Shown in pieces: positions 1 through 64,000 of a stretch of DNA of 64,000 nt (its first letter is position 1; each line of letters starts with the position of its first letter). The notes beneath the pieces are model-generated. The model made no database searches. It was given only the letters and a program-made list of their open reading frames with translations, and was not told the DNA's origin. Made by a program: the position numbers and the translations under genes. Source of the DNA: Phyllosticta citribraziliensis. Taxonomy: Eukaryota. Location: the NCBI RefSeq assembly GCF_038025025.1, contig NW_027117345.1, positions 1,736,001 to 1,800,000 of the forward strand, given 5' to 3'.

Positions 1-2397
1 GAGGAGCTCAAAATCTCTGAGTCCATCAAGTTCCAATCTGTCCTCAACTTGCGCCCCTGTACGAAGACAGCTTGACTTCGGTGCTATCCCAATGTCCAAG
101 TATCTCTCCACTACGCATGTAAGACCTCCGATGCCCGTGTTGGATGCCAAAACCCCATCCTAGTTGCAACCGTGGTGCTTGAGAAGTCTCTGACATTGCT
201 CTTAGGATTTGGAAATGACAAAGGGAGACGAGGACGGAAGCCAGTCCGGAGGAAGCTCTTCCGGGGATTGGCCACGGGATCCGGGCGGCCATTGAATCAA
301 CAGTAAGGCTTCATTTAACCAGGACAGTTTGAGAGAAAAAGCCTCTAAAACAAGACATCACAAAAGGCAGGTCGTACCTCAATGGCAAAGCTCCAGAAAA
401 CCGCAGCAACAAGCTGGTAAAGACCACTGCATTCTGGTTCTCGATCCTCATCAACGAGTCAAGCGCATGATACTGCGTAGTATACGGGGCTTTCATGCAC
501 GCTGCCGTTGACATTCCGGTATCAAGAGACGATCTTGAAATGCAATCAAAAAAGAAAAGTCCCAACAGGGAAGCCACGGCGCGAGCTCTCACCCATCTCT
601 TGGATTTTCCACACCTGATAAATCACATTGGTGGGGTATTACGTTTTTCCTGATTTTCTACTCCCGACGTACGTACGACGTTGAAAGCTCAGCATTCTCT
701 CTCCCAACCCACACCATGCGGGTATCTGTATCATCTTGGAACGAAATTTTTGTACAAATCTACAAGAGACCTGCTTGCGCACCAACCTCGAAGGTGAATC
801 TACACGCCGGTAGATGATCGCAGTGATTCACAACATGGTCCTTTTCCCACATCCGTGCGGCACTTTGACTGTCTATCCCGCATGTCGGGAGACACAGTTC
901 CTGCATCCATTTCCCGCATTCACATGTTCGAGCGAGGACGCGAGCGTGTTAGTTTCCTGCAAGTCACACTGCGTCTCAATCTGCAAAAGTTCCAGGGCAC
1001 CTCCATGGTAAACAGTGGAGTATCTCCATTGGCCGATCGCACGGGCCCAATCACACCCAGAGGGCATGGCCTGGAAGGGACATGAGCGTCTGGTCGATGT
1101 GGAAGCTGGGGGAACGAGAGAGTCCCGGACAGAGGGGACAACGTCGAGGACACTCGGAATTCCTGCCCGCGACAAAAGCGAGCGAGCTGAACAGGGGTTG
1201 GCAATGCAAGCGATTGGCCCTATGGAGGGTTCCATTCGCCGACGAGAATCGCACACGCATGCAGGAACTGCCGATGAACCTTTGTCGCGAGTCGTTTGAC
1301 GTCAGCTTCCTCTGTCGCTCCCCTACCGGTCAGTGCCGCCGTGGGCAAATTGAACGACGGAACGAAGCTGGTCTCGGGAATTCCGCCCGCTAGTGACGTG
1401 CGGCCTTCGAAACGCTTGCAGTGCCTGCGCAAGCACGCAAGCAACCCCAGTTAGCTGCAGGAACTCGCGACGCAACCGCCACGTTCGTCGAACGACACTG
1501 TGGCTTGGGAAATGGGTCCATGTTTTGCTCTAGCTACTCAGAATTCCGTGTCTCTGGTTTCGGGGCTGAGCGACTAGGGGTCCTTTTGAGCTCCGCCGTA
1601 ATGAACGACTGTTTCTCTCCAGTCCCAAACTCCTTCTGAGTAATGGCAGTGTTTCTCCACAGCTTTGTCTCTTCCTAAGACGCCATGTGCGAGTTACCGC
1701 CTACATGGAAAGTCTGCCCAGTCAACCACTCATGCAGTGGGGAAATTCGCGGAAACAACCCACCGTCATCCCGCAAGTTGAACTCGGGAGAGTGAAGAGC
1801 AAGGCTGTGGATTCGTGCTAGCCAGGCTGGGGTGGCCCTGGCTCTCCCGCACTGATACCGTGATCTCCTTGGGCCTCGAGGAGGTGCTGTCCGCTCGACT
1901 CTTATCAAACCACGTCGTTGTCGTCGGCGGCGTTGGCGTTGGCTTCGTCGCGCAGCAGCCATCTGCAGGGGTGTCAGCCAATGTCTATTGTCAAAGGGGC
2001 CAGAGGTGGCAGGTCCTCCAATCGTCGTCTTGAGGTCCGGGTCAATCTGCAGGTTAGTATCCACGCTTATCTATTATACAAAACCCGGTGTACCAGGCAA
2101 AGGAAGAAAGAAACAAGAAAGGAAAGTTTTGTTTGAAAGCAAGAAACCCCGGAGAAAAAGCCCATTCCCATCAACTCCAAAAACTTGCAGTGGTGGGTAT
2201 CTCAAAACAACAAGACAAGTAACATCCCATCCCTCCACCCTTCGATGCCGAAACCTGATGTCAAACACCAAAAAATACAAGATGCTCCTCCAAGACTCAT
2301 GTTCAATGTCGTATATCGTATGTCGTCGGTCGTCGTCTCACGTCGCTTGTTCGTGTCTGGCGGGTCGTGATGTCGGTATGCGATGCGCGTGGTCCTC

Positions 2398-3381
2398 TCA
2401 AATGCCCTCCACCTTGACGCCCGACAAGTCCCACTCAAGCTGGACAGAGTTGTGCTCAACCTTGACACCATCCGGAATGCCGTAATCTCCGACCAAGACT
2501 TTTGGCAATGACTTGCGGTACGCTTCCCTCGCATCCTTGCCGGCTTCCTGGGCCTCGAAAGCATACATGCCCGCCGCCAGAGCTGCGTCCCTGGCCGAAA
2601 AGAAGCTCTCCCTGGCATCGAATCTGCTCAATTTACGCATGGAGCAGCGGCCGCGTCCCGGAAACACAGTCCTGTGGTCGTTCCTGCTGTACATAGTCGA
2701 GTGGTATCTCCATCCGGAGAGACGTGCCACGCGGTCGAGCGCCTCCTGGAAGCCATATCCTTCCTTGAACAGGCCATGCAAAAGATTCAGGCCCATTTGT
2801 GCAAGGTATGCTTCGTAAAGGACACCGCCGAGATGAATGGTGCCCTGATAACGCATCTGGACGAGGTTATGAACGAATGGCTTCATGACAGCAAGTGCGT
2901 TGTTTCTCATAGCGCCGGGGTGAGTGCGGTAATCGATTGAGAAAAGGCGGGGATGTTGCGCAAAGCGAAGGAATGCAGTGTCGAAGGTGGCGCTGGCCTT
3001 GGTGTTGCAACTGCAAAAGCAGATGGTGTTGTAGCTTGCCCACAGCAAGCTGAGGTATTCGGTGCGCACTACTGGGGTGACGCGGATGTTGGAGCGCAGG
3101 AGAGAAGCCTTGAAGTCGACGACCACTTGGGCCCCACGAGGCGAGAGCAGCTTGCAGTCCATGGTGAGGCCGTTTGCCAAAGGGCTGTGGTCTTCTTCAA
3201 GGACGAATCCCCAAATCCTGTTGCGCACCTCGGCCGGCAGCGTTGGCAGAGGTCGAGCGCTGAGCGCGGCGCGAGCGGAGACGGCCATGTCGGCAGCGGG
3301 GGGCGAGGCGGGTGCGATCTCGGACATGGCGGCAGAGTTGGAGAGGGAGATGACGTTCGGCGAAGGGGAGATGTCAGGCAT
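2398..3381 (-). CDS. Hypothetical fungal protein (~327 aa) with N-terminal F-box-like motif
   Basis: Long ORF 2398..3615; most plausible ATG at 3381 (MPDISPSPNV); motif LPTLPAEVRNRIWGFVL resembles the F-box-like LPxEIRxxIW start of many fungal hypothetical proteins. Confidence 0.65.
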   Translation of the reverse strand: MPDISPSPNVISLSNSAAMSEIAPASPPAADMAVSARAALSARPLPTLPAEVRNRIWGFVLEEDHSPLANGLTMDCKLLSPRGAQVVVDFKASLLRSNIRVTPVVRTEYLSLLWASYNTICFCSCNTKASATFDTAFLRFAQHPRLFSIDYRTHPGAMRNNALAVMKPFVHNLVQMRYQGTIHLGGVLYEAYLAQMGLNLLHGLFKEGYGFQEALDRVARLSGWRYHSTMYSRNDHRTVFPGRGRCSMRKLSRFDARESFFSARDAALAAGMYAFEAQEAGKDAREAYRKSLPKVLVGDYGIPDGVKVEHNSVQLEWDLSGVKVEGI

Positions 3382-4059
3382 GGCGGTGGGTGTGGAGAGG
3401 TAGAGGGTGGACGGAGAGATGGCGGCGCAGGGAGGTTTTGATTGTGCGCGGTGCCGAGTCTTGGGGACGAAGAGGAAGGCACAGGACGAGATGGAAACAA
3501 ACAGAGAGTTTTCCCGGCGTGAATGGACATGAATGCTCCTCGTCTGCCACCACGTTGGATGACGGAACCTCCTGCGTGCAACGCACCCACCGGTATGAAG
3601 CCTCCCCAAGCGCACGACGCGACTGGACGTGACATGCTCATATTCAACCCGATCAAAGTGACGGAGCCTCCAAACGCCATGTTTGAGCGCAAATTGCCAA
3701 AGTGCGAGGAAGGGTGACCAGAGCCCAATGACTCTGCAGTATTTGTGACCACTATGCCACTAGATTTCGCCGTGTTCTCTTTTCTTGCCCGTCAAAACTC
3801 GTAGAGAAGTACTAAGACAACTTTATATGGGTCGTCCCAAGTTCTCTGTGCAAACGACCATGGGACAAATCAGCAACACCAAGGAAAGATCGGGGTAGGT
3901 TGCGACGATGTCTTGGCGGCGTGTTGTGACTGCGCCGTGGTGTTGGTGAAAGCGGCGGTGACGTCGACGCCAAATGAGCCAGACCGGGAGCCAATTAATA
4001 AGTTTAATCAGCGAGCTCAATCTTCGACGCGGAGCAGGTTTGGGAGTGATGTCTCTTTC

Positions 4060-4378
4060 GTAAGTTGTGGCGTAGGTGGACGACCCCTACGTTTCAACCT
4101 CTGCGTCTGCTAGGAAGCTCCTGCCCTGAGTAGACCCCTTCCGTGTTGCAATCCGAGGACTCGAGTTCGAGTCTTACGGTGCGCCCGATATAGCCAGAAT
4201 TACTTTCCGTCCGGCCCAGTGGTAGGCGACGGTCTGGGCTACTCTGGGTCGGTAGTCGCCACAAATTCGACTTGCAACGCCAAGTCATTGGAAGAATTCG
4301 TGGACTGTCAGGCTGATGGTGGCAGACAGCAGAACCAAAAACACTTTTTTATCTTTCCCTCTACGGGCTAACCTGTAG
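4060..4378 (+). ncRNA. Candidate structured non-coding RNA or structured intron (unassigned family)
   Basis: Nested complementary segments with G-U pairs favouring + strand; GTAAGT at 4060, GCTAAC at 4367, TAG at 4376-4378; A-box-like, B-box-like and T6 motifs. Confidence 0.4.
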
Positions 4379-4852
4379 CCCGCAGCCCACCAACCTGATT
4401 GAGGTTGTGGTCATTCCCACCTCTTTACAACATGCCGTAAAGCTTAGGAAGATGCAACATCGCAGGCGCTGCTGCCCGGACCGTCGCGCTCGTTGGAGGT
4501 GAATGTGCGTTAGGCTGCAGCTGTGAGCCTGCTTTCGCAATCACCTAGTCGACGGCCTGGCTGTCTGGCGAGTTGCTATCCTCTACAAGTTGGTGTTGCT
4601 TCCGTGCAGCGCACTGCGTGGCAACACCACGGTCGAGGGAGAGCAGTCCCGCCGCCAGAGTCGCCGTTGGCCGTTGCTCTGGTGTGCATGCGTGCCGCAG
4701 GCTGAAGTCATGGCGATTATGCAGCCCCGACTCTTACTTACTCTGAAGTCTTACTCCTTCAACAGATGTACCCATCGACGAGCTCATAATCCCGTTCACT
4801 GTATGTATCCGCCACAGAGACCCAAACCAAAGACTCATCCTCTCCGCAAACC

Positions 4853-6906
4853 CTACTCGTACAGCCGATTCCGATTCAATCTCTCCACCTTTCCCTCGCC
4901 ATCGGCATTATTCGACAGGACGATGCAGCCAGCGGCGGCGTCTGGCTTGGCATCGCCCAAGAAGACGACGACGTCCTTGAGCATCCGCACCCTTTCATCG
5001 CCTTCCATCCACGTGCCTCCCTCCGGAACGACGATGCGGTTCTTGCGCGTGAGCGAGGAGACGGTGTCGAAGACGTCAGGGGCGACGCTGGCGACGCCAC
5101 AGATGGCCGAGACGGCGGCTGCGGCCATGAGGAAGAGGCTGCAGATGAGGAGGATGCCGAGCCACTGGTAGTGGCACTCTAAGAAGTGCTCCGTAGTCCA
5201 GCTTATTCCACTTCCCGTGCGCGTCGTGAAGTTGCTGTCTGCGGACGGTGCGAATTCGCTCAGAATTATTGATCCGTGTGGCATCATAGAAGCCATCCGA
5301 ATCGTGTTCATGAGCTGAGTCAATCGGAGAGCGAAGTCTTCCGCCGTTACGGCCAAGAATTCTTCCTTCGTCTTTGGCACATAGGGATCTGTAGGGTCGG
5401 CAAGGTAGTAGTTGAGTGTGGTAGGCCTCTTCGACGCCGGCTGGAATGCCTTTATCTGTCGAAGGCCCTTGAAGAATCGATCGAATAATCTCCCATCTTC
5501 CAAGGGAGTCCAGTCTTGATCTTCCATGGTAGAGTTTTTTCTGCGCACGGCAGTCATGTGCCAGGGCTTGGGCGCACCTGGTGTTGTGTCTCGGAAAATC
5601 TCGACTTCAACGAAACTCATGGACAAGACGAAATCTGCGGAGAGGTAAACGTGTTTGCCTTTGCCGGTCCCAAGTGGTCGTATATGGTCATCCACAAAAA
5701 TAGTTTGAGGCCCATGTGTTGTTCCGTCCAGTGCATTAGACTGATTGGATCCTTCGAACTGACCTGAGAATCTGAGACCAAGCGGTATTTTTTCGTTTTT
5801 ATTGGCGTCTTTTTCGTACGACTCGTAAAGATTTATGTTGCCTGGACTGATCTCACGATAACTGTCATTGGTAAAAAAAGTTGGGGTAAGATGCATATAA
5901 GCCGCGACGAACGTAAAGTTTGCACTTTGCTGCGCAACGTCTGCTGTGAAAGGTGTGAAGGGAACTCCGATTAGCGATGCGTGTGCTATGGCATCTAGTT
6001 CGATACCACGGTACCATCCTCCAGCATGTGGTTTTGAACCTTTCTCGACGATTTCGATCATCGGAATATGGAGATTCGACCAGGAATCGACACTGGAGTT
6101 TCTTGTCAAGCTGCTGGCAGCCAACGCTGTGGAAAATGCCAGATCGCGACTGTTATAGCCAGATTCAGAATCTTCACCCAGACTTTGAGGCGAGGTAGTA
6201 TTCGTGTCCAGTAATGTGACGCTTAAGGGTGAGATGGGATCTCGAGATTCCCTCGACACGATCCGGAGAGAAGCTTGACTTCCAAGAGGCGACAAGGCCC
6301 AGCTGATGAGAAGCGCAAGCATCAGAGGGCTAGTCAGGCGAAACTTCCACGGCATGAATATGGTGTTTCCCAGACTCGTGCTTCCCAGGAGTTGAGCCAT
6401 CGTCCCGACGGCTAGACCTCTTTCGGACTGCCATCTGGCAATATTTTTCAGACAGTGGGAAACGGTAGCCGCGAAAAGGTATGTAAAGATCGTGGTGGCC
6501 TTTTCAATTTTTAGCTATCTGTCAAAGATAGGGATGGGTAACAAACGTATTTGGCTACTCTCAAGAGTATGTTTCCTGTTGCCCAAGTGTCCTCATCGCG
6601 GATTGTCTTTTTATGGTTGTGAAAGCAAATGATCCCATAGATGAAGTATGCCAAGGCAAGCGTTCCCAGTATCATATCGGGTAGACACTGAAAATAGGCT
6701 TCGGTAGTACTCCTCAATCGTTGAGAAGCAGGGCATTTGGAGGGCTGGATTGTTGTCGAAGAAGAGGATTGTGGGAGCAGTGCCAGTTCCACCTCGCTGG
6801 AACCTGCGGAAGGGTGTGCCATGATGTTGCCTGCCGACAAAGAGGAGGTATCCGGCGGGACTTTATGCTGTGGGCAATCCGACATGGTTGCGATTTGGGC
6901 GGCCAA
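4853..6906 (-). CDS. Conserved-type fungal multi-pass membrane protein of unknown function (2 exons; intron ~6500-6546)
   Basis: ORF 6511..6906 joins ORF 4853..6400 through a 47-nt GT-AG intron giving RVAKY-ATTIFTYLFAATVSHCLKNIARWQSERGLAVGTMAQLLGS; hydrophobic segments, WALSPLGSQASLR motif and C-terminal TM helix. Confidence 0.75.
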
Positions 6907-8801
6907 ATTTGTTCAGCCTTGCCATTTTCAAGCGTCCATAGAAAAGATGCAGTGTCACGTCCAATGCTGAGCGAGCACCATCGGACAGTGGGCACAGCCG
7001 CTTCGAAAATACACAAGGGACCCACAGACACTTTCCATGGAATGAATCGAGTGGTCCAGACCGCACCTTGCGATTCGAGCAGCCTTCTCAGCTTGGGCAA
7101 AGTAACCAAGGGCGTTTTCATGCACTCAGAGGTGGGCATAAGGCCAGCCAGCAGTCGGCAAATCATGTCGCCATGAACATTGACAAAAAGATGAATGAAA
7201 ATGGAACGAATGCTTCAGCTCTGATGGCGGAAGCATCAGAACTTGAATTGCCCTGGGAACTCATCGAGGACTCCAAACTACAGCCAGGGAGTGAGGGAGG
7301 GTCGCACTTAAGATTTTGGTGTAGGAACGAATGTTCGTAAAGCCTTGTACGCCCCGAAACCGGACAGGCTGAGTTCGTCCACTGTCAAAGTCTCACCCAA
7401 TTGAGGCTTGGGTGGACTGGAGAAGGCCCAATATGCAAGGCTGAAATCTGTTTGGTTGCTCACAGGCAAGCCACAGGCTCTGGCCAGATTCAGTCTCTAA
7501 CGCAACGAAACGCTTTTCAAAGTCGGCGACGGGCGTGGTCTGCTAGGTGAGTCTGGTCCAAGTCGGTTGGAATTATCCTGTCAAGTAACGGGGCGTGCGT
7601 TACCGGGCATTCATCACCCGACCTCATCAGGAAAACCAATCGCATCCGAGGGCAGACGGGATTCTCGTTCACTTGACGAGGACATGAAGCGACAAGGCTG
7701 AATGCTGACCTTTCCACAGGGCGTACGACTGGTCGGCTCCAAGTGTCAGATCCATGTGCACCAGTCGGGAACCAGTGGAAGAGCCGGGCTAACCCGTGTA
7801 GGTAATATGATGGTGCGGACAACGTAGGCTAAATTGGACTGTGCTCGGTTGACCAGGGCAAGCATGCCCAGCTTCATGACGTATGGAGATGGTCGAGACG
7901 GGATGGAGCTCTTTGCGAAGGGGATGGGCAGGGCCGAGGCTACGATGCAGTGTAGGGCGGGTGACAGGTCGGTTTTCGGCCAGCCACGCGGAAGAGGTAT
8001 GCAGACTGGAGTGACACAGGGCGACGATGGCTGAGATCAACAGCACAGCAGAATGACGGAGAGCGAGAGGAGTGGTGGCGAAGAGAACGAGTTTTCAGAA
8101 GCACGGGGTCGTGTTTGATAAGTGAGCGGCATGACGTAGTAGCGCTGGACCCTTTTGGGACGACGTGATAGGTCGAGAGGCGCAGATATGATGAAAGGCT
8201 CCGAATTTCCCAACCGGACGACATGGACGCGGCCGAGGGAAGTACAAGTACAGCGACGACGGGTTGCGGGGTCGAATGGCACGGCGCCAGTAGTGGAAAT
8301 GGCGCGGCGAGGTGCAGCTGCGGCTACTCGAGGGCGGGTAGAGCGACAAGGTGGTGCGGTGGTGTTGTTGGAGTGAGGTGTGGGGGGAAACAAAGATGCA
8401 GTGGCTCGTCGAGGTCGATGGAGTCGAATCGTTCCTGGCCCGCGCCACGGGTGGATCAATCGAAGCTGCCCCTCCATTACGTTACGGTACAGCCAGCTAC
8501 ACTCTGCCCTGCTATACAAGACATGCTGCCCTTGCCTCTGCCACCTCTCAACGGCCCTATTCTTCCTCTCCAGCACCCATAACCTACTCTCCTAACAACC
8601 TGAGCTTCATCCATTATCGCCTCGCTCAGCTTGAGCCCAGACGTTTTGCGCCTGACTCGCCCTCGTCCATTCTTAAACACCACTCCCTCTCGCTCCCAGC
8701 ACCTCGACTGTCGGTACCACGCTCTCTTCCGACTCGTCAACTGCTACACAGAACCCTCTCTACGTACTCCCTCTACCAGGCACAGCTCACTCGGTTGTGA
8801 A

Positions 8802-11212
8802 ATGAGCTCGCAATCTTCCGAACCCCAGCGCCACCACCACCGCACCTCGACCACCGACCTCGACCCCTTGTCGACTGCCCAGGTCTACTACGGGCAGTCG
8901 CACAAGAAGAACTCAAAGACTCGCACCTACTCTAGTGTACGTCGTACCTCACAACCCACGCGCATCTGTCGCTAATACGCATTGCAGGTCGTAGATGTCT
9001 CGAGGCGCCATGATGCTGCCATGGCTGCCGGGCTGAGGCAGCCGGGGAGGAGGTCTAGTCACGGTACCACACCCCTCCTATGACACGGCCAGTACGGCGA
9101 ATGCTAATGCGCGCAGATGAACCCTCCTCTGTCCCCCGCAAGTTCCTGATTCCCGTCGACGAGACCCTCCAGACGCTGCTCGCTCGCGAAGACACCGACC
9201 AAAACTATCAAATCACAATCGATGACCATGGGCCAAAGGTACGGAGCTGTGCCGCAAATGGTTGATTGTCAGAGGCTCTGATTGCTCACACTGAGGCAGG
9301 TCCTGTCGGTGGGTACTGCGGCCTCCAACGGTCTGAACCGCTTTGACGTTCGCGGCACCTACATGCTCTCGAACCTTCTCCAAGAACTCACGCTCGCCAA
9401 AGACTACGGCCGCAAGACCATCATCCTCGACGAAGCCCGTCTCAACGAAAATCCAGTAAACCGCCTGTCTCGCCTTATTAGGGACTCTTTCTGGAACAAC
9501 CTCACCCGCAAAACCGATGCTTCCAACATTGCCCGCATTGCCCGCGACCCCAAGGATTGGACCCCCAACCCACACCCCAGAGTCTACGTTCCGCGCGGGG
9601 CTCCGGAGCAATTCGAATACTACAAGAAGCATGCCGAGGAACATCCCGAGGAGAAACTCGAGGTCATCTGGCTGGCTGAGGACTGTGCCGACGATGAATA
9701 CGTGAGGGACCTGAACGATGCGCCCGGTCTTCTTGCGCTCGAGATGGAGGAGTACATCAACGAAAAGGGCGAAAAGGATTTTCGTGGGTTGCCCTTCGTG
9801 GTGCCCGGCGGCAGATTCAACGAGCTGTACGGTTGGGACAGCTACATGGAGTCGCTCGGCCTTCTGGTGAATGACCGCGTGGACTTGGTCAAGTCCATGG
9901 TGCAAAACTTTTGCTTCTGCATCAAGCACTACGGCAAGATTCTCAACGGAAATCGCACCTACTACCTTGGTCGCTCTCAGCCCCCCTTCTTGACCGACAT
10001 GTCTCTACGTGTCTATGAGCGCATCAAGCACGAGCCCGGCGCAGTCGACTTCCTGCGGACTTCGATCATGGCGGCAATCAAGGAATACTACAGCGTGTGG
10101 ATGGCACAGCCGAGGTACGATGCGGAGAGCGGTCTGTCGAGATATCGTCCCCAAGGAATCGGCGTTCCTCCAGAGACGGAGGCGACGCACTTTGTGCACA
10201 TCCTCGAGCCGTATGCTAAGAAGCACGGCATGACTTTCGAGGAGTTTGTACACGCCTACAACCACCGCACAGTCCTTGAGCCCGAGCTTGACGATTACTT
10301 TTTGCACGACCGCGCCGTCAGAGAGTCTGGCCACGACACATCGTACCGTTTGGAGCGTGTTGCGGCAAACCTCGCGACCGTCGATCTCAACTCGCTGCTC
10401 TACAAGTACGAGACAGACATTGCACGCGTTATTCGTGGACACTTCAACGACAAACTTGCCATCCCTGAAGAGTTTTGCCTTCCCGGCCAGGATCCGTACG
10501 TCGAGACTTCGGCCACCTGGGACCGTCGGGCCAAGAAAAGAAAGGCCCTCATGGACAAGTACATGTGGAACGACGAGGAAGGCATGTACTTTGACTACAA
10601 CACGGTCGAGAAGAAGCAGACGGGCTACGAGAGTGCCACAACGTTCTGGCCCATGTGGTCTGGCGTTGCCACGCCGCGCCAGGCTGCCGCACTTGTTGCC
10701 AAGGCATTGCCCAAGCTCGAGGAGTACGGTGGACTGGCATCGGGAACTGAGAAATCTCGCGGCCCCATCGGACTCGAAAGGCCCAACCGTCAATGGGACT
10801 ATCCCTTTGGATGGGCACCGCAGCAGATGCTTGCGTGGGTTGGTTTCGAGCGCTATGGTTACGAGACGGAGGCCCAGCGCCTGGCTTACAAATGGTGCTA
10901 CATGGTCACCAAGGCTTTTGTCGACTTCAACGGCGTCGTGGTGGAAAAGTACGACGTTACCAGGCCAATTGATCCTCACAAGGTCGAGGCAGAGTACGGC
11001 AACCAGGGCAGCGACTTCAAGGGCGTGCCACGCGAAGGGTAAGTCTGTTCGAGATGTTTGCTTTCCAGATGCTAACTTTGAGCAGTTTTGGTTGGGTCAA
11101 CGCCAGCTATGTCTACGGCTTACAGCTTCTCAACGCCCACATGAGACGTGCGCTGGGTGCTTTGACCGAGTATGACGCCTTCATCAAGGCGACTGAAGCA
11201 CTGGGCTTTTGA
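8802..11212 (+). CDS. NTH1: Neutral trehalase (GH37), 5 exons; introns ~8937-8987, 9064-9117, 9239-9299, 11039-11084
   Basis: [39 protein letters not shown] and EGFGWVN motifs; N-terminal RRSSHD PKA-type site and [12 protein letters not shown]a-binding motif. Confidence 0.97.
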
Positions 11213-11778
11213 TTCCGACTTTGATCTCTTGAATTGTGGCAGTCTACTGCGTTGGTTGGTCGATTCTAGCGAATTGGTAGCAAGCTTTACAGCATGACAA
11301 GGCATTTCCGGTTTTGAAGTTTCATCATGAGCACGTCGAGAATTCCGGTAGAAGGCAGCGTTTGTTTGGCTACGGGCGGTGTTTATAACGGGTAGGGCGG
11401 TTTGGACGGAGTAGAGGAATAGGCTAGCGGTCAGCGTCAGATCAACGCCGAAAATATTGAACGCGGTGTCCCAAGACGGCCATGTGAGGCGGAGCGCAGT
11501 TCAAGATGGCTGGAAGACGGTCGAACAGAGAACTCGGCAGATGACTAAGATGCGATGACTAGACGTCAGTGCATGGCCGCCGCCTCGCAAATGGCCGATC
11601 CGGTCGTCACAGCTCACGCTCCACTCGTCATAAAAGCGCATTCCCTTCCCCACCACCACCGACCTCAGCACACCCCTTCCCATCATCCACGACCAACGCT
11701 GCACCCAGCTATCCACAACGCTCTCTCACAAGCAACCCGCTCCGTCGACCGTCGCTTACAGCTCAAACAACCGCCACC

Positions 11779-12413
11779 ATGTCTGACGATTGGGAGACTT
11801 CAACCAAGATCGGTTCTCGCGTGCGCGGCGGCGCTGCTGCCCCTCGCGAGACGGTCGTCCGCGGCAAGAGCGCGCTGAATGCTGCTCAGCGCAGCGGCGC
11901 CGTTCTCGCGACCGAGAAGAAATACGCCTCCACCAATGCTGTAAGTTGATCTGAGCCGTCGAGCCTTGTCTGACACCTGTCACCTCGCCTTGCCACTGGG
12001 CAGCCATCACATCACCAGCCATCCTCCACAGCCTAACACAATCACACACGCCCTGAGCAAACCACAAAAGACGCAAGCTAACAGCCCTCCCTCTCCAGCG
12101 CGGCGGCCCCGAAGGCCAGCACCTCACCAAAGTGGACCGATCGGACGACATCGTCAAGCCCAAGACGGTGGGCGTCAAGGTGGGCGACGCGATCAAGAAG
12201 GCGCGGTCCGAGGCCAAGAACGACAAGGGCACGACCATGACGCAGAAGGACCTGGCCACAAAGTGCAACACGACGCCGACGATTGTGGCCGACTTTGAGC
12301 GCGGCAGCGCCACGCCCGACCAGAAGCTGCTCGGCAACATGGAGCGCGTCCTCAACGTCATCCTGCGCGGCGACAAGATCGGCGAGCCCAAGTTTCCGAA
12401 CAAGAAGAAATAA
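11779..12413 (+). CDS. MBF1: Multiprotein-bridging factor 1 (HTH coactivator), intron 11941-12098
   Basis: [14 protein letters not shown]...ALNAAQRSG...[18 protein letters not shown]...MTQKDLATK...[10 protein letters not shown] typical of fungal Mbf1. Confidence 0.96.
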
Positions 12414-13317
12414 ATGAGGGGTCGAAGTTGGGGGGATCCATTTTTTGTGGCTTGCTGCTTCTGCGGGGAGCGGAAGGTCGGGCTGAGCGGCCGAGTTGCT
12501 CTTCTTGCCTTTCCTTCCGCTGGGGGATTCGATGAAGGAGGACAAAACCGAACATGTTGACTTCTGCTACTACTCCCCGCCGTCCGACGAAGCCGTTGGA
12601 CAGCGCGGCAGAGCAGCAGCGGAGCGGGCCCAGAACGGGGCTCTTTGGTTTTAAGCGGGCGTTTAGAAATCCGGGATGGGGGGGTGGGGGTACACAAAAA
12701 GCACCACAGCTAGCTGGTAAACCCTCTCTCCCCAATCATCCCCTCGGTCTCTTTTTCATCTATTATTACTACACCACCTTCTTGATATGGTGCTTTGGCC
12801 ACGATCGGATGAATTGAGATGGAATAAACAGTCACTCGCCACTCTCTTGCTCGGCCCTGTCTGTGTCTTGCTGCTCTTGCTCTCGTCGGCCGACTCGCGT
12901 GGTCTGATCTGGTCTCGCCTGGCTGTGATGCCTGCGTCCCTCCCCTCCCGTGCCCGGTAGAAGCAAGAAAAATATCTCTTCGTTGGCCTTCGCCAGGCGC
13001 CTGAACAGCAGACACGCGCGCTGAAAAATGAAGAAGAGCGGTGTTGGACGCACTACCTGCATTTTCAGCCACCTACCTCCCTTGGCTCAGCTATCACCCT
13101 GTCTACCTCTGTGCCTAGGCGCAAGTGTCTGCGTTTATGTGAGGTAGTATACTGTATGTGTGCTGTGATTGACACCCGTCTGCCCGCCTGCCTGTAATAT
13201 ATGAACTAACATGTCGCCTCTTCTTTTCTGCACTCTCCCCCCCTCCCCCCCCCTCCCCCTGCCTCCATCTCCCTGTCTCCACAGTCCGCACCCCTTCACA
13301 CGCTTCAACCGGGATTG

Positions 13318-13362
<45 letters not shown>
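13318..13362. repeat. (GACA)~11 microsatellite
   Basis: Perfect tandem GACA units. Confidence 0.95.
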
Positions 13363-13363
<1 letters not shown>

Positions 13364-13522
13364 AAAGCCAGCTATCCCTCCGTACATGTATGCATGTGTG
13401 CAAGTATGCAAATGCGGCGGCGCCGAGACAAAATTCAGTATCATTCATGTCATCACAAGTTGTTTGTGCCAAATGTGATGCGACCATCAGTACTAACGAA
13501 GCAGCCATCCATGATTCCATGT

Positions 13523-13574
13523 AGAGCAGAGCAGAGCAGAGCAGAGCACAGAGCAGAGCACAGAGCAGAGCAGA
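13523..13574. repeat. (AGAGC)n imperfect microsatellite
   Basis: About ten AGAGC units with two AC interruptions. Confidence 0.9.
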
Positions 13575-13747
13575 AGATGCACGGGCACAGGATTAGAGGG
13601 GGATGTGGCTGCTCTCATGACACACACGTGGATACACATGAGACATTGAGGCTGTTATGTGATTGATTGATTGACGACACGGCGAACGGAGTACATGTGT
13701 CCAAATACATGCACGTAGTAGACAAAGAACCAAGCACCACCATTCCA

Positions 13748-16618
<2,871 letters not shown>

Positions 16619-19600
16619 GGCGGGCGGATGGGGAGAGCCAGGCACTGTAGGAGCCAGACGGCGGCTCAGGACCCTTTTGGCTCAGAGGAGCAAGCGAGGA
16701 TGTGGATGAGGACGACAAAACGGGACTGCGGACTCGATTAACATGAGAGCATCGGCAGGCCGAGGCGGGGAAGCATACAGAGGCGCAAACAAGGTTGTGT
16801 AATCACAAGTCAGCCGGAGCCGGGTCGCGCTCGTCTGGAGGCAGGGTATGACGGCGCGAAGTGGTGCTTTGGGTCAGCAACGAACGGATGATGAGGGCGA
16901 GGGCGCTGGCGCTTTCGGACAAGGCGATGGGATGGGCGCGCAGACGAGGCGCTGGAGGCGGCGATTGGAGAAGAGGCGAGGGTTGGCGGAGACGGCAGCC
17001 GTGGCGTGGAACCTCAGGGCACGAGAAGGGTTGGACTGATGGAATTGGACAGGACAAAAATGTAGAGCAGTGAGGTACGCATAAGTCGAGAGGCAGGGCA
17101 ATGACGTTGGAGCAACAGCTCCTCCGCAGGGCACAACGAAGGCAGGGGACAGGGCAGGGCGAGGCGAGGCGAGACGAGGTGACGGATAGGAAGAGAGGTG
17201 AGGAAGAGGGGGTGAGGAGGAGTCAGGGGAGGCGACGGCTGTAGGCGACGGCGGAGGGGAGGCGGCGCTGGCGAAGATGGAGAACAGAAGCGAAGAAGAT
17301 GGGGGGATGGGGGAGCGATGGTGTTGGTTTTGATGAGTGAGGTGAGGTGGTTGACGACAGCGCAGGGCAGGGCCGGCGGGCTCCTGACGCGGTGCGGTCG
17401 AGGTGGAACTGGAACGGAAGCTTGCCTGCTGGCTCTGGCGCTGCTCTGGCTCTGGCTCTGGCTCTCGTTCGGCGGGGCTGCGAGTCCCAAGTCGAAGATC
17501 GCCGCGAGCCCCACGGCACCACCATCAATCACTTCATCAGCAGACGGGGCGCGCCAGGCCGAAAGCGAGCGCCGCACACTCTCGATTCTCAATTCTCAGC
17601 GTCCGCCGACAAATCCTGCACCCTCTCCCTCACGGTTCGCTCTGCTGTGCCTGCAAGCCAGCACGGCCAACCATGGCGTCACTCGCTCTGGGGGATCACC
17701 GCTGCCACACGACAACTTTTGTCCTTATCAGCTCCTCAGCTTCATTGGCAAGTATCGCCGAGTCGCTGCTCTCACGACTCGCTCACCTCCAAACCCGACG
17801 ATACCCCATCAAGGATTTTTGGCAGCAGAAAAGGAGTGCCTTTCGTTGAACGCGACTTTTGGCTAGCTCGGAGCACAAATTCGGGTCCCCTCACACAATC
17901 TCAGGTGATTCGAGTCCCTCTGCACTTCGGACTCTGATCCCGTACCCAACGTTACTCGTCTGTTGTCGACGAGCCTCAACCGGTCGGGCGTCGCATCGTG
18001 AGGCGCGCTGCACCTTTCACCGAGAAATGGTGCGCGTCTTGCATTCCTTTTGTGCCTTGGCTCTGTCCGTCAGGTGGCGTGCTCTACCTTGCGCATTGTA
18101 CTGTACCTGACTGGCACCTTGATGTTGAGCCGACTTTTCAAAGTCCCCGGTACCGACACAGGGAAAAACGCCAAGTGCCTGTAGCGTGCGCCACCACGGC
18201 CTGGCTCCGACCGACGGCAATGGCGCGCTTTGCCGTGCTAGAAGGCTTGGTTCTTCCAGGGTCAACGTGGAAACAACGATGGCGCAAAGCCTGTGATGGC
18301 GCCCTCGATGACGAACGTCAACATTCATTGCTTGAGGCCTCCCTGTCGCAAGTGAGACCAGACGGCACGGCTGCAACAACACCGGAAAAGTTTGCGGTGA
18401 GAGGTGAAAGTGCGCCACGGTGGCAGCAAGGCTTGCGATGCGTCTGGTGGTAAGCATGGCAACAGGAGAAAAAGAGACGAGAAACCAAGCATTGGGTCGA
18501 GTTTCCATTGGCTTGCATGTGAGCGCTGATCAATCTCGCAGTCGAAGGCTTCATTGATCCAAGAAACGCCAATAAAGCTGCGTCATCACCACAAGGTCAG
18601 TAAGAATCCGCCCTGGAAGATCGGATCAGCTGGCGGGTAAACAAGACTTTGAGATGAGTTCCTAGAGTCGATATCCCGAGCGCCTTCACCGGCGTGGCGG
18701 CGCGAGTGCCGTCAAGATGGCTGATGTGTACAGCCAAGGCGTCACTTTATGTGCCGAGTACCGTGCCATTCGGATTTCCTCTCGACATTAATCAAGGCAA
18801 GCGACGTCCACAACACTCTATTTGCAGTCAAGTCGACGTCGAGCAAGAAGACGCGATTCTCATCTAGATTAATCAATGCCAGGGACAGGCACAAGCGCGG
18901 CGGGTAGGGTCTGAAAGTGGGTACTCGGAACGGGTGGCAGAGAAGGTGGCTGGTGTTGCACAGGAACAAGATCTGTGGCACTGGCCCGTCGCCGTGTCTA
19001 AAAATGGACTAGAGGGACGAGCGAAAGAAGGGGAGACATGGGCATGGATGGATAAATGGATGCTCAGTTGGTCGTCCGTGGCGGGGAGACGGTGTCGCGG
19101 GCACTTGTTTCAGGGTAAAAATACACCACCAATTATTCACGCGTTGGACGTGTGGCGAAGAGGGTGTCGGAGGTGCATGCTGCGAAGCAGAGTGACGATG
19201 AAGTGCAGGCGGTTCGAGGTGTTAAAGCGGCATCGGCGCTGGTGCTTTGTGTATAGAGTGGTGTCAGGACGGAAAAGTCGAAGGGCTGATACGAGTATGT
19301 ATTAGTACTTGGTATCAAGGCACTCAGCAAGTGGGGGGAGGAAATGGGTGGGCCAGAGTGCTGGAGCTGGTACATGTGTAGCAAGGAGGTTTCGTCGAGG
19401 CGCAGAGAAAGAGATGATGAAGCTCAGCGCGGTGGACACAGCTGCGAGGGGATATACATAGCAGGTCGATGGTTACACGTCGAGTGAGAGGAAGTGGAAA
19501 AGCTCCGGCGGCGGGCGGATGCGAGGCGATGCGCTGCGATGCAATGCGAAATACATACATAGTGGCGGCGAATATAGGTTGCAGAGTGACAGGCGCAGAA

Positions 19601-20543
19601 ACACCAATGGGCTGTGGACGGCAGAAAAGCCACGGCAACGGCGCATGTGCATTTGACGGATTTGGCGCGGGTGCCGCTGAGCCTGAGCCTGAGCCTGGGT
19701 GTGTGCTGGCCGTGCAGCTCTCGACGGCCAGTGGTGTTGAGAGAGCCGTCGAGTGGGTGTGGGGTGTGGGTGTGGGGGCTGCGGTGCCGTGGGATTCGCG
19801 CAACGCAACGAGGACGACGGGAGGCCTCTGCCCGATCCGAGCGTGCGGGAGACCACCGTTGCTGCTGGTGATGATCATCAATCATCCTCTCCATCCTCCC
19901 AGCCTCCTCTCTCCAACTCCAGCCTCTCCCCCCAACTTCGCCTCAAGGTCCACCTGTCTTCCGCTATCCCCTCCATCCTTGCCGCCATCCAGAGGAAAAG
20001 AAAGAGACGAAGGAAAAAAAAAAAAAGTGTCAGGCCGCCACACGCTTCAGCACTCTGCCGCCCACCCCGACTAGCCTGCAACTGCGACGACTCCGCCTTG
20101 CCAGCGTCTTCCCCGTCTCTTTGCTCTCTCCTCACCTTGCGACCGACTCGCGCCGCATGTCGCACTTCGTCACTGTGCCACGACTCCAGCTGAAGTGACA
20201 CACGCCCGTCCCGAAGCCTTCAGCTGTCCAAACGCCCTTCCACTCTCCTCCTCCTCCTTCCCCCTCCAAACGTCACTCGCTCACTTTGCGATTTGCGACT
20301 CCATTGCCCGGACGCTGCGCTGTCCGCCCAATTGGTCCGCCCAAGTCTTCGGCTGGCTCCAGAACCCAGACTGCGGTCCCCCGTCCGTCCTGTTGAAACC
20401 TCCGGGATCCAAATCGAAACCACCGCCGGACCCTCACTTGCTTCGCCCACTGACCCCAATCCTGCTCTTGCCCCAGGCCCGCTGCTGTTCATGTTTTGAC
20501 CTTCGCCCAACCGCTCCCTCTTCGACTTTGCTCATCTTCGAAA

Positions 20544-23500
20544 ATGGGTGTCGACACGCAGAGACCGCCGCCGCTGCCCGCGCCCACTGAGAGCTCCGCA
20601 TTGGAAGATAGCAGTCGCGCCGACGACCTGGCCACGGACATCTCCCGCCGCACCGACCGCTCCCACTACTCCATCCCGGATGACGGTACACCAGTGACAA
20701 TTGCGACCAAACCCAAGGAAAAGGGCCTCCATCACCGTCACCAGTCGCAGACGTCGCTCTTAATAGAGTACTTCGAGGCTGGAAAGAGCGGTGACAAGGT
20801 GCATTCTCGACCAAGCGTCCGCGTCAGAGTCACGCCCTCATCCAAACACCGCAAGTCCAAAGATGCTGACCACGTCGACATCACCCACACCGACAAGGAC
20901 CGAAAGCCTGCATATACCCGAAGGGTGTTGCTGCCTTCCGGAGCCAAGCCTTCGGAAGGCAAAACTACCGATACGAGCGAACTTTCATACTCTTCCGAAT
21001 CCAACGTCAGTGGGAGACCTCCAGTGGAGGTCGAGGTCATGAACAACGTCAGTGACTTGTCGCGATCCGATTTGTCCCAGGGCCGCTATGTCCCCGCTCC
21101 GTCAGACATTTCTTCGATGCCACCGGACAGTTTGTTGGACGCCCCAGCCATCACCGCCGCTGCCGCTGGCCTGGCAGCGAGTCAACATCTCAAAGCTCCT
21201 GAGCGTCGGAGGAGCCGCAGCTTGAGTAGGGAGCGCATCATGACCCAAAAGATCATGGAAAAACTCAAGGATCAGCCCGAGTCGAGCAGCAAGAGCAAAC
21301 ATAGGCGGGAAAAGAGCGCCAGCAGCGAAAAGTCAAAAGAAGAAAAGTCCAGGCGCAGAGCGTCGCGCTCTCGACGCGAAGAGGCCCTCATCAGCGGGAC
21401 TACCGAGTCTAGCCTCCTCGCGTCGGAGCTGAGCCGCAGATCGGGAGATACGCACTCTGTCCGCTCAGGTGTTTCGACCACTTCATCAATTAACAACCCC
21501 AAACTCCTTGCCACGGTCGAAGATGCCATCAAGCGACTCATCTTACCCGAGATTAATGCGCTCAAGGAGAACCAGAACCGCGCCAATCAACCCATTTCCT
21601 CGTCCAGCACCAGCGAGAGGCGCGTCTCAAAGTCCACCAGTGCGCCGGACGTCAAAGTGGTGTCGGGCGATGAAAGGAGCACCCTTCTTTCCGTGGAAAC
21701 ATCTTCTGTCAAAGGCAAGAAGACTCGGCGGTCGAGCCGGTCAGGATCTGAGAGGAGCTATGATCGACATTCCGAGGATACCGTTACTGCTGATGATAGG
21801 TCTCATCGTAAAAAGAGCAGGGAAAGGCACCGTGTTAGGGACGCCGCTCTGATTGGGGGCGCAGCGGCCGGTCTCACAGCCGCCGCGTTGAGACACCACG
21901 ATTCTCACACCAGCATTGACAAGAAGGAAAGAAAAAAGAGGCGCAGTCGACGAGAAAGTCATACTGCGAGCTTGTCTGAGAGTATTGAAGACGATGATGA
22001 GTTGGCCAAGGAAGCTGTGCCACCTTTGCCCATGGCCAGCGAATTCCAGCCCTCCGAGGTCACCCGCGCGTCGCTTTTATCCGAGAACACCGAGGGACCT
22101 CATTCGGTTTCATCAAGGGGCGCCACGCCAGTCAAAGAAGTCTCTCGCGGAACGCCTCGCCCAGTTGTATCGCCTGGCGCTCGTAGTCCAACACGATCAC
22201 CTGCCGACCTTCGGAAGGACACGAGCAGTTTTGGCTCGCTCATTGACCAGGCATTCGGAACGTCAAAGCAACAACATGGCCTCCCGCCAAATGCTCAGGC
22301 AACTGCTCTTACTGCTGCCGGCGCCGCTGCAGCCATGGCCTCTCACCGCAGCAAGGGCAAGGAGCGAGATGGGTCACGTACTCCCACCCGCGATCTTTAT
22401 AGAACCAGCGAAAACTATGGAGATGGTGATGGGGATCAAACTCCACGATCTCGACCGATGAGTGCTGCTTCCGGCCACCACGTTAATCGAAAAATGTCTG
22501 AGCTTTCGCTCGACTCCGCTTCAAACTCGCCCAGCACAAACGCGGCGCGCTCGCGCAAACGTCCTCGGGGTACTTTTGAAAGCAAGTCAAAGTCTTTGGG
22601 CGCCCCGAGGCGTGAAGAAGCCGACGAATTCTTTGATCACGAACATGAGGAGAACGATGCGCTACGTGCTGAGATGGATGAGAAGCGCTTGACGGGTTAC
22701 ACCGATGAGAGCCTGAAGAGCTCCAACGGCCCGGTTGATGACCGTCTCCAGACAACTTACACTGATACTAGTCGAGAATCCATCGAGCAAAACATTCAGA
22801 TGGTGGGCGAAAAGGCAGGTTACGTCCACACGCCGGCAGCTGTCGAATCCGCTGTCGCCTCGCTTGTGGACCCATCGACGGTCAGTGTGTCCCACCTCGA
22901 TTCTGGAAATTCTGGAGAGTCTTCAGAGCAGCGTCGCTTCGCTGCAGATGAAAATGTCTTCATCGGCCACCAGGACAATCACAGTTCGGAGCGTTGGGGT
23001 GCCCTTCGTGACCGTGCGAAGAACCTGGCCCAAGCGCACGCGCGCGAGCTCTCCCCTCAGCAAAGCGAAGACAGTTCGCTGCGTTCGGAGCACGAAGTTG
23101 AAATGACGGCCAATGCCATGCCGTTGGGCGAGCCGGAGCCTGAGATTGGCCACGGTCTTGGGGACGACGGCTCGGATGTGACGACAAACCCCTCGGAAAT
23201 TCAGGGCCCGGCCCGTACCCCTGACCGCTGGCCTTATGAGCCGACCCCTCCCATGTCGACCAAGGGCCAGCGCATTGGCGAGGCTGCTGCTCTGGGCGGC
23301 GCCGCCGCCATTGTCAGTGCTGCGGCCGCCAACCTCTTGAGAAACGACCACGGGAGCCCTGCTGCGGAAGATCACCATTACCAGTCTACTGTCGAAGACG
23401 ACTATGACGAGCATGGAGAACCGTACCCCGAAGAGGATGATGATTTCCACCGCCGACACATGACCCCGACCAGTCCTGGCCATTGGAAGGACGAAGGGTA

Positions 23501-25502
23501 CATTTCGGCCGCTCAGCCTGGCTACACACCTGAGCCTCACCGGGACAGATCTCAGTCTTTCGATGGCGGCATGCCAGACTTTACCGGTGGCCTCGATGAT
23601 GACCCGTTCGTCTCGGGGGGCAAGAGTGGGCATGCACGTAACTTTAGCGGCAATTCCCATGGCATGTCGTCTCCTCTTTACGACAGCGCCACTGGCAAAG
23701 GACTTGACCGTATCCAATCCAAGGATATTGTAGCCCTCATGGACCATCTCACCGTCCGTGACGCCCAAAGGAACGCCCGCGACACTGAGATTCTCGTCAC
23801 TCTTGTCCGCAGCGCTGCTGAGATGCGCAATTCTTTCGAGGAGATGAAGAAGTTCATTGCCGAGCAGGACCGGATGATTATGAGCAATACCGACAAGGAC
23901 GCTGACATGACTGTTCAACGCATCCTGAATGGCCAACCTCCCGCCCGTAGCGTAGGCCGCAATTCGAGCGACGACATGGATGAGATGCAGTCAAAGCGCA
24001 AGAACATCTTCAAGCGCGCCCTGCGAGGCTTGAGCATGAAGAACTCGAATGATCTGGGCAAGATTGAGGAGATGCTCATGCAGCTGCTCGATGACGTCGA
24101 AGGGCTCAAGGAGTCGACGACGTTTGCTCAGCCTCCCAAGTCGCAAGACAGCCGAGGCCAGAGTATCACGTCTTATGAAAACCTCAGAGCCAACGATCCC
24201 GGCTATGAGCCCGAGGGACGTGCTAACACTGCGTCGACGCCAAACCAGTCTGGCAGCTTCTCTAACCCGTCGTCCTCCCGACAGCTTGGTCGACACTCTG
24301 GATACGATGGTCGCCGGGGCTCAGAACACCGCGTCAGCACGGTGCTCGAGGGGGACGAGGAACTAGACGAAACTCCTGAAGTACAAGGCTATGACGACGA
24401 GCGTCTTCTCACTCCAACCCAAGAGGCGAAGCGAAGCATGTCAATTACGCAGGTGACGCCTCCGCAGCTACAGGAGAACTTCCCAGATGCTCAAAGCCCG
24501 GACACGCCGAAAACCAAGTCGAAGCATCGGTCGACTGGCTCGTCTTCGCTTTTCGGCCCTCTGAAAATCTCGCGCTGGTCGAGAACGACGACCTCGACAG
24601 ATAAGGAGAGTGGGCGTAGCAAAAAGAACAAACCGTACTCGGATGCCTCACGGTCTGGCTCGAACGTCAATCTCACCCACTACGACGAGTATGCGGTGAA
24701 TTCGGACGACCGTTTGCCCTCACAGACGTCTCTACAGCGTGGCTTTGCATACGAGCACGGCCGGTCACCTTCACCTTTGATTCCAGAGCACGAGTTGGAA
24801 GACCCGAAGTATCATGCTCACCGCAACTCGCTAAACCTTGAGCATCCGCAGCCGCGTCCGGGCCCAACGCATCGCCACCAAACATATCTCGAATCTCAGG
24901 CCGTGAATTTCGACGACCCGCAGTCCCCAGATTTCGACCAGTGGGGCTCCGCGCCGAGCCTGGCACTCAACCGCAACCGGCTGAGCAGCAATACCGGGCA
25001 CATGTCGCCCCTCTCCGACGGCGGTTACTCGAACCACTCTGCATCCGAGCAAGTCAACAACAGCCGACAAAGGGATGACGGGCCCCTGATCCCCCAGGAG
25101 CAGCAAAACCTGCGCGCTAGCCTCCCCTTTGGTGCCAAGCCCATGCATAGCAGCCCCCTCGGCAACGGCCAGTATCTGGCGCCGCTCGCCCCTATCGAGG
25201 AGGTGCGCTATAGCTTGGAGACCGAACGGCGCTCCATGACCCCTTCGTCTCCACAGCCGGCGTCGCGAAGTGGCTCTGGCCGCAAGATCTTGAATGGGCC
25301 TCGTCCCATGGGGTCGCGCAGCCCACGGCCTCTCGAGCATTCCGAGACGGTGATTCGCAGGAAGCCGGTCGGTGATCACCAGAGTCAGCGCAGTTTGAGC
25401 CCGAGTAAGTAAAGATTCCGGACAAGAGGGAGGAGTTGATGGACTGACATTGTGACCTCCGCAGTCTCGTACCGCTCCTCGCTCGAGAGCGAAACCTTTT
25501 AA
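20544..25502 (+). CDS. Large (~1630 aa) Ser/Arg-rich intrinsically disordered protein with short ordered islands; terminal intron 25405-25464
   Basis: 1638-aa ORF; islands QTSLLIEYFE, VEDAIKRLILPEI, HLTVRDAQRNARDTEILVTLVRSAAEMRNSFEEMK (coiled-coil-like); GTAAGT...CTGAC...GCAG intron gives last exon ISYRSSLESETF*. Confidence 0.9.
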
Positions 25503-26573
25503 GCCTGGACGCTTCGTGCCGTCTTAGCTACCGTTGCGCCGCTTGATGTGAGAATGAGAAGACTGGCCCGTTTTGAACCAATGATACCCCACCTCCCTGA
25601 TGCCCGCCGTAGCTTGCTTGCTTACTTGCTCTTGCTTGCTGTTCTACACGCTCGCCAACTCTCTCCTCACGGCGGCAATTCCACGTTTTTTTCACTGTTT
25701 CCTTTTTTTCCTTGTTTGGCGTCTCCTTGCTGTGATTCGAGGCGAGTCGCTCGCCTACCATCTCCAAGGCCACATGGCGCGGCAAAGAAGCGAGAAACAG
25801 GAGGAAGACGCTCTTCGCCCCACACCTCCTCCCCCTTTTCTACCTCTCTTCGTATACTGCTTATACTTCTAAATGCTAATCACTTTTTTCTCTCCGATTT
25901 CCTGCTCGTCTACTATCCTGTTCCTCCTGTTCCCTCCTTCCCCCCTCTCTCTCTCTCTCCACATGTCACTGGTTCCTTGTCCCTCCTCTTTCTTTCCTTT
26001 CCCCTGATTTTGCTCTATTTGAAATGCGAACACACTGCTCATGATGAGATGATGGATGACGCCGATGGAAGGTTTTGCGATGGGGAGCGGTGCGCTTTGT
26101 TTGTCTGCTGTTGGTTGACGGTGGTCGCGGGTCCGTCGGGTGTGGAGGTGGTTTCTCGCGGGCGGGCGTGCGTGGTTGAATGAGTGGATGATGCGCTTGC
26201 GGTGGGGTTGGCTAGGTGGCTGTGGCGCGGGCGATGGGTATGCCGGTGGATCGAAGGTGTCGTCTGGATGGCGGTGGCATTGGAGAGAGCGGGAGAGAGC
26301 GGGTGTCGATGATGTAGTGAATGTGATTGCAACTGCTTGGTCCTCTTGAACTGACTGCTTGTGCTGATGACTCTGGTGCTTCGTGCAGTCAGAGAGCAAC
26401 CAACGACCACCAACCACATCTCGTTTCCACCTGCTGCGTGTCAAGCACAAGGAAATGCTGAATCGGCCACCTTGACGAGCATTCAAACATTACACTGCAA
26501 AAATCACGATCTACCAATCTTCCACCTTAGAACACTGGCTCCCACTTCCCCCAACCCTCACACCATCGGCGGC

Positions 26574-27355
26574 TCAGCGTCGCTGCTGTTCCCTCTCCGC
26601 CGCCGCCAAAGCCCTCAACTCCCGCCGCAAGATCTTGCCACTCGGCGCGCGCGGTATCTTCTCCACAAACACCACGCCGCCCCTCAACCGCTTGTAGTCT
26701 GCCACCTGCCCGGCCACAAACTGCGCGATCTCATCGGCAGTGTCGCTTCCCCAGGCCTCGGGCGCCTTGGCGACGACGTACGCGCGAGGGACCTGTCCAG
26801 CAGCCTCGCCCACCACGTCGTCGTCGGCGGCGGCGCCGTCACCGTCAGTTTCGACATGGGCGAGCGGCACGCCGATGACAGCCGCGTCCGCCACGACCGG
26901 GTGCGCCAGCAGCAGCGCCTCCAGCTCCGCCGGCGGCACCGTGTGCGTGCGGTACTTGATCAGCTCCTTCTTGCGGTCGACCATGTAGAACTTGCCGTCG
27001 CGCCACGCCATGACGTCGCCGCTGCGGAACCAGCCGCCGGGCTGCACGAACGCTTCAGAGTCGGCCGCTGAGTTGTTGTGGTACCCTTTGGAGACGACGG
27101 GCCCGCGCACCCACATCTCGCCTGCCGTGCCGGGCGCTGCGTCGGTGCCATCGTCGGCGACGATTCTGGGCGTTGTTAGTGGTGGACGTTGACGAGAGCT
27201 TCAAGTGACAGCATGGGACCAGACTCACCTCGCCTCGTGGCCGGGCGTCAGGCAGCTGACGCTGCCCGTCTCGTCCGTCTCGCCATACGGCAGCAGCGTG
27301 ATGGCGCCCGTCGTCTCGGTCAATCCCCACGTCTGGCTAATCAGCGTCCTGTTGG

Positions 27356-27386
<31 letters not shown>

Positions 27387-28487
27387 GCGACCCAGCTTGC
27401 GGCTCGCGGCCATCTGCAGCTCCTTGCTCATGGGCGCGCCGCCGCTGACGGCGTGCTCCAGGCTGGCAAACTGGTCCGTGACGAGCGGGTGCCGCGCGAT
27501 GCCCAGCCAGATGGGCGGCGCCGTGAAGAACGACGTGATGCGGTACTTCTTGCAGTACTCGAGGAACAGGCCAAAGTCGAACCTGGCCATCCAAAACGCC
27601 GTGCCTCCGATGTACATGGGGTTGACGAGGTACCCCTGGATGGCCGAGATGTGCGACGGCGGCAGGTGCGCGATGGTGCGGTACTCGAAGTTCGGGCGAT
27701 GCTTCTTGTTGTACGCCTTCCACGGGTCCAGGGACGTCACGGCCTCGGCGACAATGTTGCGGTGCGAGATCCTGACGCCTTTCGGACTGCCCGTCGTGCC
27801 GCTGGAGTAGATGAGCACGATGGTCGTGTCCTCGAGCTCGCCGGGATCGGTGATGCGTTGCCACTCCATCTTTTTGAGGCCCACGACGTTTTGCTTGTCT
27901 TTTGCGCTCCGCAGCTCCCATTCGCCCCCCGTGGGAATCACAAGCACGCGGTCTTCTGGCAGGCCAACCTCCTGTGCGGCGGCGAGGGCCAGTGGTCTGG
28001 TATCGTCATTGCAAATGAGCAGTTTGGCATCCCCGTCGCGCATTTGCTTGGCCACGTCGGATGGTGACCCAGCTGGGCTTGCTGCAGAATAGACACCACC
28101 GGCAGCGATGACGCCATAGAATGCGATGGATAGGAGATGGTGACCAGTAGTGACGCTGCAGACTACGTCTTTGCCAGGTCCTGATTCGCCGATTCCATAC
28201 TTGTGGCGGAGAGTGTGAGCAGTGCGTTTTGTACAGTCCCGAGCTTCGGATTTGGTTATGAAATGGTTCGAGTTGGCGCAAGAGATGGAGACTGGAGTGT
28301 ATTCTCTTGCGTGACTGAGTTCGGATTCTGCCCAACGTCAGAAGGAATTCGTCAAGTCAATCAAGATGGCCTTGACAGCGGGAAAAGTACCAAACAACAA
28401 AGTGAGCACATCGAGATCTGGGAGCGGCCACTGATCGGGGCATTTGTATATGATGCCCTCGGCCGTCTGCTCAAAAATGGTAGCCAT
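26574..28487 (-). CDS. 4-coumarate-CoA ligase-like acyl-CoA synthetase (AMP-binding superfamily), 3 exons
   Basis: YSSGTTGSPKG AMP-binding motif, QTWGLTET, WFRSGD, DRKKELIK, PSGKILRR; start MATIFEQTAEGIIYKCPDQWPLPDLDVLTLLF at 28487; introns ~28329-28390 and ~27167-27228. Confidence 0.92.
27356..27382. repeat. (CTG)~9 coding microsatellite (poly-Ser in the CoA ligase)
   Basis: Tandem CTG on + strand, read as AGC Ser codons on - strand. Confidence 0.9.
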
Positions 28488-30929
28488 CTGGTCCAAAGGT
28501 CAATCTTTTTGAGAGACAGAGTAAAGGAGCAAGGTACACGGGCATTTGTACGAAAGACAGGAGCCAGATTCATTGCAGAGTAGATCTCCCAAGCTCTTCA
28601 TACGGCCATCTTGCCTAAACAGTCATAGGGAGACGGAGAGAAGTGCTAATCGAAGACCGCTAATCTGAAGAATTGCGCAAAGACGCAATTTGGTTGCTCA
28701 AATTAGAAGCCAAATGTAGATCACGGGACTACGCGAGGCAGAAGGGTCCGGACCTTTTGTTCTGCGGAGCTTCGGGATGAGCTTTGGACAGTCGTGAAAA
28801 GAGCACGCTACGCGCGTGTTGAAGCCATTCGAATGACTCGTACCCCTTTTCCATGGCGACGCAGGGGGTCTGAGCTTTGGAGCAGACGCTCGGATATTCT
28901 CGAAGAATTCTTCTTGAGCAGTATGCATACCACTCGGTGGATGAGCCATTCGCCATGCTCAACGACCAGTCGTTCTTACCTTTCACCTTTGAGCTGGACG
29001 TGTGGTCCTTTGCCATTTGCCTTTACATGTTTCCATTCCGGTTTGCTGGTTTGGCGCGCAGTGAAAGCCGTCCAAGGGCAAAAGTTCAGAGCAGCCTCGT
29101 CTCTCCCTGGGAGGGTTGGCGCTGGTCATCCAACGCGGACTTTTCGAGACTCGAAGTTGAACGGGCAGAGGCTGCTTTGAACATACCAAGGCGCAAAGCG
29201 ATGTGCTCGAGAGCTTTCATGGCAAAGGTCTGAAATCAAGCCTCGACCTACCGTGTCATCTTTGAGGAAATTCAGTCGTAATTTACCTAGATGCAGTAGC
29301 TCGGATTCACAATGACGTTGCTGGCTTTGTTGCGCAGACTTCCGAGGTATGATAAGATGGGTGCCATGGAAAAGCAATAATATGAATCAATCGGGACCAT
29401 GCTGCAGTCTGGCGAATGATTTTGCAGCAATGTGACCTGCTTCTTAATGGGCACAAGTGCAGCGCGTGGAGCGGCACAACCTCTTAGGCCAAAGGCTCGC
29501 GTTGTAGTTTTCTCTCGACGCAGCAGGCCAGCAGCACGACGCGAGCCCCGCAATGAGGATCCTCACGCCGCGGGGATTGAGCCACGACCAGTCGCCTCGG
29601 ATGATGGTATGCATGCTCGGTGTCTTGGGTTCGTATTGATCCGGTAAGAGCAGGTGGTGCGCGGAGCGACGAGCAAAGTCAGGTGGGATGCAAAGTACGA
29701 GCAGTCGACACGTATCGCTCGTGGCCTGATGTGATCCAGGATTCTGTCTTGTCGGGTACCGAGACGGAGGTCGAGCTTGTTCAGCCATGAGCGGGCGGGC
29801 GGATGGTCCAGTGTGAGGTGCCGCCGGGAGAAGAACGTGGAGTTGGCCGGCTTACGGCCAGGTTGCCTGCACCCCGACTTTCGCCCTGCCACGACCGCAA
29901 CCACCTCGAGATCGCCTGCATTGGCCGCTGGCAGCTTTTGCCTCGCAGGGTTACACCGCCGCCTCCCGCTCTGCAAGTCGACGGACCGTGATGAAGCGGG
30001 CCTCTCAGGTTTTCTAGTGGCGCACGTCGAGGCTGCGAAGTCGGGCTGTTCCAGGGCAGCGACGGTTGGATGTTGCTATTCTCAGCAGAGACGGCGCAGT
30101 CGACGAACGAGAAGGCTGACGGACTCTTCAGATATGATGAAGACGGCAGGATACGGACCATCCCACGTCGTGGTGTTGATGGATTCAATAAACTACGCCG
30201 CCGCTCCCGTTGAGCCACCCTGGTGGTCAGTGCGTCCACGTCACTCAGGTTGGTCTCCTCTCGACCACTTTGTTGTTTGGATGCACCGCAGCGAAAATGC
30301 ATTCTGCACACCATGAGTGCTGGAATGGCTCGTGCCACATGCAAAGAGAACCAAGGATTGATTTTCTTTTGGCTGTACTCACACATCGGCACCGGCCTCC
30401 ATCGACCACCAACTCGTGCGGCTTCCTGAGAAACTGCTCGGTCAAAACAAGGTATTGACGCATATTCTTAGCCTTGTGTCCTGGATCACTTTCCACATTG
30501 AATGGTTGATTATTCTGTGTGGCTTGCATTAGCACCTCGTCCTCTTGCCCTATCGTCAACGCGAGAGGCGCACTTTTTGCTGATCCTTCCATCCAAATTA
30601 GTATCTTTGACAGAATGACGGCAAAACTCTTCTAATTACACCTCTGGATCGTTCCACCCGAATCAGGCTTATCGAGTTGCAGCCCCACTCAGTAATGGTG
30701 CCAATGAAGTGCTACCTCGCAAACATGCCAGCCGAGCAGGTTGCTTGGAATATAGAACGGATGCCCCCCGGAGGCTTCCAAGCTCTTCACCTGCCTTCGA
30801 GATTTGTGGTTGAATTCTACGGCATCCTCGAAGCGGTCATACTCTCGTTGCTCCAAATCATTCACTATTCTCGGCCCATTCCCCTGACCTTGCAAGCAAG
30901 GCTAAAGTTTTCTTCCAAGGCCAAACGAG

Positions 30930-32435
30930 ATGCGTCTTTCACTCGTTTCAATCGCGCTCTTTAGCTCCACGCTCGCCTCTGCGGGAGGAGGAGACTGGGG
31001 CGGCTGGGATGGCCACACGCCAGGCAAAAGTTGGCCTCTGCCCACCAAGTCTGATTCCGAGCCCCCTTGGGTGACTTTCGTCACTACTACCATCTGCCCC
31101 GTTACTTCATGGAAGGGCTCGACGACTTGGACCTCTTTGACCACTTCCACCATCACCGTCACTTCTTGCAAAGGAGGCTGCAGCAAGACCTATGTACCGC
31201 CTCCGACCACCACTCCGACCAAGCCCACTTACGTCCCTCCTCCAACTTCGTCTGCAAGCCAGAACACGACCTATGTGCCTCCGCCAAAGAGTCACACCTC
31301 CCCATCCAAGTCTTATACCCCGCCACCAAAGAGTCATACCCCTCCCCCTGAGAGCTCCAGCCCGCCCCCAAAGACCCACACAGTCCCGCCTTACCCGTCA
31401 AACAACACAAGTACCTACACTGAAGTCACCACTACATACACGACCATGTAAGTCAGCCTCATTGTCATTCAAATCACAGCAATTGAAACAGCCAGTTGTC
31501 CTATCACGTCTTCGACCGTATCGACTACTACCGAGACCAAGACGAGCGTCGTCCCATGCAAAAAGTGCTCCGGCGGCAGCACGACGACTGAGACTATCTC
31601 CACGTACACAACAACTTGTCCTGTCACTACTAGCACAACATCGACTATCAGTACCATCATCACGTACCCTCATCCTCCTGGAAAGTCGACCAAAATACCC
31701 CCTCCAGAGTCGACCAAGGTTCCTCCTCCATACACTCGTGTTCCTCCGCCGGAGACGACTGTAGTTCCGCCGCCTTACACACACGTACCTCCTCCAGAGA
31801 CTACGGAAGTTCCGCCTCCTCACACACATGTCCCTCCGCCGGAGACTGTCATAGTTCCGCCGCCTTCTACACATGTTCCTCCACCCGAGACAACGGAAGT
31901 ACCGCCTCCTCACAACTACATTCCTCCGCCAGAGACGACGGAAAAGCCACCGCCGCCCACATATGTGCCGCCCCCTGAGAAGACCACCCATGTGCCACCG
32001 CCTCCAGCCGAGACTACGACGTGTACGACAACGTCGCCGTCTTACACACATGTGCCTCCTCCCGAGACCACGACGAAGGTTCCTGTACCATCTTACCCGG
32101 CACCTCCCCCGCACGAGACGATACCAATCGTTCCAAAGCCTTCCCACCCGGTGCCACCCGAAATCTCCCATCCCGCGCCTCCAGAGTCGCACTCGGCGCC
32201 ACCTTCTTATCCTTCGCCAACGACGCCCTCGGTGACGTACGTTCCTCACACATCACCAGCGAGCAGCACCCCGTCGTCAGCGGTTGGAACACCCTCCAAC
32301 TCCGTCCCGTCGAGCGAGACGCCCAGCTCTCCGTCAACTGCGGCGCCACCAGCCTTTACGGGGGCGGCAAGCAGCCATGGAAAGCCTGCCGCCGCGGCAA
32401 TGGTGGGGATTGGCTTGATCTTCGTTCTGCTTTGA
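30930..32435 (+). CDS. Secreted Pro/Thr-rich, probably GPI-anchored cell-wall protein; intron ~31448-31494
   Basis: Signal peptide MRLSLVSIALFSSTLASA; TTTICPVT and TYTTTCPVT motifs; many (T/H)VPPPETT repeats; C-terminus FTGAASSHGKPAAAAMVGIGLIFVLL. Confidence 0.9.
31670..32170 (+). repeat. Coding minisatellite of YTHVPPPETT(V/E)VPPP-like units
   Basis: Recurring cctccgccggagacgac-like units encoding VPPPETT. Confidence 0.85.
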
Positions 32436-33420
32436 TTGACGAGGAGATTTTGATGCTTTGAAATGTTGTGGAGTTGCTGTCACTTCTTCGTTGAGACCGC
32501 ATACTTTGTTACGCCAAACTTGGCTGCCATGGTGCTTAATGATCAGTTAAATAATTATCATGCGCAATTCTTGAGAGCATTTCCTGGATTCGAAACTGTG
32601 CAAAAGGCCGTGAGATGACTTGCCAGAGACAGCGGAGAGTTGCCCATGTCTGTCTCAAACAGACTAGAGACCGCGCGTCCCCACAGTGTTGTTGCTGTCC
32701 ATTCCTCTCTTCACAATTCCATGATGTTCCAATGTCTTTGAAGGCGGTGCCTCTGGCAGGCGTGTCGCTGGGGACAATGTCTCTGGAGATGATGATCCAG
32801 GATCGGTTCGAAATTCTAGGTGTGGTTTAGGATACTTTGCGAAGCGCAGGGGCCACAGGTGGCGGTTGAGAGGACACTGGAGGATGCTTAGCCATTGAGT
32901 AGAATAGAAGCTGATGAATTTCCCATGGTGACCACGCTGTGCTTGTAGTGGAGGGGGAAGAGGCATTTGGCTTCGCAGATTCGGGCGTCGCTCCTGGCAT
33001 TTGCCAAGAATGGAAGCAAGGTAGAGAGAGGGTCCACCTCTTCAGTTGTATAAATGATCTCGTCATTTGCTGGGTGGTAGGATCAAGTCAGTGTTGAGTG
33101 TGTTCCGACGTAGCCCCAAGAAGGCTCCCGTCGTCTGCCTTTGGCCGTACCGGCACCGGTGTTAATCCGCACATTGGAGGTGAATGCCCACCTCAGTGAC
33201 TGTAGCTTTTCGTGGCTTCCCTCTCTGCGGCGTTCACGTGTGCCTCTACCGTCCCCGTCGTGATCTAAATTTAAGCTGTTCGAAACGCCTCCATCCATCT
33301 CCATACAACATCTACATTTCAGTCCATCCTGTCTGTGCCTACCGTAAGTGGCTTCTTGTGAGTCTTCACGCCGCGACCAGCCCTCTCGGCGTGCAACCAA
33401 CCCTGCTTTTTCTTCCAACC

Positions 33421-36043
33421 ATGGATCAACTCGACAACCGCAACCCCGTCGCCCGCGACAAATTCAGTCGCATCCAAGATTGGGCAAACGACTACGAAGA
33501 AGCTATCCAATCCAAGCGCCAAAGCCTTGAATATTGGCGCCACCAGCTCAAAGACTCGCCTGGACTCGTCAACGGTAGGAGCACGATACCTCACGGCAAT
33601 CGCAGGCGTGTTCCTGTCCAGTCTGGCAAGTCTTTGCACGCTGCATCAGCTCCCCGCCAGATCCCGAACAGCCAGCCCGCCTCTCAGCAATTCAAGTCGT
33701 TCCCGCCTCACGGCCATCGCCCACGTGGCGCTGCTTCTGGCAGGCCCCAACCCGTTGCTCCCTCTTCTGATCACCAGAACCTCACCGCATCCAGAGTGTC
33801 TGCGCCTACACCACCCTTTGTCGGCCGCGGCAACCGTGACAACCGAAGGGCTTGGAAAGAGTCAAGTGAGCAGCCCGACGACGCTACCCTTCCATCGACC
33901 GTAGACTTGGAAGCGCCACGAACCCCGAACAAACTCGACTTTGAGGATATCCAGAATACCACGTCGAGATCGCCACACTACTCTCACCCAAGCACTCGCG
34001 CTTCCAACGTCCAACTGCTGCACGACAACTTCGTTGCCCCCAGCCCTCAGGATAAAGACAGCTCCAGAGCAGACTTGGAGTCGCCCAAGATGGAGGCTCA
34101 GCCGAAGTCCGCCTACATTCCGCCTCACCTGCGCAATGGCCGCAGTGCATCTCCTGTCCAGGCAGACTCCTCAGCGCCGATGCCAAAGTCAGACTATGTG
34201 CCTCCTCACCTTCGCAATCCCAAGTCCACGACTAAAGCAAACCGCGACAATTTGTCAGCCAGCCCGAAGCCTGGTTATGTGCCGCCTCACCTCCGCAATT
34301 CCAAGTCCACGACTGAAGCAAATCGCGACAACTCGACAGCGACTCCCAAGCATGACTACGTGCCGCCTCACCAACGTAACAGCAGAGGCAGGGGCAAAGG
34401 AAAAGGCCAGAGGAGCCAGAACGCTTCGAAGTCGAGACCAGGTGCCAACTCTGTTCACCAAAATGGACAGGCTGCGCAAAATGGCGCAGCCCAGCCGTCG
34501 GAAGCCAGATCGTCAAACGTAAATGGCGTGAAGAACGGCAACGGACAAGACGATGTCATGGAAGTCTTCAGGCGCCCGGCATGTGCCGTTCCCAAAAATG
34601 TCTGGACCTACAAGGCCGGTAAGCCAAAGGCGGCTGCCCCTCCCACAAAGAAGGAACGCGGAGCCAAAGCGTTTGCGACGGACAAAGAGATTCGCGAAAA
34701 GTACGGCAAAGGCAGCCCTCCAGTCGGTTCCCTGTGGTCGAATGATGATGAGGGCTGGGACAAGGTGTGTGGTCCCGATCAGGACGATCCCAACTATGAT
34801 GCCATGAGACTGGTGGATTGGGAGGGCAATTGGCTTCCGTGTGTCGATTGGACCTATCGCGACGCGTTCACCATCGACCCATCCAAGTTCAAGCAGTTCA
34901 TTCAGACCTGGATCCTCCGTGGCCCGCAGCCTGGCGATGAGCCCGCCATCGAGGTCAAAGGCGGCAACGAAATCGCGACTCGTACTTGGGCAGCCATCGA
35001 GATTGAGGGAATGCCTCTTCAGGACTGGTGGCAGGAAGCGGTTGACGGCTACCGCGTCGAGAAAGACTGTGTTCCATGGTGGAATACCTTCATGCCTGGA
35101 GATCCAAATCAGCTCGCCCCGAACAATGTTCCTGACTGCAAGGTCGACCGCAATGACTGGGAGCATCAAGATGCGCCCTTCTTGCTCGATTTTGGCTCTG
35201 AAGAAGCGAGCAAGAAGTTCAGGGAGAAGGAAAAGCGGAAGGCCGAGAGGAGGAGGAAACGCGAGCAAGGCTACGAAGAGGCCGCGGCTCTGATCGAGCA
35301 GGACCTCTGGAACGCTCCGGTGATGCCCAAGATCAACACCAAGCTCAAGCTCCGCGTCCGTTTTGCTCAGCCAGGCGACATAGCGCAGATGACGCAAATC
35401 TACAACACCATTCTCGAGACTAGCGTTCGGGTCCCGGAGAGAACTGCCTTGTCGACCACGGAAATGACAGCCCGTTGGAAAGAAAGCCAGAAGGATGCCT
35501 TTGCTTGGTTGGTGGCAGTTGCGCATCCCGGCAGGAACAACAGAGGTGCTGCAAACGAGCGAATCTTGGGTTTTGGCGCCGCTGCGGACTATCACAGCAT
35601 CAATGACATGTACCGCTACACGGCTGACATTGAAGTCTATGTCCATCAACAATTCCGACGCCAGGGAATCGGCTCTTGCCTCATGGACCGCCTCATGAAG
35701 CAGCTCAGCCTCGAGTACGAGGGCTTCGAAGGCTACGACTTCGTGGGAGACGGCACTAGCATGGCTGAGAGGGGCGGTTGCCGCCTGCTTCAGTCGGTCA
35801 TCATGAATGTGCCGCATGATTCGGACGACCCGAAGGACCTGGACGGCGTCACAAAGTTTCTGTCCAAGTTCAACATGAAGCAGGTTGGCAACTTGCCTAG
35901 TGTTGGCATCAAGAAGAGGAAAACGTAAGCGGGCCTCCAATTTGTGATTTCCATGTATACTGACTGTGTGCAGGGTCGACTTGGCCATCTTCCACGCCAA
36001 AGTCGCGCCTAAAATGGATCCTACAAGAGAGCTCGGTCTTTGA
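33421..36043 (+). CDS. GNAT-family N-acetyltransferase domain protein with long disordered N-terminus and 4 YxPPH(L/Q)RN repeats; intron 35925-35973
   Basis: C-terminal VRFAQPGDIAQMTQIYN...ILGFG...YRYTADIEVYVHQQFRRQGIGSCLMDRL (acetyl-CoA motif A, phosphinothricin-acetyltransferase-like); ATG at 33421 (an in-frame ATG also at 33184). Confidence 0.88.
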
Positions 36044-36833
36044 GAATCACGAGCGATGGCGTTACCCGACACAGGCCTTGAATTTCTGCGTACAAGATCA
36101 GTTGGCTTCGAAGTCGAGTACGACTGCTGGCTGTTTACCGAGCGAAGAGATTGGATAGACCGACGCGCTACATCGGCTGGCGCAGAGCTCTTGTTGCTCT
36201 CGCAAGGACGGCGCGTTGCGTTGACGATGAGAAAGTCCCCAGACTTGGGACAAAAAAGACAAAAGACGAAAAGACAAACCGAAAACCAGGTGTTGAACGG
36301 AAGGCACATTCCAGACACCCCCAGGTTTCCTTTTCATCGACTTGGGACCGATCACCCTTTCGACAACCGGAAGACACCGATAGTGCTGATTTGCCTGCTG
36401 CTTGTTTTCTGCTTTTCCTTTTGATCCCACTGCTCCTACAGCCCCCTCAAAATTTGCTTTTTCCTTTCACATTCTCCGACCTCCATTCACTGTACCATTA
36501 ATTCCCCACCTGCTTACAGAACTCAGCTCTGCTGCTGTTTCTCAAAATGGCAGACCAAGCCCACAGCTCTCAAATTGTGGAGAAGGCGCTGAAACTTTCT
36601 TTTTCCAGAACCGATGCACTGGTCTTCTCCCCTCTGGAAGTGGTGTTTTCGGTTCGGGTCTCGACTCGGTTTTCACGGCAGATCGATCAGTCTCCCGTTC
36701 CCCCTTAGAATTAGAAAATGGACGACAAATCCACCAAACTCCTCCCTCTCCAACACCGTGACGTGATGTCGCCAACCACCGCATACCACATGCCCCTCCT
36801 CTTCGCATCCCGCCACCCATCCCGCCTCCCTAC

Positions 36834-38894
36834 CTATTCAACTCTACTAAACCACACCAACCCATCAGCGCCGCTCCCCGCCTCCCTCAGACCCTCGTCC
36901 ATGCCCATCCGCGGCTCATACGCGACGCCGAGCTGCGCGACGCGGCCGTCCAGGCCGCCCCTGAAGACGGCGCGCCGCGGCACGTGGCCCTCGGCCAGCA
37001 GGCTGGGCTCGCCCGGCAGCGAGTGCATCCACGCGAGGAAGAAGTCGTCGCCGGCCACGTGCGTCAAGTACCAGGCGTGGCACCAGGTGCGGTCGCGGAC
37101 GTGGACGTAGAGGAGGGGTGTCAACGGGGCGGAGGCGTTGGTCGAGGGGAAGGCGGGGCAGGTGAATGGAGAGGATGGTGAGGAGGGCAAGGGGGAGGCA
37201 GTGGAGGTTGAGGGCTGCGGACACGCCTGCACCCGCACCTCGCCGTACCCAGCATCTGCGTACACGCCCTCATACGCGTCGATGCTGCGTCGCCGCGGGG
37301 CCGCTGCGTCGTCGCCCGGCGCATCCGGCCACACGACGCTCCGCGCCTTGCGCCGCTTCTCCTCCTTCGCTTCGTCGTCGCGCGCAAACCGCGCCGCCCA
37401 GTCGAAGCCCGCGCCATCGCCCAACCCCTTGCCCCCGCCGCCGTCGTCGTCGTCATCTTCGAGCCCCACGCGCCCCTCCAGCAGCGCCCACTGCAGCACC
37501 TGCGCCGCGCGACCGCTCGAGACGTCCGTGTTCGCGAAGACGGCGACGCCCCAGCGCAGCTGCGGGATCCACATGGAGGCGGTGCCGAAGCCCGTCACGG
37601 AGCCCGTGTGCGTGAGGGCGGTCCAGCGGCCGACGCTGCGCTGGCCCCACGCGAGGCCGTAGAGCGGGGGCGAGGCGTAGGGCGCGAAGTGCGGCGGGGC
37701 GAGGGCGAGGGACGGCGGCGACGAAGACGCGGCGGCGGTTGTGTCTTCGTTGTCGATGATGAGCGGCGTGCGGAGGAGGGCGTGTGAGGAGGGGGCGAGG
37801 AAGGCGTGCGTTGTGAGGAGCGCGCGGAGGTAGTGGGCGTAGGAGAGGGGGGAAAGGAGGATGGAGCCTGCGCCGGTGAGAATGGCGGATGTCGGGGGCG
37901 CTTGTGGCGTGTAGTAGCCGTGCTGCTTGTCGTCTGACGCGCTGTCGTCGTCCTTGTTCTTCTTCCCCTCGGAGCCGTGGTGATAGTAGTACCCAACAGC
38001 CAAATCGTCGCCGTCGCCCGCCGCGAGCGCCTTGTCGCGCGACGCATACGCGTGCCGCATGCCCAGCGGCTCAAACACAGCTCTTTCAACATAATCAGCA
38101 AACGGGACGCCCGTCACCGTCTCCAGCACATGCGCCAGCGTGCTGTACATCATATTGCAATACTGAAAAGTAGCGCGGAACGGTGCCGTCAGGGGCAGAT
38201 TCCTCAGATTGCGCACGTGCTCCTTGAGGCTGGTCTGCCTGCTGCCGCCGTACGATTCGTCGTGGCGCGGCATGCCCGTCCGGTGCGCGAGCAGGTCGGC
38301 GATGGTCGCGTGCTGCGTCACGTAGGCGTCGGGCAGGACGAAGTCGGCGGGGATGAGCGCCGAGACGGGCGTGTGCAGGTGGATCGGGGAGCTGGTGTTG
38401 GCGGTGGTTTCGAAGAGGTGGAGCAGTGAGGCGGCCGTGAAGGACTTGGATATGCTGCCGATGTAGTAGAGCGTGCGGTTCGTGGCGCGCGTCGAGGGGA
38501 GCACGGCGTGTCCGTAGCCCTGGTTCGAATTACGTGTATCAACATATAATCCGTAGGAGAAAAGGGAGTGAATAGTCGAATGCCAGACCGACCCAAAGCG
38601 TAAGATACGTACCTCAGCAAACGTCTTCTCCCCCTGAACAACCACGACGCTTAAACCAGGCACATTGTACTTTCCCATCGTCTTTTTCCCCAGAGCGGCA
38701 AACGCGTCGTCCAGCGGCTCATAAGCGGCCAGTCTCTCATCCAAGCTCTTTCGTCCATTCGGATCAAAACCGCTGCCAACAAGCGGTTGCTGTTGCTGCT
38801 GCCCCCCCAGAGAATGCGCACTCGCAAGGTACATGTAGCATTGCCATAGCGAGACTGCCAGCAGGAGCAGATGAACGCTCCTGAGACCAGCCAT
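36834..38894 (-). CDS. Secreted beta-lactamase/penicillin-binding-protein family serine hydrolase; intron 38520-38612
   Basis: IGSISKSF (SxxK), LLAHRTG, FQYCN (YxN), HTGSV; signal peptide MAGLRSVHLLLLAVSLWQ; C-terminal YEGVYADAGYG domain. Confidence 0.92.
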   Translation of the reverse strand: MAGLRSVHLLLLAVSLWQCYMYLASAHSLGGQQQQQPLVGSGFDPNGRKSLDERLAAYEPLDDAFAALGKKTMGKYNVPGLSVVVVQGEKTFAEVRILRFGSVWHSTIHSLFSYGLYVDTRNSNQGYGHAVLPSTRATNRTLYYIGSISKSFTAASLLHLFETTANTSSPIHLHTPVSALIPADFVLPDAYVTQHATIADLLAHRTGMPRHDESYGGSRQTSLKEHVRNLRNLPLTAPFRATFQYCNMMYSTLAHVLETVTGVPFADYVERAVFEPLGMRHAYASRDKALAAGDGDDLAVGYYYHHGSEGKKNKDDDSASDDKQHGYYTPQAPPTSAILTGAGSILLSPLSYAHYLRALLTTHAFLAPSSHALLRTPLIIDNEDTTAAASSSPPSLALAPPHFAPYASPPLYGLAWGQRSVGRWTALTHTGSVTGFGTASMWIPQLRWGVAVFANTDVSSGRAAQVLQWALLEGRVGLEDDDDDGGGGKGLGDGAGFDWAARFARDDEAKEEKRRKARSVVWPDAPGDDAAAPRRRSIDAYEGVYADAGYGEVRVQACPQPSTSTASPLPSSPSSPFTCPAFPSTNASAPLTPLLYVHVRDRTWCHAWYLTHVAGDDFFLAWMHSLPGEPSLLAEGHVPRRAVFRGGLDGRVAQLGVAYEPRMGMDEGLREAGSGADGLVWFSRVE

Positions 38895-40408
38895 TGAAGT
38901 TGTTGTTGACACAAGACAAGGAGCCAGCGTCGCGGTCGGATTCTTTGTCGTCGAACGCAGCTACTTTCATGGGAGATTCGACAAGTCTACAGGACAGAAT
39001 CCAAGACGAACGGCAAAGCGTCAAGTATCGAGTCTGTAAGAGAGCCAAGATACGCGCACGTCAGCAAACCTTATCTCATCCATGCCCGCTCCTCAACCGC
39101 ATCTGCACTTACATTGACTTTCCCTGATGGATCACGCACGACTCAGCAGTCAAGCTTTGTCATAGAGCATCCATCAAGCACATGGCCCAATTTTAGGTCG
39201 TAAGTGGAAAGGCAACAGAGGTACATGTAGGCAGATAGTGAGTCGCACAGCATGACGGCAAGCAAGGTGGTTAGCTGACCCCAGCACCGCAAGGCAGACG
39301 AGCTCCCCTCCCCCACTTCTGCACCTCTGATGCTCACCATTCACAAGAGCTCTCAGGCCGGGACCTGGACCGACTCACATGCATGCGCGCACGCGGGGCA
39401 CAGCCGATCCTAGTGGGGTTGACGGCGAAACCGCATCCTGCACCACACTCCCAAAGCTCGCCAGCTTTTGTCGAGCGCAGAGAAAAGAAGCGTCATCGAG
39501 TGGAAAAAAGAAAGGGGAAGAAAAAGAGTTTAGCAGCAGCAAGCCGCAATTCTTGATTCAATTTGACCTGCGCACGCTCCGAGTCAGCGAGCTTACGATT
39601 TCCAGACGAGGCCACAATTCCATCTCCAAAGACAACATCACAACAGCGATTACAAAACAAGCAACAAGTTGATCGTTCTTTCCCACGAAAACCTGCGCGA
39701 AGGATCCGCCATTATGGAGGAGCAAGCACTTATAACAAGGGAAGAAAGAGAAAGAGGAAAGAAAAGAGGACGTCGCCATCCCTCGAGCCTCATTAAAACG
39801 CAGGAGATCAAACAAATGCGCCACGCAGCACAAAAGCCAATCCGCCGTACCGTACAAGACCGTGCCCAAGAAACCCGTACCTAGCAATGCGATGGGAGCC
39901 GATGAGGTGGCGATGAAAAAAGAGCTAAGACAGCAGAAAGGACGAAGAAAGGGATGAACAAGAATGCAGAACAAAATCAGACCGTCGTCCAACATGACAT
40001 TATCCTCAGTAAGAAATACACGGGAGATGCTGGAATAGACTTGGTAGCGAGTGCGTTTGGCGAGCAAATCCTCCTGGTGAGTTGGACGGGCTTGCTCACT
40101 AGATCCGTCATTTAGCGAACGTGGATGCTCCTCGTCTCGTTCATTCTTCTGCTGATCTTGTTTCTGCAAAAGGAACCGACTTGGTGGCGTCGATGGGGTG
40201 GGCTTGCCGCGTCCACAGTTCGCTTCTGCTTTCGTGGGTTGGCGGACTATGTGAATCGTGGAGGGCGAATGCCTAGCCAGCGGACGAAGAATCAATCCTC
40301 GACGAGTCGCATCATCAGCAGTCTCGCCCGGTCCGAAACAATTATGGGCGGGTCAACCGGGACGCAATCCGTTCCAGCCTCGAGCTGGCGACCACGAACC
40401 CGAAGAAC

Positions 40409-41444
40409 CTAGTTCCTCTTCTTAGGCAGGCCCAATTTTTGCCTCTCTGTCCGGTCGCCTTCAGCCAACCATTTGCTCGCCTTGACCAGCTGCACCACGT
40501 TGATGAACTGCTTGCCGGCCATGACGGGGAAGGAGATGGCGGCAAGGATCCAAGGGACCGTGCTGTCCATCTTGTTCGCACGAGCAAGCTCCATGGCGCC
40601 CGCGGACCAAGGGCTTGTGAAGAGCATCGAAGGCTTGGGCGCAGGGGGGTTGGCCGGGTTGACGGTCTGAGTCTCGACCTGTTGGAGTAGCGACGGGGTG
40701 AGGAGAGGCGAGGAGAAGGACAGGAGGTAAAGGGCGATGAAGAAGAGTTCGTTCAGCGCGCAAAAGACGAACAGAACTTTCTACAAATCGGGTCAGCATG
40801 ACGGCATCCTGTTTCGCAACGCAGTGCCAAGGGCAGACTTGGCTCCCGAAGCTCTCATGTTGCGGATCAGATAAGGTTTCCGAATGCACTCACGTTGTTG
40901 GAGTAGTACATCTTGAGGATCCAGCTGCGGCTCTCATCGACCTTCTTGTGGCTCTGGCCGCTGCCGCCCATGCTCAGCGTCGCGTACATGTGCATGTAGT
41001 GACTCGCCAGGTCCAGGCTGATCAGCCCCTGGAAGATGATGCTCCATCTGGGGAACGCAGAAGCGAGGAACACGAGCAGGCAGGCCGTTGTGCAGCGGTC
41101 CGTCACCATGTCCAGGACGGCACCGAACTTGGTGCTCTGCTCGAACTTGCGCGCAGCAACGCCGTCGAGGGCGTCGAGCAGGCAGGATATGCTGTAGAGA
41201 AGGGAGCAGGTGCGTGGATGCAGCGGCATGTAGTAGAGGGATGCGATGGCGAGCACGATGCGCGAGTATCCTGTTCAAGAGTGCGGTCAGTGGGCTGCAC
41301 CATCGAATGAAGCTTGTCGGAGCCGAGAGACCCACCGATTTGGTTCGGGATGAACATGAAGATGTTCTCTTCAGGCTCCTGCCGCTTGGTGGCGGCAGGC
41401 GTTGCGCTGCCATTGCCATTTGCCAACGCGTCTGCTTTGGCCAT
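40409..41444 (-). CDS. PIS1: CDP-diacylglycerol-inositol 3-phosphatidyltransferase (phosphatidylinositol synthase), 3 exons
   Basis: ENIFMFIPNQIGYSR, DALDGVAARKFEQSTKFGAVLDMVTDR CDP-alcohol phosphotransferase motif, LDLASHYMHMY, RANKMDS, KQFINVVQL. Confidence 0.96.
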
Positions 41445-42829
41445 TGTGACGGTCGTAGGTGATAGGTTGAGGGCAACGTCGGATGTGGTTTGTCCGCGAG
41501 GTTGAAATCGCGATTCGAGCGCGTTGGCTTGGGTCGAGAGCTGCCTTGGGAAGCTGGAGACAAGCGTCGCGAATCAGATGGGTGGAGGCGGAAGAGATGG
41601 AATGCTGGAGGAGCGAAGGGAGTTGAGAATGGGATGCAGATGAGCAAAGGCGGAGCGCGAATGGAGGAGGGCGTTGAAGGGAGCAAGGGTCGCGGGTGAT
41701 GGTTGGAGTAGTTTGTGTGGTGGGCAAGTCTGGAGAGAGCGCTGGATGGCAGCGGCAAGAAAATGTGGCCGATAAGACCGATAACAAAGCTCTCCTTCAG
41801 CGCCTTGCCAGGAGGACCGATGCAAGTAATCCGCCAGACCAGACATGCAAACACACAATCCTGACTGACTGCATGAGAATCCAACGTAAACAAGTGGGGG
41901 CAGCAATCTTTCACCACAGCACACCACCGACCTCCTCCGCGCAATCCCGTCCGTCCAGTGCGGTGCGTCCATCGCATTCAGCCTGCCGAAGCTGCATATC
42001 CGTCCCTTTCAACGGCCAACGGACCGCAATCCTTCCGGCCTTCCGCATAGTGACGCAAACCGGCGTCCAATCCATCTCGCTTGCCCGCTGCAGACTGGAC
42101 CTGTTCGGCGCTCGGGGGAGAACATGTTGGATCAACCTCGACGATCACGATAGAGCTCGTCCCCCAGAGGCGTGTCTGTGCGCTGTCTACTTGCTACCTG
42201 AGCAGCCGACCATCATTTATTGGCTGCTTTGGGGAGCATCCATCGCACAGGGGCTGCCAAGCAGGCACAAACACCTATTAAACAGCCCTGCGCAACGGGG
42301 GGCTCGGGGCTGGTCGGCCGGGGTTGACAGCTCACAAGAATTTTCTTTTCCAGGGCGACCGAGAACCTCAGGGGTCGGTGTTGCACCACGCTGACTGTCA
42401 TCAGGGGTGCTCCAATAGAGCGCTGTTTTTCATGCCAAATATGCATGCTGCCAACGTTTTGTGACCGCGGCTTGCCTTCCCAACAGCAAAACGTGCACAA
42501 ATGCTCCAACAGGCTCAACCGCTCTCTTCCCACATTGATGTCCCACCTCAAACTGCTGCCGTCCAAAACCGAGTCCACACGACGACGCAAGCAATCCAAA
42601 TACCCCACGACGTGCGAGAGCTGATCCCTTTTCCTGCTGATACGCATGCGCGCGTGCATCCAAATAGAAAGAAACCTCAAATACCACCGAGAAACATAAA
42701 CAGCTCATGAGCAGGGGGGGGTGTCAAGAAACGCCATCAACAGGCTCACAAAATCCACCAAGAAGAAAGTAAACACGGCGAAGAGAAAAGAGGAAAATCG
42801 ACACCAATTACAAAACCGCGGCCTCAAAG

Positions 42830-45600
42830 TCACCCCAACCCCCAAGCCCCCTGCACACCCGTCCCCCGCCGCGAGCTCCCCATTTCCATGCCCATAGCAG
42901 CGTGCTGCTGCGCCGTCCCAGCCGGCACAGTGCCGCCCGCTATGCCGCTGCTCCCAACGCTCGCCGTGGGCGACTGGTAGTCGTCCATGCCCATCATCAT
43001 GTTGAACGGGTTGTCCCACATGATGTCGTCCCAGCCGGGCACGGAGCCCAGGCTTGACGGCCCGCTCGGCTCCATCATGGGCGTCGGATTATGTTGCTGG
43101 TGGTACTGGTAGGGCTGCGGCGCTGGTTGTTGGTAGTGTTGTTGCTGTTGTTGATGTGTTGTGGGCCAGAACGCCATGCTGTCCATCCCGGTGGTGATGA
43201 CCGGGGCTGAAGCCGCGGTGCCGGCGACGAAGTGCGGCTGAGAGAGGGCTTGCTCAAAGTGGTTGGAAACGTATGAGTTGAATTGGGATTCGGACGTGGA
43301 AAGATGCAAGTCAGGCCGGACCTGTGGTGGCCGCATCTGTAGTTCAGATTGGACCGAGTGCTGTAAGAAGTCTGGATTGATGGGCGAGAACATGTCGGCC
43401 TCTGAGGCGTCCTTCTCTTCGAATTTGATGTCCTGTTGCTGCTGTTGGTTGTGCCATGCTTCTTGCGCCTCCATCCGGCTTCTAGCGGCCCGCGTGGTTT
43501 TCTCGAGATGGAGTTTGCTGATTTCATACAGGTACGCCATTCTCTCCTTGGTCTTGCGCGCCGCCACGCTGTAGTCTTTGATCCTCTCAACAAATTCCAG
43601 CGCAGCTTCAACTTGCCCTTGCCATTTGTCAATCTCTTCCATGTTGCCGAGGTCGTAGAAGAGGCTGATCAGCGGTATCAAGCAGGCCTGCCAACAGAAC
43701 CACACGGCGTTCCATCCTGAGATGAGGTCCTCGGTGCACTCCTCGCTCATGTCCTTGATGGTTTGGCCGGCAATCACTCGTAACTTTCCCACTGCAACCT
43801 TGTCTTCGGCAGTCAGCATGGCGTACGGCGTCTTCCTGAGCGCTGCGCGAAGCAGAAAAGGTCGGTGTAAGACGATCCGCAGATTTTGATAACGCCACTT
43901 CATCACATGGCGTGGGACGTGCAAGAACTTCCCATCCTCTCCAAAATCCTCATCAAAGTTGGTGAGGATCGATGGCAGACTTTCTCGCCAAGCTACGAGA
44001 TCGTTGTCGATTTGTGGGAGTTCTTCGTATTTCAATGGTGATGTTGCCAAGGTATCCTGAATTAGGGTTGCGATGCGACAAAATTCGATATTGTGGGTCA
44101 ATGGCAATACCTTCAAGTCCTGTCTGTGGGGAGTGTTGCCTGGCTCTTCCGACACTTTGCCTGGAGGAAGCACTGACACGGCGGAACTGATGCGACCCAG
44201 TGAAGGCCGACTTATTGTAGTGGAGCCCCAGACATCTAGGCAAAACAAGCTCCACCATGTTCTTCTCCTCATCTCGGCAGTCTCCTCGTGGACCCGTGAT
44301 CCCGAGTTACGGCCTTGCCTGCTACTCGCCGAAGCTAAGTACTCTCGATGGAGGCCAAGACCGGTAGCCATTCGCATCACCGCTCCCATAGTGGCGCTCG
44401 CCTCCTCGGGTCTGTTCAGCCAGTGCATGTAATATCCCGCCATCATGCCGAGGGCTTGTACGATCTCAATACTCATGCTTCCAAAGGACTTGAGGCTGAG
44501 GTGTTGACGGGCTCGTTCGAAGAAAACAAGATGGGTCTCGTTGTCCTGTGTGTTCGATGCCAGGCAGCCCAAAGCCAATACCATGTTAGATAGTGCGCCC
44601 CAAGGCGCGTCCTGCCGGTGTTGCGATCTGAAGTCTTTGCGCAGTTTCTCCTCATCAACCATTGGAAAGAACGGGTGGACCTTTTCAAAGTAGGCCTTGA
44701 CATAACCCGGTGCATATGACATGTCCGGGTGCACCACGTCAAGAACAGAAGGTGAGGCTTTGATCCAACTAGGCGGGGTGTCGTCCTCTGTGATGACTTT
44801 CTCTTCCGGGGCGCACTTTTGCATGACCTTTTGGGCCGCCGAAACCGAGGACACTCCCGCGTACGCAATTGCTCTTCCACTGACCGAGAGGCCATTAACA
44901 GTGTCAGAAATGGCTTGTACGCCATCGTCGTATGTTTGAGTCTCATCCCGCTGGACGCCCTCCTCCCCAGGCCCATCATCGAGTTCGTCAAGATCGTCTG
45001 GGGTCTGGACAGACTGGATTGTCTGCGCGCCACTGTCCGAGGGAGATGTTGCCGGGGGTGCCGGGAGGGTCAATGCCAGGCTAATCAGCTCCTCGCGTGG
45101 AATCGAGACGAGGTTTTCCACGTCTTTGCCAGGGAAAAGCATCTCGAGAATTCGTTTCTGCTGGTCAATAGTTCCCTGGAGCTTTTCTACAAGCCTGGGA
45201 CAGGGGTGTAAGCAGGGCGATCCATGTTGACGTATTGCGAAATGAAGGCCAAGGACCAATGACGTTGACTGCCATGTGAAGGGGGGAAATTTGAACAGCG
45301 GGTGACGCGAGATGGCGGCGGGTGCGAGCAAATGTCGACTTACTTTCTCGAGGGCACGACGCGCTGGGCGGGCTTCGCATAGTTGCAATTGTGCGGGTGC
45401 TGGTACCACAGACACTGGCCACAAGGATGTTGGCCGTCGCAGCGAATCTTGCGGCGGCGACACTCGACGCATGCATTGGTTGTCGTGATGCGACGCGAGC
45501 CTTGCGGGCGCGAGTGCTTGCCCCCAAGGCCAAGGGCATCGCCGCCGTCGCTCGGGCCTTTGAGGGCGCCGGCCGTCGAGGCCTGGAATGTGTGGTACAT
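42830..45600 (-). CDS. clrB: Zn(II)2Cys6 transcription factor, probably ClrB/CLR-2/ManR-like cellulase-mannanase regulator; intron 45195-45343
   Basis: MYHTFQ...ACVECRRRKIRCDGQHPCGQCLWYQHPHNC...QRVVPSRK zinc cluster; fungal TF middle domain (LGLHRE, RRRTWWSL); KWRYQNLRIVLHRP; similarity to CLR-2/ClrB is from memory, plus adjacency to a GH2 mannosidase. Confidence 0.75.
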
Positions 45601-46081
45601 GTGCCCAAGCCCAAGCTCTTGCAACGTTTCCGTTCCCTCTTCTAGAAGTGTGCCGGAGTGGATTGTGCTACCCCGCGCTTGGGCACGACATCCCACCTTG
45701 CTTTTGGAATGGCGATTGTCCGTGTGAGGGCGAATTCGGCGGGCGGAGCGGTGCGATGCGGTGCGGTGCGTCGCGGCGCGTGGGATCAACGCAGTCGTAA
45801 ACGTGGACGGCGGTGGTCGGGTGAAAGGGGACCAAAAAGAATCGAGCGAGGATGGTGACGGGGAGGGCCAAATTAAGGTTGGAATTCTGGAAGTTGTCGA
45901 AGCTGGGAAGCTCCCCCAGATCTGCGCGCCTGGTTCTGCGGGGTCGCCGTGGCCGAGGCTGCAAGCGCACACTCCCTTGCGGGTAGGAGATGAGGTTTGT
46001 CGAGAACATATTGGTGGGCCATCCGGTTCCAGCCGCGCTGTGTGTTTCTCTACTGCCCGCGTGCAAACGCCCGGCGTCAGG

Positions 46082-48862
46082 TCATGGCCACACCACGACT
46101 CCAGGCCCAGGCTGCCCGAGATACCTCCACCGCAACGGCCGCGCATCCTGGCCCAGCCCGCGCACCCTCACCACCTGCGCGTCGCCCGGTGCCACGTCCA
46201 ATGCGCTGTCGTCGGCCAGCACCCCGTACCGCTCCTCAAACACCACGCCCTTGGTTGGCCGCGCCGCCGTCACTCGCACCCATCCCCCGTCGACGTCGAA
46301 GCCCTGCACCACCTCGACCCCGCGCTCCGAAAAGTCCAGGTACTTGAGCGGCTGCGGCCAGTCCATGTCGCGTGAAACGACCTCTGCATGCCCGTCGATC
46401 CAGAGCCGCGCTGCCAACACGTGCGCCTCCTCCGTCTCGTTGTCGATTGTTCCAGAAAGCACCTCCGTCGTGCCGTTGGCCTTGATCCGGACCCCGGCCT
46501 TGGTGACGCTTTGCTTGATGTCCTTGCCCGTCGCAATCGAGATGAAGCGCAGTTCGATAGTCGCGACCACCTCATGCGTCTTGCTGCTCGACGCCCAGAG
46601 CTCCCAAGCGCTCGTCTTGGCTGGACGCGCATGCACGACGCTCCAGTCGTGGTGCGCTCGCTTGACTGCAACCGCCACAGGCGCGAGCACCCGTCGCATT
46701 GCATAATATGCGGGCTTCTTGCGTTGGAAGTAGTCGATTATCGACCACGACGTTACAGGCCAGCAGTCGTTGAGCTGCCACACCAATGCTCCGCCGCAGA
46801 ACCGCTTCTGGCCCCACTGCCGCCGCCACCCCCTGTACCCAAACATGAGGGCCTCGGCCTGCGACAGCTGCGTCAAGTGTATGAATCCCTGTCTCTTGCT
46901 CAGTCGCTTTCCCAAAGTCGGCGCAGCAATCCACTACAAACCTCTAGATCCGTCACCGTGCGAAAGTTTTCGACCAAGTATGTGGCTATTCTGCGCTCGT
47001 GGCCATCCGCCTTGTTGTGAAAGTCGAGCATGTGAGACTGCGGGTAGAGCTGCGAATCGTCCGTGACATAATGCTTGATCGTGTCGATGTGAGGGAATGC
47101 CTCCATGCCGAACTCGCTGTTGAACCGGCCGCCAAGCGTATCAAAGATTTGATACTTTTCCTGGCTTCCATGCCACACGTTCCATTGATGCAGGTCGCCC
47201 ACGGTCCTATCAGATGTCGGCAAGCCGTCTCCCCATGGCGAGCCAGGATGGTAGGGCACGCTTGGACTCTCGGCTGCGACAACCTCTGGCAATATCTGCT
47301 CAAGCAAGCCGTTAGCAACCAGCACGCATGAGCGCTTTCGAGAAAGACGTACCTTTTCGTAAATGTACCTGGCTGGGAAGTCGGTCCTGAGCCAATTTTC
47401 CGGGTCCTTGTCTTGGTAGTTATAAGTCAATCCAAACTGCTCCTGCACTTGATAGTCCTCGTTGTTGCCGGCGTACAGGACCACCGACGTGTGCTTCTGT
47501 AGCCTCTGTACATTCTGAGTCGCCTCCCGCCGGATTGATTCGCGCATCTCTTTCCACGCCGGATAGTTCCCGCAGCCGAACATAAAGTCCTGCCACACCA
47601 GAATCCCGAGCTCGTCGCAGGCGTCGTAAAAGGCTTCGGCTTCGTAGATGCCGCCGCCCCAGACGCGAACCATGACTTGGTGGCCATCGACCATGGTTTG
47701 CAGCCAGGAACGATAGCGCGCCGTCGTGATGCGCGGCGTAAAGGAATCCGCAGGTATCCAATCCGAGCCGCCGCAGAAGACGTCGGTGTTGTTTATTCGG
47801 AAGAAGAAGCTCTTGCCCACGTCATCCGGTTGTTGGACGAGTTCGGCTTTTCTGATGCCCAGGCGCTGCGTGCGCTCGTCGACTTCGGTGCCGTCTGCGG
47901 ACAGCAAGACGGATTTGATGGAGTAGAGGGGCTGACTGCCATAACCGTGCGGCCACCAGAGCGCAGGTGAGTCGATGATGAACTGAGCCTTTGCGACGCC
48001 GTGGTCATCGACTTGCGCCTCGACATGAAGGGCGGTTTTGCCGTCAACCTCCCCTCGAACCAAAGCTTTGCCCCTTCCATCTCCTTCTACGGTCAACGTG
48101 ATGACTCCAGACACCCTCTTGAGATCTTGATCTAGCTCGTAATCGATTCTGACGTTTTCTATTCTTGCGTGGTACGTCTCCAGCCTGACTTCTTTCCAAA
48201 TTCCGCTAGTGATCAAAACGGGTCCCCAGTCCCAGCCGCTGCCTGCCATTAGCGCACCCGTTATTTCGAACTAGCCGGAAGACACGTACAAGTGATATTG
48301 GGCTTTCCGGACGGCGAGTCTGGCCATGTCGGCATTGAATCCCACCCACTTGTGCTCTGGGTGCGCAGCCTTGACCTTTTGAGCTTCTTTCAAGGCCGGC
48401 AAGAATGCTACCTCGAGCACATTTGGAGATGCTGAAGACAGGGTTTTGGTAATGTCTACTCGGTGTGAGTGGAACATGTTATCGCTTTGCAGAATGACAT
48501 TGCCGTTGAGCTTGGCCGTGGCGTACGTATCCAGGCCGTCAAATGCCAATACGTATTTGCGGCCATCTTGAACCGGGGTGGACTGGACCGGCAGGGATGT
48601 TTTGTACGTCCAAGGTTTTTCGCCAACCCACTCGACTCCTATTTCATTGAAGCCAAGAAACGGATCTTGAATTCTATCGACGGTCAGTCTGGAATTGGAA
48701 ATCAAAACGCTATCGAGGAACCTACTTTTGGTTGGCTAAGAGGTCTTGATGGACGCACGAGGGTACAAGAGGAGCGGGCAGCCAGTCGTCGTCCGGGGCA
48801 TCCGTTTGCTTGAACGACCAGCCAGTATCCAGGACCTGCGTCGTCAATGGCCGCACCGTCAT
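46082..48862 (-). CDS. mndB: GH2 beta-mannosidase, no signal peptide (MndB-like), 5 exons
   Basis: FDGLDTYA, RKAQYHFGWDWGP, GSDWIPADSF, RVWGGGIYE, WQDFMF, GNNED (acid/base), RFNSEFGM (nucleophile), WQLNDCWP. Confidence 0.93.
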
Positions 48863-49825
48863 GATGGGGGGCTTGATCTGAAAAGTGGAAAGGAGCAGTC
48901 GGCAAATAGGGCGGCGGTACGTGGGGTAGCGGGATGTTGGATTTTAAGGCTTCCACTCGCGTCCCGAAGGCATTCTGGTCGAACGTCTTGAAAACGAGGA
49001 AGCCGCTCTGCTGGCGGGCCCAATTACCGAGCGGGTAGGCCTTGGAAACGACATGGACGAGAGCGAACTGGCAGACAAGACGCCAAGCGAACCGTTGCAC
49101 AATGGGATCGTGGGCGCGGTGGTGAGTCCGTGTCGAATGAGGGATGGCGGCCGCTGGATTTCCCGGGGTGAGTTAAGGGCCGGGCCCGCTTAACGCCTCT
49201 GCCCTGCCGCCATGCCTGCCCATGAATCCTTTGACATTCCTCAATTGGCTGCTTTTGGACGCTCCCCGCGGTGCCTGTTCTCCGTCTTCCTATTGCGTCG
49301 CCGCTGGCATCGATCTTCCCGCTGTGGCTTGCAGTCGGTCAACGGCCGACGCCGGCAATTTTCACATCCGACCCGCACCCATGCTCCCTTTGGCATGTAT
49401 GTACATGTAGTCGCCCGTTACACCACCTCGACATCCTACCTCCTCCATGGTAAATCTACATCTCTCCGCCTGCCGTCTCAGGCTCCCTCGACTGCTGTAC
49501 CTTCCGACATCGACATCACGAGGCCTCTCCGTAGGTCTCACCAACAAATCCACTTCCCACATGAAACTCATGGCGTGGCGGAACATCGACTCCGAAAAGT
49601 CAGATTGGTACGAGGAATATACATGTCTATCGGAATGGCGCAAAGCCTCAACAATACGCCGTGGGTATCTCTTATGCATAACTCATGCCGTCTTGACCAC
49701 CATCATCGTCGCAGGCGCCAGGCCCACCGTCCATTACCGTCATGCTGCTACCAACGCTCCATTACCTGCCAATCAGATCTTGAACACGTCATTATCGCGT
49801 CGCATGGCTGCTCCTACATGTCCAA

Positions 49826-51199
49826 TTAGAAGGCGAAAATAAAAAGCAAGGCGTTCAATGTCATGGCAATCAACAGACCAAGCAGGTGGTTGTTTGCACT
49901 GCCTGACATGTGGCCCGACGAAGTCAAGTGTCCCATCTCGGCTGGATTCGCGGCCAGGATGTTGGTTGATCGACCGCCTGGACAAAAGATCACTTCGAAG
50001 CCTGCTCCAGATGGAATTATAAAAGTCGACGTTTGATCATCGAATGCTGTCCCGTCGTCAGTCTGGGTGCTATCTCTCAAGATCCACAGAGCATACCGTA
50101 GCTGTACGCGTCTGGACAGACTTTCTTGGCTGCCTTCGAATAGTCGCTAGGCGAACATGCCCCCGGAGAGTTAAAGTTGCCCGTGCAACAATCCGAGGCC
50201 TTGTTCCATTTTGCGCAAGCGGAAAGGCATGGACTAAAAGCTGGCCTCTTGATGTTGTCGTCGGGATAGGGATACACCCCGTCACCGGGCTTCGAAGGCG
50301 GACTGACCAACAAATTGTAAGGGCACCAGCTCGAAGCTTGCCCGTTTGAGACCTTGGTGTCGAACGCAAGAGGGAACGAGCTGTTTGTGCCAAGAAAGAC
50401 CTGCTGTCCACCGTTGTACGGGTTGAACGTCTCTGGGGCAAGTTCGCCGGGTGAGCCCTCGCACGACGGGTTGGTGAGGTTGGGCGGAATATCATCAAGG
50501 CTCGAGTTTCCGAGGGGCTGTTTGACGATGGCCAGTGGTAGGTTGTAACCGTCCACGAGCGAAATGTCGTAGTACGTCTGGCCGTCGCCAGCATCTAGGG
50601 TGAATTCGGCCAACGTGACGGGATTGAGGCCCTAGAACATCAGCCCTGTGCGTTGGCTATGAGGGAGACACACGTACAGAGACGTCACAGGCTATTTTCC
50701 CGGCGCAGTCTCCAGTTCCGCAGGCTGTTGCGCGTCCATTCGAAGGTCCATCACCAGCAACGTTGAAGCTGCAATTGGTCCGTCCCCAAACTCTCCCCTG
50801 CCAATTTTCTGATACTGTCTGGTTAAGCGTACCTCCAGTCTCGAGCTTAAATCCCGTCTTCGATGGACCTTGGCCAGACTGTGTGTTGACAGCCGCATAT
50901 ATTGTGTCGGAGCACTGGTTTGTAACGATGAGAGGCGTGTTTTGCCTGACGACCGCTTTGGAAACCTCAGGAACTTTGATATTCATGTGATGGGTTGATC
51001 CAGGCAAGCAATCTCCTTTGTGTAGCCCCGAAAGAATGCGCATCACGACGAAAAGAGATTTGAACAATGGCATGGCACTCTTCAGAACCCTCGCGAATCT
51101 TTTCGCCCTCGCGAATGTTTTCGCGCGTGATCTTTTCTGGCGGGTGCTGCTGTTCGCGTCGCTGCCATTATCGTCGTATTTTTGGAAAACTGGGTCCAT
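49826..51199 (-). CDS. Thaumatin/osmotin-like protein with hydrophobic C-terminus, 3 exons (start codon uncertain)
   Basis: WQGRVWGRTNC, CGTGDC, LAEFTL, YYDISLVDGYNLP, CPDAYSYAFDD, FEVIFCP. Confidence 0.92.
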
Positions 51200-51809
51200 T
51201 TTGGTCGTGGAACGGACCGGAGAGTACCACTAAGGGCTGCGTGAGGGTCAAGGCTGAGGAGGATGGCGTGCGGGTCAGAAACAGGGAGACTTTCTGCCGC
51301 GCGGCCTAGGGAAGTTGGCGAGAACGGAGTGATAAGCAAAACCAGGTAGACGATGGATGTAGAAAGAGGAAGAAAGTTGAGGACAGAAGATGAGAAAGGA
51401 AGAAGAAGAGTTGGACAGAGTGAGCAGAGGAACCAGCCTCAGCTTGGGTCGCGCATGGCGATTCAAGATTGTGGGTGGATGGGCAGTCGCGATGCGATGG
51501 ACGGCCGACACGACGGGAGTGGCTGGACTGACGTAGCCCCCTTTTGAAACGGCGGCAGAGACTGCCTTTTCATTGGCTGGTCCGGCACGTCTTCGGCACA
51601 TCTTCATCCCACTGTAACCCCACATCCCGTCGTCTACCCTGCCGGTGACATGGACGGACTGCTCTGCGGTCATACACCACCTCAGGACATCCACTGGACG
51701 CCCATCGTTGACTGCGTTGCGTTGCGTTGCGTTGCTTTCACAGATACGCCGTTTCAATTGCACACGCCTGGGGACCTTGGCGTCATTCGCACATCAGGCA
51801 TCGGTCGCC

Positions 51810-53706
51810 ATGGACGCCCTCCGTGTCAGCATTGACAGCTCCGTTTCACTGGACAAGTACCCAGGTTGGTGCCCCACTGGACCTGGATGGCTCATGCACT
51901 GTCTCTCTTGGCCGCTGACACCATCTGACGTCCAGCAAAGCAGCATGCCCAGCGAGTCGCTTCTATTCTCGGTGTCCAAAAAGGTCTCATCTATCTTCCT
52001 GGCGCTCCTACCGCCTATCTTGAGGACAGTGACCAATCGGTTCCATTCCGCCAACGCCGCTACTTCTACTACCTCTCTGGGTAAGCTGGGTGTAAGCTGG
52101 ACGAGCCTCTGCTTGTTTACAACAACCGCGAAGTTGACTTCATATCACGCTTCCGCTGCCTAATCTTTTCGATTCCCCCTGAACCGCCTGGTAACTGTGT
52201 TACAGCGTTGACGAGGCCGACTGTCATTTGACGTACGACATTGGCCATGATGTACTCGTACTATACGTCCCCCAAGTCAGCCCGAAAGAAGTCATCTGGA
52301 ATGGTCGAGGGTCTAATCCAGAAGAGGCAATGGAAAAATATGACGTTGATCGCGTCGAGTACTCACATCATGTCATCGAGTGTGTCGACTCCTGGATGAG
52401 TGAACACGACAGCGACAATGTCTACATCCTCCATCCAGGTCAAGCCACGCGCAAAGATTTTGACAAGTCTCCGCGTGTGGATTCTACCAAGCTGAAAGAC
52501 GCCACGGCTCTTGCGCGGTTGCGGAAAGATGCACACGAAATCAAGCTCATCAAAAAGGCCAACGAAATCAGTGCAAAAGCCCATACTAACGTTCTCAAGA
52601 ATATCCTAAGATTCGACAATGAGGCGCAGGTTGAGGCCATCTTCTTAGACACGTGCGTCTCTGAGGATGCCAAGCACCAAGCATACGAAATCATTGCAGC
52701 CTCCGGAGAGAATGCAGCCACTCTGCACTACGTCGAAAACAACCAGCCTTTTGGCGACCGCCAGCTGATGTGTCTCGATGCAGGTGCAGAGTGGAATTGC
52801 TATGCTTCCGACGTCACGAGGACCTTTCCTCTGGGAGACGAATGGCCTTCAAAGGAAGCAAAGGAGATTTATGACCTGGTTCAAGCCATGCAAACAGCTT
52901 GCATCGAGGCCATCAAACCAGGAACCAGATTCATTGATTTGCAGAGCTTGGCGCATCGCGTGGCTGTTGATGGCCTGCTGAAGCTGGGAATTTTCCACAA
53001 CGGCACCGCCGAAGAGATTCTTGAAGCGAGGACTTCTCTGGCGTTCTTTCCACATGGTCTGGGCCACCACGTTGGCCTCGATGTTCACGACTTGATCGAA
53101 CTACCCATGACACCATGTGAGAGCGAAATCATGAAAGATGTCATATACGATCCCCAACTGTCCCTTGCGCCTGTCCACCCAACCGCCTGCGGGCTCGAGG
53201 AGGGGATGATTGTGACAATCGAGCCAGGAATGTAAGAGAGCCAGTCCCATCTATGAATTGGATACGAAAAGCTCACAAAGTGTAGTTATTTTTCGCTTTT
53301 CGCTCTCAAAACCCTCTACCTACCAGATCCCGTGCACGCCAAATTCATCAACATGGACGTCGTCTCGCGCTTCCTGCCCGTCGGCGGCGTCCGCATCGAA
53401 GACGATATCCTGGTGACGGACGACGGCCACGAAAACATCACGACAGCACCCAAAGGCGAAGAGGCCCTCCAGATCATCAGGGACACCGTCAACCAGCATT
53501 TCAGACTCAGGGTTTCCGATCGCACCATGCAGTTGCTCTCCAGGGGGGCGAGATCTGGCCAGCATCCGAATGTCCTCGGAGGCCACGTGAGTCGGAAGGA
53601 GTTGGAGCACTTCCAGGAATTCGTCTCGTCGATCGATAACCGGTTCGACGCTGAAGCCAGTAGCCGTACTGCACCTGGGCCTAAGAGCAACCGTCCTGCC
53701 ACGTAG
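51810..53706 (+). CDS. Xaa-Pro aminopeptidase (M24B family), 4 exons
   Basis: [63 protein letters not shown] metal-binding motifs. Confidence 0.95.
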
Positions 53707-54218
53707 ACGCCGTCTGTGGCCTACATACTGGCCTCGCGCGCCTGTCGGAGTCGGGGTGGCCACTCGTTCAGAAGACAACGGCACTCGTCGCAACACCGCA
53801 GACTGAACGACTAATGTTTGGGACACTGAAGACGGTGTTGACAGGTCCGGGGTGTCGAGGGAGGCTCTGCACGGTGCTCCCCCGGAGAGAGCCTTGGAGT
53901 TTACGTCGCTGAGGCGCTCGGAGCACTAATATACAACAGGCGATGGATTGCAAGCGGGAAAGCTGTTGTCATTTGTCGTTGTCGCATCACTTTACTCTGT
54001 CTCTTTACTGTGAGGCAGAAAATCGCATTTCTTTTGCTAGGTTACAGACAACTTACGTGCAGACTGTGCACACGTCGTGGACAGATGCTATCATTCCCGG
54101 AGCGCTGCTATCTGTGAATGCTCCGGCTCAAACTCCTTGAGTATCCGCTGACGATCCAACTTGGGCAGACTCTCAAGCTCCGTATTCCCTTCGTGAAGAA
54201 GCCCAAATGCCTTTTGGT

Positions 54219-54242
54219 ATGCTCATGCTCATGCTCATGCTC
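54219..54242. repeat. (ATGCTC)4 microsatellite
   Basis: Four perfect units. Confidence 0.85.
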
Positions 54243-54446
54243 CTGTATCTCTTGTTTTTTGCCTGACATCTAGCTTCAAGCCTCCCTGCGGCGTCTGGGG
54301 TCAAGCGGTTACGATCCCGAGAATGCTCTCAGTAATACTCCGGGACAGAGACCTAATCCGAATCACATCCAAGGGCAATCTCTTCCGGTTTGCAGTATGT
54401 TTGCTTTATTTCTAGATTCATCTTCAATCCACACCACCAAGCAGCC

Positions 54447-56317
54447 TCAAGACGTCTTCTGCAACCCCACACCTTCCACCCTGCGCCCCTCAACAAACAT
54501 AACCGGCGGCGTAAAATGCGTCCTCCCATGCACAAAATACACCACGACACTCAACAACAGCACGCCCGCCCAAATAGCCGGCGCCCAGTTCGCGCCCTCC
54601 AGGGTGACGGGGAGCGACGTCGGAAAGCTGGAGAAGACCATGACGAAGGCGGAGTAGCAAAAGGCAAATGCGTTGACGGGGAGGCCCCAGCGGCCGAGGC
54701 TCCAGCGCGCGTGCGGCAGGTCCTGGCCGCGGAGGCGGCGCAGCAGGATACAGCCGATGGAGATCATGTAGGTGGAGAGGAGCGCGAGGAGCGAGAGCGA
54801 GACGATGAGGTTGAAGGCGAAGGTGGAGCCGAGGTTGACGAGGCACAGGATGCTGGTTAGGACGGACGAGAGGTAGACCGAGTTGAAGGGGATGTCGTAT
54901 TTTGGGTTCATCTGGATGGATAAATGTTAGAGCTGTTTGTTTTGGTGGTTGGGTGTGTTGGTGCGTACGCGCGAGATCCACTGCGAGAAGGGAAAGCCAT
55001 GGTCGCGGGAAAAGGCCCAGAGCTCTCTTGATACGGTGGCAAGCGTGGTGATGTTGCCGGAAAAAATGAGAACGAGGACGACGATGGTCAGGAACAAGGC
55101 CACGCCTGATGATCCGGTGTTCTGAAAGAGGTTGAGATAGGGGGCGTCGGCTTCCAATGTCGCGTCGAGTGATCCGATGCAAAAGAGCATGGTGATCAAA
55201 GTGACGATGCCGAGCAATACGTTGACCACGTACGACCACCACATGGCTCGAGGCACGACGAGCGATGCGTCTTCCACTTCCTCCGCTGCACGCAGTAACA
55301 TTAGCGTCGCCCGGCCAAATGCAACCAAGCATGCTCACATATGTGGACAATGCTGTCAGAGCCTAGGTTGCAGTACATGACAGTCACTTGACTGACAAGG
55401 CACGCTGTCCCCATGTTGCTCCAACCACCGCTATTGACGAAGCTCGTAAAGACCTCGCGCGGAGCATTCAGCGGTCTGCACATGGCCCAGCAGACGATGA
55501 CGACCAACAGCCACCCCAGGAAATGGCCAAACAGGGACGCCGTCTCCAAAGCGGGAAGGGAGCCCGCTCCCACTGTGTTGAAGCCCACCGTCACGACAAT
55601 CAGCCCCAGCATGAGCAAGGTATACTGCCAGTTGCTGAAGCCAAAGTCTGGGCGCACAATCTCGGCGCAGATTTCGATCAAAGTTGCGCACACGAACGCG
55701 CTGGACGCGTAGCTTGAAAGCCATCCCAAAGTGGACATCCAGCCCGCCGAGTAACTAAGGAACTTTTGGTACCTTGGTGGCGCGAACTCTGAGCACCAGT
55801 GATACTGGCCACCGGATGTTGGCGCCATGCTCTCCATCTCGGCGAGCGAGGCAACAATGGTAGCGTAGCAAATGACGGTGCCGATGAACGTCCAGAAAAG
55901 GCCGGCGAAGCCACCGTTGATGAAGCCGGCTGAGAGAGACCTGTTCCGCGTTACTCCTGTCCATGATTTTCCTTGTTGTTCCAGGCTTTTGGATGAAGGG
56001 AATCATCATACACCAAGACGAATTCCCACGTGGCCATGTAAATGGAAACGAAGCCAAGTGTCGACAGGAAGCTAAAGTTTCTCTGTGTACGGTCAGCCCG
56101 AGGTGGTCCAAAGCTCGACGTTATCGTGAGTGAATGCCTTGAACTCCTGCTTCTTCCCCAAGCGCTGCATATCGCGTGCATCGTTTGGCGTGTCACCCCA
56201 GAGGTCCTCCGCCACCACGTCACGAACCGGTATCCTGCTCTTCTCAAAGTCGTCCATCTCTATCGCATCCGGATCGTCCAGCAACGGAGCAGTGGACAAA
56301 GGGTCGTCGAGGACCAT
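54447..56317 (-). CDS. APC-superfamily amino acid permease (GABA/choline transporter-like), 5 exons
   Basis: DMQRLGKKQEFKRNFSFLS, EMESMAPTSGGQYHW, HISEEVEDAS, SRELWAFSRDHGFPFS; multiple TM helices. Confidence 0.93.
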
Positions 56318-57486
56318 GGCAAGAGGACGACCCAGCCAGACTCAATAAAAGAAGAAAGTACTGCGGCGCGCGCGCACTGCAGCTGCCCCACTAACTAGCC
56401 TCTGCTGCGTTGCGATAAACCGCTCTAGGTTATCTCGTTGTTGGGCGGAGCGGCGTGTTCGGTGCGCCTCCCTGTCTTGCCTCCCCGGCTCGGACATGAG
56501 CCCGTTTTGTGCTCGTCTAGCACGCAACGGACTAGCAGCTCTCACATCTGACGGGCTAGTCTCGCCGTCGCGTCACGCTGGCGGCCAATCGCGCGGCCCC
56601 CGGGTTGCAGGTGAGATGCACGGTTGGGGGCGCACGTAGACATTGGTGTCGCGTCCGCGCTGCGACCCTTTGAGACTGGGTTGCATCATGACAGATGTCA
56701 GGCATTGTTCGGGTCGGGTACCATGTGGGCTCAGGAAAAAGAAAGCGCGCAGCGCAGAACGAGGTCAGGGTGCGGTTTCGCCGCAGTGGACGACAGGCAG
56801 CTGAGTAGGGTGCAAAGATGAGCGACGACTTGGAATGTCATGAGTCTTGACGCGACGCCCTGAGCGCCGTCCGAGCGCGTGTGGGGTAAGCTGCGGCCCT
56901 GAGTTGAGGGAGGCCAAGATACAGTCAGCAGTCCCCAGACGACATTTGCCATCGGAGAATTTGAGATGGTGGAGCCTCATGGAGTGGCCGTGTGCATGTG
57001 CGTCGATGCAGGTAAGCGGCAGCCGCGGAAGCGTTCGTGGCACCTAACGAAGACGGGAATGCGCTGGAAGATCATAATTGGAATCTTGACCAGCACGACC
57101 AACAAAGCGCGCGACGAGGAAATCAGGCCCGAACACGACGATCAAAGGGGACAAGATATGCTGGTGTACAAGAGGAATAATGGGGGGGAAAAGCGAGTTC
57201 CGGGATGCGCGGATGTGACCCTGTCCGCGTGGATTGCCTAATGCGGCTAGCGCATCAAACCGACCATTGTTGAAACGAAACTGACATTAAACAAGACTAC
57301 GTCTTAGCTTTATAATGTTTTCCAAAAGTTCTTTGAGAATCAAAACACCCATTCAGTCTTGAGCCAACTTCAAACCAGACTCAATCATTCCAATCCGCGA
57401 CTCGGTAGCGACAGCTCGCAATTCGAAGCTTCCAGTCGCAATTGCTGCCCAGCAGTCAAACCAATGAGAAAGATCGAACATTGTCT

Positions 57487-59970
57487 TCAAACCGCCGTCT
57501 TGGCCGTCTCCGTGCGAGATACCTCGAAATCGGGGTCAGTTACGCCAGAATTCTCGTCTGACGCGGAACCTTGCACTTCAAGGTTTTCAAAGTGGTAGAG
57601 TTGCGGCTTCGATATGCCTTTGCGACGGAAAAAGTATCTCTGGATCCAGTACGGCAAAATCTGGTTCCATTGGAATCTGGCATGGGTGCGGGTTGGTACT
57701 CCAAACACGTAATCGAGCTCCTCGAGCGTGCGCTGCTTGGTTTCGGGGAGGAAGAAAAAGACTGCGCAGCCGTTGTCAGTGTACCAATGTACCTTTGGAT
57801 GTGAAACGCCAGTGAGGGAGCTTACTCAACAAGAGCGCCAGAATGTTCAGCGCAGCATAAAATCCGAATGCACCCTGCGGCTTGAAGGCCCTGAGCATCC
57901 GCGGGAACGTCAGACTAAGCACACTGGCCCAGAAATTGTTCGTGGCCACGGCCCACGACATTCCCATCTCTCTGTGCGACAAGGGGAAGCACTCCGCTGA
58001 GTAGGTGAATGGCACGGGTCCTTCTCCTGGCGAATAGAACGCAGCGAAGAGGTAAATGAAGAAGGCAATGAGGCCCAGATGAGCAGTAGTATCCGTGGGG
58101 ATCCAGAAGCAGAATCCAGCGGCAAGCAGGGTCCAAAACATCTGAGGGAACGTGAACAGGAGCAGGTTGCGTCGACCGAATGTGTCGATTGTCCACACCG
58201 CTGGCCAGGCGAAGGTGAAATTGACCTGGGAACGTTCAGTACCATTTTCTATGCTATCAAATGCGATTTTGTCTGTTCAAGGGCGAACATAGAAATGGCG
58301 TTGACACGTGCGGGGCTCTTACCAGACCGAATCCAAAGGTCGCAAATAGCGATTCCAATGTGGATGCCCCGGCATTTTCGAAGATCGTGCTCGAATAACT
58401 GTTCCGCGTCAGCCTCTCGTGTCGACCAGCCATCCAGCAGATGCGAACTGACAAACTCATAATGTTGATACCGCAACTGCTGATTGTTAGCCTTTTCAGA
58501 TAAAATGTTGTTATGGAGCACATACAGCTGCTGCGCAATCATGACAATACCAGAGGCCTGAGTTGCTCTCCTGATCCGGGGAATAGTGAAGAGTTCACCA
58601 AAGCGGATGAGCATGTTGCTCTTGGTGGTCAGGCCAGCTTCCTCGATGAGCTTGACCTCATCGACCAACTGAGCATGGATGTAGTAAAGGTCCCGAGCAG
58701 CAAGGAGAGGGGCATTTCGGAGGCGGAGGAGGGACTTGTATGCCTTGCCATAACGCCCCTTCTTCATGTACCAACCTTGATGATTGTCAGCGAAAATGCG
58801 TAGTTGGAATTTGGAGGACATACGAGGAGATTCGGGACAAAAGTAGATTCCAATCACCAATGGAACCGCGGGGATGAAGGCACTAGCAAGTTGGAGTCGC
58901 CAAGCAATTTTGCCGACCTTGTACATTGCGAGGTTTGCGCAGGTGCCCAGGAAGATGCCGAATGCGGTCCAAAGCTGCCAACTCATGACCAAACCGCCCC
59001 TGACCACGGCGGGAGCCGTCTCCGCTGAAAAGACGGGGACAGTGACCTCCTTCAGGCCCATGCCAATACCGAGCAGGATGCGGGTTGCACAGAGCTGACC
59101 CCAGCTTTGCGTAAGAGCCGAGCCGATGGGAGCGAGGAGGGAGAATATAGCAGCGACAAAAATTGTGCCACGGCGGCCGATGAGGTCGTTCATGGGGTCG
59201 GACAACCAGGCCGCGCTGGAGATGTAAGTATGACCGATGAAAGAGAAAAGGACTGGTGATGCACTTACAACATGCACATTGCTATGTACGGGAAAGAGTT
59301 GACAAGGCCAACGATCCACTCGTCTTTCTCGCAGCTGCCCATGGGACCGCAAATTTCCTCTTTGGTTGAAATGCCAAATTCATCCGGAAACGACAAGTTC
59401 GCTCCATTCGAGCCGGTCTGGTCCCAGCCTGCACATTGTCAGCGAAGCCGCCCACTGGCACGAGAGTCACCACCAACCCTGGATTGCCGCAGCAATGGAG
59501 TTCAAGATGATGGTGAAATAGAGAGCCCATGGATGGTTCCAGCGATGGGTCCGCTCGAACCGTATGATCTCTTTGTCAGACTCTTCCAGTTCCTCCACGC
59601 TCTCAAAGTTCTTCGGATCACGGGAAATCAGGGCGCCCTTCCGAAGCAGTGGCAAGACGTCGGTCATGCCATTCTCTCGAGCAAAAGTTTCCACGTCGAT
59701 CATCAGCTGTGGGATCGGGATGTCTGTGAGAGGGTTTCGCACTCTGAGAAATCGAGTCAGAGGGTGGCTTGAATCGGTGAGGTCGCTGCGGCTTACTCTC
59801 CCATGACATTCGCTGAAAAGGCTTCGACGGTGCTCTTGTGCTTTCCCGTGTCCATTTTGGAAGCATCTTCAGAATGGATTCCGCCCGCGCCGTTGTTTTT
59901 TCTACATACGTGTCAGCGCGGGCAGCATTGTGTCTTGCTGCGATACCTACTCGTCTTTGATTGTCGCCAT
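57487..59970 (-). CDS. MFS sugar porter (myo-inositol/polyol transporter-like), multi-exon
   Basis: [65 protein letters not shown]. Confidence 0.93.
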
Positions 59971-61749
59971 GTTGTTCAAGTAGTGGGAGTGGACGAATGC
60001 TCCTGAACCACTGCTTGTCAGCTCTTGGTCGCTGTGGAATCAAAAGTGCGACCAATGAGGAACATTTGTTTTGAACTCGGCATTGCGGGTGCAATAAACC
60101 AAAATCTGTGTTTGAAATACTCACCGCTTTTGTGAAGAGTTCGTCCACGCCGTTCGTAGAAGTGTTAAGCGACCAGGATGCTGCGGCTAGTTTGGCGAAG
60201 CAATGCACAGCGTTCGAGGAAAATGTGTGCGCACTAGTCTGATTGGACGGATACTAAAGAGCTGAGACTGACAAGCGAAGCGAAGCTCGACTTGGAAATC
60301 AACGAGGCTGTGGTTTGCCAATTTGGTCAAAGAGGCGGCCAGTGGGGACTTCCAAGGGCCTTGAGGATGGATCTAAGCGTCTTATGAAATAGATCCAAGC
60401 ACGCCGCCTTTCAGCCCCGTCGGCGTATTTGGGTACGAAACTCTTGGCTCAGATCTGCTTCATATCCTCTGCCCACTGTAACTACACACAACTTTTCCCC
60501 AGGGTCTTGGTTGAGGCCTTTACGCGGCATTCGGACGCCGGGAGTTGTCATGCGGATCAAACGTGAAGCCATGGGATCCATCCTCATGACTAGGCTCGGC
60601 GAGTAATCAGTGCAGCGTGAAGCCGACATGGAGGGCGAGTATATGGTTGTTGCAGCAAACAGTGTTGCGGTGGCTTGAAGAATCGCGGGGTGGCAGCGGT
60701 CGATTAGAGTGCCGCTTTGCGGGGCTGCCCCGTTTTGCTGCACAGAATTTGCGGGGGGCTCGCTTGAGGCGCTCTCCACATCGAATCACTGTATACGCTA
60801 TACGGAGTTTGACGAGTCGTTGGTGTTCTTTAGTGGTCCCGGCAAGAATCTTGCACACTGCATGAAGTTTAGGTTGGTGGCTCCCGCCCTCAACTGACTC
60901 GCCCAGCAACTCTGCTTTGTAATCCTACTTCTTAAGATCAAAGCACGATTCGGGATCAGCCATGGGTGTAATTTGTAGATAAGGGACGTCATGGGGTGAG
61001 TAAACACATTTCTCTTTCCTTCAGACCCGGAAATCCAGCTCACCCACAAAATTAGGAACAGTCCGAAGTGTCCGACGACCCGTGTTCGCATTGAAACCGA
61101 GGCCCAGGAATTTCGAATTAGGGCTCAGTGCAGCTGGACGCGTATGATTAGCAGAGACTTAGAGTAATAGACGAATGAAAAGCAACATCATTCATCCGGA
61201 AACCAACGGCACTGCGCTGACACAGAATCCTCCCATCCTCACGGGACCTGATGGTTGGTAGACAAGAAGTGGCGAATGACGCTGCTATAGAGCAAAGCAA
61301 ATTTTAGAAACATACCCATGAAGAACCAGCTCGCACAAGTCCAAAAACTGCAGTACCAAGAAGAGCAAAGTCTCCTTGGCATCGAAGATATCAACTTCGA
61401 TCTTGCTAAGGACTTGGGATCAGGCGTGCTGCTCCCAACATGGCGGTCTTTCATGCCAGTCCGCATCAGAGTTGAAGTGGCACATCCGCGGAAGCACTGA
61501 GCGCGAAAGGATCGAAGAACGGCGGCCGGCGGGCGTCAAGATGGCCTGGGCATACATGATAGGATAAAGCTGGCCGAGACTCGACGAAAAACGTCGTAAC
61601 ACGCAGGGCTGCATTGACCGCATTGAGATTGACTGTTGGCATGTTTCTTTCTCCATTATGATCTTTCATTTCAAGGAGTGGCCATCTGGCTGTCTTAACT
61701 GGGACTCCATTAACATTACACACAACGCTTGGTCTAGAGCACTTCTCTT

Positions 61750-64000
61750 CTAAATCAAAAACTCTTCGTCGACGGTTTGATTGTATCCAAAGGTCGCAAG
61801 ATTATGTATTGAAAATCGTCCTGTCAGGGTGTTGTTTGTCAAGTTGGTTTGGACGGTCTTGCCACTCTTCAGCGTACCGCTCTCGACAATCCCGCCTGCA
61901 ACCGGCCGCTGAAGAGCATTGGCGTCGCGTAAAACGGTGAAGTTGGCAAGGCTGACTTCGAGAGCTGTGCGTTGGACCAAGGTTGGCATGCCAAAGAAGC
62001 GGGCTCGTACGGCATCGTAGCTATGGAATTGTGAAAGTCAGATTCATATCTTCTTGAATGTGGCTCAGGGTTGTGGGGCGTCGACAAACCTGACGTGGAG
62101 CTCGTAGTACCCCCTGTAGTATGAATCCTGCCACTGAAGTTCTCGATTGTCTCTGATGAGCAACTCGCTGATGTTTTTGGCCTCCCTCATTGTGACGTTC
62201 TGTCCGACAGGAGAGGGGCTGCTAACAGCAGTGCCAGAAAATTCGACGCCAATGGCACCGGCGCCGGTCTTTTGGTTGTAGTCGTGCTCATCCAGCCACA
62301 CAAGATCGCTTGCCCACGACATGTGACTATCACCGGCCATTACAATGTTGTTGTTGATCCCATGCTCGTAGAGATGAGCAAACGTCCGATTTCTATTTGC
62401 TTGGTAGCCGTCCCAGGCGTCGTAGTCCATTGGATTCTCCGGGCTCTGAGTCACCGACTCGTTGATTCGAGAAAAGATGGTTTGGGAACCGATCAATCGC
62501 CAAGCAGCTCCCCTGGCGTGGGACGCGCTGAGCTTTCTGTAGAACCAATTCTCCTGACGACTGCCCATCATCGTCCTACCGACGTCATTTGAGATTTCGT
62601 GGATATAATCGGTGTTCCAGTAGAGATCTGTTATCGATCTGTCGTATTGACGGGTGTCCAGCATGAATATATCCATGAGGGAACCGATCGAAAAACTTCG
62701 CCAAATGCGCAGATTGTCGTCCATTTCGACCTGACGAATAGGCATCCACTCGAAGTACTTTGTCCGCGATAAGAAAGACTGCACTTTTGATCCTGTGGTG
62801 TATACTTACAGCTCTTACGGCGTTCATCTTTCGCTGATCGAAGGCAATACCGTCACCTCCAAAGCCGGTAGAAATGTCGTTCATGTGGAAAGATGCCCGG
62901 GTGTTGTTCTGGTCGGCCATGCCGTCTCGGTACGTATTGTCTCCGACCTCTGTCGGAATGAGTCAGTGCATCTTTGCCTGAAGATGAGCATGGTCTGAGG
63001 CTCACCGTGGTCGTCCCAAACAGGAATCCAAGGAAATTTGGCAAAGCTCTCAATGGCATCAAGATCCGATCTGTACAGTGAGTGGCGCTTTCGGTAGTCA
63101 TAAAGGGTCCGGATTTCCTTGTCTGGTTCCGACTTGCGGTCAATTTTCCATCCGTAGCCGTAACCACCCTCCGCATACTCGTAGAGGAAGTCACCCAGAT
63201 GAAGGACGTAGTCCACAGAATCTTTCCTGGCAACATTCCCGAAGGCGGTAAAGTAGCCAAAAGCTGCCGTGCAGGTCAGATCATGGTGAATTGACAGTCA
63301 CTGGTTGACAACATACGGTAGTTCGAACAGGAGTAGACCGCCAAGGCTATGTCGGGCACTTCGTCATTGGCAGCTGGTGTTGTCTTGGTTCTACCGATGG
63401 GACTGGTGTAGTCTGTTCCGCAAACGCGAAACTGGTAGTAGTAGCGAGTGAAAGGTTCTAAACCACATGCCTCGACCTGAGGATGTCAGAGCAAGCATCC
63501 TAATCCCCGCGGTATTCTCACCTTGACTGTGTAGTCGATATCTGAAGACGTGTACGCAGTTCCCGTGCTCACCACGTTCTCAATGTTTTCATCTGTAGAG
63601 ACTCTGTATTCGACGCAGATTGGAGCAGTGGTGACGGGGATGGTCTCTTGCTGGTGGTGATCATAGAGCCTGGTGAAACCGGGGGCGGTGTCTGAGTTTC
63701 CTGTCAATTAGCTGCTCACAATCTGGTCTCGTGACACTCGCCTTTGGCCTTCGCATTATCATACTTGGGCGAAATTCGAGTCCACAAAATCACGGAATTT
63801 GGGTATGGGTCTCCTGAGGCGACACTGTGTGTCCAATTGAGATATTCTGCAGCAACAAACCTGACGCTTGGGTTGTGTCGCTTTACGATTTTGTAGATGG
63901 GCAGGCCAAGAAATGGATGGTTCCCGGATGGGCCGCCATAGATCAGGTTGTTCATGTACGAGGCTGACGAACAGCCGACGGCGACAGCAAGTGTGACAGC
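61750..64000 (-). CDS. phoD: Alkaline phosphatase D (PhoD) family, secreted; 5' end runs off window
   Basis: HSVASGDP, LWTR, DYTVKV, GRTKT, VYSCSN, HLGDFLYE, VWDDHE, MLDTRQYDR, DAWDGY, GDSH motifs. Confidence 0.94.

Follow-up and report, generated by a model that had tools for sequence, protein, structure and literature searches.

What is the short, highly paired piece of fungal noncoding DNA that lies at about positions 4052 to 4350 of the window (the whole 64-kb stretch of DNA that was analyzed), and why does it carry words that resemble spliceosomal signals together with words that resemble RNA polymerase III (Pol III) signals? The element is intergenic, and it is described here on the plus strand, in a gap of 1.1 to 1.5 kb flanked by two genes that are both on the minus strand. 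The left neighbor is an open frame at 2398-3759, with its first ATG near 3380, and the right neighbor is a 553-codon open frame at 4853-6514, for which the protein record has 515 amino acids. A Pfam search gave 0 families for the product of either neighboring gene. The closest named relatives of the 4853-6514 product are two Phyllosticta capitalensis proteins, both hypothetical and 48% identical to it, and its other ascomycete relatives are at 23 to 39% identity; from these values, it looks like a member of a fast-evolving family.

Our best explanation, to which we give about an even chance of being right, is that the plus strand at about 4052-4350 is a single-copy, stand-alone, Pol III-type gene for a stable folded noncoding RNA (ncRNA) of about 295 nt that belongs to no described family. 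We infer the transcription of this candidate RNA, its polymerase, its strand, its ends, and its function from the sequence and its relatives.

Conservation of the block in related genomes

The comparison set consisted of Logan contigs from four public runs (X2 to X5), aligned to 3800-4700 with at least 80% likeness. X2, X3, and X4 are single-organism assemblies, X3 and X4 providing independent contigs of one related organism (organism B), while X5 is a mixed run. The contigs of all four runs look like DNA assemblies, so they are uninformative on expression, transcript ends, and splicing.

The element is far better conserved than the adjacent DNA. Aligned over 4052-4700, the X3 contig (11,485 letters) differs from the window by 54 substitutions and 21 gap letters. 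Forty of these 54 substitutions are listed by position, with 9 in 4052-4341 (290 nt) versus 31 in 4342-4621 (280 nt; Fisher p = 2e-4), a count in which the 14 unplaced ones are assumed to lie at 4622-4700 or in the flank; X4 excludes them from 4118-4322 but not from 4052-4117 and 4323-4341. Over 4118-4322, the X4 contig has 198 letters across the 205 window positions, with 2 substitutions (4161 and 4299) and 7 gap letters. When the 224-nt core is set against the downstream flank, 2 of 224 positions are changed versus 31 of 280 (p = 8e-7), the "neutral" baseline being this one 280-nt flank. Most of the variation within the block is concentrated in one patch, as 7 of the 9 X3 substitutions of 4052-4341 fall within 4089-4117, and there is one change in 4052-4099. 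Organism B also has a 7-base deletion inside 4203-4233, where the depth dips in both of its assemblies (38.4/49.6 in X3 and 6.83/8.82 in X4).

Both edges of the block can be placed. The 5' edge is at about 4052, and directly upstream, organism B has an A run that replaces 4047-4051, with the loss of the ATG at 4049-4051. At the 3' edge, the block fades past a run of six Ts (T6); the listed X3 changes are at 4342, then at 4357, 4360, 4363, 4371, 4374, and onward, and they become dense from 4357. In X5, the summed depth is 175 to 656 across 4048-4326, peaking over the 5' hairpin of the predicted fold, versus about 65 to 140 upstream and about 90 downstream, which means that more relatives match the element at a likeness of at least 80% than match its flanks. 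Two pattern searches of metagenome contigs, one for the A-box-like word described below followed by a gap of 68 to 98 and the B-box-like word and the other for the 21-mer of the 5' hairpin with R at 4089, gave 0 loci each.

The block is single copy. There is no second copy in the 64-kb window, where the best other blastn match is at most 21 nt long (E ≥ 2.8), and in X2, X3, and X4, the element sits on one contig each. The 11,485-base contig of X3 continues through the element, at ordinary depth, into flanking DNA that is unique, and organism B carries the element at the same locus.

Predicted fold and strand

An earlier note, made from the letters alone, had described positions 4060-4378 as highly paired and had proposed a comparison with shuffled controls, which we ran and which bears the description out. 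On the plus strand, this 319-nt stretch folds at -120.0 kcal/mol, against a mean of -102.46 (SD, 5.32) for the shuffles (z = -3.30), and on the minus strand, it has a z of -3.44, with 0 of 100 shuffles as good in either case. The two strands being equally unusual, folding energy alone gives no strand. To place these values, a z-score scan was made over the first 61 of 213 nonoverlapping 300-nt segments (the first 18.3 of the 64 kb). The mean z was -0.02 (SD, 1.34), and the lowest values among the 61 were those of 4201-4500 (-4.14) and then 4501-4800 (-3.65); the stretch 4052-4351 has a z of -3.26.

All 66 base pairs of the helices that had been drawn by eye in the earlier note are able to form, 10 of them as G-U pairs. 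The long rod into which they had been arranged is not favored, since enforcing it on 4052-4352 gives at best -95.8 kcal/mol versus -112.0 kcal/mol for the free fold, a cost of 16 kcal/mol. Four plus-strand helices are robust in the ensemble, with a mean pair probability of at least 0.95. The 5' hairpin (4064-4098) has 4+8+2 pairs at a probability of 0.96 to 0.99, and its 5' arm and loop contain the A-box-like word. The closing helix joins 4100-4112, which lies inside the variable patch at 4100-4117, to 4320-4333, which has no listed change in X3 (probability, 0.95 to 0.98). The other two are a hairpin at 4153-4179 that includes the B-box-like word (0.99) and a small hairpin, GACUUG/CAAGUC, at 4269-4286 (0.97), with no listed change in X3 or X4. 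The distal arm (4211-4260) behaves differently. A G-U-rich hairpin that had been proposed at 4225-4260 is missing from the minimum free energy, centroid, and MEA structures, and a competitor at 4211-4252, which forms in the centroid and MEA structures, has a probability of about 0.7; in these models, the middle of the molecule is structurally ambiguous.

The predicted RNA would consist of the 5' hairpin at 4064-4098, a multibranched body closed by 4100-4112/4320-4333, a short, A-rich, single-stranded tail, and 3' U residues, and both the 5' leader and the 3' tail of the candidate are unpaired in the predicted fold. Between the window and organism B, we saw no two-sided compensatory base changes. 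In the closing helix, 4 of the 13 pairs (at 4100, 4109, 4110, and 4111) are broken in organism B while the opposite strand is unchanged, so support from this relative is limited to the outer 8 or 9 pairs.

Several observations bear on the strand. At 4089, the A>G change of organism B, its one change in the 5' hairpin, replaces a U-A pair by U-G on the plus strand and leaves the minus strand with a C-A mismatch, and G is the commoner letter at this position among the relatives (5 X5 contigs). The T>C change at 4161, in the hairpin with the B-box-like word and present in X3, X4, and one X5 contig, is a C-A mismatch on the plus strand and a G-U pair on the minus strand, which fits the minus strand better. 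The plus-strand fold is better by 3.4 kcal/mol and has 10 G-U pairs versus 6. A minus-strand run of five Ts (the complement of 4337-4341) would fall within the first 15 bases of any minus-strand transcript. From the T run and the one wobble change at 4089, the plus strand would be the transcribed one.

A further folded element neighbors the block. Positions 4513-4727 form one long imperfect hairpin of about 215 nt (z = -2.75 on the plus strand and -2.64 on the minus strand). In X2, X3, and X4, a second locus matches two of its parts (4551-4578 and 4652-4696); the contigs there have a depth 3 to 15 times higher and replace the 73 letters in between with 81 others. A second copy of 4513-4727 was not found within the window. 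We may be dealing here with a MITE-like repeated hairpin or with a hairpin RNA.

Candidate Pol III signals, coding potential, and known families

The short words to which the earlier note had drawn attention are all where it had placed them, including GTAAGT at 4060, GCTAAC..TAG at 4367-4378, TTTTTT at 4345-4350, the A-box-like TGGCGTAGGTGG at 4068-4079, and the B-box-like GAGTTCGAGTC at 4163-4173. On the plus strand, TGGCGTAGGTGG is an exact match to TRGCNNAGNTGG, which we take to be the A-box consensus with one extra N allowed, and it has no listed change in X3. This variant pattern occurs 2 times in the 64-kb window versus 0.99 expected. In the register that we used for the B box, the word is AGTTCGAGTCT at 4164-4174 on the plus strand, with 2 mismatches to GGTTCGANTCC, presumably the B-box consensus; such words occur 53 times in the window versus 68.45 expected, i.e., not above chance. 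Organism B keeps both box-like words, as it does nearly the whole block. The plus-strand T6 run at 4345-4350, which we propose as the Pol III terminator, sits at the 3' limit of the conserved block; X3 shows no change in it, and T6 runs occur 29 times in the window versus 25.97 expected.

By rough post hoc arithmetic from these frequencies, an A box, a B box, and a T6 run in this order, on the same strand and within 300 nt, would be expected about 0.002 times per window. A stronger argument for Pol III is how the signals fit the conserved block, which begins 16 nt before the A-box-like word and ends at T6; the case as a whole is suggestive. No TATA-like word was found about 30 bases upstream of 4052. 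Among the readings of the earlier note, that of a new Pol III RNA comes out best: a block that runs from about 4052 to slightly beyond the T6 run, its single copy, and the lack of a matching Rfam family favor it, while the boxes are weak evidence when taken alone.

If the candidate is read as a Pol III gene, Pol III would start about 10 to 16 bases upstream of the A-box-like word at 4068-4079, the B-box-like word at 4164-4174, which is about 95 bases past it, would be used as part of the promoter, and transcription would stop in the T6 run at 4345-4350. Just past this run, a hairpin GGGCTA/TAGCCC occupies 4365-4381. The organism B changes fall in its loop (4371 and 4374) and in its 5' flank (4357, 4360, and 4363), and its stem is kept, so the RNA could extend beyond the T run, which would count against Pol III. 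Elsewhere in the window, the only other exact match to the A-box variant is TGGCGAAGATGG, at 17269-17280 on the plus strand, and B-box-like words follow on the same strand at 17477 (2 mismatches) and 17907 (1 mismatch).

The element is without coding signal. The earlier note had seen no clear host coding sequence, and we agree, as no coding host is visible and the open frames are without relatives or a Pfam family. Four open reading frame translations across the element gave 0 Pfam families at E ≤ 1, and a homolog search with an 85-amino-acid frame scored 2 candidates, none at E ≤ 0.01. The 7-base deletion of organism B breaks any reading frame, which argues against coding. Both core substitutions are third-position synonymous changes in the plus-strand frame, which we take as chance (about 1 in 10, with two events). 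A single TAG, at 4111-4113, interrupts an otherwise open plus-strand frame at 3805-4371; this stop would be within the possible 54-nt intron discussed below. The frame has no ATG, and in the region upstream, X5 relatives differ by indels of 14, 12, and 6 letters. We take its openness to be due to chance.

The earlier note had also proposed a search of Rfam, and the outcome gives the element no known identity. At gathering score, the whole window has 0 matches. At E ≤ 10, searches with 3900-4500 and 4045-4355 returned only chance-level matches, with 12.9 to 15.5 bits versus gathering scores of 40 to 60, and those with 4350-4900 likewise returned only chance-level matches. ARAGORN found 0 tRNA genes in the window, and no Rfam tRNA match was obtained at E ≤ 10. 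The search for signal recognition particle (SRP) RNA, RNase P RNA, and RNase MRP RNA used lax filters on 311 and 601 bases. The earlier note had failed to find SRP helix 8, the P4 core of RNase P/MRP, or box C of C/D RNAs.

Several specific identities were considered and dropped. SRP RNA has no family match at E ≤ 10, and no helix-8-like hairpin is visible by eye in the predicted folds. RNase P/MRP RNA has no match at E ≤ 10 either, and the ends of the candidate do not pair as P1 requires; the word GNAANNUC at 4113-4120 is at first similar to what we assume CR-I to be and then continues wrongly. Against an H/ACA snoRNA, organism B has ATA where the window has ACA (4341-4343), and against a C/D snoRNA, the box-C-like GTGATGT at 4045-4051 is replaced in that organism, with no snoRNA family at E ≤ 10 in either case. 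A tRNA-headed gene was rejected by eye, as there is no acceptor stem or T stem around the boxes. A spliced-leader-like RNA, with a short 5' exon, GTAAGT, a U run, and a 3' hairpin, was also rejected, as the letters just 5' of 4052 are not kept in organism B.

Competing readings and comparable systems

Two of the rival explanations make the conserved fold part of a spliced or longer transcript. The one that we take most seriously, still a clear minority position, is that the fold belongs to a longer Pol II transcript (an ncRNA or a long untranslated region), possibly with a 54-nt intron at 4060-4113, and that the T run is incidental. GTAAGT at 4060, TCAAC at 4094-4098, and AG at 4112-4113 would bound such an intron and are all kept in organism B, the patch at 4100-4117 would be its loosely constrained 3' end, and a longer transcript would take in both the hairpin at 4365-4381, which is kept past the T run in organism B, and the neighboring 4513-4727, which is also unusually folded. 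However, conservation drops about fourfold right past the T run, the splice words are kept trivially, being inside a block that is 98 to 99% conserved, and TCAAC is a poor branch word compared with the fungal branch-point consensus, CTRAY. The reading put forward in the earlier note, a 319-nt structured spliceosomal intron at 4060-4378 in an unannotated plus-strand gene, is weakened to the point of being improbable. Its 5' splice site (GTAAGT, 4060-4065), its branch point, and its 3' splice site (GCTAAC..TAG, 4367-4378) are present on the plus strand, and by our own reading of the sequence, there is an ATG 11 bases upstream and a 45-codon frame past the join. GTAAGT is part of the conserved block, and X3 keeps it, which is uninformative alone because nearly everything around it is also kept, while GCTAAC..TAG lies outside the block. 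In organism B (X3), the branch A at 4371 has become T and 4374 shows T>G, the latter change being present also in one X5 contig, and the letters at 4047-4051, with the upstream ATG at 4049-4051, have given way to the A run. The conservation thus sits in the interior of the supposed intron and not in its 3' signals or in the supposed exons, and no host open reading frame with relatives is found.

The other rivals do without a new RNA gene at this locus. That the block is conserved DNA without an RNA function, such as regulatory sequence belonging to the minus-strand gene with its first ATG near 3380, seems to us unlikely. The element does lie on the promoter side of that gene, about 670 to 970 bases upstream of the ATG, and proteins could bind to palindromic words such as that at 4156-4175. 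We also saw no covariation, and the substitutions do not point cleanly to one strand. On the other side, 2 substitutions in 224 nt versus about 11% in the flank would be far longer and tighter than typical clusters of binding sites, the fold beats all 100 shuffles, and one strand has a T run where the block ends. We give very little credence to a mobile or once-mobile element, either a tRNA-derived SINE or an introner-like element, as the earlier note had suggested. The A-box-like and B-box-like words, the T run, and the stable fold would suit such an element, but its single copy, both in the window and in each of the single-organism assemblies X2 to X4, speaks against an introner-like element and equally against a SINE. 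Moreover, organism B has it at the same locus within an 11.5-kb contig, a tRNA-like cloverleaf is absent (with 0 genes from ARAGORN), there is no tail of A-rich or repeat type beyond the T run, and the element is not within a gene. Equally improbable in our view is a very divergent SRP, RNase P, or RNase MRP RNA missed by the Rfam models. The size, the position beside a T run, and the layout are SRP-like, with a 5' hairpin followed by a body closed by a helix that almost reaches the 3' end, and there is a UGUNR word (UGUGG, 4066-4070) in the 5' hairpin region, where the SRP RNAs of Dikarya carry UGUNR according to PMC4605306. The same paper reports that such models failed in another fungal phylum, but also that the changes of aberrant SRP RNAs were not seen in Ascomycota (PMC4605306). 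There is, in addition, no SRP, RNase P, or MRP match at E ≤ 10 even with lax filters, no apical hairpin with helix-8 loops is visible by eye, and the 5' and 3' ends are unpaired, unlike P1 of RNase P/MRP.

We therefore return to a single-copy Pol III-type gene as the preferred reading of 4052-4350. As the 224-nt core is kept nearly in full while the flanking DNA differs by about 11%, we think that the candidate RNA acts as a whole, as a folded protein-binding scaffold and not as the precursor of one short RNA. A broader and more tentative proposal, which we regard as possible but doubtful, is that it belongs to a class, as yet undescribed, of Dothideomycete Pol III RNAs that are stable and bound by protein, and that it is conserved at the genus level as tightly as snRNAs or SRP RNA and so probably has a housekeeping role. 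To our knowledge, very few small RNAs have been catalogued in filamentous ascomycetes beyond the universal ones. If the preferred reading is true, a genus with plant pathogens and endophytes among its members would have a new RNA of the housekeeping type; if the block is not transcribed, it is still an unusually long ultraconserved noncoding element that needs another explanation.

Among known systems, yeast SCR1 (7SL) is a type 2 Pol III gene with an internal A box and B box that codes for a long, stable RNA. The candidate resembles it in being stand-alone, in its length of some hundreds of nucleotides, in its oligo(T) end, and in the placing of its box-like words, the A-type one close to the 5' end and the B-type one far downstream; it differs from SCR1 in being without SRP RNA features and in having weak boxes, with a use of Pol III that is putative. 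The yeast genes RPR1 and SNR52 are Pol III genes whose promoter-bearing 5' leader is cut off. As in these genes, both boxes of the candidate are in the first 125 nt or so, and a less constrained patch (4100-4117) lies there, but conservation is as high in the 5' part as in the remainder (1 change in 4052-4099), and the downstream part matches neither an RNase P RNA nor a snoRNA family. Literature searches, supplements aside, on Pol III ncRNAs of Pezizomycotina and on small RNAs of Phyllosticta turned up no description of such an RNA, and a search of PMC5640933, on structured ncRNA motifs in fungi, for a few terms gave nothing relevant, although a motif listed in a supplement could be missed. 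A fungal parallel in kind of locus is offered by the Pol III microRNA-like RNA (milRNA) precursors of Neurospora crassa, which, according to PMC3547838, are likewise intergenic, nonrepetitive, and strongly folded, the involvement of Pol III being putative in our case. In that paper (PMC3547838), milR-1 is said to lack A and B boxes and to rely on TATA-like elements, and the candidate differs from these precursors in keeping 224 nt nearly unchanged, which a small-RNA precursor would not need. Lastly, the introner-like elements of Dothideomycetes occur "in hundreds of copies" and inside genes (PMC3609843), whereas the candidate is single copy, lies between genes, and has 3' splice signals that organism B does not keep. 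What it shares with them is a length that exceeds that of ordinary introns, a stable predicted fold, and standard splice words at its ends.
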